Program-made: the position numbers and the translations under genes | Shown here: piece by piece, positions 1 to 53,736 of the stretch | Numbering within the stretch: position 1 is the stretch's first letter | How the letters are laid out: each line of letters opens with the position of its first letter | The notes under the pieces: model-generated | Database searches by the model: none | Told to the model about the DNA's origin: nothing | The model's input: only the letters and a program-made list of their open reading frames with translations | Source: a virus | Taxonomy: Duplodnaviria > Caudoviricetes | DNA length: 53,736 bases | Direction: 5' to 3' (one strand) | IMG/VR virus record: IMGVR_UViG_3300045005_000056 | Location: 1 to 53,736 of that record

Positions 1-247
1 CTTCGCATTCCAATACTGGCGCTCGCGCAGACGAACGACGACGGCGAGATTCGGGAGAGTCGCGCGATTCTTCACGAGGCAACGTCATGGTGGCACCTCG
101 AAATCGCGAAGTCGCACGCCGGCTCACGCGCGGCGACTGTCGAGATAAAAAAACAACGTCACGGCCCGGTGCCGGCCGAAGCGAGATTTTGGTTTCATCC
201 GTCGTTCGTGTGGTTCGACGACGAAGACTCGCTCTTGATCGATTGGC
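1..247. repeat. Terminal direct repeat, left copy (circular or permuted genome; unit length 53,489 bp)
   Basis: 1-247 matches 53490-53736 except C120 vs T53609 (synonymous GCC/GCT in the DnaB frame). Confidence 0.95.
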
Positions 248-288
248 AGCAAAGGTACGAACGAAATGACCTCGATGATCCACAATGA
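1..288 (+). CDS. dnaB: C-terminal part of replicative DnaB-like helicase (continues from 52380 across the join)
   Basis: Frame 1 reads LRIPILALAQTNDDGEIRESRAILHEAT...VEIKKQRHGP to TGA at 286-288, matching DnaB C-terminal motifs. Confidence 0.9.
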   Translation, partial: LRIPILALAQTNDDGEIRESRAILHEATSWWHLEIAKSHAGSRAATVEIKKQRHGPVPAEARFWFHPSFVWFDDEDSLLIDWQQRYERNDLDDPQ

Positions 289-565
289 CAACGATCCGCG
301 GCACCTCGCGTGCCGCATGTGCCTCGAGCTGGTCCTCGGCACGAAGGGAGCATTCGCGGCGCTGCGTCACGATCTCGTGCACGCGACGACGGTGCACGAT
401 CCGGTGAAGTGCTGCGCCTGCAACAAGCCGCGCACCGAGCTCTACCAACTGCGATGCGAAGATCGGCACGTCATCTGCGCCGGCGCGCGAAGCGCTGACG
501 AATGTTCGCGCGTCACGCATGCGCGCGCGTTGCGAGGCGATCGCCGGACGGAGGCGACACCATGA
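266..565 (+). CDS. Hypothetical Cys-rich protein
   Basis: 99-aa ORF with CxxC/CCAC motifs; ATGA overlap with next gene. Confidence 0.55.
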   Translation: MTSMIHNDNDPRHLACRMCLELVLGTKGAFAALRHDLVHATTVHDPVKCCACNKPRTELYQLRCEDRHVICAGARSADECSRVTHARALRGDRRTEATP

Positions 566-882
566 TCGGCATCGGCGACATCGCTGGGCTCGGTCCGAGC
601 TTGAAGGTCGACCTCGACCAGCTGCTCGCCGAAAACGCGACGCTGCGCGAAGAGCTGCGGTGCGCTCGCGAGCTGAACGAGGAGCGCATTCAGCATGTCG
701 AGCACGTCGTCGCGTGCATCTTGAAGTTTCTCGCTCAACCAGCGGTGACGAATCCGTCACAATTCGAGCGCAGCCTCGAACAGCTGGTGTTCGCGATTCA
801 AAACAATCGCCGCGTGCGGCTGAAGCTCGACGCGAAGCCACCGCGTCACTTTGCGCTCGACGTGGAGGTCGCCGATGGCTGA
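562..882 (+). CDS. Hypothetical protein (coiled-coil)
   Basis: GGAGG SD before ATG 562; coupled to neighbours. Confidence 0.65.
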   Translation: MIGIGDIAGLGPSLKVDLDQLLAENATLREELRCARELNEERIQHVEHVVACILKFLAQPAVTNPSQFERSLEQLVFAIQNNRRVRLKLDAKPPRHFALDVEVADG

Positions 883-1234
883 CGCGCAATGCATCGAAGT
901 GCCGATGGCAGTGCCGACGCCCAACGTGCGCGAACAACACTTCGTGCGCGCGAAGCGCGTGAAGCAGCAACGCGAGGTCGTCACGCTGGCGCTGCGCACG
1001 ATGGCGCGCAGGCCGACATTGCCGGTGACCGTGACGCTTCAGCGCATCGCCGAACGACCGCTCGATGACGACAATCTCGCCTTCGCCTGCAAGGCCATCC
1101 GCGACGCGATCGCGGAATGGCTCGGCTGCAAAGACGGGCCGCGCGATCCGGTGCGGTGGAGCTACGGGCAGCTGCGCTGCAAGCACGGATTTCAAGCCAT
1201 TCGCATCACCATCAGACCAGGATTGGCGGCATGA
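875..1234 (+). CDS. rusA: RusA-like Holliday junction resolvase
   Basis: LDDDNLAFACKAIRDAIA..LG..D motif; GGAGGT SD. Confidence 0.75.
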   Translation: MADAQCIEVPMAVPTPNVREQHFVRAKRVKQQREVVTLALRTMARRPTLPVTVTLQRIAERPLDDDNLAFACKAIRDAIAEWLGCKDGPRDPVRWSYGQLRCKHGFQAIRITIRPGLAA

Positions 1235-1884
1235 ACTGGCGCACGGCGAACCTTTTGGCAATCGACACCGAGACGACCGGCCCCGATCCGTTCACTGCCG
1301 ACGTCGTCGAGCTTGGTGCTTGCTCTCGTGACGTCGCCGGCCGCTTCGTGCGACTTGGTCAACTTGTCAGACCGCCGTGTGCGATTCCACCGGAAGCGAC
1401 AGCCATTCACGGAATCCGTGATGCCGATGTCGCCGACAAGCCGATGCTTCATGATGTTGCCGTGCGCTTCCTCGAACATGTCAATCGCGCCGACGTGCTC
1501 ATTGGCTACAACTGGCCCTATGACCACCGCGTCTTTCAGCGCGCGCTAGGCGACTCGTGGGACCGCGCAATCGCCGGCAAGCCTGTCATTGACTCGGTCG
1601 TCATCGTTCGGCTCGATGACGTCGGGCGCTACTGGAAGGGGACGGGAAGACACAAGCTCGACGCGGTAGCAACGCGACTCGGCATCAGCGTGCGAGGCAG
1701 CGCACATCGCGCGTCGCGTGATGCGGAGTTGGCGATACGAATCGCGCTCTACTTCGCGCGCAACATCCCGGAAGACGCGACGACGGCTCACGAGTATCTG
1801 ATTGAGCAGCGAAAGCGGCAGGACGCGAATCATGCTGCCTACCGTGCGGCACAAGCTTCGGCAGGCAATGCGCCTGCCCGATGA
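1231..1884 (+). CDS. DnaQ-like DEDDh 3'-5' exonuclease
   Basis: AIDTETTG (ExoI), GYNWPYD (ExoII), AHRASRDAE (ExoIII). Confidence 0.9.
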   Translation: MNWRTANLLAIDTETTGPDPFTADVVELGACSRDVAGRFVRLGQLVRPPCAIPPEATAIHGIRDADVADKPMLHDVAVRFLEHVNRADVLIGYNWPYDHRVFQRALGDSWDRAIAGKPVIDSVVIVRLDDVGRYWKGTGRHKLDAVATRLGISVRGSAHRASRDAELAIRIALYFARNIPEDATTAHEYLIEQRKRQDANHAAYRAAQASAGNAPAR

Positions 1885-1905
1885 ATCGACAAGAGGTGAA
1901 CCGAC

Positions 1906-2259
1906 ATGATCATTCGAACGCTGAAGTGTCAACTGACGAAGGCCGAGCGCGAAACGAAGAAGGAGGAGCTTGCGCGGCTACTCGACGAACGCGACGCGCT
2001 GCAATCGAGCTTCGATCTTTTGAAGTCGAAGCACAAGGCATCGGTCGCGGAGTTCGACTCTGCGATCAAGACGATGCGCGACAGTGTGCGAACGAACTCG
2101 GAAGATCGCCCGATCGAATGCGAAGAGCGGCACGACGAGCGCCGCGGGCAAATCGACATCGTACGCACAGACACGCTCGAAACCATCGAATCGCGACCGA
2201 TGACCGTAGAGGAGCGGCAAGGAACGCTCTTTGATGACCCCAAGGGCGAGAGGAACTAA
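1906..2259 (+). CDS. Hypothetical phage protein
   Basis: AAGAGGTGAA SD; 117 aa; ends in ERQGTLF. Confidence 0.75.
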   Translation: MIIRTLKCQLTKAERETKKEELARLLDERDALQSSFDLLKSKHKASVAEFDSAIKTMRDSVRTNSEDRPIECEERHDERRGQIDIVRTDTLETIESRPMTVEERQGTLFDDPKGERN

Positions 2260-2762
2260 TGAGCACCACGGACCCGAACGCCGTCATGGTGCCGCTCAGC
2301 GCGCTTAAGCCATGGCTGAAGAATCCGCGCAAGAACGCGGCGGCCGTCGAGCCAGTGGCCCGCTCGATTGAGCGCTTCGGATTCGGCGCGCCCATACTAG
2401 TGCGTCGCGAGAATCATGAGATCATCGCCGGCCACACGCGAGCTCTTGCCGCAAAGAAGCTCGGGTTGAAGGAAGTCCCGGTGCGCTATCTCGACCTCTC
2501 CGAGGAAGACGCGCACCGGCTCGCGCGCGCAGACAACAAGCTCGGCGAGGTTGCCGAATGGGATGTCGAGTTGCTTCTCGCGCAACTTCAGAAGGAAGAC
2601 GCTACCGACCTGCTCGCGCAAGGATGGGACGAGGCGACGCTGCAAGACCTGCTAAATCAGCAAGTCGACTTTCAGCCCGTCGAAGAAACCAACACGAGAC
2701 TCGATGTGCTTACGACAGTGCGGTGTCCGCATTGCGATAAGGAGTTCGAGTTGAAGCGATGA
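2259..2762 (+). CDS. ParB/Srx N-terminal domain protein with C-terminal CPHC zinc ribbon
   Basis: KNPRKN..AVEPVARSIERFGF.APILV...IIAGHTRALAA...LADNK. Confidence 0.88.
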   Translation: MSTTDPNAVMVPLSALKPWLKNPRKNAAAVEPVARSIERFGFGAPILVRRENHEIIAGHTRALAAKKLGLKEVPVRYLDLSEEDAHRLARADNKLGEVAEWDVELLLAQLQKEDATDLLAQGWDEATLQDLLNQQVDFQPVEETNTRLDVLTTVRCPHCDKEFELKR

Positions 2763-2984
2763 CGCTTTACGAAATCCGGAATGCGACGCGTCGTGCCGGG
2801 CAAGCATCGCCACGCGCTCGCGCTCGACAGCGAGATGGCCGCCGCCATCGAAGCGAAGCGACTGCCCTACCCGAAACGTTCTGCGCCGGAAAGTAGCTCC
2901 TGCGATGGCGCCCCCATCGCGGAGGGTGGTGCGACTCCAACCCCGGCGCTCCAATCGACAGCAACGAAAGAGGTGAATCGATGA
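2759..2984 (+). pseudogene. Probable internally deleted Mom-like DNA modification gene remnant
   Basis: Coupled start MTLYEIRNAT, then in another frame GKHRHALALDSEMAAAIEAKRLPYPKR, resembling C-termini of phage Mom-family proteins; core missing. Confidence 0.5.
2883..2953 (+). ncRNA. tRNA-like element lacking a D arm
   Basis: Acceptor-like stem GCGCCGG/CCGGCGC + T + CCA; T-arm-like GGTGG-TGCGACT-CCA(A)CC; one long central hairpin. Confidence 0.55.
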
Positions 2985-3238
2985 TGACGTGGCTTGAGTT
3001 CGACCGTTGGATCGTCGGCGCCGGTGAAGCGCTCGGCTGCCCGGGCATCGCCGACTACTTCAGCGCGGTGTTCCTGCGCGGCGGGCCGGAAGCCGTGCTC
3101 TACGCTCACGCGCGCAACGCGACGTGGTTCCGGCGATGGGGAACGCCTGCTGCGCGGCAGCTGCGGTTGTTTGCGCGGATGATCGCGCGCGAGGCCCATC
3201 GTGAGCAGTTGGCGACTTGGGATTCCGTTCTGCCGTGA
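2981..3238 (+). CDS. Hypothetical protein
   Basis: AAGAGGTGAA SD; 85 aa. Confidence 0.6.
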   Translation: MMTWLEFDRWIVGAGEALGCPGIADYFSAVFLRGGPEAVLYAHARNATWFRRWGTPAARQLRLFARMIAREAHREQLATWDSVLP

Positions 3239-3263
3239 ACGACTGACGAACAAGAGGTGAACG

Positions 3264-3536
3264 ATGCTAGCGAAAAACCGAAGACTGCTCGCCCAACTAT
3301 CCTACGTCGCGCTGTTCGATGCGGACGCGATTGAGGACGCCTATGCGTGGCCACCGAAGACACTGACCGCTGACGAGCTGGACGAGATCGAGCACCTGCG
3401 GCGCATCAGCGACACATGGCACGAACGCGCGAAAGCGGCTGGGTTCAACGGCGGTACCGACGCGGCGTTCGACCCAGCATTCGCGTTTCGCGAATCAGCA
3501 GCAGCGCAGTTCGCGCGATCGGCGGTGCCGCGATGA
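3264..3536 (+). CDS. Hypothetical protein
   Basis: AAGAGGTGAA SD; 90 aa; coupled to next gene. Confidence 0.65.
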   Translation: MLAKNRRLLAQLSYVALFDADAIEDAYAWPPKTLTADELDEIEHLRRISDTWHERAKAAGFNGGTDAAFDPAFAFRESAAAQFARSAVPR

Positions 3537-4381
3537 ACATCGCGTCGTATCAAGCGCGGCTGTCGCGCTTTCGCGACACAACCGGCGCGCTGTCCTTTCG
3601 CGGACAGCCCGCAGAAAGTCACCCAGACGCGTGCGGCTGCAACGACGGCGACGCGACGCCACATGTTCATTACGCCGAAGCGCCGTACAAGTGCGCGCGT
3701 TGCTGCTGCGCCAGTTACCATCCGCGCGGGCCATTCGCTGACGCGTTCCGTAAAGCAGACCTGACCGACTGGAACGAAAGGCTAGGTATCGTGAAGGAAC
3801 ATCCGATCATCTTCAGCGCGCCGATGGTGCGCGCCATCCTCGAAGGTCGCAAGACGCAGACGCGGCGTGCGGTCGGGCGCGGCAACAGCGCGACTGGCGT
3901 GCCACGGAAGGCGCTCGATTGGAACAAGTTGGCCATCAACGGGGCGCGGCCCGACAAGCTTTCGGTCGGCAACATCAGCGGCACGTTCAACGCGATCGAT
4001 GCGCGCTGGAAGGTCGGCGATCGACTTTGGGTGCGCGAAACGTGGACCATCGTCGACAGCTCGGGGACCATCGCTTACCGGTCGACCGATGAGGCGCGGC
4101 TTCCGCCGTGTCGGTGGCGGTCGCCGCTGCACATGCTGCGCAGCGCGTCGCGGCTGACGCTGCAAGTCGTCGCCGTGCGCCCGGAACGGCTGCAAAGCAT
4201 CAGCGAATCCGATGCGCGCGCCGAAGGTGCCACGCCGACGCCCGAACACATCAGCGGGCATCCGCTGACGCCGCACCGGCAAGCGTTCTACTGCCTTTGG
4301 CAACAGCTGAATGAGAAACGCGCGTCGTGGATGGCGAACCCGGTTGTCTGGGTCATCACGTTCCAAAAGGTCGATCCGTGA
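3533..4381 (+). CDS. ASCH/PUA-like phage protein with Cys-rich N-terminal extension
   Basis: PIIFSAPMVRAILEGRKTQTRR, GDRLWVRETW, ERLQSISESDARAEG, NPVVWVITF. Confidence 0.8.
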   Translation: MNIASYQARLSRFRDTTGALSFRGQPAESHPDACGCNDGDATPHVHYAEAPYKCARCCCASYHPRGPFADAFRKADLTDWNERLGIVKEHPIIFSAPMVRAILEGRKTQTRRAVGRGNSATGVPRKALDWNKLAINGARPDKLSVGNISGTFNAIDARWKVGDRLWVRETWTIVDSSGTIAYRSTDEARLPPCRWRSPLHMLRSASRLTLQVVAVRPERLQSISESDARAEGATPTPEHISGHPLTPHRQAFYCLWQQLNEKRASWMANPVVWVITFQKVDP

Positions 4382-4395
4382 AGTAGGATTGCGAG

Positions 4396-4926
4396 ATGAG
4401 CGACGAGAAACCCGAAGAGCCGTCACGCCCGCGCCGCAGGCTGAAGCGCAAGGGTCCGGGCGGATTCCGCAAGGACGGCAAGCCGAAGCGGGCCCTGGGT
4501 CGGTTGCCGCGCTACCTCGAGGTCGACGTCAGGCGGCGCATCGTCGCTGCCGTGCAAGCGGGCTGCACGTACGACGTCGCTTGTGGGGCAGCGGGCATCG
4601 AGCGCACGACGTTCTTCAAATGGAAGCAACGAATCGAAGACGGCACGGCTGACGAGCATCTCGTCAACCTCTTCGACGAACTCGACCGCGCGCGCGATTC
4701 TGGCGAAGCCATGCTCGCCGCGCTCCTGCGCAAACACAGCGAAACCGAGTGGAAGGCCGCCGCGCATATCCTCTCGGTTCGCCACCCCGAGAAGTGGGCC
4801 AAGCGCGAGCGCTTCGAGGTCAGCGGCGCGGCCGGCGCGCCCATCGGTGTGCAAATCTTCCTGCCTGCGCTCGACGGCGAAGAACCTTCGGATCCAGGAT
4901 CAACCCCGCCTCCCTCAGAAGGCTAA
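4396..4926 (+). CDS. terS: Putative terminase small subunit (HTH)
   Basis: ACGAAGIERTTFFKWK HTH; WKAAAHILSVRHPEKW...EVSG..GAPI tail; upstream of TerL. Confidence 0.7.
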   Translation: MSDEKPEEPSRPRRRLKRKGPGGFRKDGKPKRALGRLPRYLEVDVRRRIVAAVQAGCTYDVACGAAGIERTTFFKWKQRIEDGTADEHLVNLFDELDRARDSGEAMLAALLRKHSETEWKAAAHILSVRHPEKWAKRERFEVSGAAGAPIGVQIFLPALDGEEPSDPGSTPPPSEG

Positions 4927-5092
4927 AGACCTGTGTTCTCCCTGCCTCACTGCCGTTCGTCTGGTCTACAGCGAAGCGCTTCCGACCACCGGTCGAACGA
5001 TTATGGCAAGGTTCGACGATCGGCGTCAACCACCCCCACCCAAGTGGCCGGAAGCAGCGCCGAGAATTGAGCGCAGGTGTAGGATAACGAGC

Positions 5093-5464
5093 ATGGGCCG
5101 GCTGATGCGCGAATTGATGGCCGTCATTCCGCTCGAAGGCGGGCGCGTGAATCTTCGCGCGCCGCGCAAGGTCAAGCACCCGCTCGGGCGGCCCGACGGC
5201 AGCAAGACGATCGCGCTGCGCTGGGCGAGCGTGTGCTGCCGGTGCGGCGGAGGCATTCGCGCCGGCGTCATCGCCGTGTGGTGGCCGAATGGCAACATGC
5301 AGGCGGGCATCGCCCCGCGCTCGGTCGCGCACCAGCACTGCGCCGCCGAACTGACGTGCTCGCGACCAGCGACAGAGCCGATGTCGATGCGCGAACCAGC
5401 GCGCGGGAACTTCGAGCCGTGCCCCGATTGTGGCTACACATCCACGGCGTGTCGATGCGGGTAA
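5093..5464 (+). CDS. Hypothetical Cys-rich protein (alternative start 5003)
   Basis: CCRCG and CPDCG motifs; TAGGAT-N7-ATG at 5093. Confidence 0.5.
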   Translation: MGRLMRELMAVIPLEGGRVNLRAPRKVKHPLGRPDGSKTIALRWASVCCRCGGGIRAGVIAVWWPNGNMQAGIAPRSVAHQHCAAELTCSRPATEPMSMREPARGNFEPCPDCGYTSTACRCG

Positions 5465-5479
5465 CGAAACGAGGTGAAC

Positions 5480-5830
5480 ATGGGCGACGAGAAGATTTGC
5501 AAGACTTCGCTTCGACGACCAGCAACGCTTGACGAGTGGTGCGCCGCTGTCGCCGAAGCATGGGGCCGGCTCTGCAACGGGCACGGCTGCAACGTCGAGC
5601 TCGGCGAGCGGTGGCATCAGGCGATCGTGCGCGTCGCTAGCGTGCTGCTCGCCGAGCACGCACTAGGACGTCCGCGCGGGCCGGTAAGCGACGAATGGGC
5701 GCGCGCCGTCGAAGCCGTCGAGGCTCGATCACCATGTTCGCGCGACGGACTCGTCGCCGGGCCCGGTGGCCTCCGAATCTCGCTCGCCACGATTCGCGAG
5801 CAATCACGACGCGTACACTTGCCTGCATGA
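5480..5830 (+). CDS. Hypothetical protein
   Basis: GAGGTGAAC SD-like motif directly upstream; start uncertain (5474 or 5480). Confidence 0.5.
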   Translation: MGDEKICKTSLRRPATLDEWCAAVAEAWGRLCNGHGCNVELGERWHQAIVRVASVLLAEHALGRPRGPVSDEWARAVEAVEARSPCSRDGLVAGPGGLRISLATIREQSRRVHLPA

Positions 5831-5939
5831 TCACGCGCCGCATCTTTTTCGTTGACCCCGCGAGCAGCGGCATTCGGCGCTCGTATCTTCACTACTGCCC
5901 GACGTGCGCGGTGGCGTTCCGCAAGGCGCGCCGCAAGCC

Positions 5940-7334
5940 ATGACGCTTCCGGCATGGAGGCCGAACGTCGGGCCGCAACTTCGGTTCCTCTCGACGAACG
6001 CGTTCGAGGTGCTGTTCGGCGGCGCGGCCGGAGGCGGGAAGTCGGACGCGTTGATCGCAGGCGCTGCGCGATTCGTCGATCGCAAGCACTACAAGGCGCT
6101 GCTCTTGCGGCGCACCGTGCCAGAGCTCGAAGGCGCCGACGGGCTCGTCGAGCGGTCGATGGAATTCTACGCTCCACTCGGCGGCATCTACAACTCGACG
6201 CGCAAGACATGGCGCTTTCCGAGCGGCGCGCGCATCGACTTCCGCAGCTGCGAGCACGAGCGCGACGTGCGCGCGTTCAGCGGGTGGCAGTTGCAATACC
6301 TAGGCTTCGACGAGCTGACGACGTTCACCGAGGGAATCTACACGTTCCTGCTATCGCGCCTACGCTCGACCAAGGGAATCCCTTGCTTCGTGCGCTCAAC
6401 GTCGAACCCCGGCGGCGAGGGGCATGACTGGGTGTTGCGCCGCTGGCGCTGGTGGCTCTATCGCGAAGGCGTGCGCGTCGACGAGTTCGAAGGACCGTAT
6501 GCGCGACCGGGCGAGACGCTGCTCGTTCGCCGCGACTCGGAGAGCGGGCGCGACGAGCTTGTCCTCGACCCGATCCTCGGCGCCCAGACCAGGACATTCA
6601 TCCCCGCGCGCCTCGCCGACAACCCCGCGCTCGCAGCGACCGACTACGGCGATCGGCTGAAGCAACTCGACCCGCTCACGCGCCGGCAGCTCGAGGAAGG
6701 CGACTGGATGGCGCGCGCCGAGCCGGGCATGTTCTTCCGGCGCGCCGACTTCCGCACGTTGCCTGTTGCGCCAGTGAAGCCAGCCGTCAGCGCGCGCGTT
6801 CGCTATTGGGACCGAGCGGCGACCGAGGCGCGTCCAGGCGCTGACCCCGATTGGACGGTGGGCGTGCTGATGTCGCGCACTGTCGACGGGCTCTTCGTCA
6901 TCGAGCACGTCATCCGCGCGCGCGAAGAGCCAGCCGGCGTCTATCGGCTTATCAAGTCGACTGCGGCTGCCGACCACGCCGCAGACGCCGATACGTGGCA
7001 GGTGCTCGAACAAGAGCCGGGCTCAAGCGGCAAGGCTGACGCGCAAGCGATTGCGCGCGAGCTCGCCGGCTGCAACGTGCGGATCGTCGCGCCCAGCGGC
7101 GACAAGGTGACGCGCGCAAAACCGCTGAGCGCGCAAGCCGCGGTCGGCAACTGTGCGATCGTTGGCGCGGTGTGGAACCTGTCTTTCCTAGATGAGCTGG
7201 AAAGCTTTCCGAAGGGCCACGACGACCAGGTCGACGCGGCGAGCGGAGCTTTCAATCAGCTGGCGCCGATGAACGGCATGAAGCCGCGTACGGGAGGCGT
7301 TCGTCCGCTAGCGCGCGCACAAGGCGGCTTCTAA
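5940..7334 (+). CDS. terL: Terminase large subunit
   Basis: Walker A GGAAGGGKS, Walker B LGFDELT, STSNPGG, nuclease YWDRAAT and HDDQVDA. Confidence 0.95.
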   Translation: MTLPAWRPNVGPQLRFLSTNAFEVLFGGAAGGGKSDALIAGAARFVDRKHYKALLLRRTVPELEGADGLVERSMEFYAPLGGIYNSTRKTWRFPSGARIDFRSCEHERDVRAFSGWQLQYLGFDELTTFTEGIYTFLLSRLRSTKGIPCFVRSTSNPGGEGHDWVLRRWRWWLYREGVRVDEFEGPYARPGETLLVRRDSESGRDELVLDPILGAQTRTFIPARLADNPALAATDYGDRLKQLDPLTRRQLEEGDWMARAEPGMFFRRADFRTLPVAPVKPAVSARVRYWDRAATEARPGADPDWTVGVLMSRTVDGLFVIEHVIRAREEPAGVYRLIKSTAAADHAADADTWQVLEQEPGSSGKADAQAIARELAGCNVRIVAPSGDKVTRAKPLSAQAAVGNCAIVGAVWNLSFLDELESFPKGHDDQVDAASGAFNQLAPMNGMKPRTGGVRPLARAQGGF

Positions 7335-7350
7335 TGGTAGGCTCCCGCTC

Positions 7351-7644
7351 ATGGCGTTTCACACCGTGATCATGGATGCCCCGGACTCCGTCGCCATAGG
7401 CGCAGGGATCGGCGCTCGCAACCTGCGAGACAAGGCCATCATCATCAGCGGCACGTTCACCGCGACCGTCGTCGTCGAGGCGAGCTTCGACGGCACAACC
7501 TTCGTACGCGTCGGCCAAACGACAGACTTGGCGGCGATCATTCAGGTGCCATTCGCATGCCGCTCGCTGCGGATCAACACGACCGCCTACACCGCCGGCG
7601 CGATCAATGCGAACTTGGTCGCCGACAATCCCCGGACCAGCTGA
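7351..7644 (+). CDS. Small beta-rich protein, probably virion-associated
   Basis: 97 aa between TerL and portal; GTFTATVVVEASFDG motif. Confidence 0.7.
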   Translation: MAFHTVIMDAPDSVAIGAGIGARNLRDKAIIISGTFTATVVVEASFDGTTFVRVGQTTDLAAIIQVPFACRSLRINTTAYTAGAINANLVADNPRTS

Positions 7645-10600
7645 TGGCCTCGAGCGTCATCGACCTAACCGGGCTCGACTCGGCCGCGCTGCGCAAGACG
7701 TTCTTCTCGCAGAAGCTCCCGCGCGCCGAGCAGTACCGCACGTACTTCGGTCGCATGCTCGACCAGGGTCGCATCGAGAACGCGTTGCGGCAAGCCGACC
7801 TCGGTCTGATGGTCGACCTGTGCGACCTCGAAAGCGAAGCGCTGTCACTCGACCCGCATCTCTCGGGCGTGCTGGGCAAACGCATCGGCAGCATCAAGAC
7901 GCTCGACTGGTCGATCGTGCCAGCGAGCGGGCCGGGCATCGACAAGCGACTCGCGGCTGAGATCGCGAACGAGCAGACCAACGCCTATAAGGCGATTCCG
8001 AATTTCATGGAGCGGCTCTACGACCTGGAGTGGGCCATCTACGACGGGCGCGCCGCGCAAGAGATTCACTGGGCGGTCTTCGCCGGTCGCGTCCGGTGGC
8101 GCCCCGTCGCGCTGTCGTGGCTTCATCCGCGCCGGCTGTCCTTCGGCAGCGAGCGCGAGCTGCGCGTCATCGACACCTTCAAGCGAATCGGCAACTTTCA
8201 AGACCTGGGATTCCCGATCCGCGACTACCCCGGAAAGTTCCTATGGTGGCAGCCGCGCATGTGGCGCGAGTATCCCGAGCGCGAAGGCATCGCGCCGCGC
8301 ACGCTCTACTGGACGTTCTTCAAACGCTTCGACTGGCGCATGCGGATGGCGCTGACGGAAATCTTTGGCTTGCCGTGGCGCATCGTCGAAACCGACAAAG
8401 ACGCGCCGATTAACAGCGAGCAACTCGACGCCGCGGAGATCGCGGCCGAGAAGCTCGGACAGGAATCGACGGCGGCGTTCGGCCCCGGGCAGAGCGTGAA
8501 GATCGTCACGGGCGGAGAGCACGGCGGCGACCTGATGAAGATGACGTCGGACGACGTCGACCTGCAGATGTCGAAGCTCGTGCTCGGCCAGACCGGCACG
8601 ACCGACGCGACCGGCAATCGCGCCGAGTCGATCGTGATGAAGAGCGAGCAAGACATCCTCTTGCAAAGCGACGCCGCTGGCATCAGCTGTCGAATACATC
8701 ACCAGCTCGACATACCGTTCGTCGCGCTGAACTGGGGCGAAAGCGCGCTCGACCACGCTGGGACATTCACGCTGAATGCGCAGCCGCAGCGCGACCGCAA
8801 GACCGAGTTGGAGCGCGTCGAGAAGGTGTTGAGCTTCGGCGTGCCCGTGCCGCTCGTCGAGGTGCGCGAGATAGCCGGCTTCCGCGCGCCCGAGCCGGAC
8901 GAACCCTATCTCGTCAGCAAGCCCGGCGGAACGGATGCGCTCGGCAACCCATTGCCGCAGAGCGTGTCGATCGTCGATCCGGAGGCTGGCGAGCTCGAAG
9001 CGGAAGGACTCGACGGTCAAGCCGACCGCGCCGCCGAAGAGTTAGCCGCGCTCGCACGCATGCCGCTCGTGCTCGAACACTACGGCCGAGCGCGCGCAGC
9101 ACACGACAAGATCATCGAGGCGTCCGGCATCACGCTGCCGTTCGGCAAGTGGGAGGACTTCGACTCATGCGTCGCCGATCATGTGAGCCGCGGTCATAGC
9201 GAAGACTCCGCGCGCCGAATTTGCGGCGCTATCCAAGAGAAGGTCGAAGGCATCGTGCGCCGCGCCGAAGAGCTGTCGCGCACCGAGCGCGCATTGCCAA
9301 TGACGCTCGCGGCAGCGCCGCCAATGCGCGCGCCCGGCAGCATCCACGGTGCGCCATCAGCGATCTTGGAGCGCGAGCTCGGCGCAGCCGAAGAAGCGAT
9401 ACGCAAGCTCGCCGACCGATTCGTCGACGCCGTGCCTACCGGCGAATCGAGCGCACCACGCATCCGCCGCGCAATCGATCGCGCGTTCGACAAGCTGCCG
9501 CTCGACGAGCTGGTCGACTCGCTCGAACGAACGGTCATGCGATCAGCGATGCTCGGCGCGCTCGATAGCGAATGGGAGGCGCGCGCAGACGACGAAGACG
9601 AGAAGGACAAGGCGATCGCGCCCGCGACATACTCGCGCGTCGAGCGCCGCTTCACACTCGCCGTTGATCCGCTGATCGACAGCTTCGTCACGAAGCCGTT
9701 CTCGGCTGCGGTCGACACTTTCATCGAGAAGAAGATCGTGACCCCGGACGTGTTCGAGCGCCTGTCGGCAGCGGCACGTCGGCGAGCGTTTACCGTCGCC
9801 GGCATGACGTCGCAGTCGATGCTCGAACAGGTCCACTTCGAGCTGGCGAAGTCGATCGGCACCGGCGGCGACCTACGCGACTTCCGCGCGACGCTGAGCG
9901 AGCGCTTGCGCGACAGCGGGTGGCTGCGGCCCGGCCCGCGTGAGGAAGCGCCGACACGCACCGGCTCGCCGTGGCATGTCGAGACGATCTTCCGAAACGC
10001 GACAGCCGGCTCCTACGCAAGCGGTCGTGATGCGCACATGCGACAGCCGGCAGTGATCGCGAAGCGGCCTTACTGGCAAGTGCTCACCGTGTCGGACGAT
10101 CGCCGACGACCCACGCACGGGCGAGCGCACGGCAAGGTGTTGCGGCACGACGATCCGTTCTGGACGCGGGCGCCGCTTCCGTGGGGTCACAACTGCTTCC
10201 TGCCAACCGAACGAATCGAAGGCAGGATCATCGGCGCGTCACGCGCGCTCTACTCGGGGAAGGCCATCGAGATAACGACGCGCAAAGGTCGTCGACTTTC
10301 CGTCACGGCCAAGCACCCCGTATTGACCGCGCAAGGGTTCGCCATTGCGCAATCGCTCCGCGAAGGCATGCAGCTCGTCTGCGATGCCTTCGAGTCCAGG
10401 GGTTCGTCGCTGCGGCTTGGTGCGCAGCACAACGAATACCAACAGCCAACCGTCGCGCAAGATGTATTCGGTGCGTTCGTGAAGTCGGAGCCAATTGCGT
10501 CGACCCAACCCGGTAGCGACGACTTCCACGGCGAGGCGGAGTGCTTTCACGGACACGTCGAGATTGTAGGGTCCTACCGGCAGCTGTTGTTGAACGACGT

Positions 10601-11141
10601 GGCCGCGCGCGCGCAGCAAGCAGGCGACCTCATCCTCGAAGACGCCACGTTTGGTCATCCGCTCGTAGTTGGTGCGAGCAGCACGAAGCCGCTCGTCGAG
10701 CGACTTCACGCGGCCTCGAGCGGCAACCCAAGCGGCTCCGCACTGGCGCTCGACGCGACCACGATCAAGGCGCAGCGCGGACCACTTCACGTGCTCCGCC
10801 TCGGAGCGGCCGCGCAGATGAACGCCGTGTGCGCGGAGACGATCGGTCATGGTTGGTCGCGAGACGTCGAGTTCATCCGCGAGCTGTTTGATCGAGATGC
10901 CGGCCTCGTATCGCTGGACGAGATCGTCGATGTTCGGGAGTTCGATTTTCTTGGGCATGTGTTCGACTTTGAGTCGGAAACCGGCCTCATTGTCGCATCC
11001 GGCATCGTGACGAGCAACTGTCGGTGCAGAAAAGTTAGCCGTTCCGACCGAGACGTCGAGCGGCTCGGCCTCACCATCAGTGATGGCTCAAGCTTGACGG
11101 GCCTACCTGATCCGGGATGGGATGGCGGCGCGCTCGGTTGA
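7644..11141 (+). CDS. Mu gp29-like (DUF935) portal fused to MuF/gp30-like minor head protein, containing an intein
   Basis: N-half DPHL.GVL.KR, EIFGLP, MSKLVLGQT.T (portal); C-half RAFTVAG, VETIFRN, D.RRRPTH...HGKVL..DDPFW...PLPWGHN/CRC (MuF); no stop between. Confidence 0.88.
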   Translation: MASSVIDLTGLDSAALRKTFFSQKLPRAEQYRTYFGRMLDQGRIENALRQADLGLMVDLCDLESEALSLDPHLSGVLGKRIGSIKTLDWSIVPASGPGIDKRLAAEIANEQTNAYKAIPNFMERLYDLEWAIYDGRAAQEIHWAVFAGRVRWRPVALSWLHPRRLSFGSERELRVIDTFKRIGNFQDLGFPIRDYPGKFLWWQPRMWREYPEREGIAPRTLYWTFFKRFDWRMRMALTEIFGLPWRIVETDKDAPINSEQLDAAEIAAEKLGQESTAAFGPGQSVKIVTGGEHGGDLMKMTSDDVDLQMSKLVLGQTGTTDATGNRAESIVMKSEQDILLQSDAAGISCRIHHQLDIPFVALNWGESALDHAGTFTLNAQPQRDRKTELERVEKVLSFGVPVPLVEVREIAGFRAPEPDEPYLVSKPGGTDALGNPLPQSVSIVDPEAGELEAEGLDGQADRAAEELAALARMPLVLEHYGRARAAHDKIIEASGITLPFGKWEDFDSCVADHVSRGHSEDSARRICGAIQEKVEGIVRRAEELSRTERALPMTLAAAPPMRAPGSIHGAPSAILERELGAAEEAIRKLADRFVDAVPTGESSAPRIRRAIDRAFDKLPLDELVDSLERTVMRSAMLGALDSEWEARADDEDEKDKAIAPATYSRVERRFTLAVDPLIDSFVTKPFSAAVDTFIEKKIVTPDVFERLSAAARRRAFTVAGMTSQSMLEQVHFELAKSIGTGGDLRDFRATLSERLRDSGWLRPGPREEAPTRTGSPWHVETIFRNATAGSYASGRDAHMRQPAVIAKRPYWQVLTVSDDRRRPTHGRAHGKVLRHDDPFWTRAPLPWGHNCFLPTERIEGRIIGASRALYSGKAIEITTRKGRRLSVTAKHPVLTAQGFAIAQSLREGMQLVCDAFESRGSSLRLGAQHNEYQQPTVAQDVFGAFVKSEPIASTQPGSDDFHGEAECFHGHVEIVGSYRQLLLNDVAARAQQAGDLILEDATFGHPLVVGASSTKPLVERLHAASSGNPSGSALALDATTIKAQRGPLHVLRLGAAAQMNAVCAETIGHGWSRDVEFIRELFDRDAGLVSLDEIVDVREFDFLGHVFDFESETGLIVASGIVTSNCRCRKVSRSDRDVERLGLTISDGSSLTGLPDPGWDGGALG
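10194..11018 (+). mobile_element. Intein (275 aa) inserted in the MuF HNCRC motif
   Basis: Starts CFLPTERI (block A); LSVTAKHPVLT (block B TxxH); ends GHVFDFESETGLIVASGIVTSN followed by Cys+1; excision restores WGHN-CRC. Confidence 0.92.
10239..10958 (-). CDS. HTH + DUF559/Vsr-like PD-(D/E)XK endonuclease encoded antisense inside the intein
   Basis: YEAGISIKQLADELDVSRPTMTDRLRAHGV (HTH); FEDEVACLLRARG...QQQLPVGPYNLDV....LAVEV...RTEYILRDGWLLVFV (DUF559-like). Confidence 0.8.
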   Translation of the reverse strand: MPKKIELPNIDDLVQRYEAGISIKQLADELDVSRPTMTDRLRAHGVHLRGRSEAEHVKWSALRLDRGRVERQCGAAWVAARGRVKSLDERLRAARTNYERMTKRGVFEDEVACLLRARGHVVQQQLPVGPYNLDVSVKALRLAVEVVATGLGRRNWLRLHERTEYILRDGWLLVFVVLRTKPQRRTPGLEGIADELHAFAERLRNGEPLRGQYGVLGRDGKSTTFARRYLDGLPRVERA

Positions 11142-11174
11142 CGAGTAACATCCGAGCGAAGGAGCACAAGCCGC

Positions 11175-11468
11175 ATGCCACTGCCATCGATCGCCCATTC
11201 GTCAACGTCGGGTCAACGCCAATCGCTTCGAGGTCTTGCCGGCGCGTTTCAGTCCGGCATTGCCACGCTCGCCGGCGGCACGATCACGGTTACCGGCGTG
11301 CGGCTCACAACTTCGAGTCGCATCATGTTCGGTCGCAACACGCCCGGCGGCATGCTCGGCGAGTTGAGCGCGCCGGCAGCTTCGCGCAATGCTGGCGCCG
11401 GCTCGTTCGTGATCAACAGCGCGAACGCCGGCGACACGAGCACGGTCGACTGGCTCATCGTGGGCTGA
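11175..11468 (+). CDS. Small virion/decoration-like protein
   Basis: AAGGAG SD; GIATLAGGTITV...SFVINS....DTSTVDWLI beta domain. Confidence 0.75.
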   Translation: MPLPSIAHSSTSGQRQSLRGLAGAFQSGIATLAGGTITVTGVRLTTSSRIMFGRNTPGGMLGELSAPAASRNAGAGSFVINSANAGDTSTVDWLIVG

Positions 11469-11470
11469 CG

Positions 11471-12838
11471 ATGGGCACCGCCTTCTCGCAACAGACCATT
11501 CGTCTCGCCGGCATCAAGCTCGGCGTCGAAAGCGCGACCGACGCGCCGACGTGGATTCAAGTCGCCGAAGAGGGACGCTTCGACGGACACCCTGCCGGAC
11601 CTTTCGAGTTCAATGCGGATGTCTTCGACAAGCTCATCGAGAACTTCCGCAAGCATCCGGCGTACGGCGTAGGCGCAGACGGGCGCGGCAATCAACGCGT
11701 CATCGCGTTCGATTTCCACCACGCGAGCGAGAGCGAGCCGACGTCTGTCGCCGTGATGGGCGCGCCGGCCGCAGCATGGGCGCTAGAGCTGGAGAAGCGG
11801 CAAGGCGCCGACGGCAAATGGCAGTTGTGGGCGCTGACCGACTACCTCGAACCAGCGCGCACGTACATCCGCGAGGGAAAGTATCGCTGGACGTCCGTGG
11901 CCGTTTGGCCCGACGCTGTCGATCCGAAGACAGGCCAGTCAATTGGCTGGTATATGTCCAGCATCGCCTTCACGAACGACCCGTTTATTCAGGGCATGTG
12001 CCCGATCGCAGCAAACCGAACATCCGCCGCACAGCCGGCGACAAAGGAAAACGACATGGGTGCAGACGAGAAGAAGATTCACAAGCTCGTCGTGCTTCTC
12101 GCCGGCCGGTTCGGGATTCCGGCGGATGACGAAGCCGTCGAAAAACGATTGCTCGCCGAGATGGCGGGCGCTGATCAAGCGGTCGCGACGCTCAAAGCGA
12201 TCTTGGGCGCGATCGGCGTGCAAGACGCCGAAGCCGCAGTGAAGCGCGTCGCCGACATGATGCGCGCATCGAAGCAGCTCGAAGAAGCGATGCCGCAGCT
12301 CGCAGCGCTCGCCGAGATGCAGGTCGGCGAGGAAGAGAAGAAAGCCGAAGAGGAAGTGCAGGCGGCGATGCAAGCGCATCGCATGCCCGACGTCGCGAAA
12401 GCAGCGCTCCTGCACTTGCGTCGTGGCGGCGTCGCCCTCGACCACAAGCTCGCGGCGAGCAACCCCGAAGCGTTCCGCTCGGCGTGGCAAGCGCGGCAGA
12501 AGGCACGCGAGACGTTCGCGAAAGAGTATCCGACGATCGACGCGAGCAAGGTCTACTTGACGCGCTCGCTCGCGACGACACCCGATGACGGCGTCGTGTC
12601 GCCAGTGTTGCGGTCGATTCGCGGCGGCGCCGATGGCGGCGTGTCGCTGTCTCGCGAGAGCAAGCCGGGCGCAGCGAAGACCAGCGCGATCACCGAGCTC
12701 GACCAGTACGCTGGCCGAAACACCATCGAGAAAGCCATGTCGTTCATCCGCGCCGAGCGCGGCGGTGACCGCATGAGCCTCGAACAGCTGCACGAACAAG
12801 CTTGCAAGCTCGTGCGCGGCATGAAGACCGCCGGCTGA
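11471..12838 (+). CDS. Mu gpI-like prohead protease with C-terminal scaffold
   Basis: WIQVA..G.F.GH..GPF, FDFHH, AAAW, YRWTS, AFTNDPF; helical C-terminal half. Confidence 0.85.
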   Translation: MGTAFSQQTIRLAGIKLGVESATDAPTWIQVAEEGRFDGHPAGPFEFNADVFDKLIENFRKHPAYGVGADGRGNQRVIAFDFHHASESEPTSVAVMGAPAAAWALELEKRQGADGKWQLWALTDYLEPARTYIREGKYRWTSVAVWPDAVDPKTGQSIGWYMSSIAFTNDPFIQGMCPIAANRTSAAQPATKENDMGADEKKIHKLVVLLAGRFGIPADDEAVEKRLLAEMAGADQAVATLKAILGAIGVQDAEAAVKRVADMMRASKQLEEAMPQLAALAEMQVGEEEKKAEEEVQAAMQAHRMPDVAKAALLHLRRGGVALDHKLAASNPEAFRSAWQARQKARETFAKEYPTIDASKVYLTRSLATTPDDGVVSPVLRSIRGGADGGVSLSRESKPGAAKTSAITELDQYAGRNTIEKAMSFIRAERGGDRMSLEQLHEQACKLVRGMKTAG

Positions 12839-12879
12839 TCGGCGAACCACCGACCAAAGGACGATAAGGAGAACCGAAG

Positions 12880-13275
12880 ATGCCAGGCGAACCGATTGCA
12901 ATCAGCTCCGAGTCACCGCTTCGGAGCAAGCGAAACAGCACGGGCGCGACGCTCATCCGCGGACGAGCAGTCATGCCCGCGGCGACCGAAGACGACGTGC
13001 AGCTGCCCACCGCCTCGACGGATCTGCTGATGGGTGTCGTGAAGGATGGCGACATCCTGAATGGTGCATTCGGCACCATTCAGATCCGCGGCGTGGCGCT
13101 CTGCCGAGCCGCCGGCGCGCTCGCAACGCCGGGCATCGCCGTGATGGCCAACGCTGCCGGTCGCGTGGTAGCACACGCGAACGGGAACGCCCTGCTCGGC
13201 TTCCTGCTCAACACCGCAACCGCGCTCGACGATCTTGTCGAAGTCGAGTTGGCCGGACCAGGAAGCTTCCGCTGA
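12880..13275 (+). CDS. Capsid cement/decoration protein (DUF2190-like)
   Basis: 131 aa, Gly/Ala-rich, ends ALDDLVEVEL; between protease and capsid. Confidence 0.75.
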   Translation: MPGEPIAISSESPLRSKRNSTGATLIRGRAVMPAATEDDVQLPTASTDLLMGVVKDGDILNGAFGTIQIRGVALCRAAGALATPGIAVMANAAGRVVAHANGNALLGFLLNTATALDDLVEVELAGPGSFR

Positions 13276-13285
13276 TCGAGGAGGA

Positions 13286-14341
13286 ATGAAAATGGAACAG
13301 CTTCAAGTCAAGCTCGCAGAAAACAGCCCCCTCGGTCGGCAGGGTCAGCTCGTGACGTTGTCGCTCACGCCAACGGACGTGAACATCCCGGAGGAGTTGC
13401 CGAGCTACCTCGCCGGCTACAAGCCAAACGGCTTCCGCGCCGACGAGGTGTCGAACGTCGTGCTCGTCGACAAGGACTCCGGGTTCCGCCGCGACTTCTC
13501 GTCGAACGATGCGTTTCGGCGCGTCGACGTGAAGGGCTCGATCGACGGCGCAATCCCCGAGGTCGATCCGCAGAGCGCGACGACTCAATACACAGTCGTC
13601 GACCGCTTCATCGGATCGTTCATCAACGACATCACGCAGGGCAACGCCGTCTACGACGTGCAGCAACGCGCGATGCGGCGATGCTCATGGGCCGTGGCGC
13701 TCGATCGCGAGATCGACGTCTGGACGCTCATGACGACGCTCGGCAACTGGGCAGCGGCGAATCGCGTCACGCTGGGCGCGAGCTTCCAGTGGGGCGGGCC
13801 TTCCGGTGCCGGCGCGAACAGCGATCCGATCGCCGACCTGCACGCGCGCATCGAAGCGAGCTTGCAGGAGGTTACCGATATCTGGATGAACCAGGCTGTC
13901 GCCAACGCGTTCTTGCGACACCCGCTCGTGCGCGACCACATGCGGCAGATGAACGGCGACCAAGCAGCCGACGCTGCCGTCGGCATGGTGAAGGAGGCGA
14001 GCTCGAAGAACGTCGACTTCAAGATCATTGGTTTGCCGCCGATCCACGTGTCGGCCGCGAAGGTCCGCAATGAGGCGACTGCCGCGCATGACTACGTTCT
14101 GAACGATACGTGCGTGCTCGTCACGGTGCCGCCAGGCGGCGCGCCTCGCGACGGAGAAGAGATCGCGACGACCTACACGTTCCGCCGGCGCGGCGGCGCT
14201 GGCGTCGGCTTCGAGACGCGCGAATACCGCGTCGATAACCGCGGCCCGAAAGGCGGCACGATGGTCGTCGTGTCGATGGCCGACATCGCACAGATGGTCG
14301 CGAACAACGTCGGCGGCGCGATCTTCGACGTGCTCCAGTGA
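13286..14341 (+). CDS. Major capsid protein
   Basis: Strong GAGGAGG SD, ~350 aa, position, W.....SDPIADL motif. Confidence 0.85.
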   Translation: MKMEQLQVKLAENSPLGRQGQLVTLSLTPTDVNIPEELPSYLAGYKPNGFRADEVSNVVLVDKDSGFRRDFSSNDAFRRVDVKGSIDGAIPEVDPQSATTQYTVVDRFIGSFINDITQGNAVYDVQQRAMRRCSWAVALDREIDVWTLMTTLGNWAAANRVTLGASFQWGGPSGAGANSDPIADLHARIEASLQEVTDIWMNQAVANAFLRHPLVRDHMRQMNGDQAADAAVGMVKEASSKNVDFKIIGLPPIHVSAAKVRNEATAAHDYVLNDTCVLVTVPPGGAPRDGEEIATTYTFRRRGGAGVGFETREYRVDNRGPKGGTMVVVSMADIAQMVANNVGGAIFDVLQ

Positions 14342-14361
14342 CACGTGCGCTGGAGCACGCA

Positions 14362-14400
14362 GTCAGGCCGCGTCGTTAATTGGTGGCGCCGCGGCTTGAC
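14362..14400 (+). terminator. GC-rich hairpin after the capsid gene (terminator or stabiliser)
   Basis: GTCAGGCCGCG...CGCGGCTTGAC stem; no U-tract. Confidence 0.45.
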
Positions 14401-14423
14401 ATCTTGACGAGAGGCGGATCGAC

Positions 14424-14684
14424 ATGGCGAAGGCAAGACGAATGAACGAGTCGGAGCGCGGCGAGGCAGAGGCGGCCGCTTCTACCGACGCCGATATGCC
14501 GGCGCGCGTAGGTGCTAGCTACGTCCACACCGGCGGCTGGCGCGTCGTGTCGCCGATCCAATACCTGTCGACGAGTACTGGCGCCGGACGACGTGCCGAG
14601 CTTGGCGAGGTCATCAGCGACATCCACGAAGACGACGCGAAGAAACTCTTCGCGCGCGGAGACGTCGAGCCTGAGCTAGCCTAG
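14424..14684 (+). CDS. Hypothetical head-associated protein
   Basis: GAGG SD; GEVI.DI.EDDAKKL.A.G.VEP motif. Confidence 0.65.
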   Translation: MAKARRMNESERGEAEAAASTDADMPARVGASYVHTGGWRVVSPIQYLSTSTGAGRRAELGEVISDIHEDDAKKLFARGDVEPELA

Positions 14685-14689
14685 AGCGC

Positions 14690-15163
14690 ATGACGGCGCT
14701 CTTCACGCAGGTCGACCTCGAGCGGCGCATCGGCCCGCAAACGCTCGCGCAGTACACAGACGACAACCGCGACAAGATCGCCGATGCGTCGATCGTGACG
14801 GAGATCCTCGAAGAGGCCTCCGACATCTGCCGCGGCATCTTGCGCGGCTCGTTCAGCGATGCGCAGATCGCGACGCTTGCTGCAAACGACTTCGCCGTGC
14901 GCGGCGCGCTCTGTGATATCGGCGCCGACTTGAGCGCGCGTCGCCGGCCGGCACTGCTGAGCGCAGACGGCTCGACGCCGTACACGACGTGGCGCCGAAA
15001 CGCTGAGCAGACGCTCGAACGGATCGCCAAGCTGCAACGCCGCGCAGCCGGTGAGACGCTGGCCGGCGTCAACCGCAATATCCGCGCGCGCCCAAACCGC
15101 GATCCGTATCCGGCAATCTTCGTCGGCACGAAGGCGAACCCTCGTGGGCCAGGCGGCTTCTAG
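14690..15163 (+). CDS. Mu gp36-like head-tail adaptor (DUF1320)
   Basis: FTQVDLERRIG..TLAQYTDD; position. Confidence 0.8.
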   Translation: MTALFTQVDLERRIGPQTLAQYTDDNRDKIADASIVTEILEEASDICRGILRGSFSDAQIATLAANDFAVRGALCDIGADLSARRRPALLSADGSTPYTTWRRNAEQTLERIAKLQRRAAGETLAGVNRNIRARPNRDPYPAIFVGTKANPRGPGGF

Positions 15164-15166
15164 GCC

Positions 15167-15586
15167 ATGTCGATCGCCGTCACGGTCGACACGCGCGACG
15201 TCGAGCGGCTGCTAGCGGACTTCCACGAGCGCGGCGAAGACCTGTCACCAATCATGGCCGAGGTCGCCGAGATGCTCGTCGCTGGCATCGAAGACGAGTT
15301 CCAGACGCAAGGCCGCGGGAACTGGGCTCCGCTCGCCGCGTCGACGCTTCGTTCGCGCCGAGGGTCCAGCGCGATGATTTTGCAGGACACCGGCCGGCTT
15401 GCCGGTTCGATTCAGCCGCGTAGCGGACCAGACTTTGCCGAAGCCGGCAGCGATGTCGCGTATGGGAAGTTTCACATTACTGGCACGCGACATATGCCGG
15501 CGCGAAACTTCCTCGACATCGACGAGCAGGTGTTCGATGAGGCCGAGATGGCTATCCTCGACTACATGACGGAGGCGCTGAAGTGA
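15167..15586 (+). CDS. Mu gpG-like virion morphogenesis / tail completion protein
   Basis: WAPLAASTL, ILQDTGRLAGSI, YGKFH..GT..MPARNFL. Confidence 0.88.
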   Translation: MSIAVTVDTRDVERLLADFHERGEDLSPIMAEVAEMLVAGIEDEFQTQGRGNWAPLAASTLRSRRGSSAMILQDTGRLAGSIQPRSGPDFAEAGSDVAYGKFHITGTRHMPARNFLDIDEQVFDEAEMAILDYMTEALK

Positions 15587-16548
15587 TCGGGCAGACGACG
15601 CGCGTGGCAAGGGCCATTCTTGAGGCGCTACGGCCCCTACTAGGCTCCGCTGCGACCGGGCGCCTAACGGTCAAGGCCACGGGCGCCGACGTCACGCTGC
15701 GCTGCGGAAGCTTCGCAAACATCGTCGCGGAGAGCCCCGCCACCGGGCTGCTCGAAGTACGGCGCGACGTAATCCTGCGCACGCGGCGCGACGTCATCGC
15801 GAACACGGTCGGCGTGCCGGTCGACGTGATCAGCCTCGGCGGCGGGCAGTTGATGAACCAGGCTGCGGCGACCGCGGTCATTTGGGATCCGCCGCTGACT
15901 GGCATCGAGACGACGAGCGTCGTGGCGGCAGGCGGGCTCACCGGGGGCGCGGACTCCGTCGGGCTCGGCAGCGTGAAGCAAGTAGTGTGGTACGAGACGA
16001 TCGGCGGCGCCAGCGTCGCACGCGACCTGTTTGCGGCTTCCGTTGCCGGAGATACGCCAGCCGTCGTGCTCGGATGGGACAGTTCGCAGGAGGTCGAGCG
16101 CATGGGACGCGGGCGCGGCGCGTACGTCGACTCGTGGACGGTCTACGTCGTCACGAGCCGCGGCGAAGGCTCGCACGACCGCCGCGACGAAGGCCTTGCG
16201 ATCGTCGACGCCGTGCGCAGCTACCTCGTCGACCTGGGTGCGGTCGGCGGCTTCAACCTGTCGGACCCGCCGATCAAAGTTGGCGTCGCCACGCGCCTGG
16301 CGATTGCACCGACGAGCTACGTGTACGCGCTGAAGATCCAGACGTTCGTCGGCCTCGAGAAGGCACCGCGCTTCGTCGACCCGGCAGCGCTCGTGTTCGG
16401 CGACGAAGGCATCGCGTTCGCCGAATGGGTGCGCACGCGCATCGACCTCGACACCGCCACCATCCCGCCCTTCCCCGTGGTGGACGGAAACGTGGTAGGG
16501 ATGTTTCTCGACGGCTTCGACGACGGCTTCGACGAAGGGTTCGCATGA
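15583..16548 (+). CDS. Neck/tail terminator-like protein with inserted beta domain
   Basis: Position of Mu gp37; PAVVL and WTVYVV segments; C-terminal FDDGFDEGF. Confidence 0.55.
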   Translation: MIGQTTRVARAILEALRPLLGSAATGRLTVKATGADVTLRCGSFANIVAESPATGLLEVRRDVILRTRRDVIANTVGVPVDVISLGGGQLMNQAAATAVIWDPPLTGIETTSVVAAGGLTGGADSVGLGSVKQVVWYETIGGASVARDLFAASVAGDTPAVVLGWDSSQEVERMGRGRGAYVDSWTVYVVTSRGEGSHDRRDEGLAIVDAVRSYLVDLGAVGGFNLSDPPIKVGVATRLAIAPTSYVYALKIQTFVGLEKAPRFVDPAALVFGDEGIAFAEWVRTRIDLDTATIPPFPVVDGNVVGMFLDGFDDGFDEGFA

Positions 16549-16635
16549 TTCAGCGGCGACGATTGCTCGGCGATTGGGTCCACTTGTGGATGGGCACGTG
16601 GCATCGCGGCGTCATTCAGTTGTGGCAGGTGACAG

Positions 16636-17157
16636 ATGGCTGAGACAGAGCGCGACTTCGCGACGCTGCAAGCGCAGCTTGCCGACAACACGACGAAGGC
16701 GATCACGCCGTTGCGGCTACGCGACCTGATGGTCAGCGCGCTCGGCGGATTCTCGTCCCTGTACGTCGACGGCGGCTCGGCCGCACAAGCACTGACCGGC
16801 ACGTTTTCGAAGCTCACACCGTTCGACACCGGCGGTCCAAGCCGCGGCGCGACCGCCGACACGACGAACGACGAGCTGACGATCAACACGGCCGGTCAGT
16901 ATTTCGTGACGCTCGACCTGGCGCTCGATGCAACCGTGCAGACCGACATCGATGTCGAGCTGCGCGCCGACGCAGTCAAGATCGTCGGCAGCGGCACGAA
17001 GCGCACCATCGCAATGGCGCCGGCCATCAGTGCCTTGAGCATCGCCGGCATCTTCACGCTCGCCGCAGGGCAGAAAATAAGCGTGTACGGCAAGGTCAAT
17101 CCGAATGCGTCCGTGACGATCCGGCATGGTCGATTCGTCGCGAAGCGCGTAGGCTGA
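16636..17157 (+). CDS. Collar/neck appendage protein with C1q/TNF-like beta domain
   Basis: LADNTTKAITP..LRD N-terminus; LTINTAGQYFV, LAAGQKISVY. Confidence 0.65.
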   Translation: MAETERDFATLQAQLADNTTKAITPLRLRDLMVSALGGFSSLYVDGGSAAQALTGTFSKLTPFDTGGPSRGATADTTNDELTINTAGQYFVTLDLALDATVQTDIDVELRADAVKIVGSGTKRTIAMAPAISALSIAGIFTLAAGQKISVYGKVNPNASVTIRHGRFVAKRVG

Positions 17158-17162
17158 ACGCG

Positions 17163-17492
17163 ATGAGCATCGACACGAGCAACTTCGGCCGCTATCTGTC
17201 GCCAACCGGCAACGGCTATGCGACGCGGTTCGGCGCTGGCTGGGAAATCATCGGCGCGATCCGCGACCCGAAGACGGGACGCATCGCGCGTGTCGATACG
17301 AGCATGGTCGTCGCGCTGACGCACGACGAGACGCGCACGTTCCGGCGTGAGTACGATCGGCAACTGCGCGACGGCGCGCTCATCGAGCGCACGCTCGAGG
17401 ACTACCTGGCCTACGTAGCGTCGCAATCGCAGCCGGCCCCGCCGGCACCGGCATCGGACGAGAAGAAGGACCGGCCGCGCAAGTCGGCCTGA
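17163..17492 (+). CDS. Hypothetical protein preceding sheath
   Basis: EYDRQLRDGALIE resembles Mu gp38-type YxRxLxDGDL motif. Confidence 0.6.
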   Translation: MSIDTSNFGRYLSPTGNGYATRFGAGWEIIGAIRDPKTGRIARVDTSMVVALTHDETRTFRREYDRQLRDGALIERTLEDYLAYVASQSQPAPPAPASDEKKDRPRKSA

Positions 17493-17508
17493 AAGCAGGA
17501 GCTAGGAC

Positions 17509-19029
17509 ATGGCACTACCCGTAGCAGTCGCACCGTCGGTCAAGTCACCGGGCCTTGCGCTCGTCGTCAATCTGCGCGCAGGCGCCGCGAGCCCTGGCAC
17601 GACCGGAAAAAAAGCGCTGATCATCGCCGTCCGGTCGGCGGCCGGCACGATCACGCCGAACACGCAGATCGTCGAAGGCGTCGCTGGGGAAGCCGACGTC
17701 GCCACGTTCCTCGGTGCTGGCAGCCCAGGCCACCTTGCAGCGAAGCGGCTGTTCGAGGAGTACGGCATCGCCGCTGTCGACCTCGTTAGTCCTGCCGATC
17801 CCGCAGGCGCTTCCGCCGTCGGCACCATCACATTCGCTGGCGGCCCGCCAACATCCGACCGAACCGCGAACGCGTTCATCTGCGGCCGGCAGATCAGCGT
17901 GATCTGGAAAGCCGGCGAAACCGACACCGCCGGCGCGCTGAAGATGCAGCAAGCGATCGCAGCGCAGACGAACGACCTGCCCGTCACCGCCACCGTGATG
18001 GCCGGCGTGATCACGTTGACATTCAAGACGACCGGAACGATCGGCAACGACGTCCGTCTGCGAACGACCGTAATCGGCGGCGCAGGCGGCACCGTCACGG
18101 CTTCAGGCTCAACGCTCGCCGGCGGCATGGGCGAAGAGAGCTACACGACTGCAATCACGACGATCGTTGGAAAGGAGTACGACATCATCGTTCCGTGCGT
18201 CGGAAACACGGCAGCAACTGTCGCATCGACTACGCAACAAGTCGGCAGCATTCGCTCAGACATCAACACGCGCGCGAGCGGCTTCACGGCGAAGCTCCAG
18301 CAAGCCGTCGTTGGAGTCACCGGCAGCTTGACCGCGGCGAAGGTCGGCACTGACACGCACAACTTCGAGCGTATGCAATACGCTCACTGCCTGAACGGCG
18401 AATCGCTGCCGTGCGAATTCGGCGGCGCCGAAGCCGGCGCTCGTTTGCGCGAAGAAACGAAGGACCCGGCCGCGAACCGGATCGAGCTCGAATACAAGGC
18501 GCAGCTTTTCGGCTCGTCGGACATCTCGGCTGATGAGCCGACCGAAGCCGAGGTCGAGGACGCGCTCACTCACGGCGTGACGATCCTGAAGTACAACGCG
18601 TCCAAACAGCTCATGCCGAGCCGACCGATCACGACGTACTGGAAGGACGCCGCCGGCAACCCCGACGACCGCGTGCTCGACACGTCGCGCGTCACCGGCA
18701 CGGATGCCGTCGCTAAGGATCTGCGCGTCAACCTGCCGCGCGAGTTCAAGGGCGCGAAGCTGTCGAAAGATCTTCTACCCGGCCAAGACGAGCCGCCGGA
18801 AGGGGTCGTGCAAGAGAAGGACGTCAAGGCGTTCGTCGACACGCGCGTCCGCTTCTTCATCTCGCGCGGCGTCGTGCGCGCCGACAAGTATGCCGATGCG
18901 CTCGCGAACGGCACGTTCATCGTCAAGGTCGATCCGACCGACTCGGCGCAGCTCGACATCGTGTTGCCGGTGACCATCTTTCCGCCGCTTGCCAAGATCT
19001 CACTGGTCGTGCAACACAAAGCTGCATGA
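17509..19029 (+). CDS. Contractile tail sheath (Mu gpL-like)
   Basis: 506 aa; GAGSPGHL, DLPVTA, ALTHGVT, RPITTY. Confidence 0.92.
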   Translation: MALPVAVAPSVKSPGLALVVNLRAGAASPGTTGKKALIIAVRSAAGTITPNTQIVEGVAGEADVATFLGAGSPGHLAAKRLFEEYGIAAVDLVSPADPAGASAVGTITFAGGPPTSDRTANAFICGRQISVIWKAGETDTAGALKMQQAIAAQTNDLPVTATVMAGVITLTFKTTGTIGNDVRLRTTVIGGAGGTVTASGSTLAGGMGEESYTTAITTIVGKEYDIIVPCVGNTAATVASTTQQVGSIRSDINTRASGFTAKLQQAVVGVTGSLTAAKVGTDTHNFERMQYAHCLNGESLPCEFGGAEAGARLREETKDPAANRIELEYKAQLFGSSDISADEPTEAEVEDALTHGVTILKYNASKQLMPSRPITTYWKDAAGNPDDRVLDTSRVTGTDAVAKDLRVNLPREFKGAKLSKDLLPGQDEPPEGVVQEKDVKAFVDTRVRFFISRGVVRADKYADALANGTFIVKVDPTDSAQLDIVLPVTIFPPLAKISLVVQHKAA

Positions 19030-19097
19030 TGAAACAACCGCGCCCCGCGACGCGTCAACGTCCGGGGCGCATGGTCAGCCTGCAAAGGAGGCTAACG

Positions 19098-19548
19098 ATG
19101 CGAAGGATACCATCCGAGAGATTTTGGTCGAAGATTCAAAAAAAGACGGCATGCTTGGAATGGCAAGGTTCGCGCGACAAGGAAGGGTACGGAGGCTTTT
19201 GGAACGGCATCACACAGCGCGCGCATCGATACTCGTGGGAGCTGCATCACGGCCCGATCCCTCACGGGATGAGTGTCCTTCACACATGCGACAATCCGTC
19301 ATGCGTGCGACCCGATCATCTCTATCTCGGCACCCAACTCGACAACATGCGATCGATCGGCACGCGACCGTCATCCGCGCGGAATGCGCTCTCGCGCTGC
19401 GAAACTTTCCGACGAAGACATTCAGCAAATTCGATCCGAAGCGGCCACTGGAGCCAGAGGTACGCAGAGGAGACTCGCCCGATAGTTTGGTGTGACGGAA
19501 ACGCTCATCGGGCTTATCGTGAAGCGACGAATCTGGAAGCACATCTGA
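19098..19548 (+). pseudogene. HNH homing endonuclease, frameshifted and with a premature stop
   Basis: RFWSKI, AHRYSWE, VLHTCDNPSCVRPDHLYLGT..DNM; the C-terminal HTH (AKLSDEDIQQIR...RLAR*FGVTETLI..IVKRRIWKHI) is in another frame with TAG at 19483. Confidence 0.85.
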
Positions 19549-19560
19549 AGGAGTCATCTC

Positions 19561-19935
19561 ATGGCTGAAGGAGAATTGCGGCGTTACCCTCGAGGTCAAC
19601 TCAGCTTCGGGCCAGGCGATCTGACGCAGGCCGAGACGGTGCGCGTCACGTCGACGAACAACGGCAAGCTGAAGCACACGCTGAAGCGCTCGCCGAGCGG
19701 TCGCGTTCTCGGCACACGCGAGCTGACGTTCACATTCGACGTCATCGTCGACGAAGATGGCCCCGAGCGCGAATACTTCGACCGTGTCCGCAACGGTTCC
19801 GAGGTGTCGATGCGCCTGAAAATCCCGACCATCACGCGCAACATCATCGGCATGCTCACTTCGATCGATGTCGAAGTGCCGCTCGACGATGCCGTCAAGC
19901 TCACCGTGTCTGGCATCGGGAAGTGGTCGGAGTAG
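19561..19935 (+). CDS. Tail tube protein
   Basis: AAGGAG SD, 124 aa beta-rich, follows sheath. Confidence 0.8.
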   Translation: MAEGELRRYPRGQLSFGPGDLTQAETVRVTSTNNGKLKHTLKRSPSGRVLGTRELTFTFDVIVDEDGPEREYFDRVRNGSEVSMRLKIPTITRNIIGMLTSIDVEVPLDDAVKLTVSGIGKWSE

Positions 19936-19970
19936 GATTTCTGGGAGCTAGTTGGTTTCACGGATCCACC

Positions 19971-20009
19971 AAGCGGCGCCGGATGCCACCATTCGGCGCC
20001 GCTTCTTTT
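19971..20009 (+). terminator. Intrinsic terminator
   Basis: AAGCGGCGCCGGATG-CCAC-CATTCGGCGCCGCTT followed by CTTTT. Confidence 0.85.
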
Positions 20010-20025
20010 CGTGTAGGCTCGCAGC

Positions 20026-20682
20026 ATGCACGACGACGAAAGAGGTGAACCGAAGCGCCGCGAGGCGCCACCGGAGTGGAAGCCGATCAGCGCAGCGGGC
20101 CGATGGTTCGCTAACAAGGACGCTGCCGCGCTCGACATGCTCGAACGCGACGGGCGCTTCTACTATGACGACTGCGTCGAGCGCGTCGAGCCTGGCACCG
20201 GCGAGCGCAAGGAAATCCGTGTTCGCGTAGGCGCGCCTACGCATCACGAGAAGATGAAGGCGCGCATCGACGCTCTCGACATCGTGAAGCGGCTCGCGAA
20301 GCTGTCGTCGCGACCGACGATGGAGGAAGCCGAGAAATTGATCGGCTCGGGCTACTTCGACCAAGTCGACACCATCTGCCTGCTCGCACGCTGCATCCGC
20401 GACCACGACGACCCGGCGCATCAGTACATGACGCCGGAGGACCTCGACCACTACCACTCGGCAGGCAGCCTTAGCGCGCTTTGGGAGCGGCTGAACTGGT
20501 ACGCGAACCGCGAAGATCCGCAGCTCGAAGAGGTCGACGAGACGACGTTCTGGGACATGCTGCGCGCGATCGACAAGAGGCGCGACTGCTCCCCTTTACT
20601 CGTTATCGCTGGGCGCGCGCGGGACACCTTCATAGTTTCTATGGCGTCCCGGCTTCTCAGCTCAGCGATGCCCAAGTCATGA
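20026..20682 (+). CDS. Tail assembly chaperone; -1 frameshift product would extend to 20798
   Basis: Between tube and tape measure; slippery C CCT TTA at 20592-20598. Confidence 0.75.
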   Translation: MHDDERGEPKRREAPPEWKPISAAGRWFANKDAAALDMLERDGRFYYDDCVERVEPGTGERKEIRVRVGAPTHHEKMKARIDALDIVKRLAKLSSRPTMEEAEKLIGSGYFDQVDTICLLARCIRDHDDPAHQYMTPEDLDHYHSAGSLSALWERLNWYANREDPQLEEVDETTFWDMLRAIDKRRDCSPLLVIAGRARDTFIVSMASRLLSSAMPKS

Positions 20683-20810
20683 TGGCGCTGCACCGCGACG
20701 TCGATGCCGGAACGTTCCCGCAAGAGGTCTACGATCACATGTTCGGCGAACGTTGGTCGAAGAAGGTCGAGCGTGCCAACCGCGCGGCCAGCCGGTAAGC
20801 TCGCCGTGAG

Positions 20811-22880
20811 ATGGCCGAGAGACAAGCCACCGTACGGCTCGACGTAAAAGGTGACGGCTTCCGCCGCGGCATTAAGCAGGCCGAAGGCGAAGTCGCGAAG
20901 AGCGCCAAGACGATGGGCTCTGCGCTCAGCTCGGCGCTATCCGACGGCGTCAAGGGCGGCCTCAGCGCCGTACAAGGCATGCTCTCGAAGATCAAGAGCG
21001 GCCTCGCTTCGCTGTCTGGCATCGCCGGCGGTATCGGCTTCGCCGGGCTCGTAAAGACCGCCATCGATGCCGAGACGCAATTCCGCCGCCTCGGCTACAC
21101 GCTGAAGGCTGTCGCCGGCGCGGAGGGCGCAGCATCGATCGACAAGGTCAAGATCAAGATCAAGGAGATGGCGAACGCGTCCGGCAAGTCGACCGAGGAG
21201 GTCACGGCAGCCTTCGAGAATCTTCTCGGCAAATCCGGCGATCTCGACTTCACCTCGAAGGCCATGCAGGCGGTCGCCGACGCATCCGACTACACCGGGT
21301 CGAGCATGGATTCGCTGGTCGACATCGCTGATGGCCTCAACGGAGCATTCGGAATGACGGGCGACCAAGCGGCGAACGCGCTCGCACACGTGGCCAGGAT
21401 GAGCAAGGGCAGCGGCGTCAGCGTCGAGGAGTTCGGGCAAAAACTGGAGATGGTCGGCGCGACCGCAGTTCAAGCAGGCATGGCCGGAGAACAAGGCTTC
21501 AAAAACACGACCGCGCTGCTCGCGATGGCGGCCGACAAGGCCGGTGGAATGAAGAAGGGCTTCACTGGCCTACAGGGCATGCTCGACGCGCTCGCGACGC
21601 AGGCTGGGCGAAAGGGCGTGCTAGGCAAGGTCGGCATCACAGCGGAGTCGAAAGACGCGCTCGAAGCGATTCGTGCGCTGATCAAAAAGACCGGCGGGGA
21701 TCGGCAGAAGCTCGAAGCTGCGCTCGGTGAGAAAGAAGGCAAGCTGTTGTCAGCGATGGCGCAAGGCGGATTGACCGAGTTCAACGCTGCGCTCGACGCA
21801 GCCGCGAAGAAGACGATGACTGCTGCCGAGTTGCGCGCAGCCGTCAACGTCGATGACCCGGCGAAGAACATCAATCGCGCGCTGAACATGCTCAAGGACG
21901 CGTTCCAGAAACCGGAGATGATGTCGGCTGTCGCCAAGCTCGCTGAGGCGTTGCCGCCGCTTGCCGATGCCGTCGGCAAAGCGCTGGAGTTCATCACGAA
22001 GAACCCACTCACCGCCGGCGCGGGCTTGCTCGCGACGACGTTCGCGAAAGGCGGACTCGAAGCGATGCTCTTGTCAGCGTTCAGCAAAGGTGGCGATGAC
22101 GCAGCTGGCAAGATCGCCGGCGGCATGAGCAAGGGCGCAGGCGTATTCTCGGGAAGTTTTGGTATCGCCGCCGCGCTCGCTGCCGCATCGATCGGCGCAG
22201 CTATCGAACAAGGCTCAAAGCTGTGGAAGGAATGGAAGGAGCACGGAGAGGAGCAGAAGGGTCGACAGAAGGACTTGCTCGAAAACGCCGAGAAACAGGG
22301 CAAGAAACGCGTTGTGCTCGAACAGCATGAGCGCGACAAGGCGAGCGCGACGACGGCGCAAGACCTCTTCCCGAAGCTATTCGGCCTGACCGGACGCGAG
22401 ATCATCGAGCGCGATCGCGAAGGCAACGTGCGCTCGCGTCGCGAGACGATTGCCGAGCGCGAGCTTGCCGAAGCTGGGCCGATGACCGTCGCGATGTCGA
22501 GCAGCGACCAAGAAGCGATGCGGCTGCAAGGCGCCGTCGCCGATCAGCTAGAAGCCATAAAGAATCGGTTCGGCTTTGCGCATCAAGAGTCTCTGGGCGT
22601 GGAAACGGCCGGTGCTCAGCGCGCGATCATGCGTGCGGAGTCCGATCTCGGTCGACCGCTCACGAAGGAAGAAGGCGCGATGGTCGGCAAGGGCATGACG
22701 CCCGATGCGCTCGCCCAACTCGGCAAGTCGATCGACACGAGTCCGCTGAAGGTTGGCAAGGAGGTCGCGGCGTCGATTCAGAACGCGCAGCTGAAGGTGC
22801 GCATTGAGAACCTTTCAGAATTGGCGCCGCTTATCAACGCGGGCCCAGCGCCAGGCAACATCCCGCGTCCACCCATGTAG
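20811..22880 (+). CDS. Tape measure protein
   Basis: 689 aa, Ala/Gly/Lys-rich helical; position. Confidence 0.9.
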   Translation: MAERQATVRLDVKGDGFRRGIKQAEGEVAKSAKTMGSALSSALSDGVKGGLSAVQGMLSKIKSGLASLSGIAGGIGFAGLVKTAIDAETQFRRLGYTLKAVAGAEGAASIDKVKIKIKEMANASGKSTEEVTAAFENLLGKSGDLDFTSKAMQAVADASDYTGSSMDSLVDIADGLNGAFGMTGDQAANALAHVARMSKGSGVSVEEFGQKLEMVGATAVQAGMAGEQGFKNTTALLAMAADKAGGMKKGFTGLQGMLDALATQAGRKGVLGKVGITAESKDALEAIRALIKKTGGDRQKLEAALGEKEGKLLSAMAQGGLTEFNAALDAAAKKTMTAAELRAAVNVDDPAKNINRALNMLKDAFQKPEMMSAVAKLAEALPPLADAVGKALEFITKNPLTAGAGLLATTFAKGGLEAMLLSAFSKGGDDAAGKIAGGMSKGAGVFSGSFGIAAALAAASIGAAIEQGSKLWKEWKEHGEEQKGRQKDLLENAEKQGKKRVVLEQHERDKASATTAQDLFPKLFGLTGREIIERDREGNVRSRRETIAERELAEAGPMTVAMSSSDQEAMRLQGAVADQLEAIKNRFGFAHQESLGVETAGAQRAIMRAESDLGRPLTKEEGAMVGKGMTPDALAQLGKSIDTSPLKVGKEVAASIQNAQLKVRIENLSELAPLINAGPAPGNIPRPPM

Positions 22881-22894
22881 GTCAGGAGCATTCG

Positions 22895-23848
22895 ATGGCC
22901 GAGGAAATCTTCGAGCTGTATCCCACGGCGAAGTGGGAGGTGCCTGGCAAGCCGGCGATCACGTTTCCAGTCGTCGCGCTCCGCGAGAACTTTGCTAACC
23001 GCATCGTGCCGCACAAGCGCGTTTATCGCGACGGCGCGCGGCTTGATGACACTGGTAGCGAGGCTACCGAGTGGAGCATCACGGCGGACTTCTACAACTC
23101 GGCCGACCACGAACAAGATGTCGACGGCCCGAACCTCTACCCGACCGTGCTCAACAAGCTCTGCGACTCGTTCACCGTTCACGAAACCGGAACGCTGACG
23201 GTGCCGACGCGCGGGCCGCGCCGCTGCCGCGCGCAGCGCTATGCACGCACCGAAGACGCTGAGAACCGCGACTTCGCTCGCGTCGAGTTCTCGTGGCTCG
23301 AAGACAACGAAGACGACGCATCGCAAGCGGCGTTCGCGGCGCCGAACGCGAGCGCGATCGTGAAGAAGCTCGGCGCCGACATGGTGAAAGCAGCGCAGCT
23401 TGACGGCGCGTCGTCACTGAACATGGCGCAGATCAACGAGTTCGTCGCTTCGCTCGAAGCGCTGGCGAACGCGCCTGGTGAGTTCGTCGCCGATCTAGAA
23501 AGTGTCGGCGACCTGGTCGTCGGCGCCATCATCCGGCTCGAGCGCGCGTTCGCGAACACAACCGACCCAGAGCAGAACGAAACGGCTCGCCTGCTTGCCG
23601 AGCCACCGGCGTCGCGTGCGCTCGAGCTCATGTATGAACTCGCCGACGCGTCGAAGCGCATCGCCGGCGAGCGCGTGAAGTCGAATGGCCCTAAGCTCAT
23701 CACACGCACATTCAACCGCGACCTGTCGCTGTTCGATATCGCGACCGAAGTCGGCCAATCAGCGTCCGATCTAATGGCGCTGAACCCGTCGCTTGACGCG
23801 TTTCATGTCCCGGCCGGAACGTCGGTCGTGATGCACGAAAGCTCGTGA
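22895..23848 (+). CDS. Mu gpN-like DNA circularisation / tube initiator protein with C-terminal LysM-like region
   Basis: RIVPH..VYRDGA..DDTG, GTLTVPTRG; DLMALNP....VPAGT. Confidence 0.85.
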   Translation: MAEEIFELYPTAKWEVPGKPAITFPVVALRENFANRIVPHKRVYRDGARLDDTGSEATEWSITADFYNSADHEQDVDGPNLYPTVLNKLCDSFTVHETGTLTVPTRGPRRCRAQRYARTEDAENRDFARVEFSWLEDNEDDASQAAFAAPNASAIVKKLGADMVKAAQLDGASSLNMAQINEFVASLEALANAPGEFVADLESVGDLVVGAIIRLERAFANTTDPEQNETARLLAEPPASRALELMYELADASKRIAGERVKSNGPKLITRTFNRDLSLFDIATEVGQSASDLMALNPSLDAFHVPAGTSVVMHESS

Positions 23849-24978
23849 TGGCCACGCGTCGACCAGACAAGATCGAAGTGAGCCTCGACGACGCGCTGTT
23901 CGACGGATTCGAGTCGCTTCAGATTACGAACGGCATCTCGGACCCTACCGAAGCGACGATGACGATCGGCGATGACGGCTCGTATGAAGACCTTCGCGAC
24001 CTGATCGCTCCTGGCGAAACCGTCACGGTACGGCTGAACGGTAAGCCGCGCCTCAAGGGTCGCGCGGAGGTGAACGAGATTCCTGTCGAAGCAGGCGGCA
24101 CGGTGATCCAGCTGACGGTTCGGACGCGCATGGCGGACGCGCGGTACAGCTCCGCGCCGCTTGGCGTGAAGGTCGAGAATACGACGCTGAAGCAGTTCGT
24201 GCTCGATTGCTATGCGCCGCTCGGTTACAAGGCCACGGACTTCGATTTCTCGCCAGCGACTGCGCGCGACATGCTCACCGGCAAAGGCGGTCCTGCTGGC
24301 GACACGTTTCTGCTCGACGCGATCAAGCCAGACCAGGCGAAGGTCAACCCCGGCGACACGATATTCGACGCCGTCGATCGTCACCTGCGCCGGCACTCGA
24401 TGTCGCACTGGGAACGCGCCGACGGCTCAATCGTCGTCGGCGCACCGAATGACGCGCAAGATCCGACGTTCCGGCTTCAGAGCCGACGCGGCCCCGACAG
24501 CAAAGGGAACAACGTCTTGATGCTGCGGCGTGTGATCGATTGGTCGGAGATCACTGCGAAGGTCGTTGTGTTCGGCCAGACGACCGGCAAAGACGTCGCA
24601 AAGAGCTCGATTCAGGGCGTGGCGCTCGACACGGAGATCGCCGCCATCTCGAACCTGAACAATCAGTTCACACGCGTTGCTGTGATCCAAGACCAGCAGA
24701 TCAAGAACCTCGATCAAGCGAACCGCAAGGCTCAGCGCGAGTTATCGATGCGGCACCGGCGAAAGGATGCGTGGGAAGCGACGGTAGATGGCTGGACGTA
24801 CTGGAACGGCAGCGAACAAATCCCGTGGGCACCAGACGCGACCGCTGACATTCACAGCGACGTGCATGGCGGCGCACTTGGCCGACATCTCATTCATCGC
24901 GTGCGACTATCGCTCAGCTCGGGCGGCGCCGTCACGACGCAGCTAGCGCTCGTCGCGCCCGGCATCTGGAAGCTGTAG
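23845..24978 (+). CDS. Baseplate hub (Mu gpP/gp44-like)
   Basis: 377 aa; NPGDTIFD, VDGW......PW.PD; position. Confidence 0.82.
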   Translation: MMATRRPDKIEVSLDDALFDGFESLQITNGISDPTEATMTIGDDGSYEDLRDLIAPGETVTVRLNGKPRLKGRAEVNEIPVEAGGTVIQLTVRTRMADARYSSAPLGVKVENTTLKQFVLDCYAPLGYKATDFDFSPATARDMLTGKGGPAGDTFLLDAIKPDQAKVNPGDTIFDAVDRHLRRHSMSHWERADGSIVVGAPNDAQDPTFRLQSRRGPDSKGNNVLMLRRVIDWSEITAKVVVFGQTTGKDVAKSSIQGVALDTEIAAISNLNNQFTRVAVIQDQQIKNLDQANRKAQRELSMRHRRKDAWEATVDGWTYWNGSEQIPWAPDATADIHSDVHGGALGRHLIHRVRLSLSSGGAVTTQLALVAPGIWKL

Positions 24979-24988
24979 AATCGTCGGC

Positions 24989-25828
24989 ATGGGTTGGCTA
25001 ACAGACGTTGCGTTCGCTTTCGGCCGCGTCGTCGCAACAGCTGTCAGCGGAAGCCAACGCGCAGTTCTCGGAACGCTCCGACTGTTCGAGTCCAGCGAAA
25101 CGGACGCGAGCGCCGAAGAGTCGGCCGAGCCGCTATACGGCACGCCGGGCGTGTACTTCCGTCCGCGCGCAAGCGTCGCGGCAAGCGCTGCGACCGGCAA
25201 CAACCCCGCCGGCTACACGGAGGTCATCGGCTTCCGGCTCGATGATCGCGTCTACCCGCTCAGCTATCGCGACCTGCGGCTGAACGCGAAGGTCAACCCG
25301 GCTGAAGGCGAGCTCGGGCTCGTGCAATACCTCGGCGGCTTCGTCTCGATGCGCACGAATGCGACGGGCGACGGAACCGATGTCGTCATCTACACACCGC
25401 GCAACAACGCGAGCGGTGTCGCGACACGCGCGCATGCCATAAGCCTCGACACGAGCTCGGCGAACGAATCGATCGCGATCGTGCATGCGAACGGACACTC
25501 GATCACGATGAACAAGACCGGCTCGATCGTGTTGATGAACAAGGCCGGCAACGCGTTAGTCGAGGTGAAGGAGGACGGTTCCGTGCTCATCAACGCATCC
25601 GCGACGGTGTTCCCCGGTCAAGCGCAGTTCGGCACGCAGAACCCGGCCGACCCGGCGCTCGAGTTCGTCGCGCTCGCCACGAAAGTGCTGACCGAGCTGA
25701 ACAAGGTCAAGACCGCATTCGACGCACACGTGCACACGGCGCCGATGGGCGGCGGCGCGACAACGCCGCCGGCAGCACCAATGCCGTCGTTTGCTCCGGT
25801 CGCATCGACGACCGTAAAGGCGAAGTGA
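24989..25828 (+). CDS. Baseplate central spike (gp45/gpV-like)
   Basis: YGTPGVYFRP, C-terminal FDAHVH iron-binding HxH and T.PP. Confidence 0.82.
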   Translation: MGWLTDVAFAFGRVVATAVSGSQRAVLGTLRLFESSETDASAEESAEPLYGTPGVYFRPRASVAASAATGNNPAGYTEVIGFRLDDRVYPLSYRDLRLNAKVNPAEGELGLVQYLGGFVSMRTNATGDGTDVVIYTPRNNASGVATRAHAISLDTSSANESIAIVHANGHSITMNKTGSIVLMNKAGNALVEVKEDGSVLINASATVFPGQAQFGTQNPADPALEFVALATKVLTELNKVKTAFDAHVHTAPMGGGATTPPAAPMPSFAPVASTTVKAK

Positions 25829-26127
25829 GCAACTGCGCCTTCCCGCCGTTCGCGATACCCGGCTTCGCCTTACCGGCGTTGCCTAGTTTGCCATCGTTGC
25901 CGGCGATCCCCGCGCTGCCCGGAACGCCGCTTCCAGGGCTTCCCGCTTTGCCCGTTCCCGCGTTCGCCTTGCCATCGATTCCAGCGCTGCCGTCGCTGCC
26001 GTCGTTGCCAGGATTGCCCGGACTGCCAGCAATTCCAGCGTTGCCCATCCCAGCATTCGCGCTTCCCGCGCTACCATCGTTGCCAGCTCTTCCAGCATTG
26101 CCGTCGATCTCCTGCCCGCTCGACTAG
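25825..26127 (+). CDS. Proline-rich low-complexity protein (xLP repeats)
   Basis: GTGA-coupled to spike; MSNCAFP...(xLP)n...ISCPLD. Confidence 0.65.
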   Translation: MSNCAFPPFAIPGFALPALPSLPSLPAIPALPGTPLPGLPALPVPAFALPSIPALPSLPSLPGLPGLPAIPALPIPAFALPALPSLPALPALPSISCPLD

Positions 26128-26486
26128 CCCTTCGTTGTGCCGCGGCGCGCGTGACCCGAGTCGATCATCGCAGCGTTCAGCTCCGCGCGGTCCTCGGCAA
26201 CGATCACCCCGAGGTAGCGGCCGTACTTCTCGCGCTTGTCGCCGCCGGACATCAGCTTTTCGGTGTGCAGCAACGCGCGCGGGTGCGCGTCGAGCCATTG
26301 CTGAGCGAACACGCGGGCAGCCTCGCCCTCGACGCGCTTATCGCCGCTGAACAGCTCGGGCGCAGCCACGCCGAGCAGCCGCACCGTCGTCGAGAGCTGC
26401 ACACCGAAGCCGAGGTCGACGACGCACTTGACCGTATCGCCGTCGATGGCCTGAGCGCTGATGAGCCGATACCAATGCAGTTCCAC
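26124..26486 (-). CDS. Thermonuclease (SNase-like) family protein
   Basis: IDGDTV..VDLGF, VRLLGVAAPE, EKYGRYLG, LNAAMI..GHA. Confidence 0.9.
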   Translation of the reverse strand: MELHWYRLISAQAIDGDTVKCVVDLGFGVQLSTTVRLLGVAAPELFSGDKRVEGEAARVFAQQWLDAHPRALLHTEKLMSGGDKREKYGRYLGVIVAEDRAELNAAMIDSGHARRGTTKG

Positions 26487-26533
26487 GCGTCAAGGCTACA
26501 CCAGCCGCGCCACGCTGGTGTAGGCTCGTGCTC

Positions 26534-26971
26534 GTGCCTGACTACGTGATCCCTCCGGCTGGCGTCACCGCTGCGAGCTTCTTCGCGCCCGCCGCGTTCG
26601 CCGACCCAGCGCGCCCGCCCGTCTTGCTCGCAGACGATGTCGACGAGAAGACCGGCGACTGGCGCTCGCTGTTCTCGCGCGTGCATCCAGTTGACGCTGC
26701 GATCCGCGAGGCGTTCCGTCTCGAACGCGGCACCGGCGCTGCCGTTCAGAACGATGGGCACAAGTTTCGCGACATCAAAAAAGTCGGCCCCGACACCAGC
26801 CGGCAGCTCGAAGATGAAGTGCGCCGCATCCTCGCGCCGTTCGTCACGCGCAAAGACATCGAGATCACCACGATCTTGTCCGAAGCCGGCGTGACGAGCT
26901 ACGACCTTGGCGCCGTGTTCGTCGAATACACGAACCTCCACACGCGCAAGCAACAGAAGGTGGGAGGCTAA
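26534..26971 (+). CDS. Baseplate wedge protein (gp46/gpW-like)
   Basis: Position before J; VRRILAPFV, VEYTNL; start inferred from TAGGCT-N7-GTG. Confidence 0.7.
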   Translation: MPDYVIPPAGVTAASFFAPAAFADPARPPVLLADDVDEKTGDWRSLFSRVHPVDAAIREAFRLERGTGAAVQNDGHKFRDIKKVGPDTSRQLEDEVRRILAPFVTRKDIEITTILSEAGVTSYDLGAVFVEYTNLHTRKQQKVGG

Positions 26972-26976
26972 CGCCG

Positions 26977-28551
26977 GTGGCAACCGCACAAGCCGCCGAG
27001 CGGCACTTCAAGACGTTCGCGCGCGGTGAAGTCCGCGACCGCATCCTTGCGAGCTTCCGCGTTCATCTGCGTCAGCTGATCAATCCCGACACCGGCAGCG
27101 CGTTCACCGAGACGGAGATCGCGACGTCGACAGCGGAGCACTCGCGATTCTGGATCGAAGCTGACGCACTCGACTTGACGCTGCTCGCCGCGCAGAACCG
27201 TGGGCTCTTCTTCGCCGATCAAGTTCGCATCGACCGCGCGGCGACCAGCTTCCTCGAAAGCTACCACGGCGCCTTGTGGGGCGAGACGCGTCTACCCGCA
27301 TCCGGCGGATCCGGCAGCGTCAACGCGCCAGCCGTTCCAGGCACGATCTTCGTCGGTTCAACGATCATCCCCGATCCAGCTGCTAACTTCGCCACGGATC
27401 CAGCGGGACTGCGCTATCAAGTGCTGTTCACGACGACGACGCCCGGGAGCGGGACCGCGGCGCTGACGCTGAAAGGTGTCGATACTGGCATCGCGACAAA
27501 TATACCGCTCGGAACGCTGCTGACGTGGTCGAATGGCCCGGCCGGTGCGCCGGCACCAGCAACGGTAGGCACTCAGTTCACCGGCGGGTCACCGCAGGAG
27601 TCCGATGCCGACTACGCGAAGCGCATCCTCGACCGCATCCGACACAAGCCAGCGGCGGGCAATAGCGCACACTTCCGCGCGTGGGCGCGCGAGTCTACGA
27701 CCGCCGTAGAAGACGCGTTCATCTACGCGTGCGCCTTGCACGCCGGCACTGTCATCGTGTGCCCGACACAAAAGCGCTCGACCGTGCTCGGGCCGAACGC
27801 GCGCATCCCATCGATCGGCACGCTGACCGAGGTCACGACCTACCTGACGCCTCCCGGCAGCCCCGTCGTTCCGACGCCGCCGCTCGTGCTCGTCGTGCCG
27901 CCGGTCGCGCTGCCGAGCAACGTCGTGTTGTCGCTTGCGCTACCGCTCGGACAAGCTTCTGGGTGGGCAGCGCTGCAACCATGGCCGGACGCAGTCGGCG
28001 GCTTGCCGACGACCATCACGAGCGTCACGGATCAAACGCACTTCCGCATGACGCTTGGCGCCGGTGCTCCAGCGCTGCCGGTCGGCATAACGGCGCCGCC
28101 GCTGATGGTCTGGAACGCCGCCACGAGCCGCTTCGTTCAGCTCGCCGTATCGTCTGTCACGTTGTTTGCCGGCCTCACGTATGACGTCGTGTTGTCGACT
28201 GCGCCGGCCGTAACGCTCACCGTAGGCCAGTACCTCTCGCCCGACTCCGCGCGCCGCGACTTGATCGCGCAAACGATCGAGTCGTACTTCGACAGCCTCG
28301 GCCCCGGTGAAGTGCTGAACCTAGCGATCGACACGCGCGGCCATCGAGCTTTCCGATTCCCGTTGCCGAATGAAGAATTTCCGCAGCGCGCCGGTGCCGG
28401 CTTGTTGAGCCAACTTCAAGACGGGCTCGGCGCTGCGCTTGCCGACAGCTCGCTCGATTCCATCAGCGTGTCGTTGCCGACCGTCCCAACCGATCCAGTC
28501 CTCGGCCCGCGATTGATCACCATCGGCAACATCGCGATCTATCCACTGTGA
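26977..28551 (+). CDS. Baseplate J-like protein (Mu gp47)
   Basis: TGGSPQESDADYAKRILDR, AGNSAHFRAWA, GTVIV, YFDSLGPGE. Confidence 0.9.
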   Translation: MATAQAAERHFKTFARGEVRDRILASFRVHLRQLINPDTGSAFTETEIATSTAEHSRFWIEADALDLTLLAAQNRGLFFADQVRIDRAATSFLESYHGALWGETRLPASGGSGSVNAPAVPGTIFVGSTIIPDPAANFATDPAGLRYQVLFTTTTPGSGTAALTLKGVDTGIATNIPLGTLLTWSNGPAGAPAPATVGTQFTGGSPQESDADYAKRILDRIRHKPAAGNSAHFRAWARESTTAVEDAFIYACALHAGTVIVCPTQKRSTVLGPNARIPSIGTLTEVTTYLTPPGSPVVPTPPLVLVVPPVALPSNVVLSLALPLGQASGWAALQPWPDAVGGLPTTITSVTDQTHFRMTLGAGAPALPVGITAPPLMVWNAATSRFVQLAVSSVTLFAGLTYDVVLSTAPAVTLTVGQYLSPDSARRDLIAQTIESYFDSLGPGEVLNLAIDTRGHRAFRFPLPNEEFPQRAGAGLLSQLQDGLGAALADSSLDSISVSLPTVPTDPVLGPRLITIGNIAIYPL

Positions 28552-28562
28552 GGTGACGACCC

Positions 28563-29054
28563 GTGGCAGGATTCCCAATTCGACCAACACGCAATGCGTT
28601 CGGACCGAAGCCGGTGAACCGCTTTCCGGTGCGGAACCCGCAGCATGAGCTCGACGGGCCGACCATCGGCGACCTCATCATGTGGCAGATCGCCGGCATG
28701 GGCGTCGTGTCTCCCGTCACGTTCGCGCTCTTGACGATCGCGGCTGGCCCGAGCTTGACGCTGACAGCGAGCGGCGAGGCATGGGACCCAGACGCAGGGT
28801 CTATCCCGACGATCGCGTACGTCGGCGTCGGCACCTACACCGTTCAATATGCGACGACGTACCCAGACAAGGACGCCATCACGCAGACGACCAACCTGCT
28901 GTTTGCGACGGCATTGCTTCAGACGCTAAGCGACTTCCGGGCTACGGCGAAGGTGCAGGCCGACAAGCGCACGATCGATGTGCGCGTGCGAAACGCAGCC
29001 GGCGCGCTCGCCGACATGGCGATCGGTGACGCAATCGCCGTAATGGCATGGTGA
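28563..29054 (+). CDS. Hypothetical baseplate/tail protein
   Basis: GAGGTGA SD; beta-rich. Confidence 0.7.
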   Translation: MAGFPIRPTRNAFGPKPVNRFPVRNPQHELDGPTIGDLIMWQIAGMGVVSPVTFALLTIAAGPSLTLTASGEAWDPDAGSIPTIAYVGVGTYTVQYATTYPDKDAITQTTNLLFATALLQTLSDFRATAKVQADKRTIDVRVRNAAGALADMAIGDAIAVMAW

Positions 29055-29058
29055 CGCG

Positions 29059-29745
29059 ATGGGCGGATGGGGAAGACAGAACCCTTGGCCGATTCAATGG
29101 GGCGGCGGCGAAAGCAGCTTCGAGCAGCTGTGGCAGGCGCTACGCAAGGCGCTCGGCACACGCGGCCCTGGTCCCATCGGCGGCATCGAGGACGCATGGC
29201 GCGAGAGCAAGGTCGTCGGTCTACTGACTGCAACGACCGCGATGGAGCGAGCGGCCACGCAGGCGCTGCCCGATCGCGCAACGGATCACCTCGAGGTCTA
29301 CGAGAACCTGCTCGGCCTACCGCCCGAAGGACCCGCGCAGCAACGCCGCAGTGCCGCGGCTAGCGCGTGGACGTCGAAGATCGACGCAACAATCCCAGCG
29401 CTGCGTTCAGCGCTGCAAGCGATCGACGCCGGGCTCGACATCGTCACGGTGATTCAGGGCTCGGCGGCGATCTGGCAGATGGGCCGCTCGTACGCCGACC
29501 GCACAAGTGGTGTCGGCGGCACGCGCAACACGCAGTTTCCGAATTTCTCGCAGCACTTCATCGTGCATGTGATCTGGCTGGGTCTGCCGATGGGCTTGCC
29601 GGATCCGGCGAAACGGCTGCGTGTCGAGGCGCTGCTGAACACCGCGCTGCCGTCGTGGGTCGACTGGACGATCTTCAACGGCGCCGGATTCTTCCTCGAC
29701 GGATTCAACAGCAGCTATCTCGACCTCACGGCCTTTAGCCCGTAG
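29059..29745 (+). CDS. Mu gp48-like (DUF2313) baseplate protein
   Basis: PDRATDHL..YE.LLGLP, LNTALPSWV. Confidence 0.72.
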   Translation: MGGWGRQNPWPIQWGGGESSFEQLWQALRKALGTRGPGPIGGIEDAWRESKVVGLLTATTAMERAATQALPDRATDHLEVYENLLGLPPEGPAQQRRSAAASAWTSKIDATIPALRSALQAIDAGLDIVTVIQGSAAIWQMGRSYADRTSGVGGTRNTQFPNFSQHFIVHVIWLGLPMGLPDPAKRLRVEALLNTALPSWVDWTIFNGAGFFLDGFNSSYLDLTAFSP

Positions 29746-29761
29746 CGTAGGAGCGTAACTC

Positions 29762-30574
29762 GTGCCGAACTTCCCAAGAGTCAAGCCCCCAGGCTGGGCG
29801 CTGAACGAGATCCTGACGTCAGCGCAGATGAACGCGCTCGACATCGATCACACGAAGGCGCCGAACTTCGCGGAGGGAAGCTCGCATGCGCCGACCGGAA
29901 ACATCGACGTCAGCGACTCGAATGGCTTCGGTTTCGGCAACATCGTCGTGAAGGGCACGACGCAGCAGAAGGGCGCGCTCGACATCACGGGGCCAACGCT
30001 CGACATCGCGGCCGGAACCGTGATGACGCTGAAGGGCGGAAACCTTCCGATCCTTCAGCCGGTCGGTCGCACCTACCCGCAGCCGATAGAGTGTGCGCGC
30101 GACGGAAACGACGGGCCGGATCCTCACTCGTGGAAGTTCGTCGGCACGGGCTCGACGTATGGGAGGCATTGGCGCTGTGGCTTCGCGTCGGCGTTCTCGC
30201 TCTTCATCCCGTTGACGAAGATGCCTCGCGGCGCTGACATCACGCTCGTTCACGTCTGGGTTGACGGGAACGGAGCGGGATTTTCCCACGCAGCGCTACC
30301 AGCCTTCATGCCAAGCTTCGCACTTCAAAAGCTCGTCCTCGATACAGGCGTTGTTTCGACGGTTGGCACGGCGACAGATACGTCTGTCAACCTTGCGAAC
30401 TATGAGCTGTATCATTCGATCAACCTATCGGTGGCGGATGGCGTTGCGCCAGTGAACGACAACACCGCCTATTGGCTGAGGTTCACGCCCGAGTCAGGAG
30501 CGAATGCCGTCGCCGAGTCGCTCGCCGTCATCGCGTGTGACATCCTGTTCACGACGAAGCTCCTCTCCCCGTGA
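29762..30574 (+). CDS. Tail fibre-like protein
   Basis: GWALNEILTSAQMNALD baseplate-anchor-like N-terminus. Confidence 0.65.
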   Translation: MPNFPRVKPPGWALNEILTSAQMNALDIDHTKAPNFAEGSSHAPTGNIDVSDSNGFGFGNIVVKGTTQQKGALDITGPTLDIAAGTVMTLKGGNLPILQPVGRTYPQPIECARDGNDGPDPHSWKFVGTGSTYGRHWRCGFASAFSLFIPLTKMPRGADITLVHVWVDGNGAGFSHAALPAFMPSFALQKLVLDTGVVSTVGTATDTSVNLANYELYHSINLSVADGVAPVNDNTAYWLRFTPESGANAVAESLAVIACDILFTTKLLSP

Positions 30575-30578
30575 GATC

Positions 30579-30983
30579 ATGGCCGACTTCGAGCTTGTCC
30601 CCACGATCGGCCTGGACCTTCAGGTCTGGATCGATCCGGCATTCGGCAGTACACCGACGCGCATCAACCCACTCGCGTCGCAGCCGCATCGATACTGGCG
30701 CGCGCTCGACACGAACGTAACGATCGAAGTGCGTGCCGTCATTGGCGGCGTAGCCGGCCCGGCTGACGCAACGCTGGGCGGTAGGCTGTTTCTTTGGCAT
30801 TTCGCCGAAGGCGGCACCAAGATGGGGTTTCCCGTGCCGATCATCAATCCGCCAGGCTTCACGTCGATCGCCCAGTTGATCTTGACGCCGTTCGGCGGAT
30901 CGCCGGGTCAGCAAGTGCTAGTCGCGTCGCGATCGCTTGGCGGCAACGTGGGCCTCCCGTTCATTGTGGAGATGTTCGCATGA
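30579..30983 (+). CDS. Hypothetical virion protein
   Basis: In operon; coupled to next gene. Confidence 0.65.
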   Translation: MADFELVPTIGLDLQVWIDPAFGSTPTRINPLASQPHRYWRALDTNVTIEVRAVIGGVAGPADATLGGRLFLWHFAEGGTKMGFPVPIINPPGFTSIAQLILTPFGGSPGQQVLVASRSLGGNVGLPFIVEMFA

Positions 30984-31342
30984 GCATTCTCGACGAAATC
31001 TGCCCGCTGACCGTGAAGGCCGAGGCAATATCGCTTCAGCTAGCGAACCCGCTCGTGCCGGCGCGCGCATTCCGCGCGATCGACATCGCAGCCAGCTACA
31101 CGAAGACGTCGCCCGAAGGTGTGCGCTTGCCGCTCGAGCTGCTGATCACCGGGCCGAGCCCGAAGAGCTTTCAGCGGCACTTCTTCCGGCGTTCCGTTCC
31201 GTCGATCGTCACCTTCACGCCCAAGGAGGGCGGATTGTTCAACGTCGTGTTGCGCGAGGTCGGGCACAACCTTTGGACAGGCTCACTATCGATCACCGTC
31301 GCGGGCGAGCAGCTAAGCGCGGTATCGTCGGGTGGGACATGA
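30980..31342 (+). CDS. Hypothetical virion protein (Ig-like)
   Basis: Coupled ORF; FTPKEGG.F.VVLRE. Confidence 0.65.
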   Translation: MSILDEICPLTVKAEAISLQLANPLVPARAFRAIDIAASYTKTSPEGVRLPLELLITGPSPKSFQRHFFRRSVPSIVTFTPKEGGLFNVVLREVGHNLWTGSLSITVAGEQLSAVSSGGT

Positions 31343-32163
31343 GCGACGCGAAGTTTCGCATCAACAGCTCGGCATCGAGCGCTGGCGGTTTCGACGCCAC
31401 CAACGGGCAGGTGCTGACGCTCCAACTCGAAGCGTCTCCGGGGCTCGACATCGAAACCGTGCTCTATTCGGTCAGCCAGTTCACGAAGAATGCGCCGTCG
31501 CTGACATTTTCGAATCCGAGCCCGCAGCCGCCGACGACGGCAATCACCGTCGCGATGCCTGCCGCGGGGAATCACACGTACATCCTCCGATCCGTGATCA
31601 ACGGCGGCGTCGACAAGCTGAACAAGAAGGTTGCCGCGTTCACGCACGAGCGCATCGTCGCGATTCGGAACTCGCTCGGCAAGCGCAAGATCCCGCCAGC
31701 CGAAACGCAGCAGTACGACGCGACGTTCGGCTGGACCGAGGCGTTCAACGAAACGATCGACGGCGCCGCTGAAAGCCCGACGCAGGTCTTGAAGTTCACG
31801 ACGACTACTGCCGTGCAAGCAGAGTTGACGAAGGACGGCGCCGCGCCGGGCGCGAGCAACCGCATCTTCGTGCCGACTGACAGCTCGAAGCTTTACGTCG
31901 TCGAACTGTTGGCCCGTCGGACGGATGCCGACAACGAGGCCGCGGCGTGGGAGTTCAAGGGCGGCATCTCGAACAATGCTGGCACGACCGCGCTCGATGG
32001 CCTCGTCATCAAGACGACGATCCACAACTCGAACCCGGCCGCTTGGGACGCAGACATCGCGGCCGATAACACGAACGACTCGCTGCGCGTGCTCGTCACC
32101 GGGCAGGCCGGCAAGACCATCAGCTGGCGCGCGAACGTGCGGCTGGTAGAGATCACGGGGTGA
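31339..32163 (+). CDS. Tail-associated protein
   Basis: Coupled ORF; C-terminal domain similar to that of 35790-37760. Confidence 0.7.
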   Translation: MSDAKFRINSSASSAGGFDATNGQVLTLQLEASPGLDIETVLYSVSQFTKNAPSLTFSNPSPQPPTTAITVAMPAAGNHTYILRSVINGGVDKLNKKVAAFTHERIVAIRNSLGKRKIPPAETQQYDATFGWTEAFNETIDGAAESPTQVLKFTTTTAVQAELTKDGAAPGASNRIFVPTDSSKLYVVELLARRTDADNEAAAWEFKGGISNNAGTTALDGLVIKTTIHNSNPAAWDADIAADNTNDSLRVLVTGQAGKTISWRANVRLVEITG

Positions 32164-32166
32164 CGC

Positions 32167-32592
32167 ATGGCGATCGGGCTGCATTTCGACAACATCCTCG
32201 GCACCGTCACGTGGCAGGGCATGCCGGTCGGCGCGCCCGGCGGCATCATCTCTGGTTCGTGGACGACACCCTCCGGCGCGGTCGCCGTGCGCGATGCCGT
32301 CTACGTGTCGGCGCCGGGTGAAGTGTCGCGCGCGGACGCAGACGACCCGCTGAAGGCGCCGGCCGTCGGCTTCGTCGTGCAGGTGTCGAGTCCGACGGCG
32401 TGCGTCGTGCAGTACTATGGCGAGATCGCTGGCTTCGTCGGGCTCACGCCCGGCGCGACCTATTTCCTGTCGACGACCCCCGGTGGCATCACGACATCCG
32501 CCCCCGCGCTTCCTGGAATCGTGCAGGAGCTCGGATTTGCGAAGAGCGCGACGACGCTGGTTGCCACGCTCGATCGCGACGTGTTGGAGTAG
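32167..32592 (+). CDS. Virion protein with DUF2190-like domain
   Basis: DAVYVS, AVGFV, GLTPGATYFLSTTPG.IT, VQELGFAKSAT. Confidence 0.7.
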   Translation: MAIGLHFDNILGTVTWQGMPVGAPGGIISGSWTTPSGAVAVRDAVYVSAPGEVSRADADDPLKAPAVGFVVQVSSPTACVVQYYGEIAGFVGLTPGATYFLSTTPGGITTSAPALPGIVQELGFAKSATTLVATLDRDVLE

Positions 32593-32601
32593 AGTAGAGC
32601 C

Positions 32602-32832
32602 ATGGCGCAGTTTCGATTCAAGGGCGTTTCGATCAACAACATCAAGGTTGGCGGCCAGCCGCTCGGCAACGTTCCGATGCGTAAGCAGCGCCTGTGCGCG
32701 TGCGACGGGCACGTCCACGAGCTGTTGCCGGCCAACGGCGACACGTTTCAGATCGACGAGGTCGTCTCGGTCGGCGACGATCGGTGCGTCCGACACATGC
32801 AAGCGCTCCCACATTGGGAAGAAGTCACGTAG
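32602..32832 (+). CDS. Hypothetical protein
   Basis: 76 aa ORF in operon. Confidence 0.55.
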   Translation: MAQFRFKGVSINNIKVGGQPLGNVPMRKQRLCACDGHVHELLPANGDTFQIDEVVSVGDDRCVRHMQALPHWEEVT

Positions 32833-32912
32833 ATTCCACGCGCGCCGGGCCCTCCTGGCGCGAACTCAGGTTTCGCAAAACAACAAAGAGGTGAACATGA
32901 GGAGCAGGGTAC

Positions 32913-35297
32913 ATGACCGCGTTTCAAGCCGTTCACTTCTCGCCGACCTCGGGGCAACCGAAGCGTGTCGCAGCGACCGATAGCCTGATCATCGGCACGG
33001 GCGCTGAATCGGCGTCTGGGCAAAGCCTGTCGTTCACCAGCTCGCTCGGCGCCTTCAGCGTCGTGGCGACCACGCTGACCATGGGCAGCGTGGGCGCGAC
33101 GGCTAACTACCGCGGCTCCGACGTCACGATCGGCGACAACGCGTCGGCCGTGAAGATCGGCGGCACGAGCGGGACCGCCACCCTGACCTTGCAGGGCAAC
33201 GCTACCGTGACGGGCAATCTCACCGTCACGGGAACTGAGATCGTCAGCTCGACCGTGAACCTTAACCAGGACGTCATCCTGGGCGATGCTGCCAACGACA
33301 CGATCTCGATGAAGGGATCTTGGGGCTCGGTCGCAGACCCAGATTTCAATCTGCGGCGCGGCAGTGCGCACTCGTTCGTGGGACGCGCGGCCGGCTCGAG
33401 TGATGGCTCGACCGGCGACGCTATCAGCTACAAGGGCAGCGCCGGCGGCAACGGTGCCGCAGGCGCTAGCCCGACGCACGGCGGCATCGGCGGAGCCCTG
33501 GCGCTCACCGGCGCGAAGGGTGGCACGGGGCAAGGGTCGTCGACGAGCGGTCAGCAGGCAAACGGCGGCGCTGGCGGCACGTTGACCATCAAGGGCGGCG
33601 ACGGCGGCGACGGCACGACCGGCGCGATGTTCAACGGCGCGGCTGGCAACGCAGGCGCGCTCGTGCTCCTCGGTGGCGACGGCGGCGCGAACGGCAACGG
33701 CAATGGATCAAACGTCGACATCGCTGGCGGCGCGCTGACCGGCTCGGGCACAAACGGACTCGTTCGCATCGGATTCCAGACGACCAGCTCGATGGAGTTC
33801 GGCAACGTGACGACGAACCCGACGATCGTGATCCGCGGCACCGGCACGATCACGCAGCTGTCGACCGGGCAGGTCACGTTCAACGGCAACGTCGACACGA
33901 CGGCCGGCTTGGACGTGACGGGCGGCTCGGGCCTGTCGATCGACGGCATCGGCATCGACAGCTCGGGCAGCGCGCTGTTACTCGGTACCGGCACGACTGC
34001 CGCGCCCCGCGTGCCGCAGCTGACGACCGCACAGCGCGACGCGCTCACGGCGCAGAACGGCATGATCATCTACAACACGACGACTGCGCAGTTCGAGGGA
34101 TACGACGTGTCGTGGCAAGCGCTCGGAAGCGGCGGCGCCGTCGCCGGTACGGATTCCGAGACGTTCACGATCAATCAGGACGCGGCTGCGGCCGACTCGC
34201 AAGACGTCTCGCTGATCACGAAAGCGGGTCGCGGTGCCGGCGGAACCACGAAACAGGCGTGGCGACTGCTGCACGACCATGATTCACACGGCGCGGCAGG
34301 AAGCTATCAGGGTCAGCTGCTCATCCAGAGCTCAACCGACCATGACGGTGGCGTCTACACGACTCGCATCACGATTGCGCCAGGCGCAGCGACGCCGACG
34401 ATCACGCTCGGCATCAATGTCGACGCCACCGCCGGGCTCGACGTGTCCGGCGGCGACTTCACGTCGACCGGCGGCCAGATCGTCTTCAACGGCACGAACG
34501 TCGACCTTAACCCAACGGGCGACTACACGCTCGACCTCGCCGCGACGAAGAAGGCGACGATCACGATCGCCGACAACCTCGCGAGCGCGTGGCTCGTGCG
34601 CGAGGGAACGAACAACTACATCGACGTGTCGACGACCGACGCCGGTCCCGAGATCAAGCTCGGAAACACTACCGTGAACCCCAAGTTGACGAAGGTCGGC
34701 AACGGCCTGGTCGACATGCGCGGCACCGGCGGATCGCTCGACGTACCGGCTGGAACGTCCTTCCTGATCGGTGGCGTTGCGGTCGGTACGGCGAACTTCA
34801 CTGCTGCGAACGTGACGGCGCTGCTCGATGGCACGACCATCGAGGACTTCGGAACCGCGCTGCACAAGCACGAGATCGTCCAGGGCAACACGCCGCAAAC
34901 GAAGCTCACCGGCCAGACCGAGGCCGCTGGCTCGGCCTTCGCGAACAACATGGCCGGCCGCATCACGCGCGCTGGCGAGTGGAACAAGACCGATGCGCAG
35001 ATCGATGCCGGATCGCGCTTCGCTGGCATCCGAACGGCGTCGGGCGAGTTCGTGCTGAGCGGCGTCGTAACCGCCGCGTTCACGACCGATGGCGGTTCGC
35101 CGGCCGAAGGCGCGCCGATCTATCTCGCGCGCGCAGCGGCCGACGCGAACGCTGGCGCCGGCAAGCTGACGGCCGGCGTCAACAACACGAATGGCGAGTT
35201 CAACCAAGAGGTCGGGATCTGCCTCGACAACGCGAACTATGCCGGTTCGAAGACATGCGTGATCGTTCTTCAGCCAAAGGTGCGCGTTGACCTGTAA
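32913..35297 (+). CDS. Long Gly/Thr-rich tail fibre
   Basis: 794 aa; GGxGG repeats; VPQLTTAQRDAL...GMIIYNTT trimer motif. Confidence 0.8.
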   Translation: MTAFQAVHFSPTSGQPKRVAATDSLIIGTGAESASGQSLSFTSSLGAFSVVATTLTMGSVGATANYRGSDVTIGDNASAVKIGGTSGTATLTLQGNATVTGNLTVTGTEIVSSTVNLNQDVILGDAANDTISMKGSWGSVADPDFNLRRGSAHSFVGRAAGSSDGSTGDAISYKGSAGGNGAAGASPTHGGIGGALALTGAKGGTGQGSSTSGQQANGGAGGTLTIKGGDGGDGTTGAMFNGAAGNAGALVLLGGDGGANGNGNGSNVDIAGGALTGSGTNGLVRIGFQTTSSMEFGNVTTNPTIVIRGTGTITQLSTGQVTFNGNVDTTAGLDVTGGSGLSIDGIGIDSSGSALLLGTGTTAAPRVPQLTTAQRDALTAQNGMIIYNTTTAQFEGYDVSWQALGSGGAVAGTDSETFTINQDAAAADSQDVSLITKAGRGAGGTTKQAWRLLHDHDSHGAAGSYQGQLLIQSSTDHDGGVYTTRITIAPGAATPTITLGINVDATAGLDVSGGDFTSTGGQIVFNGTNVDLNPTGDYTLDLAATKKATITIADNLASAWLVREGTNNYIDVSTTDAGPEIKLGNTTVNPKLTKVGNGLVDMRGTGGSLDVPAGTSFLIGGVAVGTANFTAANVTALLDGTTIEDFGTALHKHEIVQGNTPQTKLTGQTEAAGSAFANNMAGRITRAGEWNKTDAQIDAGSRFAGIRTASGEFVLSGVVTAAFTTDGGSPAEGAPIYLARAAADANAGAGKLTAGVNNTNGEFNQEVGICLDNANYAGSKTCVIVLQPKVRVDL

Positions 35298-35388
35298 GAT
35301 GGCGGTCGGCTGACCGGGTCCCGCGGCGTTTGTTCACCTCTTTCGTCGCGGGCCTGGAAGGCCGCTAACCCTGAAGAGGTGAACCAAC

Positions 35389-35778
35389 ATGAAGGCACGA
35401 AAGCGCAAGGCCACGTTGACCGAGCCGACCAATAGCAACGGATCGCCGAAGCCGACGGCAACGCCGTCCGTCGCTGACCTCGTCGTGAAGGAGATGACGA
35501 ACCCGTCACAGCTGCCGCCCGAACTGAAGCTGAACGCGAGCGAACGCGAGCAATGGTCGAAGCAACTCGGGCTCGTCGACCAACTGCGACTAGCGCAGTC
35601 GGACGCAGTCGACCACGCGCTGAACCAGATCACGTTGATCCACAACGAGCTGAACAACCAGCGCGCGAAGCTGCGCCAGCTCGGCGAAAGCTTCGGCATG
35701 AGCCGTGGCCTTGACTTCAAGTCGTACAGCTTCGACATCGACAAGCTCGAATTTGTGGAGCGCCAACCCACGGCGTGA
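35389..35778 (+). CDS. Hypothetical coiled-coil protein (possible fibre chaperone)
   Basis: AAGAGGTGAAC SD; between two fibre genes. Confidence 0.65.
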   Translation: MKARKRKATLTEPTNSNGSPKPTATPSVADLVVKEMTNPSQLPPELKLNASEREQWSKQLGLVDQLRLAQSDAVDHALNQITLIHNELNNQRAKLRQLGESFGMSRGLDFKSYSFDIDKLEFVERQPTA

Positions 35779-35789
35779 GGTCGTAGGCG

Positions 35790-37760
35790 ATGGCGACGCA
35801 AGATCAGCTCCTCTTCTTCTCGTCGGGCGGCCAACCGAAGCGCCACAACGAGACGACGCTTGGTCTTCGCGTCGCCTCGCTCGGTGTCGGCGTCGCTGCG
35901 TCAACAACGGATGGCGACATGCTCGGCACGCGCGCAGCGCTCGGCGCCACGTCGTTCTTCAGCACCGAGCGCTTGCGCGTGTCGGGCGCCGCGCTAGCAG
36001 TCGACTTCACAAGCACGAACGCGATCTGGGCGTCGGCGACCGGCAGCGGTAACATCCTGTTCGCCGTCGATACTCAGAACGGCCGACTATCGATCGGCAC
36101 CTCAAATCCGCTGGCGCCGATTGACGCGACCGTGAACGACGCCGTAAACGGCGACGTTACCAATCTGCTGCGGCTGAATCACAACACGACCGGGACGGCA
36201 GCAAACGGAATCGGCTCTGGCATTCTGTTCACCGCAGAGAACGCCGGTGGCACGACCAACGTGAATTCTGCGCGCATCGCAGGCAGCTTGATCACGGCGA
36301 CGGCTGGAAGCGAGGCGGGGGCACTCTTATTCAGCGCGCTATCAAGCGGTTCCCTCGTAAGCCGGATGCGAATTACCGGGGCAGGTACGCAGCTCGGTAA
36401 CATAGGCGGCTTGACCGCGGCGCTGCTCGAAATGATCCAGCCGGCGCAGACGAGTGGCAACCCGAAGGCGCTGAAGATCACTGGCGGCGCGCATACGACG
36501 CTGACGCCAGCTGGCGCCGACTTCTTCGACGTCGACCTCGTCATCAACCGCACGGTCAACTTCACTGCGGGCGCGGCGATCAACTGGGCCGGCGGCATGC
36601 GCATTGGTGCCGGCCCAACGTTCACGGCGTCGGCGTCGCAGACGGTCAACAACCTCTCGACGTTGCGGGTCGAGGGAGAACCCACTGCGGGCACGAACCT
36701 CGTCGGTGATCTGGATACGTCCGCGCTCTCGGTGAGTGGCCGAACCATCTTCTTCGCCGACAAGCCGACCGGCAGCGCGACCGACTACCAGGGGCTCACG
36801 CTCCAGGTCGAACTGGGCGGTGGCACGCAGAGCGCTGACTTCATGGGAGGCGCCGCGGTCGTCGCCCTGTTGGGAAGCTCGGTGCTTAGTGGAACGGCCG
36901 TCGCAGTTGGATGGGGCGGCGTCGGCTTGCACAAATCGACCGGAACTGCCACCCGTGTCGACGGATTGTTCGGCACGTTCCGCGGCAGTGGCCCGGGCGT
37001 CGCGCTAGGCACCGTCACCCATGGCGCAGGTGTCACCGGAGAGTTTGGCTACGACGACGACGACGGCCTACCAACGAGCGGCTCGATCACGAACGGCTAC
37101 TGCTTTCGCGGGCTGCCGCCCATCAACATTTCGGCTGCGCGCGCCGTGCCGACTGCACGGTGCTTCTATGCCCCGAACATGGGCGCGACTGGCGTCACCA
37201 ACGCCTACGGCATCGACATCGAGGCGCAGTCGGGCGCTAGTTCAGTGAGCCTCGGCGCGCGAATAGCGAGCGGCGTCAGGATCACGAGCGGCGGGTTGAT
37301 GATCGGACTCGACTCCTCGCCTAGTTCCGGCGTATCGCTTCACGTTGACGGCGGAGACGCACTACTCAAGAGTCACTCGGCCTTCGCGTCGAGCGGTGCT
37401 ATTCGCACGACGTCTGCGGTGCAGACGACAAATGCGACTGTTACTGCCCTCAAGACGATCGCACTTGCTGACAACACCGTCTACACGATCCTCGTCTTCG
37501 TCGAGGCTCGGCGAACTGACGTGGCGGGTCGCTCTGGGTTCTACCGGCGGGCGGTTGTGTTCCGCGAAGCTGCTGGCGCGGCAACCCTGGTCGGCACGGT
37601 CGACACCATCGGGGCCGACAAGACGTCGGGCACCATCACCGCGTCGGTCGACGTCGTCGTGACCGGCGACAACCTGGTCGTTCAGGTCACGGGTGCCGCG
37701 GCGCAGACGATCAACTGGGCGTGCGGCGTCGACTATCAAGGCGTGAGCGGAAATGCTTGA
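35790..37760 (+). CDS. Second tail fibre / receptor-binding protein
   Basis: 656 aa beta-rich; LSIGTSNP, RMRITGAG fibre motifs. Confidence 0.8.
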   Translation: MATQDQLLFFSSGGQPKRHNETTLGLRVASLGVGVAASTTDGDMLGTRAALGATSFFSTERLRVSGAALAVDFTSTNAIWASATGSGNILFAVDTQNGRLSIGTSNPLAPIDATVNDAVNGDVTNLLRLNHNTTGTAANGIGSGILFTAENAGGTTNVNSARIAGSLITATAGSEAGALLFSALSSGSLVSRMRITGAGTQLGNIGGLTAALLEMIQPAQTSGNPKALKITGGAHTTLTPAGADFFDVDLVINRTVNFTAGAAINWAGGMRIGAGPTFTASASQTVNNLSTLRVEGEPTAGTNLVGDLDTSALSVSGRTIFFADKPTGSATDYQGLTLQVELGGGTQSADFMGGAAVVALLGSSVLSGTAVAVGWGGVGLHKSTGTATRVDGLFGTFRGSGPGVALGTVTHGAGVTGEFGYDDDDGLPTSGSITNGYCFRGLPPINISAARAVPTARCFYAPNMGATGVTNAYGIDIEAQSGASSVSLGARIASGVRITSGGLMIGLDSSPSSGVSLHVDGGDALLKSHSAFASSGAIRTTSAVQTTNATVTALKTIALADNTVYTILVFVEARRTDVAGRSGFYRRAVVFREAAGAATLVGTVDTIGADKTSGTITASVDVVVTGDNLVVQVTGAAAQTINWACGVDYQGVSGNA

Positions 37761-38202
37761 TGGGATGCCGATGATGACGCCAGAATTTCAGCGATTGTTA
37801 CTTCAACGACTCGACGCCAGCGATGCAGGCGCCCAGCGAATCGAACGCGCCATCGAGCGCCAAGCCGAGCGGTTCGATTCGTTTGCGGAAGAGAATGCCC
37901 GCGAACATGCGGCGCTGAACCGCATGGTCGCCAGCCACGGAGCGCAACTCCAGCTACACGAACACCGTATCGGCGCGGCCGAAACTTCGCTCGGCAAGGT
38001 CGGCGAAGGGCTTGGCGATCTGAGCGAAACGACCGGCAAGCACGAGATTTCGAAGATCGAATCGGATGCGAAGCGCGCCGTCGAGCGCGCGCGCGAATTA
38101 GAAGATGGCGCGCGCTACTGGAAGCGCTGGGCCGTCGCCGTGCTCGTCGGGCTCGCGGCCTCGATCGCAACGAGCTTGGTGACGCGCGTGTTTTGGCGAT
38201 AG
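37753..38202 (+). CDS. Coiled-coil protein with C-terminal TM helix (lysis accessory)
   Basis: WAVAVLVGLAASIATSLV; start of lysis region. Confidence 0.6.
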   Translation: MLDGMPMMTPEFQRLLLQRLDASDAGAQRIERAIERQAERFDSFAEENAREHAALNRMVASHGAQLQLHEHRIGAAETSLGKVGEGLGDLSETTGKHEISKIESDAKRAVERARELEDGARYWKRWAVAVLVGLAASIATSLVTRVFWR

Positions 38203-38211
38203 TCTGCCGGC

Positions 38212-38511
38212 ATGATCGTCGCGAAGATCGTGCAATGGCTGTCGACCGGCACCGGCCGAATTGTGTCCGCTCTGATGCTCTTCGGCGCCGTGTGGCTTTT
38301 GGAAAACAGCCCTATCGTGAAGGACTGGCTCGACGGCAAGCCGGCCGCGAAGCGCGCGTCGGCGATCGCGCTCGCGATCTTGCCGGCGGCAGCAGCCGGG
38401 CTGTGGGCGGGCGTGCCGCTTGATGACGTATGGCAAACGGCCGTGACGGCTTTCCTCGCGGCCACTGGCTTGAACCAGCTCACTCACAAGATGAAGGCGG
38501 CCGACAAGTGA
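38212..38511 (+). CDS. Putative holin
   Basis: 99 aa, 2-3 hydrophobic segments, basic C-terminus. Confidence 0.65.
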   Translation: MIVAKIVQWLSTGTGRIVSALMLFGAVWLLENSPIVKDWLDGKPAAKRASAIALAILPAAAAGLWAGVPLDDVWQTAVTAFLAATGLNQLTHKMKAADK

Positions 38512-38963
38512 GGCGCTGCCTTGGAATCCTCGCGCTTGCGCTGGTGCTCGGATCGCCGCTCGGTCCCCTCGGCTGCGCTGGACTTCTGCCCGCGCTCGCG
38601 CAGCTCGCGAGCGGTGCGTCGTGGCTCGGATCGCTCGTGTCGGTCGCAGACGCCGGGCAGCAAGCATATTTTTTGCGACACCCAAACATCGAGAGACAGG
38701 CGAAGGTCGACGCGGCACTTCGTCGCGCACGCGGCGCGCTAGCCGATCTCACTGGGGCAATCGCCGCCGGCGAGTCCCTCGGCAAGGGAGACCGCGACAA
38801 GGCCAAGGCGGATGCGCTAGCCGCCTACGCTGACCTGCGCGGCACGCTCGATGATCTGGGCGTTCTCTCCGCAGAGCCGCCTCTCGGCGGCGCGGAAACT
38901 GAGGCGCCGAAACCCGTACCTTTTGCGCTTCCGTCGCCGAACGATATCGCCGACCGGCTGTAG
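38508..38963 (+). CDS. Lipoprotein (spanin-like or exclusion)
   Basis: MRR-hydrophobic stretch-LGPLG|C lipobox-like signal. Confidence 0.65.
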   Translation: MRRCLGILALALVLGSPLGPLGCAGLLPALAQLASGASWLGSLVSVADAGQQAYFLRHPNIERQAKVDAALRRARGALADLTGAIAAGESLGKGDRDKAKADALAAYADLRGTLDDLGVLSAEPPLGGAETEAPKPVPFALPSPNDIADRL

Positions 38964-39153
38964 CTTACTGACACTGGATTAGTGTCATTATTTCCCGCTG
39001 CCGCGCCAGGAGGGCCTATAGCGCGCCGCGCGCTTCGCGGTCGGCATCGATAGCCAGTCGGCACACGACGTGTTCTATGGCTGTTTATGTGCCGCGGTTG
39101 ACGGTTCCCCTCGCGGCGGGTAGGGTTTCCGTTCGTCGGTGGACCACGCGACC

Positions 39154-39693
39154 ATGATCCGCACACTTGCGACTATTGCGCTGGCGATCGCGACCGCGAA
39201 CCCCCGGCTACCGGCGGCGGCGACGCGTTCGCACGCTGCGGTGCTCAGGGCTCACGTGTCGGGCACCGGGCTCGACCCGCTCGACGTCGTCGCAATCATC
39301 TGGGAGGAGAGCGGGTGGCGCTCAGGCGCGATCTCGCCGGATGGCGAGGACGTCGGGCTCGGGCAGATTCGGGTGCGGCATCTTCCGGGCTGCCGCCGCG
39401 ACCCGGACCCGGTTCGGAACCCCGGCCCGGACTGTCGAGCGGCGCGCGCGTCGTTGCTCGACCCAGCGAACAACATGCGCTTGACGGTGCAGGCGCTCAC
39501 ACGGTGGAGGTCGATATGTCGCAAGAAAGTGGGACGAACGGATCTGGCGAGCTTTCTGGCGGGTTACGGCGGCCTGAATTCCCCGGCGCACAACCATTGG
39601 TGCGGCTGGAAGAAGTCGCGGGGCAAGTGGGTGCGCCAGCCGCATCCGGGCGTACGGCGAGCGCTGGAATACCGGCGTCGTCTTCGGGCGTAG
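39154..39693 (+). CDS. SLT-like lytic transglycosylase
   Basis: AIIWEESGW (catalytic E-S), DVGLGQI, LLDPANN, LAGYGG. Confidence 0.8.
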   Translation: MIRTLATIALAIATANPRLPAAATRSHAAVLRAHVSGTGLDPLDVVAIIWEESGWRSGAISPDGEDVGLGQIRVRHLPGCRRDPDPVRNPGPDCRAARASLLDPANNMRLTVQALTRWRSICRKKVGRTDLASFLAGYGGLNSPAHNHWCGWKKSRGKWVRQPHPGVRRALEYRRRLRA

Positions 39694-39859
39694 ACTTCGG
39701 CGTCACGTTCTCGCCCGCCGAGCTCGACGAGCTAGTGAAGCGCGATGCTTATCTGAAGCTGCGCGCGAAGGGCCTCGAGATGGCCGAGGGCCGCTTCTTC
39801 GAGCGCGCGAGGGTTCAGCGCTTCCTCGACGGCGGCGTGCGCGTCGGCGTGGTGGACCC

Positions 39860-40330
39860 GTGAGTTGGTGGCTGCCGCTCGTCTACGGTGCGGCCGGCTA
39901 CGTCGTCGCGACCGTCGTTCACACGATCCTGATGCACCGGAGCGCCCCGCGGTCGCACCAGCGATACCGCGAGACGATCTTGATGGCGCTTCACCGGCGG
40001 CTGAATCTAGAAGCCGAGATCGCCGACATCGACCAAGAGCTGTGCGAGCTGTGGCAGAAAGCCCCGGACCAGCAAGCCCGCCTCATCGTGACGAACGTCG
40101 AGCGAGCGCGCACGGTTGCTCCGGCGCTTCTGCGCCTAGCGAAACGCTTCGGCTTCGACGTGCCTGATGAGGCGATCGTGAATCGCGACATCAAGCCGGC
40201 GAACGTGATCGTTCACGAAGCTGCCTCGGTCGTTCACGAAACGCCGCCCGACGTTCAGGAAAGCGACCGCCCGTTCAACGCGTGGGGAGCGCCAGCTGAG
40301 CGCAATTCGAACGGCACGTCGGCGAACTAG
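39860..40330 (+). CDS. Membrane-anchored hypothetical protein with kinase-loop-like peptide
   Basis: N-terminal TM; IVNRDIKPANVIV. Confidence 0.6.
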   Translation: MSWWLPLVYGAAGYVVATVVHTILMHRSAPRSHQRYRETILMALHRRLNLEAEIADIDQELCELWQKAPDQQARLIVTNVERARTVAPALLRLAKRFGFDVPDEAIVNRDIKPANVIVHEAASVVHETPPDVQESDRPFNAWGAPAERNSNGTSAN

Positions 40331-40350
40331 TGGCGTGGTAGCCTCGGCGC

Positions 40351-41829
40351 ATGTCGACTCCCTTCATCACGCGCGCTGAGGACCTATGGATCCATCCGTC
40401 TGGGTGGGTTGAGATCGCTCCGAAACGCTGGCTGACGAGGCGTCCACTTTGGGATCGCGTCAACGACTGCGTCGCGCGTCCTGGTCATGGTCCAGCCGGG
40501 GCATGGCTTCGGGCGAATAGGTGCCGTCTTCCTGCCGCGGCTGAGTACGAGCTGTTACATCAAGTGGCGCTTTGGATCGCGCCCGTCACGTTGCCGACGC
40601 ACGACATGCTGCGCGCCGATGGTGTTCCTGCGCCGTTCTCTGATTCCAAGGGGCGCGACCTGCCGCACATGCGCGACTACCGGGCGCGGAACATGCGCTC
40701 GCAAGCGTGGTGCAAAATCCACGACGAGCGCGTCGCGGCGCTTCTCGTGGCTGCCGGATATGACGGCACGCAACCCGTTGCGAACGACGGCAAGCACTTC
40801 GATTGCGACGGCGACATCATCGGCTGGTGGAAGTTCGCGGCACCAAGAAACGAGAAGATTCAGAACGAGAGCCCAGCGCACAGAGCCGAACCGACATTCA
40901 CCGATTACGCGACCAATGTTCATGGTGCATTCGATGGCGAAACGCCGCCGTCGCTGGTCGCTGGTGGAGCCCTCCCAGCGCCCACGCCCGCGCCGTCGAA
41001 GCCGCGCGCCGTCGCCACGCCGCCATCAGAGCTAATGCGCGCCGACAAGGGGCCAGCCGTGAAGACGGTCCAGCAGCAACTCATCGTGCTCGGCTACGAT
41101 CTTGGAAAGTGGGGCGCAGACGGATCGTTTGGCGCAGTGACAGAAGCCGCGGTGAAGTCGTTCCAGCGCGATTACGGTCTGCCCGTCGATGGCATCGTCG
41201 ACGCCGACGTGATGGCCGCGCTGCGCGACGCGAAGCCACCAGACACGCAGCCGACGCCGGGCTCGATGCCGAGCTGGGCCGTCGAGCCCATACCATTCGT
41301 TGCCGCGGCGAACTTCACGAAGGCTGGCCGAACGAAGGTCACGCTCATCGTGATCCACACGATGGAAGCGCCCGAGAAGCCGACGACCGCTGAAAGCGTC
41401 GCCGCGTGGTTCGCCGGGCAGCGCGGCAAAGCTCCGATGGCCAGCGCGCACTACTGCTGTGATTCTGATTCCGTGGTACAGGGCGTCGACGAAGCAGACG
41501 TCGCGTATGCCGCGCCGGGCGCGAACGCTCAAGGCATCCAGTTCGAGCTCGCCGGCTACGCAAAGCAGAGCGCCTCCGACTGGTCCGACGACGATTCGCA
41601 GAAGATGCTCGACCGTGTGGCGCGCATCGCCGCTAAGGCGTGCAAGCGCTGGAGTATCCCGGTCGTGAAGCTCGGGCCGGAGGATTTGCTTGCCGGACGC
41701 GCGGGGTTCTGCGGCCACGTCGATGCCTCGAAGGCGTTCAAGCGGTCAAACCACTACGATCCTGGACAAAACTATCCATGGGATGCGTTCCTCGAATGCG
41801 TGCGCGGCTATTTGAAGCAGATCGGCTGA
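40351..41829 (+). CDS. Modular endolysin: unassigned N-domain + PG-binding + Amidase_2
   Basis: VQQQL..LGY.....GADGSFG..TEAAVKSFQ..GL.VDGIV; IVIHTME, ASAHY, GIQFELAG, GH...HYDPG. Confidence 0.9.
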   Translation: MSTPFITRAEDLWIHPSGWVEIAPKRWLTRRPLWDRVNDCVARPGHGPAGAWLRANRCRLPAAAEYELLHQVALWIAPVTLPTHDMLRADGVPAPFSDSKGRDLPHMRDYRARNMRSQAWCKIHDERVAALLVAAGYDGTQPVANDGKHFDCDGDIIGWWKFAAPRNEKIQNESPAHRAEPTFTDYATNVHGAFDGETPPSLVAGGALPAPTPAPSKPRAVATPPSELMRADKGPAVKTVQQQLIVLGYDLGKWGADGSFGAVTEAAVKSFQRDYGLPVDGIVDADVMAALRDAKPPDTQPTPGSMPSWAVEPIPFVAAANFTKAGRTKVTLIVIHTMEAPEKPTTAESVAAWFAGQRGKAPMASAHYCCDSDSVVQGVDEADVAYAAPGANAQGIQFELAGYAKQSASDWSDDDSQKMLDRVARIAAKACKRWSIPVVKLGPEDLLAGRAGFCGHVDASKAFKRSNHYDPGQNYPWDAFLECVRGYLKQIG

Positions 41830-41921
41830 TTGGCCGTGCAACCGCTTGCACTTGTGACCGTCTGGAACACGCGGCAGCCAGTGCGCAGCGTCAAAGTCGA
41901 ACATCTTGGCAATTCGGATCA

Positions 41922-42560
41922 TCAGCTCACTCCACCCTTGAATAGCGCCATCTGCCTGCGCGCCGCGTCTAGCGGTCCAACAGTCTTGGCGAACCTCGAC
42001 GCGCTCGTACCATCAAAGCTCGTGACGCCCTCGGACGTGCAGATCGCGATCCTGCGCGCAGTGTTGACGCGCCCGACATGAACCCAGCATCCCACCTCGC
42101 GACCGAGCTTTGCCCAAGTGCCCATCGTTTTCTCCTTCCACTCGGTCGATCCGCCGACGAAAAGCCCGACACGCGATCCCAGGAAGCCGCGCACGTCGCC
42201 AGCCACCATGCCGTCCTGCACCGCGAGCAGCGCCCGCGGCGACTCATCGAGCACGACGCGCATCCAGCGCAGGGAGGTGTCGAGCGACGCCATCCCGCCA
42301 CACACCACGTCCGGCAGCACCGTCCAGTCGGCGTCACGACCGAGCTTGCGAAGTGCTACTACGAATGCCCGATCGTCGAATGCCTTGCCCTGCCGATAGG
42401 CAGTCCACGCGCCATTGTCGAGCGCGTAGCGAAATCCCTCCGCGCGCAAGCAGCCGGTAGCTGACACAAGCAGGCGCCAGCCGTGCTCGTGTAGTGACGC
42501 CAGGTTCCGCCGCGTCCCCGTGCGCGATGCATACGCGAGAACTTTAGGCGATTCACTCAT
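41922..42560 (-). CDS. TGT/DpdA-like (queuine tRNA-ribosyltransferase-like) protein
   Basis: ALDNGAW, VLPDVV, AVQDG, LFVGGS, VHVGRVN, SFDGT pattern. Confidence 0.6.
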   Translation of the reverse strand: MSESPKVLAYASRTGTRRNLASLHEHGWRLLVSATGCLRAEGFRYALDNGAWTAYRQGKAFDDRAFVVALRKLGRDADWTVLPDVVCGGMASLDTSLRWMRVVLDESPRALLAVQDGMVAGDVRGFLGSRVGLFVGGSTEWKEKTMGTWAKLGREVGCWVHVGRVNTARRIAICTSEGVTSFDGTSASRFAKTVGPLDAARRQMALFKGGVS

Positions 42561-42843
42561 GCGCTCCCCCTTTCGGCACGCTCATCAGTTCGAGCGGCGC
42601 GTCCTTCGCCGCGCGGTCGAGCGGCACGAGCACCGTCGAATCATCGTCGACCACGACGTGCGCGTTGTTGATCCGTTGCTCGACGCGCGCGACTTCGTGC
42701 CCGCACTTGCAGACGATGCGTACGCCGCCGCAAGCGATCGGTCCCTTGTCGTTCTGCTGAATGATGATCGCCGGCCGATGCTGAAGCTCGGCGCCGCACT
42801 TGCGCAGCAACTCGGGGTCAACGTGGATGAGGCGCTCAGCCAT
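42553..42843 (-). CDS. Hypothetical protein
   Basis: CKCGH motif; coupled. Confidence 0.55.
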   Translation of the reverse strand: MAERLIHVDPELLRKCGAELQHRPAIIIQQNDKGPIACGGVRIVCKCGHEVARVEQRINNAHVVVDDDSTVLVPLDRAAKDAPLELMSVPKGGAHE

Positions 42844-43069
42844 CGCACACGCCCTCGACGAACCGAATCGCCATGGCTGCGATCTGAATCGCTTCTGCGC
42901 GCATCCGCTCCTTGGGTCCGTTGGCGCGAACCTCATCCCAAAGCTCGTCGAGCTCTTCGAGAATTACTGCGTAACCCTCATGGGCCGAGTGAAAGTGCGG
43001 GAACTTCCGGCGCGCGGCTGCGAGTTCCTCGATGATCTCGAGAATGATTTCTGGCTGCAACGGCGTCAT
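42836..43069 (-). CDS. MazG-like nucleotide pyrophosphohydrolase domain
   Basis: HEGYAVILEELDELWDEV...EAIQIAAMAIRF. Confidence 0.75.
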   Translation of the reverse strand: MTPLQPEIILEIIEELAAARRKFPHFHSAHEGYAVILEELDELWDEVRANGPKERMRAEAIQIAAMAIRFVEGVCDG

Positions 43070-43944
43070 TGTGCGATCGCGAATAGGTCCTGTTGCCTGG
43101 CTGCCGATGCAATGTTGCGAGACGCCTGCTCGTAGTACGAGCGTTTGAGCTCAATCCCGATGAAGCGCCTGCCCATCTCGCGGGCGACGTGGCCCTCGCT
43201 GCCGATTCCCATAAATGGCGAAAATACCACGTCACCGGGGTTCGTCCACAATTCAATGCATCGCCTAATGACGCCGAGCTGCAACGGGCAGATATGGCGC
43301 TCGTCCTCATGCTCGCGCGCGGAACGATACTGGATCGTGTCGCTCGGATTGATGTCATGCCACACCGGCGAGGCATATCGCTGCCACAGGCTCACCGGGA
43401 AGGTTTCATTCGTGTGCGTCACGCGCTCGGGGTTGTCGCCCGGCTTGCGCATCGTCACCACGTAGTCCGGTATCCCTTGGCGCGACATGCACGAATCCTT
43501 CTTGATCTGTTTGTGGAGCAATCCGAGCGCCTTGGTCCTCTGCATGGCAGTCACCGGATCCTTCCAGATGACGACCTCGGAGTGGTAGATCCATCCCGCC
43601 TCGATGAACATGGCGATGAGTCGACCGCGGAAGTCGGATAGTCCGATGTACCCGTCACGTGCCTTCGATGTCGGTAAATTCATGCAGTGGAAGCTGCACA
43701 GCCGCCCCGCCATCGTGACGCGAAGCAGTTCCGAAATGAGGAACGCGAAGTGCTTCGCGAACGTATCGTGATCGGCGCAATTTCCCATGTCCCGCTCGCT
43801 ATTCGAGTAGGTGTACAGCGACGCGAATGGCGGGCTGAATATAGAGTAGTGGACAGATGCATCAGGGATCCCTCCGATCACCTCCACCGCGTCGCCGTGG
43901 TACAGGGCCGCGTCATCTCCGATTTTCTGCGTTATCACCTTCAT
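43066..43944 (-). CDS. DNA methyltransferase (N4-C/N6-A, beta class)
   Basis: FSPPF motif IV; HICPLQ; DVVFSPFMGIGSEG motif I. Confidence 0.92.
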   Translation of the reverse strand: MKVITQKIGDDAALYHGDAVEVIGGIPDASVHYSIFSPPFASLYTYSNSERDMGNCADHDTFAKHFAFLISELLRVTMAGRLCSFHCMNLPTSKARDGYIGLSDFRGRLIAMFIEAGWIYHSEVVIWKDPVTAMQRTKALGLLHKQIKKDSCMSRQGIPDYVVTMRKPGDNPERVTHTNETFPVSLWQRYASPVWHDINPSDTIQYRSAREHEDERHICPLQLGVIRRCIELWTNPGDVVFSPFMGIGSEGHVAREMGRRFIGIELKRSYYEQASRNIASAARQQDLFAIAQ

Positions 43945-45368
43945 GTTGTCACCTCCTCCGTTCTCAGCCATCGCGGGATCATCATGTCGACCATCGGCGC
44001 GTAGGTCGTTTCAGTCCGCACCATCATACCGAGCGAAGCGCGCGTCACCGGAGCCATGTGTGCGCCCATCTCGGCCGTGAGCCGCTCGGCGTCTGCCTCC
44101 TTGCGTTTCAGGTTCTCAAGGACCGCGATCTCCTGCTCGCTTAGCACTACGTGGACGTCGACCGGTCTGGTTTGGCCGAAGCGCCAGCACCGACGAATTG
44201 CCTGATACATGCTCTCGAAGCTGTGATCGATGCCGGCGAAGCACATGCGGGCGCAATGCTGCCAGTTGAGCCCCCACCCAGCGATCGACGCCTTGCTGAC
44301 CAGCACGCGATATTTTCCAGTGGCGAACCCGTTCAACCGCTCCTCCTTTTCATCCAGGGACATCGCGCCCGATACTTCAACAGCGTCGTGGATCGATTCA
44401 GATAGAGCGACGCTCTCATCGTTGAGCTGGCACCACACGACCCATGGTTCTCGCGAGCCATTGACCATGTCGGCCACCAGCGCGACGCGCTCGTTTAACG
44501 ACGCGCGCTTGGCGGCCCGCTGGTCGTTCAGCGTTCGAGCATCGGCGGCCCACAGAAGTCCCTGTTCATGGGCTATGGTTGCCGTATCGACGGATACGAC
44601 ATGCTGCCGTATTGTGAGGGGCGGCAGGTCGTAGTTGCGATCATCGTACCCGAGGGCGCTCGGATGGTTCACATTGACAGCCCATGATGCGAGCCACGTC
44701 CAAAAGTCTCTAGCCGCGTGACCCTTGAGCCGCCACTTCTGAGTCTCGCCACCATCGTGGACGAAAAACATCGCCAACATCTCCGCGCGCGTCATTGCAC
44801 CGATAAACTCGGCGTGGTTGCCGAGCTCCATGTAGTCGTTTGGCGCAGGTGTCGCGGAGCAGCAGAGACGAAACTGGGTTCTGCCGAACAACTCGATTAG
44901 CTGGTTACGGGTCTTGCTCGTGTAGTCACGCAAACAACTGCTCTCGTCGAGTACCACGCCGCCGAACTTGGTCGCATCGAACTTGTGCAGGCGCTCATAA
45001 TTGGTGACCGTCAGCATGGCTGCATCGCCAAGCTCACGCGCATGCACCAGCTCGATATTCAGCTTGGCAGCCTCGGCCACAAACTGATCGGCCACGGCTA
45101 GCGGAGTCAGGATGAGCACTGGCATGCCGGTGTGGTCGGCCACCACACGGGACCACTCGATCGCCATTGCGCTCTTTCCGAGTCCCGTACCGGCCCAGAG
45201 CGCGGCCTTCCCTCTCCGAAGAGCCCACCGTGTCAGGTCGCGCTGGAACGGGAATAGCCGCGGATGCAGAGTCGGCGGGTCATCGATTCCTGTTGGATTG
45301 ACCACAATCCGTTTCGACTGCAAGAACTGATCGTATTGAGTTAACAGTGCCTCAGGCTTTCCGTGCAT
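43941..45368 (-). CDS. SNF2-like SF2 helicase
   Basis: GTGLGKS, VVLDESS, SATPAPND, GWGLNWQ, QAIRRCWRFGQ. Confidence 0.92.
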   Translation of the reverse strand: MHGKPEALLTQYDQFLQSKRIVVNPTGIDDPPTLHPRLFPFQRDLTRWALRRGKAALWAGTGLGKSAMAIEWSRVVADHTGMPVLILTPLAVADQFVAEAAKLNIELVHARELGDAAMLTVTNYERLHKFDATKFGGVVLDESSCLRDYTSKTRNQLIELFGRTQFRLCCSATPAPNDYMELGNHAEFIGAMTRAEMLAMFFVHDGGETQKWRLKGHAARDFWTWLASWAVNVNHPSALGYDDRNYDLPPLTIRQHVVSVDTATIAHEQGLLWAADARTLNDQRAAKRASLNERVALVADMVNGSREPWVVWCQLNDESVALSESIHDAVEVSGAMSLDEKEERLNGFATGKYRVLVSKASIAGWGLNWQHCARMCFAGIDHSFESMYQAIRRCWRFGQTRPVDVHVVLSEQEIAVLENLKRKEADAERLTAEMGAHMAPVTRASLGMMVRTETTYAPMVDMMIPRWLRTEEVTT

Positions 45369-45555
45369 GCCACCCTGCCTTTTCTTCGTTGCCTAGCGGC
45401 GCCGGCTCCCACGAGTCTGGAGACTCAAAGCCGCCTTCGCGCCACGACCTCTTGAGCTCCGCGTTTCGTCGGAGTTTCTTGATCGCGCGTTGTTCGTAGT
45501 ACTGGACTGTCTGACGCGATAAACCGAGAGCTTCGGCGATCTCGTCGAGCGTCAT
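45352..45555 (-). CDS. Sigma70 region 4-like HTH protein
   Basis: MTLDEIAEALGLSRQTVQYYEQRAIKKLR. Confidence 0.8.
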   Translation of the reverse strand: MTLDEIAEALGLSRQTVQYYEQRAIKKLRRNAELKRSWREGGFESPDSWEPAPLGNEEKAGWHARKA

Positions 45556-45725
45556 GCCTGCCATGTTTTCGGCGCTCCTCGCGCATCGATGATCACTGGC
45601 CGTAGCTCTTTGGTGAGTGGATCGAAGATCAACGCTTGCTCGCCGCCGAACCACATCGGACGAAGCAGCGACTCAAGCTCGCTCACCGAACAGCGCGCGC
45701 TCGCGATAATGATGCTCGGTTTCAT
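45552..45725 (-). CDS. Small hypothetical protein
   Basis: GGAGGAG SD; ATGA-coupled at both ends. Confidence 0.6.
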   Translation of the reverse strand: MKPSIIIASARCSVSELESLLRPMWFGGEQALIFDPLTKELRPVIIDARGAPKTWQA

Positions 45726-45898
45726 CGCTCCTCCGTGCAGCGCGCAATTGTTTCGATCGCGGCGGCGATGCGTTGCTGGGTCGTGTTCACCTCGATAAGC
45801 GCTTCGCCGAGCCATTCGAGTCGATCGTAAATATCGTTGATCGTTGAACTGATATTCGACAACTCGTTCGCGAGTGTATCTACGTGGTCGTCTCTCAT
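45722..45898 (-). CDS. Small coiled-coil hypothetical protein (58 aa, not in ORF track)
   Basis: MRDDHVDTLANELSNISSTINDIYDRLEWL...; GGAGGAG SD; coupled. Confidence 0.6.
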   Translation of the reverse strand: MRDDHVDTLANELSNISSTINDIYDRLEWLGEALIEVNTTQQRIAAAIETIARCTEER

Positions 45899-46893
45899 CG
45901 CTCCTCCGCGTCGGGCACATAGTCGTTTTCCGGCGCGCTCGGCTTCGGCGCAGCCGGCTTGCCCTTGCTACCCTTGCGCTGCGCTGCCGCGCGATTCGCG
46001 ATCTTCTCGCGTAGCGCAGCGTTCGGATCGTCCTTCCGGTCGCCCTCGACTCCGGTCTTCGTCGCGAGGCAGTCGCGCCACGTCGCTTCGCCTTCGCGCA
46101 CCGTCGCATAGATTGCGCGCAGCTCTGCAATCTCCGATGGGCTTGCTCCATCGAGGTCGTGGCCGAGGTAATCGCGCAGGTCAGCGCCCTTGACGCCGAG
46201 TTCACCGAACGCGCGCACGAGCTGCTTGCGTGCGGCGTCCGGGTCTTGCGCGATATCCTGCTCATTAGTTGCTCGGATCTGTTGCTCGCATTCCTCGAGC
46301 ACATCGGCCGGCACGAGCGACAGCACGCACCGGCGCTTCGCCTTGCGGCATTCGGCGCGAACTGTCGTTACGAGCGCGCCTTGATCAGCGCGAACGCGAT
46401 AGACGATGTCGCCGCGCGAGTTCGTGCGGCGCCCGACGACCTCGTCTCCGTCCTTGATCTGACGGCGTTCGACGAACTTAGGCACGTGAACGTCTTCCGA
46501 CTCGATCGCGTTCGTCTCAAGGTCGACCGAGCCGACGCGCCAGATTTGCTGATCATCACCGTCTTGCACGAGCAGCGTCGACACGATCATGTTGCCCATC
46601 GTGCGGTGCGCTGCTTCGGCGAAGCGGATCGACAGCCCCTCGGCATACTTACCGCCGCCGACCGGGCGGCGATAGAGGGCGCGCTCAGCGAAGCGCGACC
46701 GCTTGCACTCGCGGATGAGCCGCTCGCGCACGTCATCGATACTCCGCTGGCGCTTCAGCGCCATTAGATACTGCGCCTCGATTTCGGCGCGCGCCTTCGC
46801 GACCGCGCCGGCAGTCGTCGCGTCGATGTTCGCGAGCTGCGCTTCGTCGTGGCGCTCGGCGAGTGTCTTCGTTTGTGGATGTTCGTGATTCAT
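45895..46893 (-). CDS. Putative single-strand annealing/recombination protein
   Basis: FAERALYRRPVGG...EGLSIRFAE, VDLETN; near YqaJ gene. Confidence 0.6.
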   Translation of the reverse strand: MNHEHPQTKTLAERHDEAQLANIDATTAGAVAKARAEIEAQYLMALKRQRSIDDVRERLIRECKRSRFAERALYRRPVGGGKYAEGLSIRFAEAAHRTMGNMIVSTLLVQDGDDQQIWRVGSVDLETNAIESEDVHVPKFVERRQIKDGDEVVGRRTNSRGDIVYRVRADQGALVTTVRAECRKAKRRCVLSLVPADVLEECEQQIRATNEQDIAQDPDAARKQLVRAFGELGVKGADLRDYLGHDLDGASPSEIAELRAIYATVREGEATWRDCLATKTGVEGDRKDDPNAALREKIANRAAAQRKGSKGKPAAPKPSAPENDYVPDAEER

Positions 46894-46898
46894 GGTCC

Positions 46899-47576
46899 TT
46901 ACTCCGCTGCCTTGTGTGACTGCCATTCGATCGCTGCTTCGATATCGGCGGCGGCAAACACCTTATGCAAGAATGTCATCGCCATCTCGCGGTCGCCGCT
47001 CGTGTGGCCGATGTATTCGGCCAACGTGGCGCTGACACGCTCGAGGCGATCGGACTTGTCGCGGCATGCGTGCCAATCGCCCCACATGCCTTCGAGCGCC
47101 TTGCGCTGTTTCTCGACGGCCTCCTTGTGCGCGGCCTTGCGCTCCCCATTCTTCTTTCGCGCTGTCAGCGCCTTCTCCAACTCCAAGCGGCACTGCTCCA
47201 CGCGCGATGGGCTATAGAGCTTCACTTCTTTGGCAAGGAGCTGCTCGGACGGGATCGGTTTGAGCACACGCACGCTTGGCCCGGCGTAGTCGGAACCGTT
47301 GCCGATTCGCTCGTCATCGATTTGGCCGATCTGATCACGGCAGCTCGCGATGGCATCTTCCGGTGTCTCGAAGCACAAGTCGCGCGTGTTCCAACTGGTA
47401 TGCTGAAGCTGATAGACCGTGACATCTGGTTCAGGCAACGGCGGTTCATCGTCTAGCACCAGATCGCGAACACGAATCACCCCCTCCCTCATCAGCTCGA
47501 TGTCGATGAAATCCTCGACCTGCGCAGCCGTCAACGCCGCGCGCTGTTGTTCGGACAAGTCCCAGTATGATTTCAC
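46899..47576 (-). CDS. Hypothetical protein
   Basis: AAGAGGTGA SD before GTG; YWDLSEQQRAALT. Confidence 0.7.
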   Translation of the reverse strand: MKSYWDLSEQQRAALTAAQVEDFIDIELMREGVIRVRDLVLDDEPPLPEPDVTVYQLQHTSWNTRDLCFETPEDAIASCRDQIGQIDDERIGNGSDYAGPSVRVLKPIPSEQLLAKEVKLYSPSRVEQCRLELEKALTARKKNGERKAAHKEAVEKQRKALEGMWGDWHACRDKSDRLERVSATLAEYIGHTSGDREMAMTFLHKVFAAADIEAAIEWQSHKAAE

Positions 47577-48595
47577 GTCGTCACCTCTTGCGTTGATTCG
47601 ATCAATCGTCTTTTCCACTCACGGTGCGGGTAGATTTTCGCCGCACGAAACCCATCGCCGCGATGTCGCTCGACGACCGCAGCCGGAACGACGCCGCCGG
47701 CCAACTCTTCAGCGATTTCTTTCCAGCGCGGCGTACCTTGATGGCTGGGCCAGTCGAAGCGCCCCCACGGTCCGGCAAGGCTGCGCGCCGAGCCGGTCAT
47801 GCCGCACAAGATCGCCTTCATCGTCGCGACCTCTGTCTTGGCGTCGCGCTCGCGTTCTTGGGCTAGAACAAGGCGACGAACGACTTCGGATGCCTCCGCT
47901 TTCGCGGTCGCAGTCGTGCCGTCGTCTTGCCGCCAGCGAGCTTGCAGAATGCGCAGTGCCGCATCCGGCCGATCGATCGGCGGCATCAAGTCGCCGAGCA
48001 CGTGGTCGCGCCAGAAGTCCGTTGCCATGTCGTCGATGTCGACGATCAGCTCTTCGTCGCGCTCGACGCGAAAGATGCGCAGGTCGGTGCCGTCGACGAG
48101 CGCGGCCACGTCCCACGCTTCAGCGCCCGTGACGTGCATCGACCACTGGCATTGCAGCGACACGTATTCCGGGATGCCGTCACTGGGCCAGTCCTTGCGC
48201 ATCCACGCGCCGACGAGCTTGCATTCGAGCCCGCCGTCGACGATTAGCCGATCCGGCGTGCAGGTCGCCCACGACTTCGCAGCGTGCTCGACGGTTCCCG
48301 GAGACGGCGCCACGAGGTTTCCGGTGCGATGCTCGTACGCGCGCGCGATTGCATCCTCGAATAGGTTGCCGAGCTGCCGCGGGTCCGTGTCGATGCGACC
48401 GGCGACCGCGAGCGGCTCATCAGGCTCGGGCTCGACGTCGTTCGCGATGATGGGCGCGTGCTCCAGCAGCTGTCCGCGCCGCTTCGTCGCCCAGATGTCG
48501 ACAACTGTCTTGCGCGGGTCGAGCCCGACCACCGCGGCGATCTCGCTCGCGCCCAGCGAGCGTTGCCTTCGTTCCAATTGTTCATCCGTTAGCAT
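47573..48595 (-). CDS. YqaJ/lambda-exonuclease-like nuclease
   Basis: RQRSLGASEIAAVVG, GNLFE, CTPD...LECK, QCQWSMHVTG. Confidence 0.92.
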   Translation of the reverse strand: MLTDEQLERRQRSLGASEIAAVVGLDPRKTVVDIWATKRRGQLLEHAPIIANDVEPEPDEPLAVAGRIDTDPRQLGNLFEDAIARAYEHRTGNLVAPSPGTVEHAAKSWATCTPDRLIVDGGLECKLVGAWMRKDWPSDGIPEYVSLQCQWSMHVTGAEAWDVAALVDGTDLRIFRVERDEELIVDIDDMATDFWRDHVLGDLMPPIDRPDAALRILQARWRQDDGTTATAKAEASEVVRRLVLAQERERDAKTEVATMKAILCGMTGSARSLAGPWGRFDWPSHQGTPRWKEIAEELAGGVVPAAVVERHRGDGFRAAKIYPHREWKRRLIESTQEVTT

Positions 48596-48700
48596 TCGCA
48601 GTCTCCTTCGTTCAGCTCTCCTAACGCGTCGCGGTCTTGCCACAGCGCGCGCATTCCAGCGCGTTGCCTTGACGTAGTGGTCGATGGCCGCGTCGACACG

Positions 48701-48934
48701 TCATGACGACGCCCTCTTGGTGCCCTCGCCCTGGCAATGGTGGCACATGACCTTCCCGAATCCGGGGGCATGCACCACGCCTTCTCCGCCGCAGTTCGGA
48801 CATGTCGATGGCGACCGGGCGCCCATAACCCGAAGCTGCGTCGCCAACCACGCCTCGATGATCGCGGCGGCGCGCAAGTCGCGGCGTTCCCCTTCGAGCC
48901 CGAGAATGATCCGCGCGAGTTCAAGCGCGGTCAT
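48701..48934 (-). CDS. Small protein with DnaJ-type zinc finger
   Basis: CPNCGGEG...CHHCQGEG. Confidence 0.7.
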   Translation of the reverse strand: MTALELARIILGLEGERRDLRAAAIIEAWLATQLRVMGARSPSTCPNCGGEGVVHAPGFGKVMCHHCQGEGTKRASS

Positions 48935-49275
48935 AGCTCTTCCTCACGCGCAGCCCGGTGCGCCCAATCGATGCCGCGCCGAATCGCGCCGCGCACGTCA
49001 TCGAACGTACGGCCCGGTGCATCGTTGAACTTAGCGATGCCGTCGACGCGGTTTGCGATCAGCTCGGGATTCGCAGCGCGTAGCACGGATTCCGCCAGCG
49101 ACACGCTATTAGCCGGCCAGCAGGTATCGAGAAACACTTCGTCGACTATGGCGCGCAGAAGGCATCGCTCGCCGTTCGGACCCGAGGATTTGCCGTGCGA
49201 CCAGCCATCTCGATCGAGCCGCGCGAGCGCTGTTTCGAGCAACCGCGCGGCATCGGCATGTGTTGCGAGCTTCAT
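48931..49275 (-). CDS. DUF6197-like phage protein
   Basis: GW..G......CLLRAI...FNDAPGRTFDDV. Confidence 0.7.
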   Translation of the reverse strand: MKLATHADAARLLETALARLDRDGWSHGKSSGPNGERCLLRAIVDEVFLDTCWPANSVSLAESVLRAANPELIANRVDGIAKFNDAPGRTFDDVRGAIRRGIDWAHRAAREEEL

Positions 49276-49508
49276 GGCGCGTCCTCGCTCAGCGCCTCTT
49301 GCAGCCCGTCATGAGCTTCTTTCAGTCCAGCGTGTCGGCCGTTCGCGTACGCCGCGGCAAGAACGGCTCTTAGTTGCTCTCGCAACATGCAGATGCCGAT
49401 TATCGTTGCCTTGCCGTCAGCAGCGGTGATTGCGTTGCCACCGGCTAGCGCAGCTTTCAGGATCTTGTCGGCCGTTTCCTCGGCATATGTTGTGGCGCTC
49501 GTGTTCAT
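49272..49508 (-). CDS. Hypothetical protein
   Basis: GAAGGA SD; coupled. Confidence 0.6.
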   Translation of the reverse strand: MNTSATTYAEETADKILKAALAGGNAITAADGKATIIGICMLREQLRAVLAAAYANGRHAGLKEAHDGLQEALSEDAP

Positions 49509-49562
49509 TGGTCGTCCTTCTCGTGCCGCGCTCGTGGGCACGCGGCGCGGCACGACGCGAGG

Positions 49563-50054
49563 TCATGCCGCGATAGTGTGCGCGCGAGCTAACCCGAGCG
49601 CGCGCAGCGCGGGGTTTGGGCTACCGACCAGCTCGCGGAGGTACTTCACCGGGACACCGGCGCGGCCGGCGAGCTGACCGAACGCATGCGGGTGAATGCG
49701 CTGCTCGGTCTGCTCAGCGACTTGGAGCACGAGTGACGGAATCGGTGCGTCGTTCTGCGGAGCGCGATCGCCGTCGAGCATCGCCGCGAGGTTCACGGGG
49801 ATGCCCTCGTCGTTCTCGACGCCGATCGCGTCCTCGGTCAACGCGTCGACGAGCACCGTCGGCGCAGCGTACCCGAAGCGCATCACGCGACCGCGTGCGA
49901 TTACATCGTCTGGACGATGGCTGTTGACGTGCTCGAATACGCGCATGGCGCTGGCGCGCCCGCCATCGATGATGCGGTGCATTTTGTCGCGCGCCTCGCG
50001 TGCGGCTTCGGATGCGGCGTGTGCGTAGGAACGAGAATCGTGGTGATACAGCAT
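49563..50054 (-). pseudogene. Apparently truncated DUF932-like protein
   Basis: IHPHAFGQLAGRAGVPVKYL motif, then stop after ~163 aa. Confidence 0.45.
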
Positions 50055-50146
50055 GGTGTTTTCCCTTATTGGGTTCGTGCTGCGAGCGACGCAGCGTTGA
50101 CTCGTCAGTGCGGGAGCGACCCGCAGACGCGCCGCAGCGCGTTTCG

Positions 50147-50368
50147 TCAGCGACTCCACGCGAGCGCCACGGCCCGCAGCGCCTCGGCAGAGTCGAGGTG
50201 AAGGCGTGCGCCCGCCCACTCGATGCCGGCGAGCCGCGCAAGCTCGGGGCGCGCACCCGTCGCTTTGCGCGCCCATCGCGCGGCGGCAGCGGCGCATCGC
50301 TGGGCCTTGCGCTCGTGCCACACGATTTCGCCAATCAGCTCGTTCAGGCGGCGGCGAGCGTAGGTCAT
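50147..50368 (-). CDS. Hypothetical protein
   Basis: ATGA-coupled 73 aa ORF. Confidence 0.5.
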   Translation of the reverse strand: MTYARRRLNELIGEIVWHERKAQRCAAAAARWARKATGARPELARLAGIEWAGARLHLDSAEALRAVALAWSR

Positions 50369-50637
50369 GGGGCGGGTGGGGCACGTCGAAGAGCTTTCGC
50401 GGCCTGTGACTCGACCGCGCGCGCGGATCGATCAGTGGCCCACCCCTCCCAACCTCCTGCGGCCATGGTGGCCACGATCTCGTCAGGCGAGATACCACGC
50501 GCCTTCAGGAGCCGGTACATGGTCTCTAGTATTTCGCTGTCGGGCACATGCGCCCGAGCCACACGCTCTACGCGTCGGCAGAGCGCTCGACGTTCGTGTG
50601 CCACGGCCAGCGCTGGCAATATTTCCGCAATATTCAT
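50365..50637 (-). CDS. Hypothetical protein
   Basis: GAGGGAG SD; 90 aa. Confidence 0.55.
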   Translation of the reverse strand: MNIAEILPALAVAHERRALCRRVERVARAHVPDSEILETMYRLLKARGISPDEIVATMAAGGWEGWATDRSARAVESQAAKALRRAPPAP

Positions 50638-50948
50638 TTACTCCCTCGGCGCGCCGCGTACCGGCGGCGCGCTAGCTGGTTACGCCTCAGCCGACGGCGC
50701 TCAGTGGCGATGGCATCATCGTCAGGCTCGCCATCCTCGTAGCGGAGCTCGTCACACTCACCGCGGCCGTGGCGCGTCTCGATCTCGCGGACGCCGCAGT
50801 ATACGCAGCGCCGCTCGAAGCGGTAGGTGGTACCGCCGAGCGACCACACGCCAGGGTTACGGTCGCACCCGCCGCATCCCTCATTGGTCCAGCAGTGAGA
50901 CAATCCCTCCGCGCAGTCAGGCATCGACTCGTATCCGTCAATCATCAT
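50634..50948 (-). CDS. Hypothetical Cys-rich protein, first gene of leftward operon
   Basis: AAGGAG SD; NPGVWSLGG...CVYCG. Confidence 0.65.
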   Translation of the reverse strand: MMIDGYESMPDCAEGLSHCWTNEGCGGCDRNPGVWSLGGTTYRFERRCVYCGVREIETRHGRGECDELRYEDGEPDDDAIATERRRLRRNQLARRRYAARRGSK

Positions 50949-51135
50949 CGCCGTGTTCTCCCTTCGGGTTCGTTTGGCGCGTCACGCTATTTGCGCGACG
51001 TGTGACCAGTATAATCAGCGCTACGAAAAGCGCAACTATAATTCGTACGATTGTTGTTATTCTTTTTGCTCACAATCGTTACGCGCGGTTACATGATCCT
51101 TTACTTTCTGTGCACGTTCTGATAGTCGCTCGGAC
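50949..51135. promoter_or_regulatory. AT-rich divergent control region; leftward sigma70-like promoter
   Basis: Minus strand TTGCGC (51035-51030)-N16-TATACT (51013-51008); two TATAAT on +; imperfect inverted repeat 51045-51083. Confidence 0.7.
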
Positions 51136-51351
51136 ATGGCGAACGAATCAATTCCTCGCGACCGGGAACTGGCGTCGATGGTGTACGCCATCTCGGCCGA
51201 GATCCACTGTCATCCAGTAACTATTCGCAAATGGCTGGATAATCGCTCTAACAATCCGATCACCAACTACGCGATCTGCGCGGCGGCAAAACGCCTCGGA
51301 TTCGCTGACGCGCTGGCACGATATCGCCAACAACTCGCGCCGACGGGCTGA
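51136..51351 (+). CDS. Small Cro-like HTH protein
   Basis: ISAEIHCHPVTIRKWL; first rightward gene. Confidence 0.55.
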   Translation: MANESIPRDRELASMVYAISAEIHCHPVTIRKWLDNRSNNPITNYAICAAAKRLGFADALARYRQQLAPTG

Positions 51352-51354
51352 TCG

Positions 51355-52383
51355 ATGGCCGGCCGAATCCGAACAATCAAGCCCGAGCTGCTCGAGGACG
51401 ACAAGACGGCGTCGCTCGGGCACGTCGAGTTCCGACTCTTCGTGGCGCTCTTGCTGCTCGCTGATGATCATGGCGGTTTCCGCGCGCAACCGAACCAGCT
51501 GACCGGGGCCGTATTTTGGGGCTGCGTGGAGCAGGTCGACACGTCCTCGGCTCTCGAAACCCTCGCGAGGGTCGGACTAATCTCGCTGTTCACGTCGGGC
51601 GGGCAGCCGTACGGCCACATTACGAACTGGAACCGACATCAGCGCGTCGACCATCCGAGCAAGCCGCGCGTGCCGAGTCCTCGCGACGAAGGATCTTCGT
51701 CATTCTCGCGATTTGCCGATATATTTGCCGATTCACTCGCGAATGTGTCGCGCGGATCTCGCGACAGTCTCGCGCCTGACCTCCGACCTCCGACCTCCGA
51801 CCTCCGACCAACGACCAACGCTGCTGACGCAGCGCCTCAATTCGATTTGAAAATCCAAGAACCAGTCGTGAACCAGAGGAAGTCAAGGATGGCCAAAGAA
51901 ACAACAACCGAAACCGACCTGCAAGCTGGCTGGCGAATTTGGCGCGACGAATACGAATGGGTCGAGGGTCACGCCTACATTGCCGGCGGGGCTTGCGGAC
52001 GCGCGATGAAGGGCATCGTCATGCTCGCTCACCGCAGCGCCAAGGAGCGAGGCGGGTCACCCGAGAAGCAGCGCGCCAGCCTCGAGCTGTGCTTGAGACA
52101 CTGGTTTCGGTGCTATCTCCAAGATCGGGACAAGTGGCTGGAAGCCGCTGGGCACGTCCTACGGCACCTCGACGCTAGGATCCCTAGGTACTGCGTTCCG
52201 TGGGCCAAAAACGCGCCAGCGACGCCACAGCGGCCCGGCAAACGGCATTCTGAGAGCACACCGAGGAGCGCGGACCAGCCATCGCCGGACGGCGAGCCCG
52301 CAAGTGCCCGATATTTCGATCCGGTCGCGCATGGTCTGCCGAGCATCGCTGAGGTCGTCTCCGGCATCGGCAGGGACCCATGA
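51355..52383 (+). CDS. Phage replication initiator (replisome organiser)
   Basis: MAGRIRTIKPE, LADDHG, NWNRHQRVDHPS; directly upstream of DnaB. Confidence 0.82.
   Translation: MAGRIRTIKPELLEDDKTASLGHVEFRLFVALLLLADDHGGFRAQPNQLTGAVFWGCVEQVDTSSALETLARVGLISLFTSGGQPYGHITNWNRHQRVDHPSKPRVPSPRDEGSSSFSRFADIFADSLANVSRGSRDSLAPDLRPPTSDLRPTTNAADAAPQFDLKIQEPVVNQRKSRMAKETTTETDLQAGWRIWRDEYEWVEGHAYIAGGACGRAMKGIVMLAHRSAKERGGSPEKQRASLELCLRHWFRCYLQDRDKWLEAAGHVLRHLDARIPRYCVPWAKNAPATPQRPGKRHSESTPRSADQPSPDGEPASARYFDPVAHGLPSIAEVVSGIGRDP
51781..51820 (+). repeat. 7-bp tandem repeat (CTCCGAC)x4 + CAACGAC variants
   Basis: Read directly, inside the initiator gene. Confidence 0.85.
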
Positions 52384-53736
52384 GCCGAGCTCCGGAAGCG
52401 CAACGGCCCGCGCCGACGAAACTGAGGTCAGTCGCCGGACGAGAGCCGGCGCACGACCAGCGAGCCGAGGAGGTGTGCCTGCTGATGGCTCTCGACCCGC
52501 GCGCCCGGCCGCGGCTGCGAGCTGTGCTAACACCGGAGGACTTCCACTCCGCGGCGAACCGGACTATCTGGGAGGCGGTCGTTGCGCTCGATGCGGCAGG
52601 CGAACCCGTTGATGTCGTAACGATTGCCCACTGGCTGCGCGCGCATGATCAGTGGCAGCGGATCGGCGGCATCGAGACGATCGCGCGCATTACGGAGGAC
52701 ACGCCGGTCCAGATCGATTACCTCGAGCATGCGCGCCGCGTCGTCGCGCTCGCCGGCCAACGGGCCATCGTCGCGCGATGTCAGCGCGCAGTGGCTGACG
52801 GCTACGGTGACATCGGAGCACTCAGCGAGTGGTCTGCTGCCCTCGTGCGCGACGTGCAGCAAATCGCGCGTCGCAGCTCGCCGGGCTCTGCTGTGTGGCT
52901 CGCAGAATCCGCTATCGCTGCGAGCGCGAAGGTCTTCGACACGATGAACCGGCGTGGACAGATCACGGGCGTATCGACCGGGCTTCATGCCCTCGATGCT
53001 GCGACCGCGGGCATGCACACCGGAGATTTTATTGTGCTGACCGCTCCTAGCGGTGGCGGAAAGACGGCGCTCGCCACCACGATCGCCATTAACGTCGCGT
53101 TGCGCGGCGATGGCGTCGGTTTCGTCGAGCTCGAGATGCCGCATGAACAGATCACGCAGCGCATGTGCTGCGCGATCGGCCGGGTAAACTTTCACGCTGT
53201 GCGTCTTGGTAAGCACGTCGATCGCGACTACGGCGCATTCGTCGACGCAGCTGCGAAAGTACGCACCGCACCGCTTCGCATCGACGACGGCAAGCCGAAG
53301 ACCTTCGATCAGCTCCGCGCCAGCGCGCAAGCGATGGCCGACGCGCTCGACAAGCGCGGCTTGCCGATGCGGCTGCTCGTCGTCGATTACGTGCAGAAGG
53401 TCGACGGCTCAGCGCTCGTTCCGCCGCGGTCAACGCGAGAGCGAGAGCTAGCGAAGGTCGCCGAGCATCACGTGAGGCTATCCGAGGAGCTTCGCATTCC
53501 AATACTGGCGCTCGCGCAGACGAACGACGACGGCGAGATTCGGGAGAGTCGCGCGATTCTTCACGAGGCAACGTCATGGTGGCACCTCGAAATCGCGAAG
53601 TCGCACGCTGGCTCACGCGCGGCGACTGTCGAGATAAAAAAACAACGTCACGGCCCGGTGCCGGCCGAAGCGAGATTTTGGTTTCATCCGTCGTTCGTGT
53701 GGTTCGACGACGAAGACTCGCTCTTGATCGATTGGC
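52380..53736 (+). CDS. dnaB: Replicative DnaB-like helicase (~465 aa across the join)
   Basis: EPAHDQRAEE N-terminus; GVSTGLHALD, LTAPSGGGKTALA (Walker A), ELEMP, LLVVDYVQ (Walker B). Confidence 0.92.
   Translation, partial: MSRAPEAQRPAPTKLRSVAGREPAHDQRAEEVCLLMALDPRARPRLRAVLTPEDFHSAANRTIWEAVVALDAAGEPVDVVTIAHWLRAHDQWQRIGGIETIARITEDTPVQIDYLEHARRVVALAGQRAIVARCQRAVADGYGDIGALSEWSAALVRDVQQIARRSSPGSAVWLAESAIAASAKVFDTMNRRGQITGVSTGLHALDAATAGMHTGDFIVLTAPSGGGKTALATTIAINVALRGDGVGFVELEMPHEQITQRMCCAIGRVNFHAVRLGKHVDRDYGAFVDAAAKVRTAPLRIDDGKPKTFDQLRASAQAMADALDKRGLPMRLLVVDYVQKVDGSALVPPRSTRERELAKVAEHHVRLSEELRIPILALAQTNDDGEIRESRAILHEATSWWHLEIAKSHAGSRAATVEIKKQRHGPVPAEARFWFHPSFVWFDDEDSLLIDW
53490..53736. repeat. 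Terminal direct repeat, right copy
   Basis: Matches 1-247 with one mismatch. Confidence 0.95.

What the first reader, a model, noticed from the sequence alone, without database searches (positions are those of the whole stretch)
2883..2953. D-arm-less tRNA-like RNA ending in CCA
Seen: perfect 7-bp GCGCCGG/CCGGCGC stem, discriminator T, CCA. There is a T-arm mimic (GGTGG-TGCGACT-CCA[A]CC with a bulged A) and a single hairpin CTCC.GCGATGG-CGCCC-CCATCGC.GGAG in place of the D and anticodon arms. Inference: not a decoding tRNA, but possibly an RNase P/Z processing signal, an anti-defence decoy, or a regulator tied to the adjacent mom-like locus.
Basis: partly seen in the sequence, partly recalled or inferred. 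Interest (0 to 1): 0.7.

Follow-up and report, generated by a model that had tools for sequence, protein, structure and literature searches.

The report
Glycine-tRNA look-alike in mom gene remnant
The 71-base fold is a real member of a conserved family of deformed glycine-tRNA look-alikes that phages write into their Mom DNA-disguising genes, most likely as the enzyme's own glycine carrier, but in this phage the Mom gene itself has been cut down to a stub.

Summary
The fold at 2883-2953 (+) is real. It lies in a 67-codon ORF (2781-2984) that is the C-terminal stub of a Mom-family gene; the record holds no Mom domain. The same RNA shape sits at the 3' end of full mom genes: 38 of 38 and 76 of 80 protein-selected loci, and 72 of 72 motif-selected copies with enough upstream DNA. 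It is read in all three codon phases (54/17/18 of 89), so the conserved thing is nucleic acid, not peptide. The 7-bp acceptor stem is 99-100% paired with 4-6 pair types at four positions; slid controls give 32-44%. A model built without the window scores it 55.3 bits, E 5e-11.

It keeps the published bacterial GlyRS identity set (G1-C72, C2-G71, U73, C35, C36) plus CCA. It lacks decoding features: pentaloop, no U33, bulged T stem, no D arm. Mu Mom is known to take glycine from Gly-tRNAGly.

Best reading: a non-decoding glycyl carrier for Mom, orphaned here. Charging and processing are untested.

A tRNA-Gly-like locus inside mom was printed in 2011 (5' end), and this scan noted embedded copies before on other DNA. 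New here: the 3'-embedded, D-arm-less form and the orphan copy.

The parts
2259..2762 (+). ParB-like nuclease-domain gene (167 aa), the usual upstream neighbour of mom genes of this clade
   Evidence: PF02195 at 1.3e-08. phrog_620 at 2e-41. ParB followed by Mom is seen in L086, L274, phiEf11, MenE, Martha and Wyborn.
2781..2984 (+). 67-codon ORF, the C-terminal stub of a Mom-family gene. About 155 N-terminal codons, including the catalytic core, are missing. Its stop overlaps the next gene's ATG (ATGA).
   Evidence: tblastn gives 48% identity over residues 2-66 to the tail of the 220-aa Mom of L086. That protein matches PF25680 at 1.1e-41. The stub has no Pfam, PHROG or NCBIfam hit. No Mom domain is found in six frames of the record at E<=10. 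GC3 of this frame is 0.80-0.83 over 2760-2879.
2883..2889 (+). 5' strand of the 7-bp acceptor-like stem (GCGCCGG); G1, C2, G3
   Evidence: In 35 distinct relatives, pairs 1-3 are invariant GC/CG/GC and pairs 4-7 covary, with 100% of cells paired.
2890..2896 (+). 7-nt linker (AAAGTAG) that stands where positions 8-9 and the D arm stand in a tRNA
   Evidence: The 76-nt relatives have a 4-bp D stem here.
2897..2924 (+). Long anticodon-like hairpin. CTCC/GGAG plus GCGATGG/CCATCGC, with a bulged T at 2901. The pentaloop is CGCCC, 2909-2913. In a 7-nt frame the centre is GCC (2910-2912), which gives C35 and C36.
   Evidence: NCC is central in 32 of 35 distinct relatives: TCC 15, ACC 14, CCC 2, GCC 1. 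The loop has 5 nt in 28 of 35.
2925..2942 (+). T-arm-like hairpin: GGTGG, loop TGCGACT, CCA[A]CC, with one bulged A (2939 or 2940)
   Evidence: In 35 distinct relatives it is 100% paired, three of five pairs covary, and the bulged A is kept.
2943..2953 (+). 3' strand of the acceptor-like stem (CCGGCGC), discriminator T2950 (U73) and CCA 2951-2953
   Evidence: T at position 73 in 35 of 35 and TCCA in 30 of 35 distinct protein-selected relatives.
2981..3238 (+). Downstream 85-aa gene of unknown function, preceded by GAGGTG; not part of the element
   Evidence: No family hit. No relatives in viral contigs.

Best explanation
Window 2883-2953 (+) is a copy of a conserved phage RNA. The RNA is a structurally reduced look-alike of tRNA-Gly that is written into mom genes, here into the last codons of the gene.

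Shown:
- It belongs to this family.
- The family is under selection as a folded nucleic acid on the mom-sense strand.
- It travels with Mom.
- It keeps the nucleotides that bacterial GlyRS reads (G1-C72, C2-G71, U73, C35, C36) and a genomic CCA.
- It lacks features needed on the ribosome.

Inferred mechanism, for the family:
1. The RNA is cut out of the mom transcript. RNase P would cut at G1 and the 3' end would be trimmed to CCA.
2. Host GlyRS loads it with glycine.
3. The Mom enzyme uses it as a private glycyl donor for N6-adenine modification of DNA. It would be kept apart from EF-Tu and translation by its bulged T stem, non-canonical T loop and pentaloop.

For this copy: the mom gene has lost about 155 N-terminal codons and the record holds no other Mom. 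The RNA is therefore orphaned. It is most likely a still-intact relic. Less likely, it is kept for a Mom supplied in trans or for another use.

The confidence of 0.55 is for the carrier mechanism. Membership of the family I put at about 0.97.
For: MEMBERSHIP
- R2, built from 82 copies of other phages, scores the window at 55.3 bits, E 5e-11.

NUCLEIC ACID, NOT PEPTIDE
- In 89 distinct copies with an open Mom frame upstream, the T arm is read in codon phase 0, 1 or 2 in 54, 17 and 18 copies. The stop codon lies inside the element in 8 copies and after CCA in 81.
- Copies also stand at the 5' end of mom (L298), free on the other strand (L082), and in tandem (L274).

STRUCTURE
- Protein-selected set A4 (35 distinct): 93.4% of cells paired against 32-43% when slid. 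0 of 500 shuffles reach it.
- In A4 the acceptor and T helices are 100% paired. There are 4-5 pair types at acceptor pairs 4-7.
- Motif-selected set A5 (71 distinct): the acceptor helix is 99% paired, with 4-6 pair types.

LINK TO MOM
- 33 of 34 ORFs that end at the element match PF25680.
- R1 hits 38 of 38 loci chosen by Mom peptides.
- R2 hits 76 of 80 loci chosen by a Mom-core peptide.
- 72 of 72 motif-chosen copies with at least 650 nt upstream have a full Mom upstream.

GLYCINE IDENTITY
- G1-C72, C2-G71 and G3-C70 in 35 of 35.
- T73 in 35 of 35, TCCA in 30 of 35, central NCC in 32 of 35.
- The published bacterial set is U73, G1-C72, C2-G71, C35, C36 (PMC9976931 section 23 passages; PMC10464925 passages).

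CO-SUBSTRATE
- Mu Mom transfers glycine from Gly-tRNAGly to DNA and rejects Gly-tRNAAla (PMC13219725 abstract and sections 10 and 14).

RELATED ARRANGEMENTS
- Arthrobacter phage Wyborn has an ARAGORN tRNA-Gly(tcc) that overlaps the mom stop.
- Microbacterium phage MenE has a canonical tRNA-Gly(ccc) next to mom.

THE ORPHAN STATE IS REAL
- No PF25680 match in the record.
- An independent run's 642-base contig is identical over 2746-3387.
Against: - No transcript, processing or charging data exist. No RNA run holds the stretch.
- L. plantarum GlyRS had very low activity on a D-arm deletion of tRNAGly and needs the L shape (PMC10464925 section 7). The window's copy has no D arm, so its chargeability is doubtful.
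- That enzyme also prefers purine 4 with pyrimidine 69. The window has C4-G69, and the family mostly has U4-A69.
- Mom works with host tRNAGly alone in Mu. Mu, phiEf11, L149 and 4 of 80 Mom-core loci have no such element. The element is therefore not required by Mom enzymes in general.
- An RNase P cut at G1 would remove the mom stop codon from the mRNA. That is awkward for a simple cofactor gene.
- In the short class, G1-C2-G3 overlap the Lys-Arg codons of the PYPKR motif, so part of their invariance there could be protein constraint. Copies outside that context (L298, L082) keep them.
- For this window there is no Mom to serve.
- A test for decay of the stub's peptide was inconclusive: 32 of 99 real Moms differ as much.
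Confidence: 0.55

Rival explanations
1. This copy is a functionless relic. The tRNA-like RNA was useful only together with Mom. A deletion removed the mom catalytic part, and the 3' end has not yet decayed. (This concerns the state of this copy and can hold together with the family-level carrier reading.)
For: - No Mom domain in the record.
- 0 of 72 other copies with enough upstream DNA lack a full Mom, so orphan copies do not seem to persist.
- This copy has the lowest score in its length class: 55 bits, against 60-87 for most copies of 66-70 nt.
- Lake-metagenome contigs are identical to it, which fits a young lineage.
Against: - All 23 base pairs of the fold are intact.
- The record is only 85% complete by CheckV, so a Mom gene elsewhere cannot be fully excluded.
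- L082 shows the RNA can live as a free-standing gene away from mom.
Confidence: 0.5
2. The family is a cis-acting regulatory or processing element of the mom transcript, not a glycine carrier. Possible forms are an RNase P/Z cleavage site that limits expression of the toxic Mom, a feedback site where Mom or GlyRS binds its own mRNA, or a 3' stabiliser.
For: - It is embedded in the mom ORF at either end.
- A cut at G1 would leave a stop-less mom mRNA.
- Mu mom is known to be under tight translational control by Com, as annotated in NC_000929.
- A D-arm-less tRNAGly was a poor GlyRS substrate.
Against: - A processing signal needs only the acceptor and T helices. It does not explain the invariant U73 or the central CC of the loop with a free position 34.
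- It does not explain the free-standing copy on the opposite strand in L082.
- It does not explain real tRNA-Gly genes beside mom in actinophages.
- Feedback binding by Mom or GlyRS is not excluded and could coexist with a carrier role.
Confidence: 0.2
3. It is a decoy or spare part in conflicts over tRNA. For example, it could soak up a host nuclease or toxin aimed at tRNAGly, or titrate a sensor of uncharged tRNAGly.
For: - It has a tRNAGly-like acceptor end with U73 and G71. A GNAT toxin, TacT, is reported to read these two nucleotides on Gly-tRNAGly (PMC9976931 passage).
- It persists here without Mom.
Against: - Its near-exclusive linkage to Mom is not predicted by a general decoy role.
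- No defence or toxin gene was tied to it in any call.
Confidence: 0.07
4. It is a DNA-level site (recombination, packaging or protein-binding inverted repeats), or simply a conserved peptide tail of Mom that happens to fold.
For: - It lies in a module just upstream of the terminase genes in L086 and 1.4 kb upstream here.
- Inverted repeats also covary in DNA sites.
- The tail GGATPTxALQS is the commonest reading.
Against: - Three reading frames, plus stops inside the element, rule out a peptide.
- Free variation of stem pairs with complementarity kept, G-U pairs on the sense strand (63, against 38 A-C cells), and the cloverleaf with a covarying D stem in the 76-nt class point to RNA.
- The Gly identity set and CCA also point to RNA.
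- Its position relative to the terminase is not conserved.
Confidence: 0.03

Closest known systems
76-bp tRNA-Gly-like 'pseudo-tRNA' embedded in the mom homologue of Dehalococcoides ssrA genomic islands (McMurdie et al. 2011, PMC3146451; passages read)
   Same: A conserved tRNA-Gly-like fold written inside a mom homologue, in a module that also has a ParB-domain gene. L298 in my sample carries the same RNA family in the first ~30 codons of mom. The 5' and 3' forms are therefore one family by the model.
   Different: - The published one lies in the first 150 bp of mom and is a full 76-nt cloverleaf. The window's copy lies in the last codons, is 71 nt and has no D arm.
- The 2011 paper gives no function, because Mom's use of Gly-tRNA was then unknown.
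- I did not fetch the Dehalococcoides sequences, so direct homology with them was not tested. Its Figure S1 is a supplement that I could not see.
Phage Mu Mom with host Gly-tRNAGly (Silva et al. 2026, PMC13219725; bioRxiv 10.1101/2023.03.24.534169)
   Same: The enzyme family (PF25680) whose genes carry the element. The co-substrate is Gly-tRNAGly, recognised near the acceptor end and not replaceable by Gly-tRNAAla.
   Different: - Mu mom ends right after PYPK and has no element. Mu relies on host tRNAGly.
- The paper's main text has no occurrence of 'tRNA-like' or 'mimic', nor has the preprint.
- Its supplements were not seen.
Non-proteogenic tRNAGly isoacceptors of Staphylococcus aureus, glycine donors for FmhB/FemA/FemB (Rietmeyer et al. 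2020, PMC7826273; abstract read)
   Same: The working model is the same: glycine-charged tRNA variants that bind EF-Tu and the ribosome poorly and feed a non-ribosomal transferase. This splits the Gly-tRNA pool.
   Different: - Those are full-size cellular tRNA genes found by tRNA finders, and they serve cell-wall synthesis.
- This RNA is phage-borne, embedded in a coding region, far more deformed, and would serve a DNA-modifying GNAT.
- Poor EF-Tu binding is inferred here, not tested.
Canonical bacterial tRNAGly (Rfam RF00005; ARAGORN)
   Same: 7-bp acceptor stem beginning G1-C72, C2-G71, G3-C70; U73; CCA; NCC at the centre of the anticodon-like loop; a 5-bp T stem with a 7-nt loop. The 76-nt relatives add a 4-bp D stem and have tRNA length.
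   Different: - No D arm in the window's class.
- Pentaloop closed by a 32-38 pair, and no U33.
- T loop TGCGACT, with G where U55 stands.
- One bulged A in the T stem.
- No hit by ARAGORN in the window or in 30 relatives' loci, and none by Rfam at E<=1 in 12 loci.
Aminoacylatable tRNA-like structures at the 3' ends of plant-virus RNAs, and D-arm-less mitochondrial tRNASer (both recalled, not looked up)
   Same: These are precedents that a tRNA mimic inside a longer viral RNA can be charged, and that a tRNA without a D arm can be charged.
   Different: Different hosts, amino acids and roles. No sequence or evolutionary relation is claimed.

Membership tests
mom-embedded tRNAGly-like RNA (family defined here by models R1 and R2; not in Rfam 15) | Significant score against a covariance model built without the candidate | tested here: met
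   R2, built from 82 copies of other phages: 55.3 bits, E 5e-11, full length 1-69 of 69.
mom-embedded tRNAGly-like RNA (family defined here by models R1 and R2; not in Rfam 15) | Acceptor stem GCGNNNN/NNNNCGC, then T, then CCA | tested here: met
   GCGCCGG/CCGGCGC, T2950, CCA 2951-2953. In the family, pairs 1-3 are invariant and the helix is 100% paired.
mom-embedded tRNAGly-like RNA (family defined here by models R1 and R2; not in Rfam 15) | T-arm-like hairpin GGNNG, 7 nt, CNN[A]CC, with one bulged A | tested here: met
   GGTGG-TGCGACT-CCA[A]CC. The same T-A variant of the third pair occurs in L235.
mom-embedded tRNAGly-like RNA (family defined here by models R1 and R2; not in Rfam 15) | Hairpin whose loop has NCC at its centre | tested here: met
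   Loop CGCCC, with GCC at the centre. This is the only GCC among 35 distinct copies; the others are TCC, ACC or CCC.
mom-embedded tRNAGly-like RNA (family defined here by models R1 and R2; not in Rfam 15) | Lies in or beside a full Mom-family gene | tested here: not met
   Only a 67-codon C-terminal stub is present, and no PF25680 match is found in the record. This is a feature of context, not of the RNA. 72 of 72 other copies meet it.
Canonical decoding tRNA (RF00005 / ARAGORN) | Detected by standard tRNA finders | tested here: not met
   ARAGORN finds none at this place. Rfam finds none at gathering score, nor at E<=10 on 281 bases.
Canonical decoding tRNA (RF00005 / ARAGORN) | D arm; 7-nt anticodon loop with U33; T loop with U54-U55-C56; unbroken 5-bp T stem | tested here: not met
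   There is a 7-nt linker instead of a D arm. The pentaloop is CGCCC, with C where U33 would stand. The T loop is TGCGACT. There is a bulged A in the T stem.
Substrate of bacterial glycyl-tRNA synthetase | Identity nucleotides U73, G1-C72, C2-G71, C35, C36 (PMC9976931, PMC10464925) | tested here: met
   All are present if the loop is read in a 7-nt frame.
Substrate of bacterial glycyl-tRNA synthetase | L-shaped body with D and T arms (needed by L. plantarum GlyRS) | tested here: inconclusive
   A T arm is present and a D arm is absent. A D-arm deletion of tRNAGly was a very poor substrate. Whether the extended anticodon helix compensates cannot be told from sequence.
Substrate of bacterial glycyl-tRNA synthetase | Is actually glycylated | not testable with these tools
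   Needs an aminoacylation assay.
Mom protein family (PF25680), for ORF 2781-2984 | Match to the 202-position Mom domain above 27.1 bits | tested here: not met
   No Pfam hit for the 67-aa product. Only its first ~33 residues align to the end of the domain in L086.

The most novel reading that the evidence does not exclude
The family is a phage-made, non-decoding glycyl-carrier RNA for a DNA-modifying enzyme, and it is produced by cutting it out of the enzyme's own coding sequence. Each RNase P cut that releases a carrier would also leave a stop-less mom mRNA. Cofactor supply and self-limitation of a toxic enzyme would then be coupled in one sequence. The minimal D-arm-less form in this window would show how far a GlyRS substrate can be reduced. 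Its survival without Mom would hint at a second, Mom-independent use.
Probability: 0.2. Interest if true: 0.85.

Novelty: new variant of a known kind. Interest (0 to 1): 0.62.

Why it matters
Mom was shown in 2023-2026 to be the first enzyme that uses a charged tRNA to modify DNA. If many Mom genes carry their own stripped-down glycine tRNA, three things follow:

- **A dedicated carrier.** Phages would have evolved an aminoacyl carrier kept out of translation. This parallels the staphylococcal cell-wall tRNAGly, but is encoded inside the enzyme's gene.
- **Natural experiments.** The family offers over 100 distinct natural variants that show which tRNA features GlyRS and Mom really need. These include a D-arm-less minimal form.
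- **Annotation.** Standard pipelines miss these RNAs. They also translate them as variable Mom "tails" in three frames.

For this window the practical result is an annotation. ORF 2781-2984 is a mom remnant and 2883-2953 is an orphan tRNAGly-like RNA gene.

Tried and rejected
CLOSE RELATIVES OF THE PHAGE
- blastn of 2259-3540 against named phages gave no match.
- The 85-aa downstream protein has no relatives in viral contigs.
- An exact 34-mer of the element gave no match in viral contigs.
- ParB-based scans of viral, genome and metagenome contigs gave relatives of at most 60% identity. Their use was indirect: L086 led to Mom.

EXPRESSION
- No RNA holder is listed for the stretch.
- Contigs of four lake-water DNA runs were laid. 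They were identical where they covered, so they gave no variants to test covariation within the lineage.

ALIGNMENT
- Plain MAFFT plus RNAalifold missed the anticodon-like hairpin because stem lengths differ. I supplied that helix by hand for R1.
- Counts on helices 2-4 of A4 and A5 therefore lean towards my structure and are noisier, at 75-92% paired. The acceptor and T helices do not depend on this.

MOM-FIRST SAMPLE FROM CELLULAR GENOMES
- Only 2 of 400 genomes of the class of L086's genome had Mom above the cut-off. This was too few to use.

DECAY OF THE STUB'S PEPTIDE
- Inconclusive. The stub differs at 5 of 15 columns that are at least 60% conserved, but 32 of 99 real Moms differ at as many.

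STRAND TEST BY G-U AGAINST A-C CELLS
- 63 against 38 over all helices. This is only a mild bias and is blurred by misaligned hairpins.

PROMOTER AND TERMINATOR SCAN OF 2200-3600
- Nothing at the element.

MODEL REACH
- R1 and R2 do not reach the actinophage forms. Their kinship with the family rests on my reading.

READINGS REJECTED
- A tRNA-derived attachment site: both acceptor strands are present and covary.
- A tmRNA-like alanine mimic: the third pair is G3-C70, not G3-U70.
Full report
OBSERVATION

The RNA minimum-free-energy fold of the + strand is that structure: -35.5 kcal/mol, z -2.87, and 0 of 200 shuffles as good. The minus strand folds less well, with z -1.90 and 11 of 200. ARAGORN does not call it. 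Rfam finds nothing at gathering score in the window, nor at E<=10 in a 281-base search around it. It occurs once in the record.

CODING CONTEXT IN THE WINDOW

- The window is a 53.7-kb virus record of 64% G+C.
- Upstream lie an RNase T-type exonuclease gene, a phrog_12688 gene and a ParB-like gene (2259-2762).
- Downstream lie two small unknown genes, a phrog_874 gene and the small and large terminase genes.
- The element lies inside a 67-codon ORF (2781-2984). Its stop overlaps the next ATG.
- The third-position G+C of this ORF is 0.80-0.83 before the element.
- The ORF has no family hit.
- Its product aligns over residues 2-66, at 48% identity, to the C-terminal end of a 220-aa protein that follows ParB in a Tolumonas MAG prophage, L086. 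That protein is a Mom-family protein: PF25680 at 1.1e-41 and phrog_1384.
- A six-frame search of the whole record with PF25680 finds nothing at E<=10.
- The window therefore holds only the last third of a mom gene.
- Contigs of another lake-water run are identical across the ParB end, stub and element (2746-3387). The truncation is thus not an artefact of this one assembly.

IT IS A NUCLEIC-ACID ELEMENT, NOT A PEPTIDE

Between the window and L086 the differences in the T arm and acceptor stem are compensatory: GCGCCGG/CCGGCGC against GCGCATG/CATGCGC, and GGTGG..CCAACC against GGCGG..CCGACC.

A scan of viral contigs with two Mom-domain peptides gave 38 loci. The DNA after their PYPKR codons shows the same element. 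Their Mom "tails" fall into three peptide types, which are one nucleotide sequence read in three frames. In 89 distinct copies with an open Mom frame upstream:
- The first base of the T arm is in codon phase 0, 1 or 2 in 54, 17 and 18 copies.
- The stop codon lies inside the element in 8 copies and after the CCA in 81.

COVARIATION

A simple search found a perfect 7-bp stem in 32 of 33 distinct 3' ends. The miss was my own mis-picked segment.

I built model R1 from 23 short copies, including the window. I supplied the hairpin helix by hand, because MAFFT plus RNAalifold missed it.

On the model-made alignment of protein-selected loci (A4, 35 distinct rows):
- 93.4% of cells pair, against 32-43% with partners slid. 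0 of 500 shuffles reach this.
- The acceptor and T helices are 100% paired.
- Acceptor pairs 1-3 never vary (G-C, C-G, G-C). Pairs 4-7 show 4-5 pair types each.
- Three T-stem pairs covary.

As a second, independent sample I scanned viral contigs with a 29-letter motif. The motif fixes only the T arm and CGCTCCA. It gave at least 120 stretches, of which 80 loci were listed.
- All 80 loci give full-length model hits, 82 copies in all.
- In the 71 distinct rows the acceptor helix, whose variable positions the motif left free, is 99% paired with 4-6 pair types.
- The T arm says nothing in this set, because the motif fixed it.

Model R2, built from this set alone, scores the window at 55.3 bits, E 5e-11.

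Of 102 distinct copies, 78 are 66-71 nt and 22 are 73-76 nt. By eye, the long class has a 4-bp D stem that covaries: GTGC/GCAC, GCAT/ATGC, GTGT/ACAC, GTTC/GAAC, GCCT/AGGC. The short class, to which the window belongs, has a linker there instead.

LINK TO MOM

- 33 of 34 ORFs that run into the element match PF25680 at 1e-37 to 1e-56.
- R1 hits 38 of 38 loci chosen by Mom peptides.
- R2 hits 76 of 80 loci chosen by a Mom-core peptide that lies far from the element.
  - The 80 kept are those most like L086's Mom, at 56-78% identity, so this describes one clade.
  - The four without a hit have mom genes that end within a few codons of PYPK.
- With a Mom HMM of my own, 72 of 72 motif-chosen copies with at least 650 nt upstream have a full Mom upstream on the same strand. 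Ten more are cut by contig ends.
- Among 205 loci chosen only by ParB, five distinct Mom genes were found, and four of those loci hold the element.
- Outside Mom loci, the roughly 1.15 Mb searched gave no hit better than E 0.7.

Positions vary:
- at the 3' end (most copies)
- in the first ~30 codons of mom (L298)
- two in tandem at the 3' end (L274; L283)
- one behind each of two tandem mom genes (L383)
- free-standing on the opposite strand between the terminase and ParB genes, with a Mom gene 0.7 kb away (L082)

Mu, phiEf11 and L149 have none.

In actinophages:
- Wyborn has an ARAGORN tRNA-Gly(tcc) that overlaps the mom stop.
- Martha has an evident homologue with a compensated acceptor stem.
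- MenE has a canonical tRNA-Gly(ccc) beside mom on the other strand.

WHAT KIND OF tRNA LOOK-ALIKE

In the protein-selected set:
- G1-C72, C2-G71 and G3-C70 are invariant.
- Position 73 is T in 35 of 35.
- The end is TCCA in 30 of 35.
- The centre of the hairpin loop is NCC in 32 of 35 by an automatic rule: TCC 15, ACC 14, CCC 2, GCC 1. By eye, two of the three misses (L086, L239) also hold it.
- The loop has 5 nt in 28 of 35.

The published bacterial glycine identity set is U73, G1-C72, C2-G71, C35 and C36 (PMC9976931 section 23; PMC10464925; passages read). That G3-C70 also counts in E. coli is my recollection only. Position 34, which GlyRS does not need, is the free one.

Features needed for decoding or for EF-Tu are missing or altered:
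- no U33
- a 32-38 pair that closes a pentaloop
- G at position 55
- a bulged A in the T stem
- no D arm in the short class

ARAGORN finds none in 30 relatives' loci, and Rfam finds none at E<=1 in 12.

WHAT IS KNOWN

- Silva et al. (Nat Commun 2026, PMC13219725). I read the abstract, sections 10, 14 and 38, and searched passages.
  - Mu Mom transfers glycine from Gly-tRNAGly to N6 of adenine in dsDNA.
  - It accepts all three E. coli isoacceptors and rejects Gly-tRNAAla.
  - It probably reads the acceptor end.
  - The main text has no 'tRNA-like' or 'mimic'. The 2023 preprint has none either.
- McMurdie et al. (2011, PMC3146451; passages) described a conserved 76-bp tRNA-Gly-like locus inside the first 150 bp of the mom homologue of Dehalococcoides ssrA islands, beside a ParB-domain gene. 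They gave no function.
- Searches for 'Mom-like' with 'tRNA-Gly' (0 papers), for 'momylation' (4 papers), and those found no paper that links such an element to Mom's glycine supply.
- Earlier notes of this scan on other genomes had already proposed a private glycine carrier embedded in mom genes, mostly at the 5' end. One of them gave me the lead to the 2011 paper. The scan has therefore found this kind of element before on other DNA.

MECHANISM

Shown: family membership, RNA-type covariation, linkage to Mom, the glycine identity nucleotides with CCA, and the loss of decoding features.

Inferred: release from the transcript, charging by GlyRS, use by Mom, and exclusion from EF-Tu. The working model is that of the staphylococcal non-proteogenic tRNAGly (PMC7826273, abstract).

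Against it:
- A D-arm deletion of tRNAGly was a very poor substrate for L. plantarum GlyRS.
- Mom does not need such an RNA in Mu.
- A cut at G1 would take the stop codon off the mom mRNA.

I put the carrier reading for the family at about 0.55. A cis-regulatory or processing role without charging is at about 0.2. The rest is divided among decoy, DNA-site and unknown roles.

THIS COPY

All helices are intact, but there is no Mom to serve. No other copy in my samples is in that state (0 of 72). A test for decay of the stub's peptide was inconclusive. I cannot tell a young relic from a retained gene, and I lean towards relic at about 0.5.

VERDICT

Its functional guesses are too general.
- The element is a new positional and structural variant (3'-embedded, D-arm-less, here orphaned) of a tRNA-Gly-like RNA already noted in mom genes.

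Noticed in passing
window 46998-47090 (+): ARAGORN calls a 93-nt tRNA-Ser(gct) here. Rfam gives no tRNA match at gathering score, nor at E<=10 in a 301-base search. It is probably a false call, or a very odd tRNA.
   Followed up: partly
L248 1801-1872 (Arthrobacter phage Wyborn, OR475274) and L247 about 1795-1866 (phage Martha, NC_041932): A near-canonical tRNA-Gly(UCC) with a normal TTCAA T loop overlaps the stop codon of the Mom-like gene. It is not annotated in either record. ARAGORN calls it in Wyborn only. The two acceptor stems differ by a compensated pair. No CCA is encoded.
   Followed up: partly
L246 1851-1925 (-) (Microbacterium phage MenE, PQ362677): A canonical, annotated tRNA-Gly(ccc) with CCA lies 33 nt after the Mom-like gene on the opposite strand, behind a hairpin.
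   Followed up: no
L082 2834-2904 (-) (Myxococcales MAG contig): A free-standing copy of the tRNAGly-like RNA lies between a terminase gene and ParB, on the strand opposite to ParB-Mom. It has a 3-bp D-like hairpin (CCC-GGTAGT-GGG). The Mom gene there (81 bits to PF25680) ends without an element.
   Followed up: partly
L274 335-472 (-), L283 6277-6420 (-), L383 1312-1381 and 2023-2092 (+): Multiple copies occur. There are two in tandem inside the 3' end of one mom gene (L274, L283). In L383, identical copies lie at the ends of two tandem mom genes.
   Followed up: partly
L298 1012-1084 (-): The same RNA family is embedded in the first ~30 codons of a mom gene, where it is translated as ..DGGATPTRALQ.. 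This is the arrangement printed for Dehalococcoides islands.
   Followed up: partly
L065 1331-1406 (+): This copy has a full D arm (GCAT-TGCGTCCA-ATGC) and is followed at once by a run of six T, like a terminator. The mom stop lies inside the element.
   Followed up: no
window 3416-4381 (+): A 321-aa ORF matches phrog_874 (unknown function, 1.7e-56) and overlaps the 90-aa ORF 3264-3536 in another frame. The true start is probably further in. A relative lies in L084.
   Followed up: no

Follow-up and report, generated by a model that had tools for sequence, protein, structure and literature searches.

The window analysed here, a stretch of 53,736 nucleotides with a GC content of 64%, comes from an uncultivated lake-water Mu-like myovirus. 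An open reading frame of 1194 aa was called on its plus strand at 7557..11141. The Pfam family Portal_Mu matches this ORF at residues 94-441 (1.5e-53) and Phage_Mu_F at residues 758-880 (5.7e-7), the 200 aa preceding the intein described below matching Phage_Mu_F at 1e-7. From these matches we read the ORF as a Mu-type portal fused to a MuF (gp30-like) head-morphogenesis protein. Its product is an intein-containing precursor with the junctions ...LPWGHN/CFLPTERIEG...TAKHPVL...GHVFDFESETGLIVASGIVTSN/CRCRK (slashes mark the splice junctions). As read from the second junction, the C-extein (11019..11141, plus strand) starts with CRCRKVSRS... and comprises 40 aa plus the stop codon. It begins with CRC in 55 out of 65 relatives, and 48 of the 55 N-exteins of relatives carry Phage_Mu_F.

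Junctions, conservation and profile matches define a class-1 intein of 275 aa at 10194..11018 (plus strand), inserted between the Asn and the Cys of the MuF motif H-N/C-R-C; the sequence-only reading had placed it at exactly these positions, and its profile matches solved inteins. Among 44 intein sequences C1, H41 and N275 are invariant and T38 is at least 90% conserved. The sole Pfam match of the sense intein is Intein_splicing, which stays under the cut-off (E 1.7e-4). A profile of the sense sequences matches solved inteins only at positions 15-70 (including 2jmz at 3e-10) and 235-273. Intein profile matches and substitutions delimit an N-terminal splicing region (10194..10382, plus strand) containing Cys1 and block B (TAKH) and ending in ...LREGMQLV, while profile and conservation delimit a C-terminal splicing region (10938..11018, plus strand) that contains blocks F and G, ends in ...LGHVFDFESETGLIVASGIVTSN and is followed by Cys+1 at 11019. 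The middle of the intein (10383..10937, plus strand) is open in the sense frame and has no recognisable domain. Identity and substitutions, given below, indicate that it is a mirror ('shadow') translation of a gene on the other strand. An antisense shadow without LAGLIDADG or HNH domain had indeed been proposed, and for profile positions ~70 to ~235 no family or PDB match was found.

The opposite strand carries a gene of 239 aa plus a TGA stop, starting with ATG (10239..10958, minus strand), which on the basis of the ORF, homology and open frames encodes a putative homing endonuclease. In agreement with the original description it lies wholly within the intein, the two frames being codon-aligned: read on the opposite strand, the His254 codon CAT (10956-10958) gives its ATG and the Ser16 codon TCA (10239-10241) its stop. 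The gene had been said to overlap blocks B and F, which stands for block B; of block F only the edge is involved, the start codon lying opposite the His before VFDFES. Residues 2-54 (10797..10955, minus strand) form an N-terminal helix-turn-helix DNA-binding module, recognised through the Pfam families HTH_7, HTH_58 and HTH_23. As anticipated from the sequence, HTH_7 scores above its cut-off (29.2 bits against 23.8 bits, residues 2-36); among 63 antisense relatives HTH_58 was found in 28 and HTH_7 in 18. The NUMOD3-like linker that had also been proposed is not confirmed, as no NUMOD family of Pfam was found on the window copy or on the 63 relatives. The C-terminal tail (residues 200-239, ...RGQYGVLGRDGK..., 10242..10361, minus strand), delimited by a conserved motif and by sense constraint, faces the N-terminal splicing region on the other strand, and the motif GQYGVIGRxG conserved in it mirrors block B. 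The distance from the antisense stop to Cys1 is 1-20 codons in 62 out of 65 relatives.

Between these two parts, profile matches and conserved columns point to a Vsr/DUF559-like PD-(D/E)XK nuclease core at residues 104-199 (10362..10649, minus strand), with conserved E108, Q125, Y131-N132-x-D134, A143-V-E145, R162 and G170-W171. As a single sequence the window copy matches REase_MTES_1575 of Pfam under the cut-off (E 1.2e-4, residues 107-173), and this family was found in 43 of the 63 antisense relatives and DUF559 in 20. The antisense family profile matches, over positions 104-199, the DUF559 structure 3hrl at 1.1e-6 and the homing endonuclease I-Bth0305I (3r3p) at 0.0076, in line with the predicted nuclease type. 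Among 18 antisense homologues of 25-55% identity, three are labelled very-short-patch-repair endonuclease by JGI. Clusters of antisense proteins, mostly of about 235 aa and full length, number 1713 at E<=1e-3, 834 at <=1e-10 and 127 at <=1e-30. For a 53%-identical homologue the ESM Atlas model reaches a pLDDT of 0.77, its structural neighbours being viral DUF559 and homing-endonuclease clusters. Conservation across the 63 sequences is at least 90% at E108, Q125, D134, E145 and R162, and the window copy has every residue conserved to this extent. In I-Bth0305I the residues aligned with E108, D134 and E145 are E170, D196 and an extra acidic one. The His that serves as general base in Vsr and I-Bth0305I (H69, H213) has no equivalent conserved across the family, and the DG-xx-H of DUF559 is not conserved either; nuclease activity is therefore not assured. 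The sequence-only reading took AVEV in place of E-x-DG-xx-H as a possible mark of a divergent or inactive copy, but AVEV is a trait of the whole family.

Start contexts of relatives place the candidate translation-initiation region of the antisense gene within the block F codons (10959..10980, minus strand). GGAG, GAGG or AGGA precedes the start in 29 of 56 such contexts, and in many relatives the block F codons D-L-Q (GAC CTC CAR) read GGAGG on the opposite strand. The Leu codon at this position is CTC in 31 out of 35 cases, CTC making up 27% of extein Leu codons. The window copy has F-E (TTT GAG) there and no Shine-Dalgarno-like site, and no sigma-70-like promoter was found on either strand at 10100-11600.

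The gaps in the active site, the HTH as the sole domain above cut-off in the window copy, and the promoter and Shine-Dalgarno site not found there would suit a genuine protein that lacks, or has lost, the function of a homing nuclease and serves as a DNA-binding regulator, a maturase-like helper or, as a catalytically dead relic, in some other role, the intein being inherited mostly vertically. So would the observation that intein identity is near extein identity in most related pairs. Clear exceptions to the latter are the locus L043 and comparisons of the L040 with the L054 group (4-9 points), and the conservation of the five core residues together with the alignment of the acidic residues with I-Bth0305I argues for a nuclease. 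Exchange of the element is best seen in Salmonella Jerseyviruses, distant relatives with ~31% protein identity to the window, in which some genomes carry an element of this kind exactly at HPN/CRS and others lack it. At least 80% of the intein-bearing gene was covered in 58 of 348 records, and 31 of the 40 matches listed fell into two pieces that extend over 1029-1044 nt in the record, the pattern of an empty site. Between PK2 and SETP13 the difference at HPN/CRS amounts to exactly 272 codons. The Jerseyvirus intein is more conserved than the exteins (for example 95.1% against 86.2% and 99.0% against 91.8%), as expected of a mobile element. For 12 Jerseyvirus genes picked from those listed, the AU test rejected a single clade of the five intein-bearing exteins (p 0.021) on a poorly resolved tree. 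No intein-less allele of the window's own phage was found. These sequence comparisons support homing of the family indirectly; as the exact presence and absence and the excess of intein identity, there and in L043, fit active transfer, we regard a non-homing role of the antisense protein as unlikely.

The length of the antisense ORF alone is within chance at 64% GC and the case depends on relatives. From extein codon usage 2.86 stops are expected per 239 codons, so that the window copy would lack any with P(0) ~0.06; the window holds many antisense ORFs of at least 200 aa, and two further ones of 255-259 aa lie inside the same host gene. A chance shadow ORF of a GC-rich gene, opposite a large or degenerate intein without endonuclease, would fit these figures and also the MuF intein without recognisable endonuclease reported by Ward et al. 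2004 (PMC517821). The sequence-only reading had suggested looking for the antisense ORF in homologues, and it is there: no stop interrupts the codon-aligned frame on the other strand along the entire match in 80/80 IMG/VR loci, where this frame extends into an ORF of 253-1660 aa, and both frames are open and codon-aligned in 7/7 bacterial genome-contig loci. Over these related loci, which are not independent samples, ~297 stops were predicted in total from extein codon usage and 0 were seen. Even at a contig GC content of 42-49%, with an expectation of 7-22 stops for most such loci, the frame is open. Opposite intein codons 21-62, 36.1 antisense stops were expected in 47 loci and 2 were seen.

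The substitutions switch strand along the intein. In 13 pairs its middle shows 462 antisense-only against 176 sense-only synonymous changes. In contrast, sense-only changes prevail in the C-terminal splicing region (91 against 14 antisense-only), in the N-terminal region beyond the antisense stop (67 against 9) and in the N-terminal region under the antisense tail (114 against 58); sense constraint dominates under this tail. Sense third positions vary most in the N-terminal splicing region and antisense third positions in the middle, where amino-acid identity is 0.14-0.35 for the sense and 0.26-0.58 for the antisense translation. By these counts the ends of the intein evolve as sense-coded and its middle as antisense-coded sequence. 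The statement that 720 nt code on both strands overstated the case: the middle ~555 nt look constrained at the protein level on the antisense strand only, and the last ~140 nt mainly on the sense strand. A chance ORF is already contradicted by these data, by the low-GC loci, by HTH and nuclease families that match the antisense and not the sense translation, and by the well-folded Atlas model of the homologue; mirrored intein conservation cannot explain a DUF559 match in the non-splicing middle, and we hold this origin to be highly improbable. Least credible of all is a fractured gene, in which a free-standing endonuclease gene, as known for Vsr-like genes between split-intein halves (PMC2677866), would separate two halves with accidental sense continuity, since the sense frame runs unbroken and in frame from one extein to the other in the window, in 80/80 IMG/VR and in 7/7 genome-contig loci, with 0 of the ~297 expected stops.

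The layout is genuine, and phages commonly have it, but its implied novelty does not hold, as Gosselin, Arsenault and Gogarten (bioRxiv 10.1101/2025.01.02.630785) describe full inteins with anti-sense VSR-like endonucleases in actinobacteriophages and suggest that such inteins were overlooked and are still mobile. They name minor capsid (head morphogenesis) proteins, the host type of our intein, among four host types of non-canonical HENs; the available part of the preprint ties only an anti-sense LAGLIDADG cluster by name to minor capsid proteins. Those inteins share with ours a contiguous intein with a Vsr-like ORF antisense inside it, a sense-frame middle without recognisable fold and a link to I-Bth0305I (3R3P), and Gordonia phages from the preprint's collection also match the window protein. 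Our carrier is, unlike theirs, an uncultivated lake-water Mu-like myovirus, and relatives occur in phages of Pseudomonas, Salmonella, Cronobacter, Vibrio, Aggregatibacter and Acinetobacter. The ORF here begins at the block F edge, crosses block B and ends ~15 codons short of Cys1, and its Vsr core occupies residues 104-199 of 239, compared with 144-267 in the preprint's example. What is new here is the scale and the spread to phages of Proteobacteria, together with the overlap with splicing block B and the Shine-Dalgarno site and start codon in block F codons.

Older than the preprint, which cites Gorbalenya 1998 and Gogarten 2002 for them, are the antisense LAGLIDADG inteins of Synechocystis DnaX and a Chloroflexus SpoVR-like protein; these also have an endonuclease gene opposite a contiguous intein, but the fold here is PD-(D/E)XK/Vsr-like and the hosts differ. 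In the fractured genes of Dassa et al. 2009 (PMC2677866), mostly from phages, a free-standing Vsr-like endonuclease gene lies between split inteins. A separately translated Vsr-like endonuclease at the intein's endonuclease position is common to both systems and fits invasion of an intein by a free-standing endonuclease gene. Fractured genes however consist of two ORFs and splice in trans, whereas here the sense frame is continuous and the endonuclease antisense, and splicing would therefore be in cis; in the available part of that paper we found no mention of an antisense arrangement. I-Bth0305I, of the EDxHD homing endonuclease family (Taylor et al. 2011, PMC3239194; PDB 3R3P), likewise joins an N-terminal DNA-binding part to a C-terminal Vsr-like nuclease core and is tied to self-splicing elements in phage genes. 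It differs in its H213 and N208, whose equivalents are not conserved in the antisense family, and in its NUMODs, replaced here by HTH modules; its profile match is weak (E 0.0076), DUF559 (3hrl) and Pfam MTES_1575 matching better. Protein F (gp30) of the Methylococcus capsulatus Bath Mu-like prophage (PMC517821) has an intein too, likewise in the MuF protein of a Mu-like phage and reported without recognisable endonuclease.

Because homology, the two frames open in all 80 and all 7 loci and the strand switch in substitutions agree, the core of the sequence-only reading, a contiguous intein with a separate antisense endonuclease gene, is retained. The locus is most probably a two-gene selfish element sharing one DNA stretch, a MuF intein with an antisense-encoded putative homing nuclease. 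The intein would be translated inside the late-operon portal-MuF precursor and excise itself through Cys1, the block B Thr and His, the terminal Asn275 and Cys+1, rejoining H-N-C-R-C. Its central ~185 residues would be a tolerated linker, the mirror translation of the other gene, selected to be stop-free and not for a conserved sequence. We infer that the antisense gene is transcribed and translated and that in mixed infections its protein most likely recognises MuF alleles lacking the intein and cleaves them close to the N/CRC coding site. With the intein-bearing genome as repair template the entire element would then be copied into the cut allele (homing), and expressing the nuclease apart from the late operon may be of benefit to the element.

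In the host protein, a fusion of portal and MuF domains encoded at 7557-11141 (+), the MuF motif H-N-C-R-C is split by a 275-codon insert (10194-11018, +), and the ORF reads ...LPWGHN/CFLPTERIEG...SVTAKHPVL...GHVFDFESETGLIVASGIVTSN/CRCRK, the slashes marking the boundaries between the insert and the exteins, the host-protein parts that flank it. The opposite strand holds an ORF of 239 codons (10958-10239, -) that starts with ATG, lies entirely inside the intein and is codon-aligned with the sense frame, its ATG mirroring the His254 codon and its TGA the Ser16 codon. The sequence-only reading had described this layout accurately. The intein is contiguous and in frame with both exteins, and its nucleophiles are Cys1 at 10194 and Cys+1 of the C-extein at 11019. 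Across 44 intein sequences Cys1 is invariant, as are His41 of the block B motif Thr-x-x-His (TAKH in the window, with Thr38 at least 90% conserved) and Asn275, the terminal Asn that follows blocks F and G (...VFDFESETGLIVASGIVTSN). The penultimate residue is Ser and not His in the window, at a position that varies across the family. These conserved residues, together with the insertion into the conserved H-N-C-R-C of a head-assembly protein, lead us to predict that the intein splices. On its own the window intein matched Pfam Intein_splicing at E 1.7e-4, below the cut-off. When a profile of the 44 sequences was compared with solved structures, it matched inteins (best 2jmz, at 3.1e-10, and over 20 more) at positions 15-70 and 235-273 only, and nothing between about 70 and 235. 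For the sense-frame middle, neither Pfam on the single sequence nor the profile against solved structures returned any match, in agreement with the earlier claim that it holds no recognisable endonuclease.

The window record is 53.7 kb long, an estimated 85% complete and 64% GC, and comes from a lake-water setting. The host gene stands in a late operon with genes for the terminase large subunit (5904-7334, +), a head protease (11117-12838, +), the major head protein (13235-14341, +) and the tail sheath (17509-19029, +). Pfam identified the 1194-aa host ORF as a Mu-type portal (Portal_Mu, 1.5e-53) fused to a MuF domain. Portal (Mu gp29-like) and MuF (gp30-like) thus form a single ORF at 7557-11141 (+), and host ORFs of 1000-1660 aa also occur in several relatives; in Mu itself the two proteins are encoded by adjacent genes. 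As listed, the head maturation protease ORF overlaps the 3' end of the portal-MuF ORF by 25 nt, and its true start may be further downstream of 11117, since the PHROG match opens only at residue 139.

The antisense protein had been read as an HTH protein with a DUF559/Vsr-like nuclease domain, and our searches bear out both parts. HTH_7 scored above the Pfam cut-off in the window copy itself, where REase_MTES_1575 matched at E 1.2e-4 with 22.5 bits, below its cut-off of 38.2. In 63 relatives Pfam found, at E<=0.01, MTES_1575 in 43 and DUF559 in 20, as well as HTH_58 in 28 and HTH_7 in 18. A word-indexed search of large protein collections returned 18 homologues with 25-55% identity, three of which carry the JGI name very-short-patch-repair endonuclease and five of which have MTES_1575/DUF559 domains in precomputed domain lists. 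An exhaustive search gave 1713 clusters at E<=1e-3, of which 834 reach <=1e-10 and 127 reach <=1e-30, mostly of about 235 aa and matched end to end. The profile of the 63 antisense sequences matched the DUF559 endonuclease-like protein 3hrl (1.1e-6, positions 104-199) and the homing endonuclease I-Bth0305I (3r3p; 0.0076, positions 107-197), and the ESM Atlas model of a 53%-identical homologue (pLDDT 0.77, pTM 0.59) has viral DUF559 and homing-endonuclease clusters as structural neighbours. NCBIfam on the window added nothing specific. By simple composition, which is suggestive only, the antisense protein is net basic and the sense middle net acidic. The NUMOD3-like linker also read in this protein is rejected, as Pfam found no NUMOD family in the window protein or in the 63 relatives. 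Some antisense nucleases are 290-420 aa long, including the one at L086:2304-3359 (+), a related locus, and several proteins from the exhaustive search; in these the N-terminal HTH / RGxSEAExxKW module occurs two to four times in tandem, which points to modular lengthening of the DNA-recognition part.

Nine residues (E108, Q125, Y131, N132, D134, A143, E145, R162 and W171) are at least 90% conserved in the 63 sequences, and the window copy has them all. When the family is aligned to 3r3p, E108, D134 and E145 fall on E170, D196 and an extra acidic residue of I-Bth0305I. In that enzyme E170 is described as the conserved Glu, D196 as the Mg-binding Asp, H213 (Vsr H69) as the His general base and N208 as the equivalent of Vsr H64 (PMC3239194). 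The antisense family resembles the EDxHD nucleases in E108 and D134 but lacks conserved equivalents of H213 and N208: in the family consensus AVEVxxxxxxxxxxxxxxxRxEY neither His nor Asn is conserved after E145. It differs also at the N-terminus, where I-Bth0305I has NUMOD repeats and the antisense family HTH_7, HTH_58 and HTH_23. The signature of DUF559 is E-x-D-G-x-x-H after the core Asp. The antisense family is without DG-xx-H, and VEADGGQH of 3hrl aligns with the family AVEV and a variable stretch. Since neither the His/Asn counterparts nor DG-xx-H are present, the catalytic mechanism of the putative nuclease is in real doubt, and for this reason we keep the alternative that the antisense protein has a non-nuclease role, which we nonetheless consider unlikely. 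If the protein is a nuclease, enzymologists and tool builders may find this Vsr-like variant, which lacks the usual His, of interest. AVEV had been taken earlier as a sign that this copy might be divergent or inactive: the observation is correct, but decay of the window copy is rejected because the whole family shares AVEV and lacks DG-xx-H.

The length of the antisense ORF alone is not beyond chance, because at 64% GC the window holds many antisense ORFs of at least 200 aa, two of them in the same host gene, and only 2.86 stops are expected in 239 codons from extein codon usage. It is homology that lifts the ORF above chance. We scanned IMG/VR with an alignment of 20 homologues, which gave at least 599 pattern matches, at least 407 of them encoding a relative, and kept the best 80 as loci. 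In all 80 (the best of at least 407) the opposite frame was open over the whole match and codon-aligned, the opposite-strand ORF extending to 253-1660 aa. The open sense frame is a non-trivial result because the loci were selected by the antisense protein. AT-rich loci are open as well (L024 and L034 at 42% GC, L041 and L078 at 43%), with 7-22 stops expected per locus from their own extein codon usage. The sense translations of nearly all loci are the same intein. In a second collection, seven out of seven loci on contigs of bacterial genomes or MAGs had the same two-frame layout. A chance shadow ORF is therefore rejected by the HTH/nuclease homology and by the stops summed over the 80 loci, 297 expected against 0 observed, a sum to which 18 of the loci add zero owing to little or no extein or to zero frequency.

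To see which strand codes where, we determined identity per codon position in a codon alignment of 65 non-redundant loci (<85% identity, out of 78). At the intein ends (window 10962-11021 and 10212-10361) variability peaks at the sense third position, and sense amino-acid identity (0.34-0.62) is higher than antisense identity (0.15-0.41). In the middle (about 10542-10901) it is the antisense third position that varies most, with antisense identity (0.26-0.58) roughly double that of the sense frame (0.14-0.35); the signal is mixed at 10362-10541. Changed codons in 13 locus pairs were also classed as synonymous only on the antisense or only on the sense strand. The ratio of antisense-only to sense-only changes was 462:176 in the middle, 14:91 in blocks F and G, 9:67 at the N-terminal end beyond the antisense stop and 58:114 where the antisense tail lies opposite the N-terminal splicing region. 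The course of GC at the three codon positions across the host gene gave no decisive signal, GC1 being about equal to GC3 inside the intein. Together, the codon-position identities and the synonymous-change counts indicate that in the middle the protein is coded by the antisense strand, the sense frame there being merely kept open, and that the ends are sense-coded. This per-strand result, with homology on each strand and frames open on both, supports the proposed interpretation, and we think it likely that the insert is a selfish element of two genes, an intein and a separate antisense endonuclease gene. The family offers a natural case of antisense gene overlap in which the passing of selective constraint from one strand to the other can be measured.

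Simple patterns set the intein boundaries in 65 of the 78 loci with enough flank, wrongly in 3 of the 65; most of the 13 misses have extra N-terminal modules that shift the beginning of the ORF. Of these 65 loci, 55 have a C-extein that begins with CRC and 49 have Asn immediately before the intein. The antisense start is exactly 20 codons before the intein end in 53/65, and the antisense stop falls 1-20 codons past Cys1, most often 15, in 62/65. Phage_Mu_F was found in 48 of the 55 N-exteins scanned. At L018:2-1660 (-) the intein and antisense nuclease sit in a RecA-like host (Pfam RecA 2.6e-6) whose C-extein starts with CKT. At L051:3647-5629 (-) the host is MuF, with the insert placed upstream of Mu_F profile positions 46-111 and a C-extein beginning with CAY. 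The composite intein-nuclease element may have moved to new sites in these two loci.

A tblastn search of 50,697 cultured-phage records found the antisense protein in 47, with 80% or more of its length covered in 41. Pseudomonas leads the hosts (15 records), followed by Gordonia (11), Salmonella (5) and Acinetobacter (3), the remainder including Vibrio, Haemophilus and Aggregatibacter phages, Rhodococcus, Cronobacter and others. Among the 40 of the 47 records listed, the annotation under the match was head morphogenesis, MuF-like minor capsid, similar capsid or 'hypothetical protein'. Of two records examined in detail, that of Salmonella phage PK2 annotates the antisense ORF too, as hypothetical, and a Pseudomonas record does not. 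In the Jerseyvirus NBSal007 (L092) and one further matching GenBank record the intein-bearing MuF gene is labelled 'NAD+--asparagine ADP-ribosyltransferase', which looks like an automatic MuF-domain name, silent on the intein and the antisense gene. One-strand gene calling misses a real gene.

The head morphogenesis genes of Jerseyviruses, cultured Salmonella phages (L082-L084 and L092-L101), occur with and without an 816-nt intein of the antisense-nuclease family. With the 1860-nt PK2 gene as query, 348 cultured-phage records matched and 58, those with the intein, covered at least 80%; most of the remainder have the precise empty site HPN/CRS, and 31 of 40 rows among the matches listed consist of two pieces spanning only 1029-1044 nt of the record. 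The PK2 and SETP13 genes differ by exactly 272 codons at ...PPAHPN/CRS.... We compared 12 Jerseyvirus genes picked from these matches, six with the intein and six without. Between PK2 and NBSal007 the intein is 99.0% and the extein 91.8% identical, the corresponding values being 96.3% and 87.5% for CTH7 and 95.1% and 86.2% for sidste. TS6 shares 78-80% of the intein and 66-67% of the extein with the other intein-bearing genes. In some carriers the closest extein is intein-less (L223 with Shelanagig, 93.4%; sidste with Ent1, 92.1%). The extein tree of the 12 genes is poorly resolved and needs four state changes, of which well-supported branches force only two; grouping the five close intein-bearing genes in one clade is rejected by the AU test (p 0.021). 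When intein and N-extein nucleotides were compared for every pair of loci, free end gaps gave tiny alignments and hence mostly noise, the usable rows being those with at least 500 aligned bases. Among these the IMG/VR locus L043 stands out, its intein being 98.1-98.4% and its N-extein 81.7-82.7% identical. The Jerseyvirus and L043 patterns are what homing predicts, the Jerseyvirus data concerning relatives only about 31% identical to the window protein and not the window phage. Eight lake-water metagenome DNA runs carry the window stretch or part of it, three of them possibly its source, and no RNA run carrying it was listed. Contigs of four runs over 9300-11900 had no intein-skipping joint, the runs with only part of the stretch contributing just short identical fragments, a result that weighs neither for nor against an intein-less allele of the window phage.

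The antisense ORF also runs through splicing block B. Its C-terminal motif GQYGVIGRxG is the mirror of block B x-V-T-x-x-H-P-V-L, and sense constraint dominates in this overlap. Over intein codons 21-62 of 47 non-redundant loci, 36.1 antisense stops are expected from Leu/Ser codon usage and 2 were observed, a figure that is no probability as the loci are related. That the antisense frame is kept open here suggests that the tail through block B is translated and tolerated, perhaps needed. The antisense start (45 ATG, 11 GTG) directly follows the mirror of block F V/I-Y/F-D in 56 of 81 sequences, and in 29 of these 56 a GGAG, GAGG or AGGA lies just upstream. This site arises from the sense codons D-L-Q, whose complement reads GGAGG and lies 8-9 nt ahead of the antisense start. 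For Leu in D-L-Q, 31 of 35 cases use CTC and the other 4 CTT, CTC making up 27% of extein Leu codons. The window copy has F-E at this place and no Shine-Dalgarno-like site (10959-10980, -), and a scan of 10100-11600 found no sigma-70 promoter-like site and terminators at chance level only.

A tentative joint reading, to which we give somewhat less than even weight, is that of an obligate two-strand design, not a chance inversion, whose two parts are inseparable, very common and provided with an expression window of their own. Block F codons may double as the Shine-Dalgarno site and start of the nuclease (His = ATG/GTG), and N-terminal splicing codons including block B may double as its translated tail; through these shared codons intein and nuclease would be inseparable and co-evolve as a unit. 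The family, carried by hundreds of IMG/VR loci and many cultured phages of Proteobacteria and Actinobacteria, would be among the commonest phage inteins, overlooked or filed as 'endonuclease-less', and antisense placement in a late operon would give the nuclease a separate expression window.

The arrangement has been described before. Of 784 inteins in actinobacteriophages, Gosselin, Arsenault and Gogarten class 63 as non-canonical, including full inteins with anti-sense VSR-like endonucleases that have a predicted Vsr-like fold and an HHpred link to 3R3P; they describe the sense middle as unstructured, report signs of ongoing transfer and cite antisense LAGLIDADG inteins as known since 1998-2002 (bioRxiv 10.1101/2025.01.02.630785). 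The window intein is like these in being contiguous, in frame with its exteins and host to a nested antisense ORF with a Vsr-like product. Our open-access literature search returned this 2025 preprint as the one relevant description, and because of it the novelty of the window element is modest. Our analysis goes beyond its main text in the size of the family and its spread to Proteobacteria phages and bacterial contigs, in the conservation of N/CRC as insertion point, in finding that constraint passes from one strand to the other, that the antisense ORF reaches through block B and that block F codons hold start signals, and in the Jerseyvirus presence/absence system. The supplements of the preprint may already cover some of these additions, and its cluster tables may list the window family. 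In the fractured genes of Dassa et al. (2009) a free-standing Vsr-like endonuclease lies between the halves of a split intein (PMC2677866); such a gene has two ORFs, whereas the window has one continuous ORF and 80/80 relatives are without stops, and this reading is rejected.

The intein in protein F of the Mu-like prophage of Methylococcus capsulatus Bath was reported by Ward et al. (2004) as one that 'lacks a recognizable endonuclease' and is perhaps immobile (PMC517821). It may belong to the antisense-nuclease kind, and if so an antisense nuclease would explain its apparent lack of an endonuclease. Homing by the antisense nuclease is directly testable in cultured phages with the intein-bearing and intein-less Jerseyviruses. 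Inteins filed as endonuclease-less or degenerate may be mobile, their nuclease being read from the other strand, and where the nuclease sits there the scoring of intein mobility and decay in phage genomes changes.
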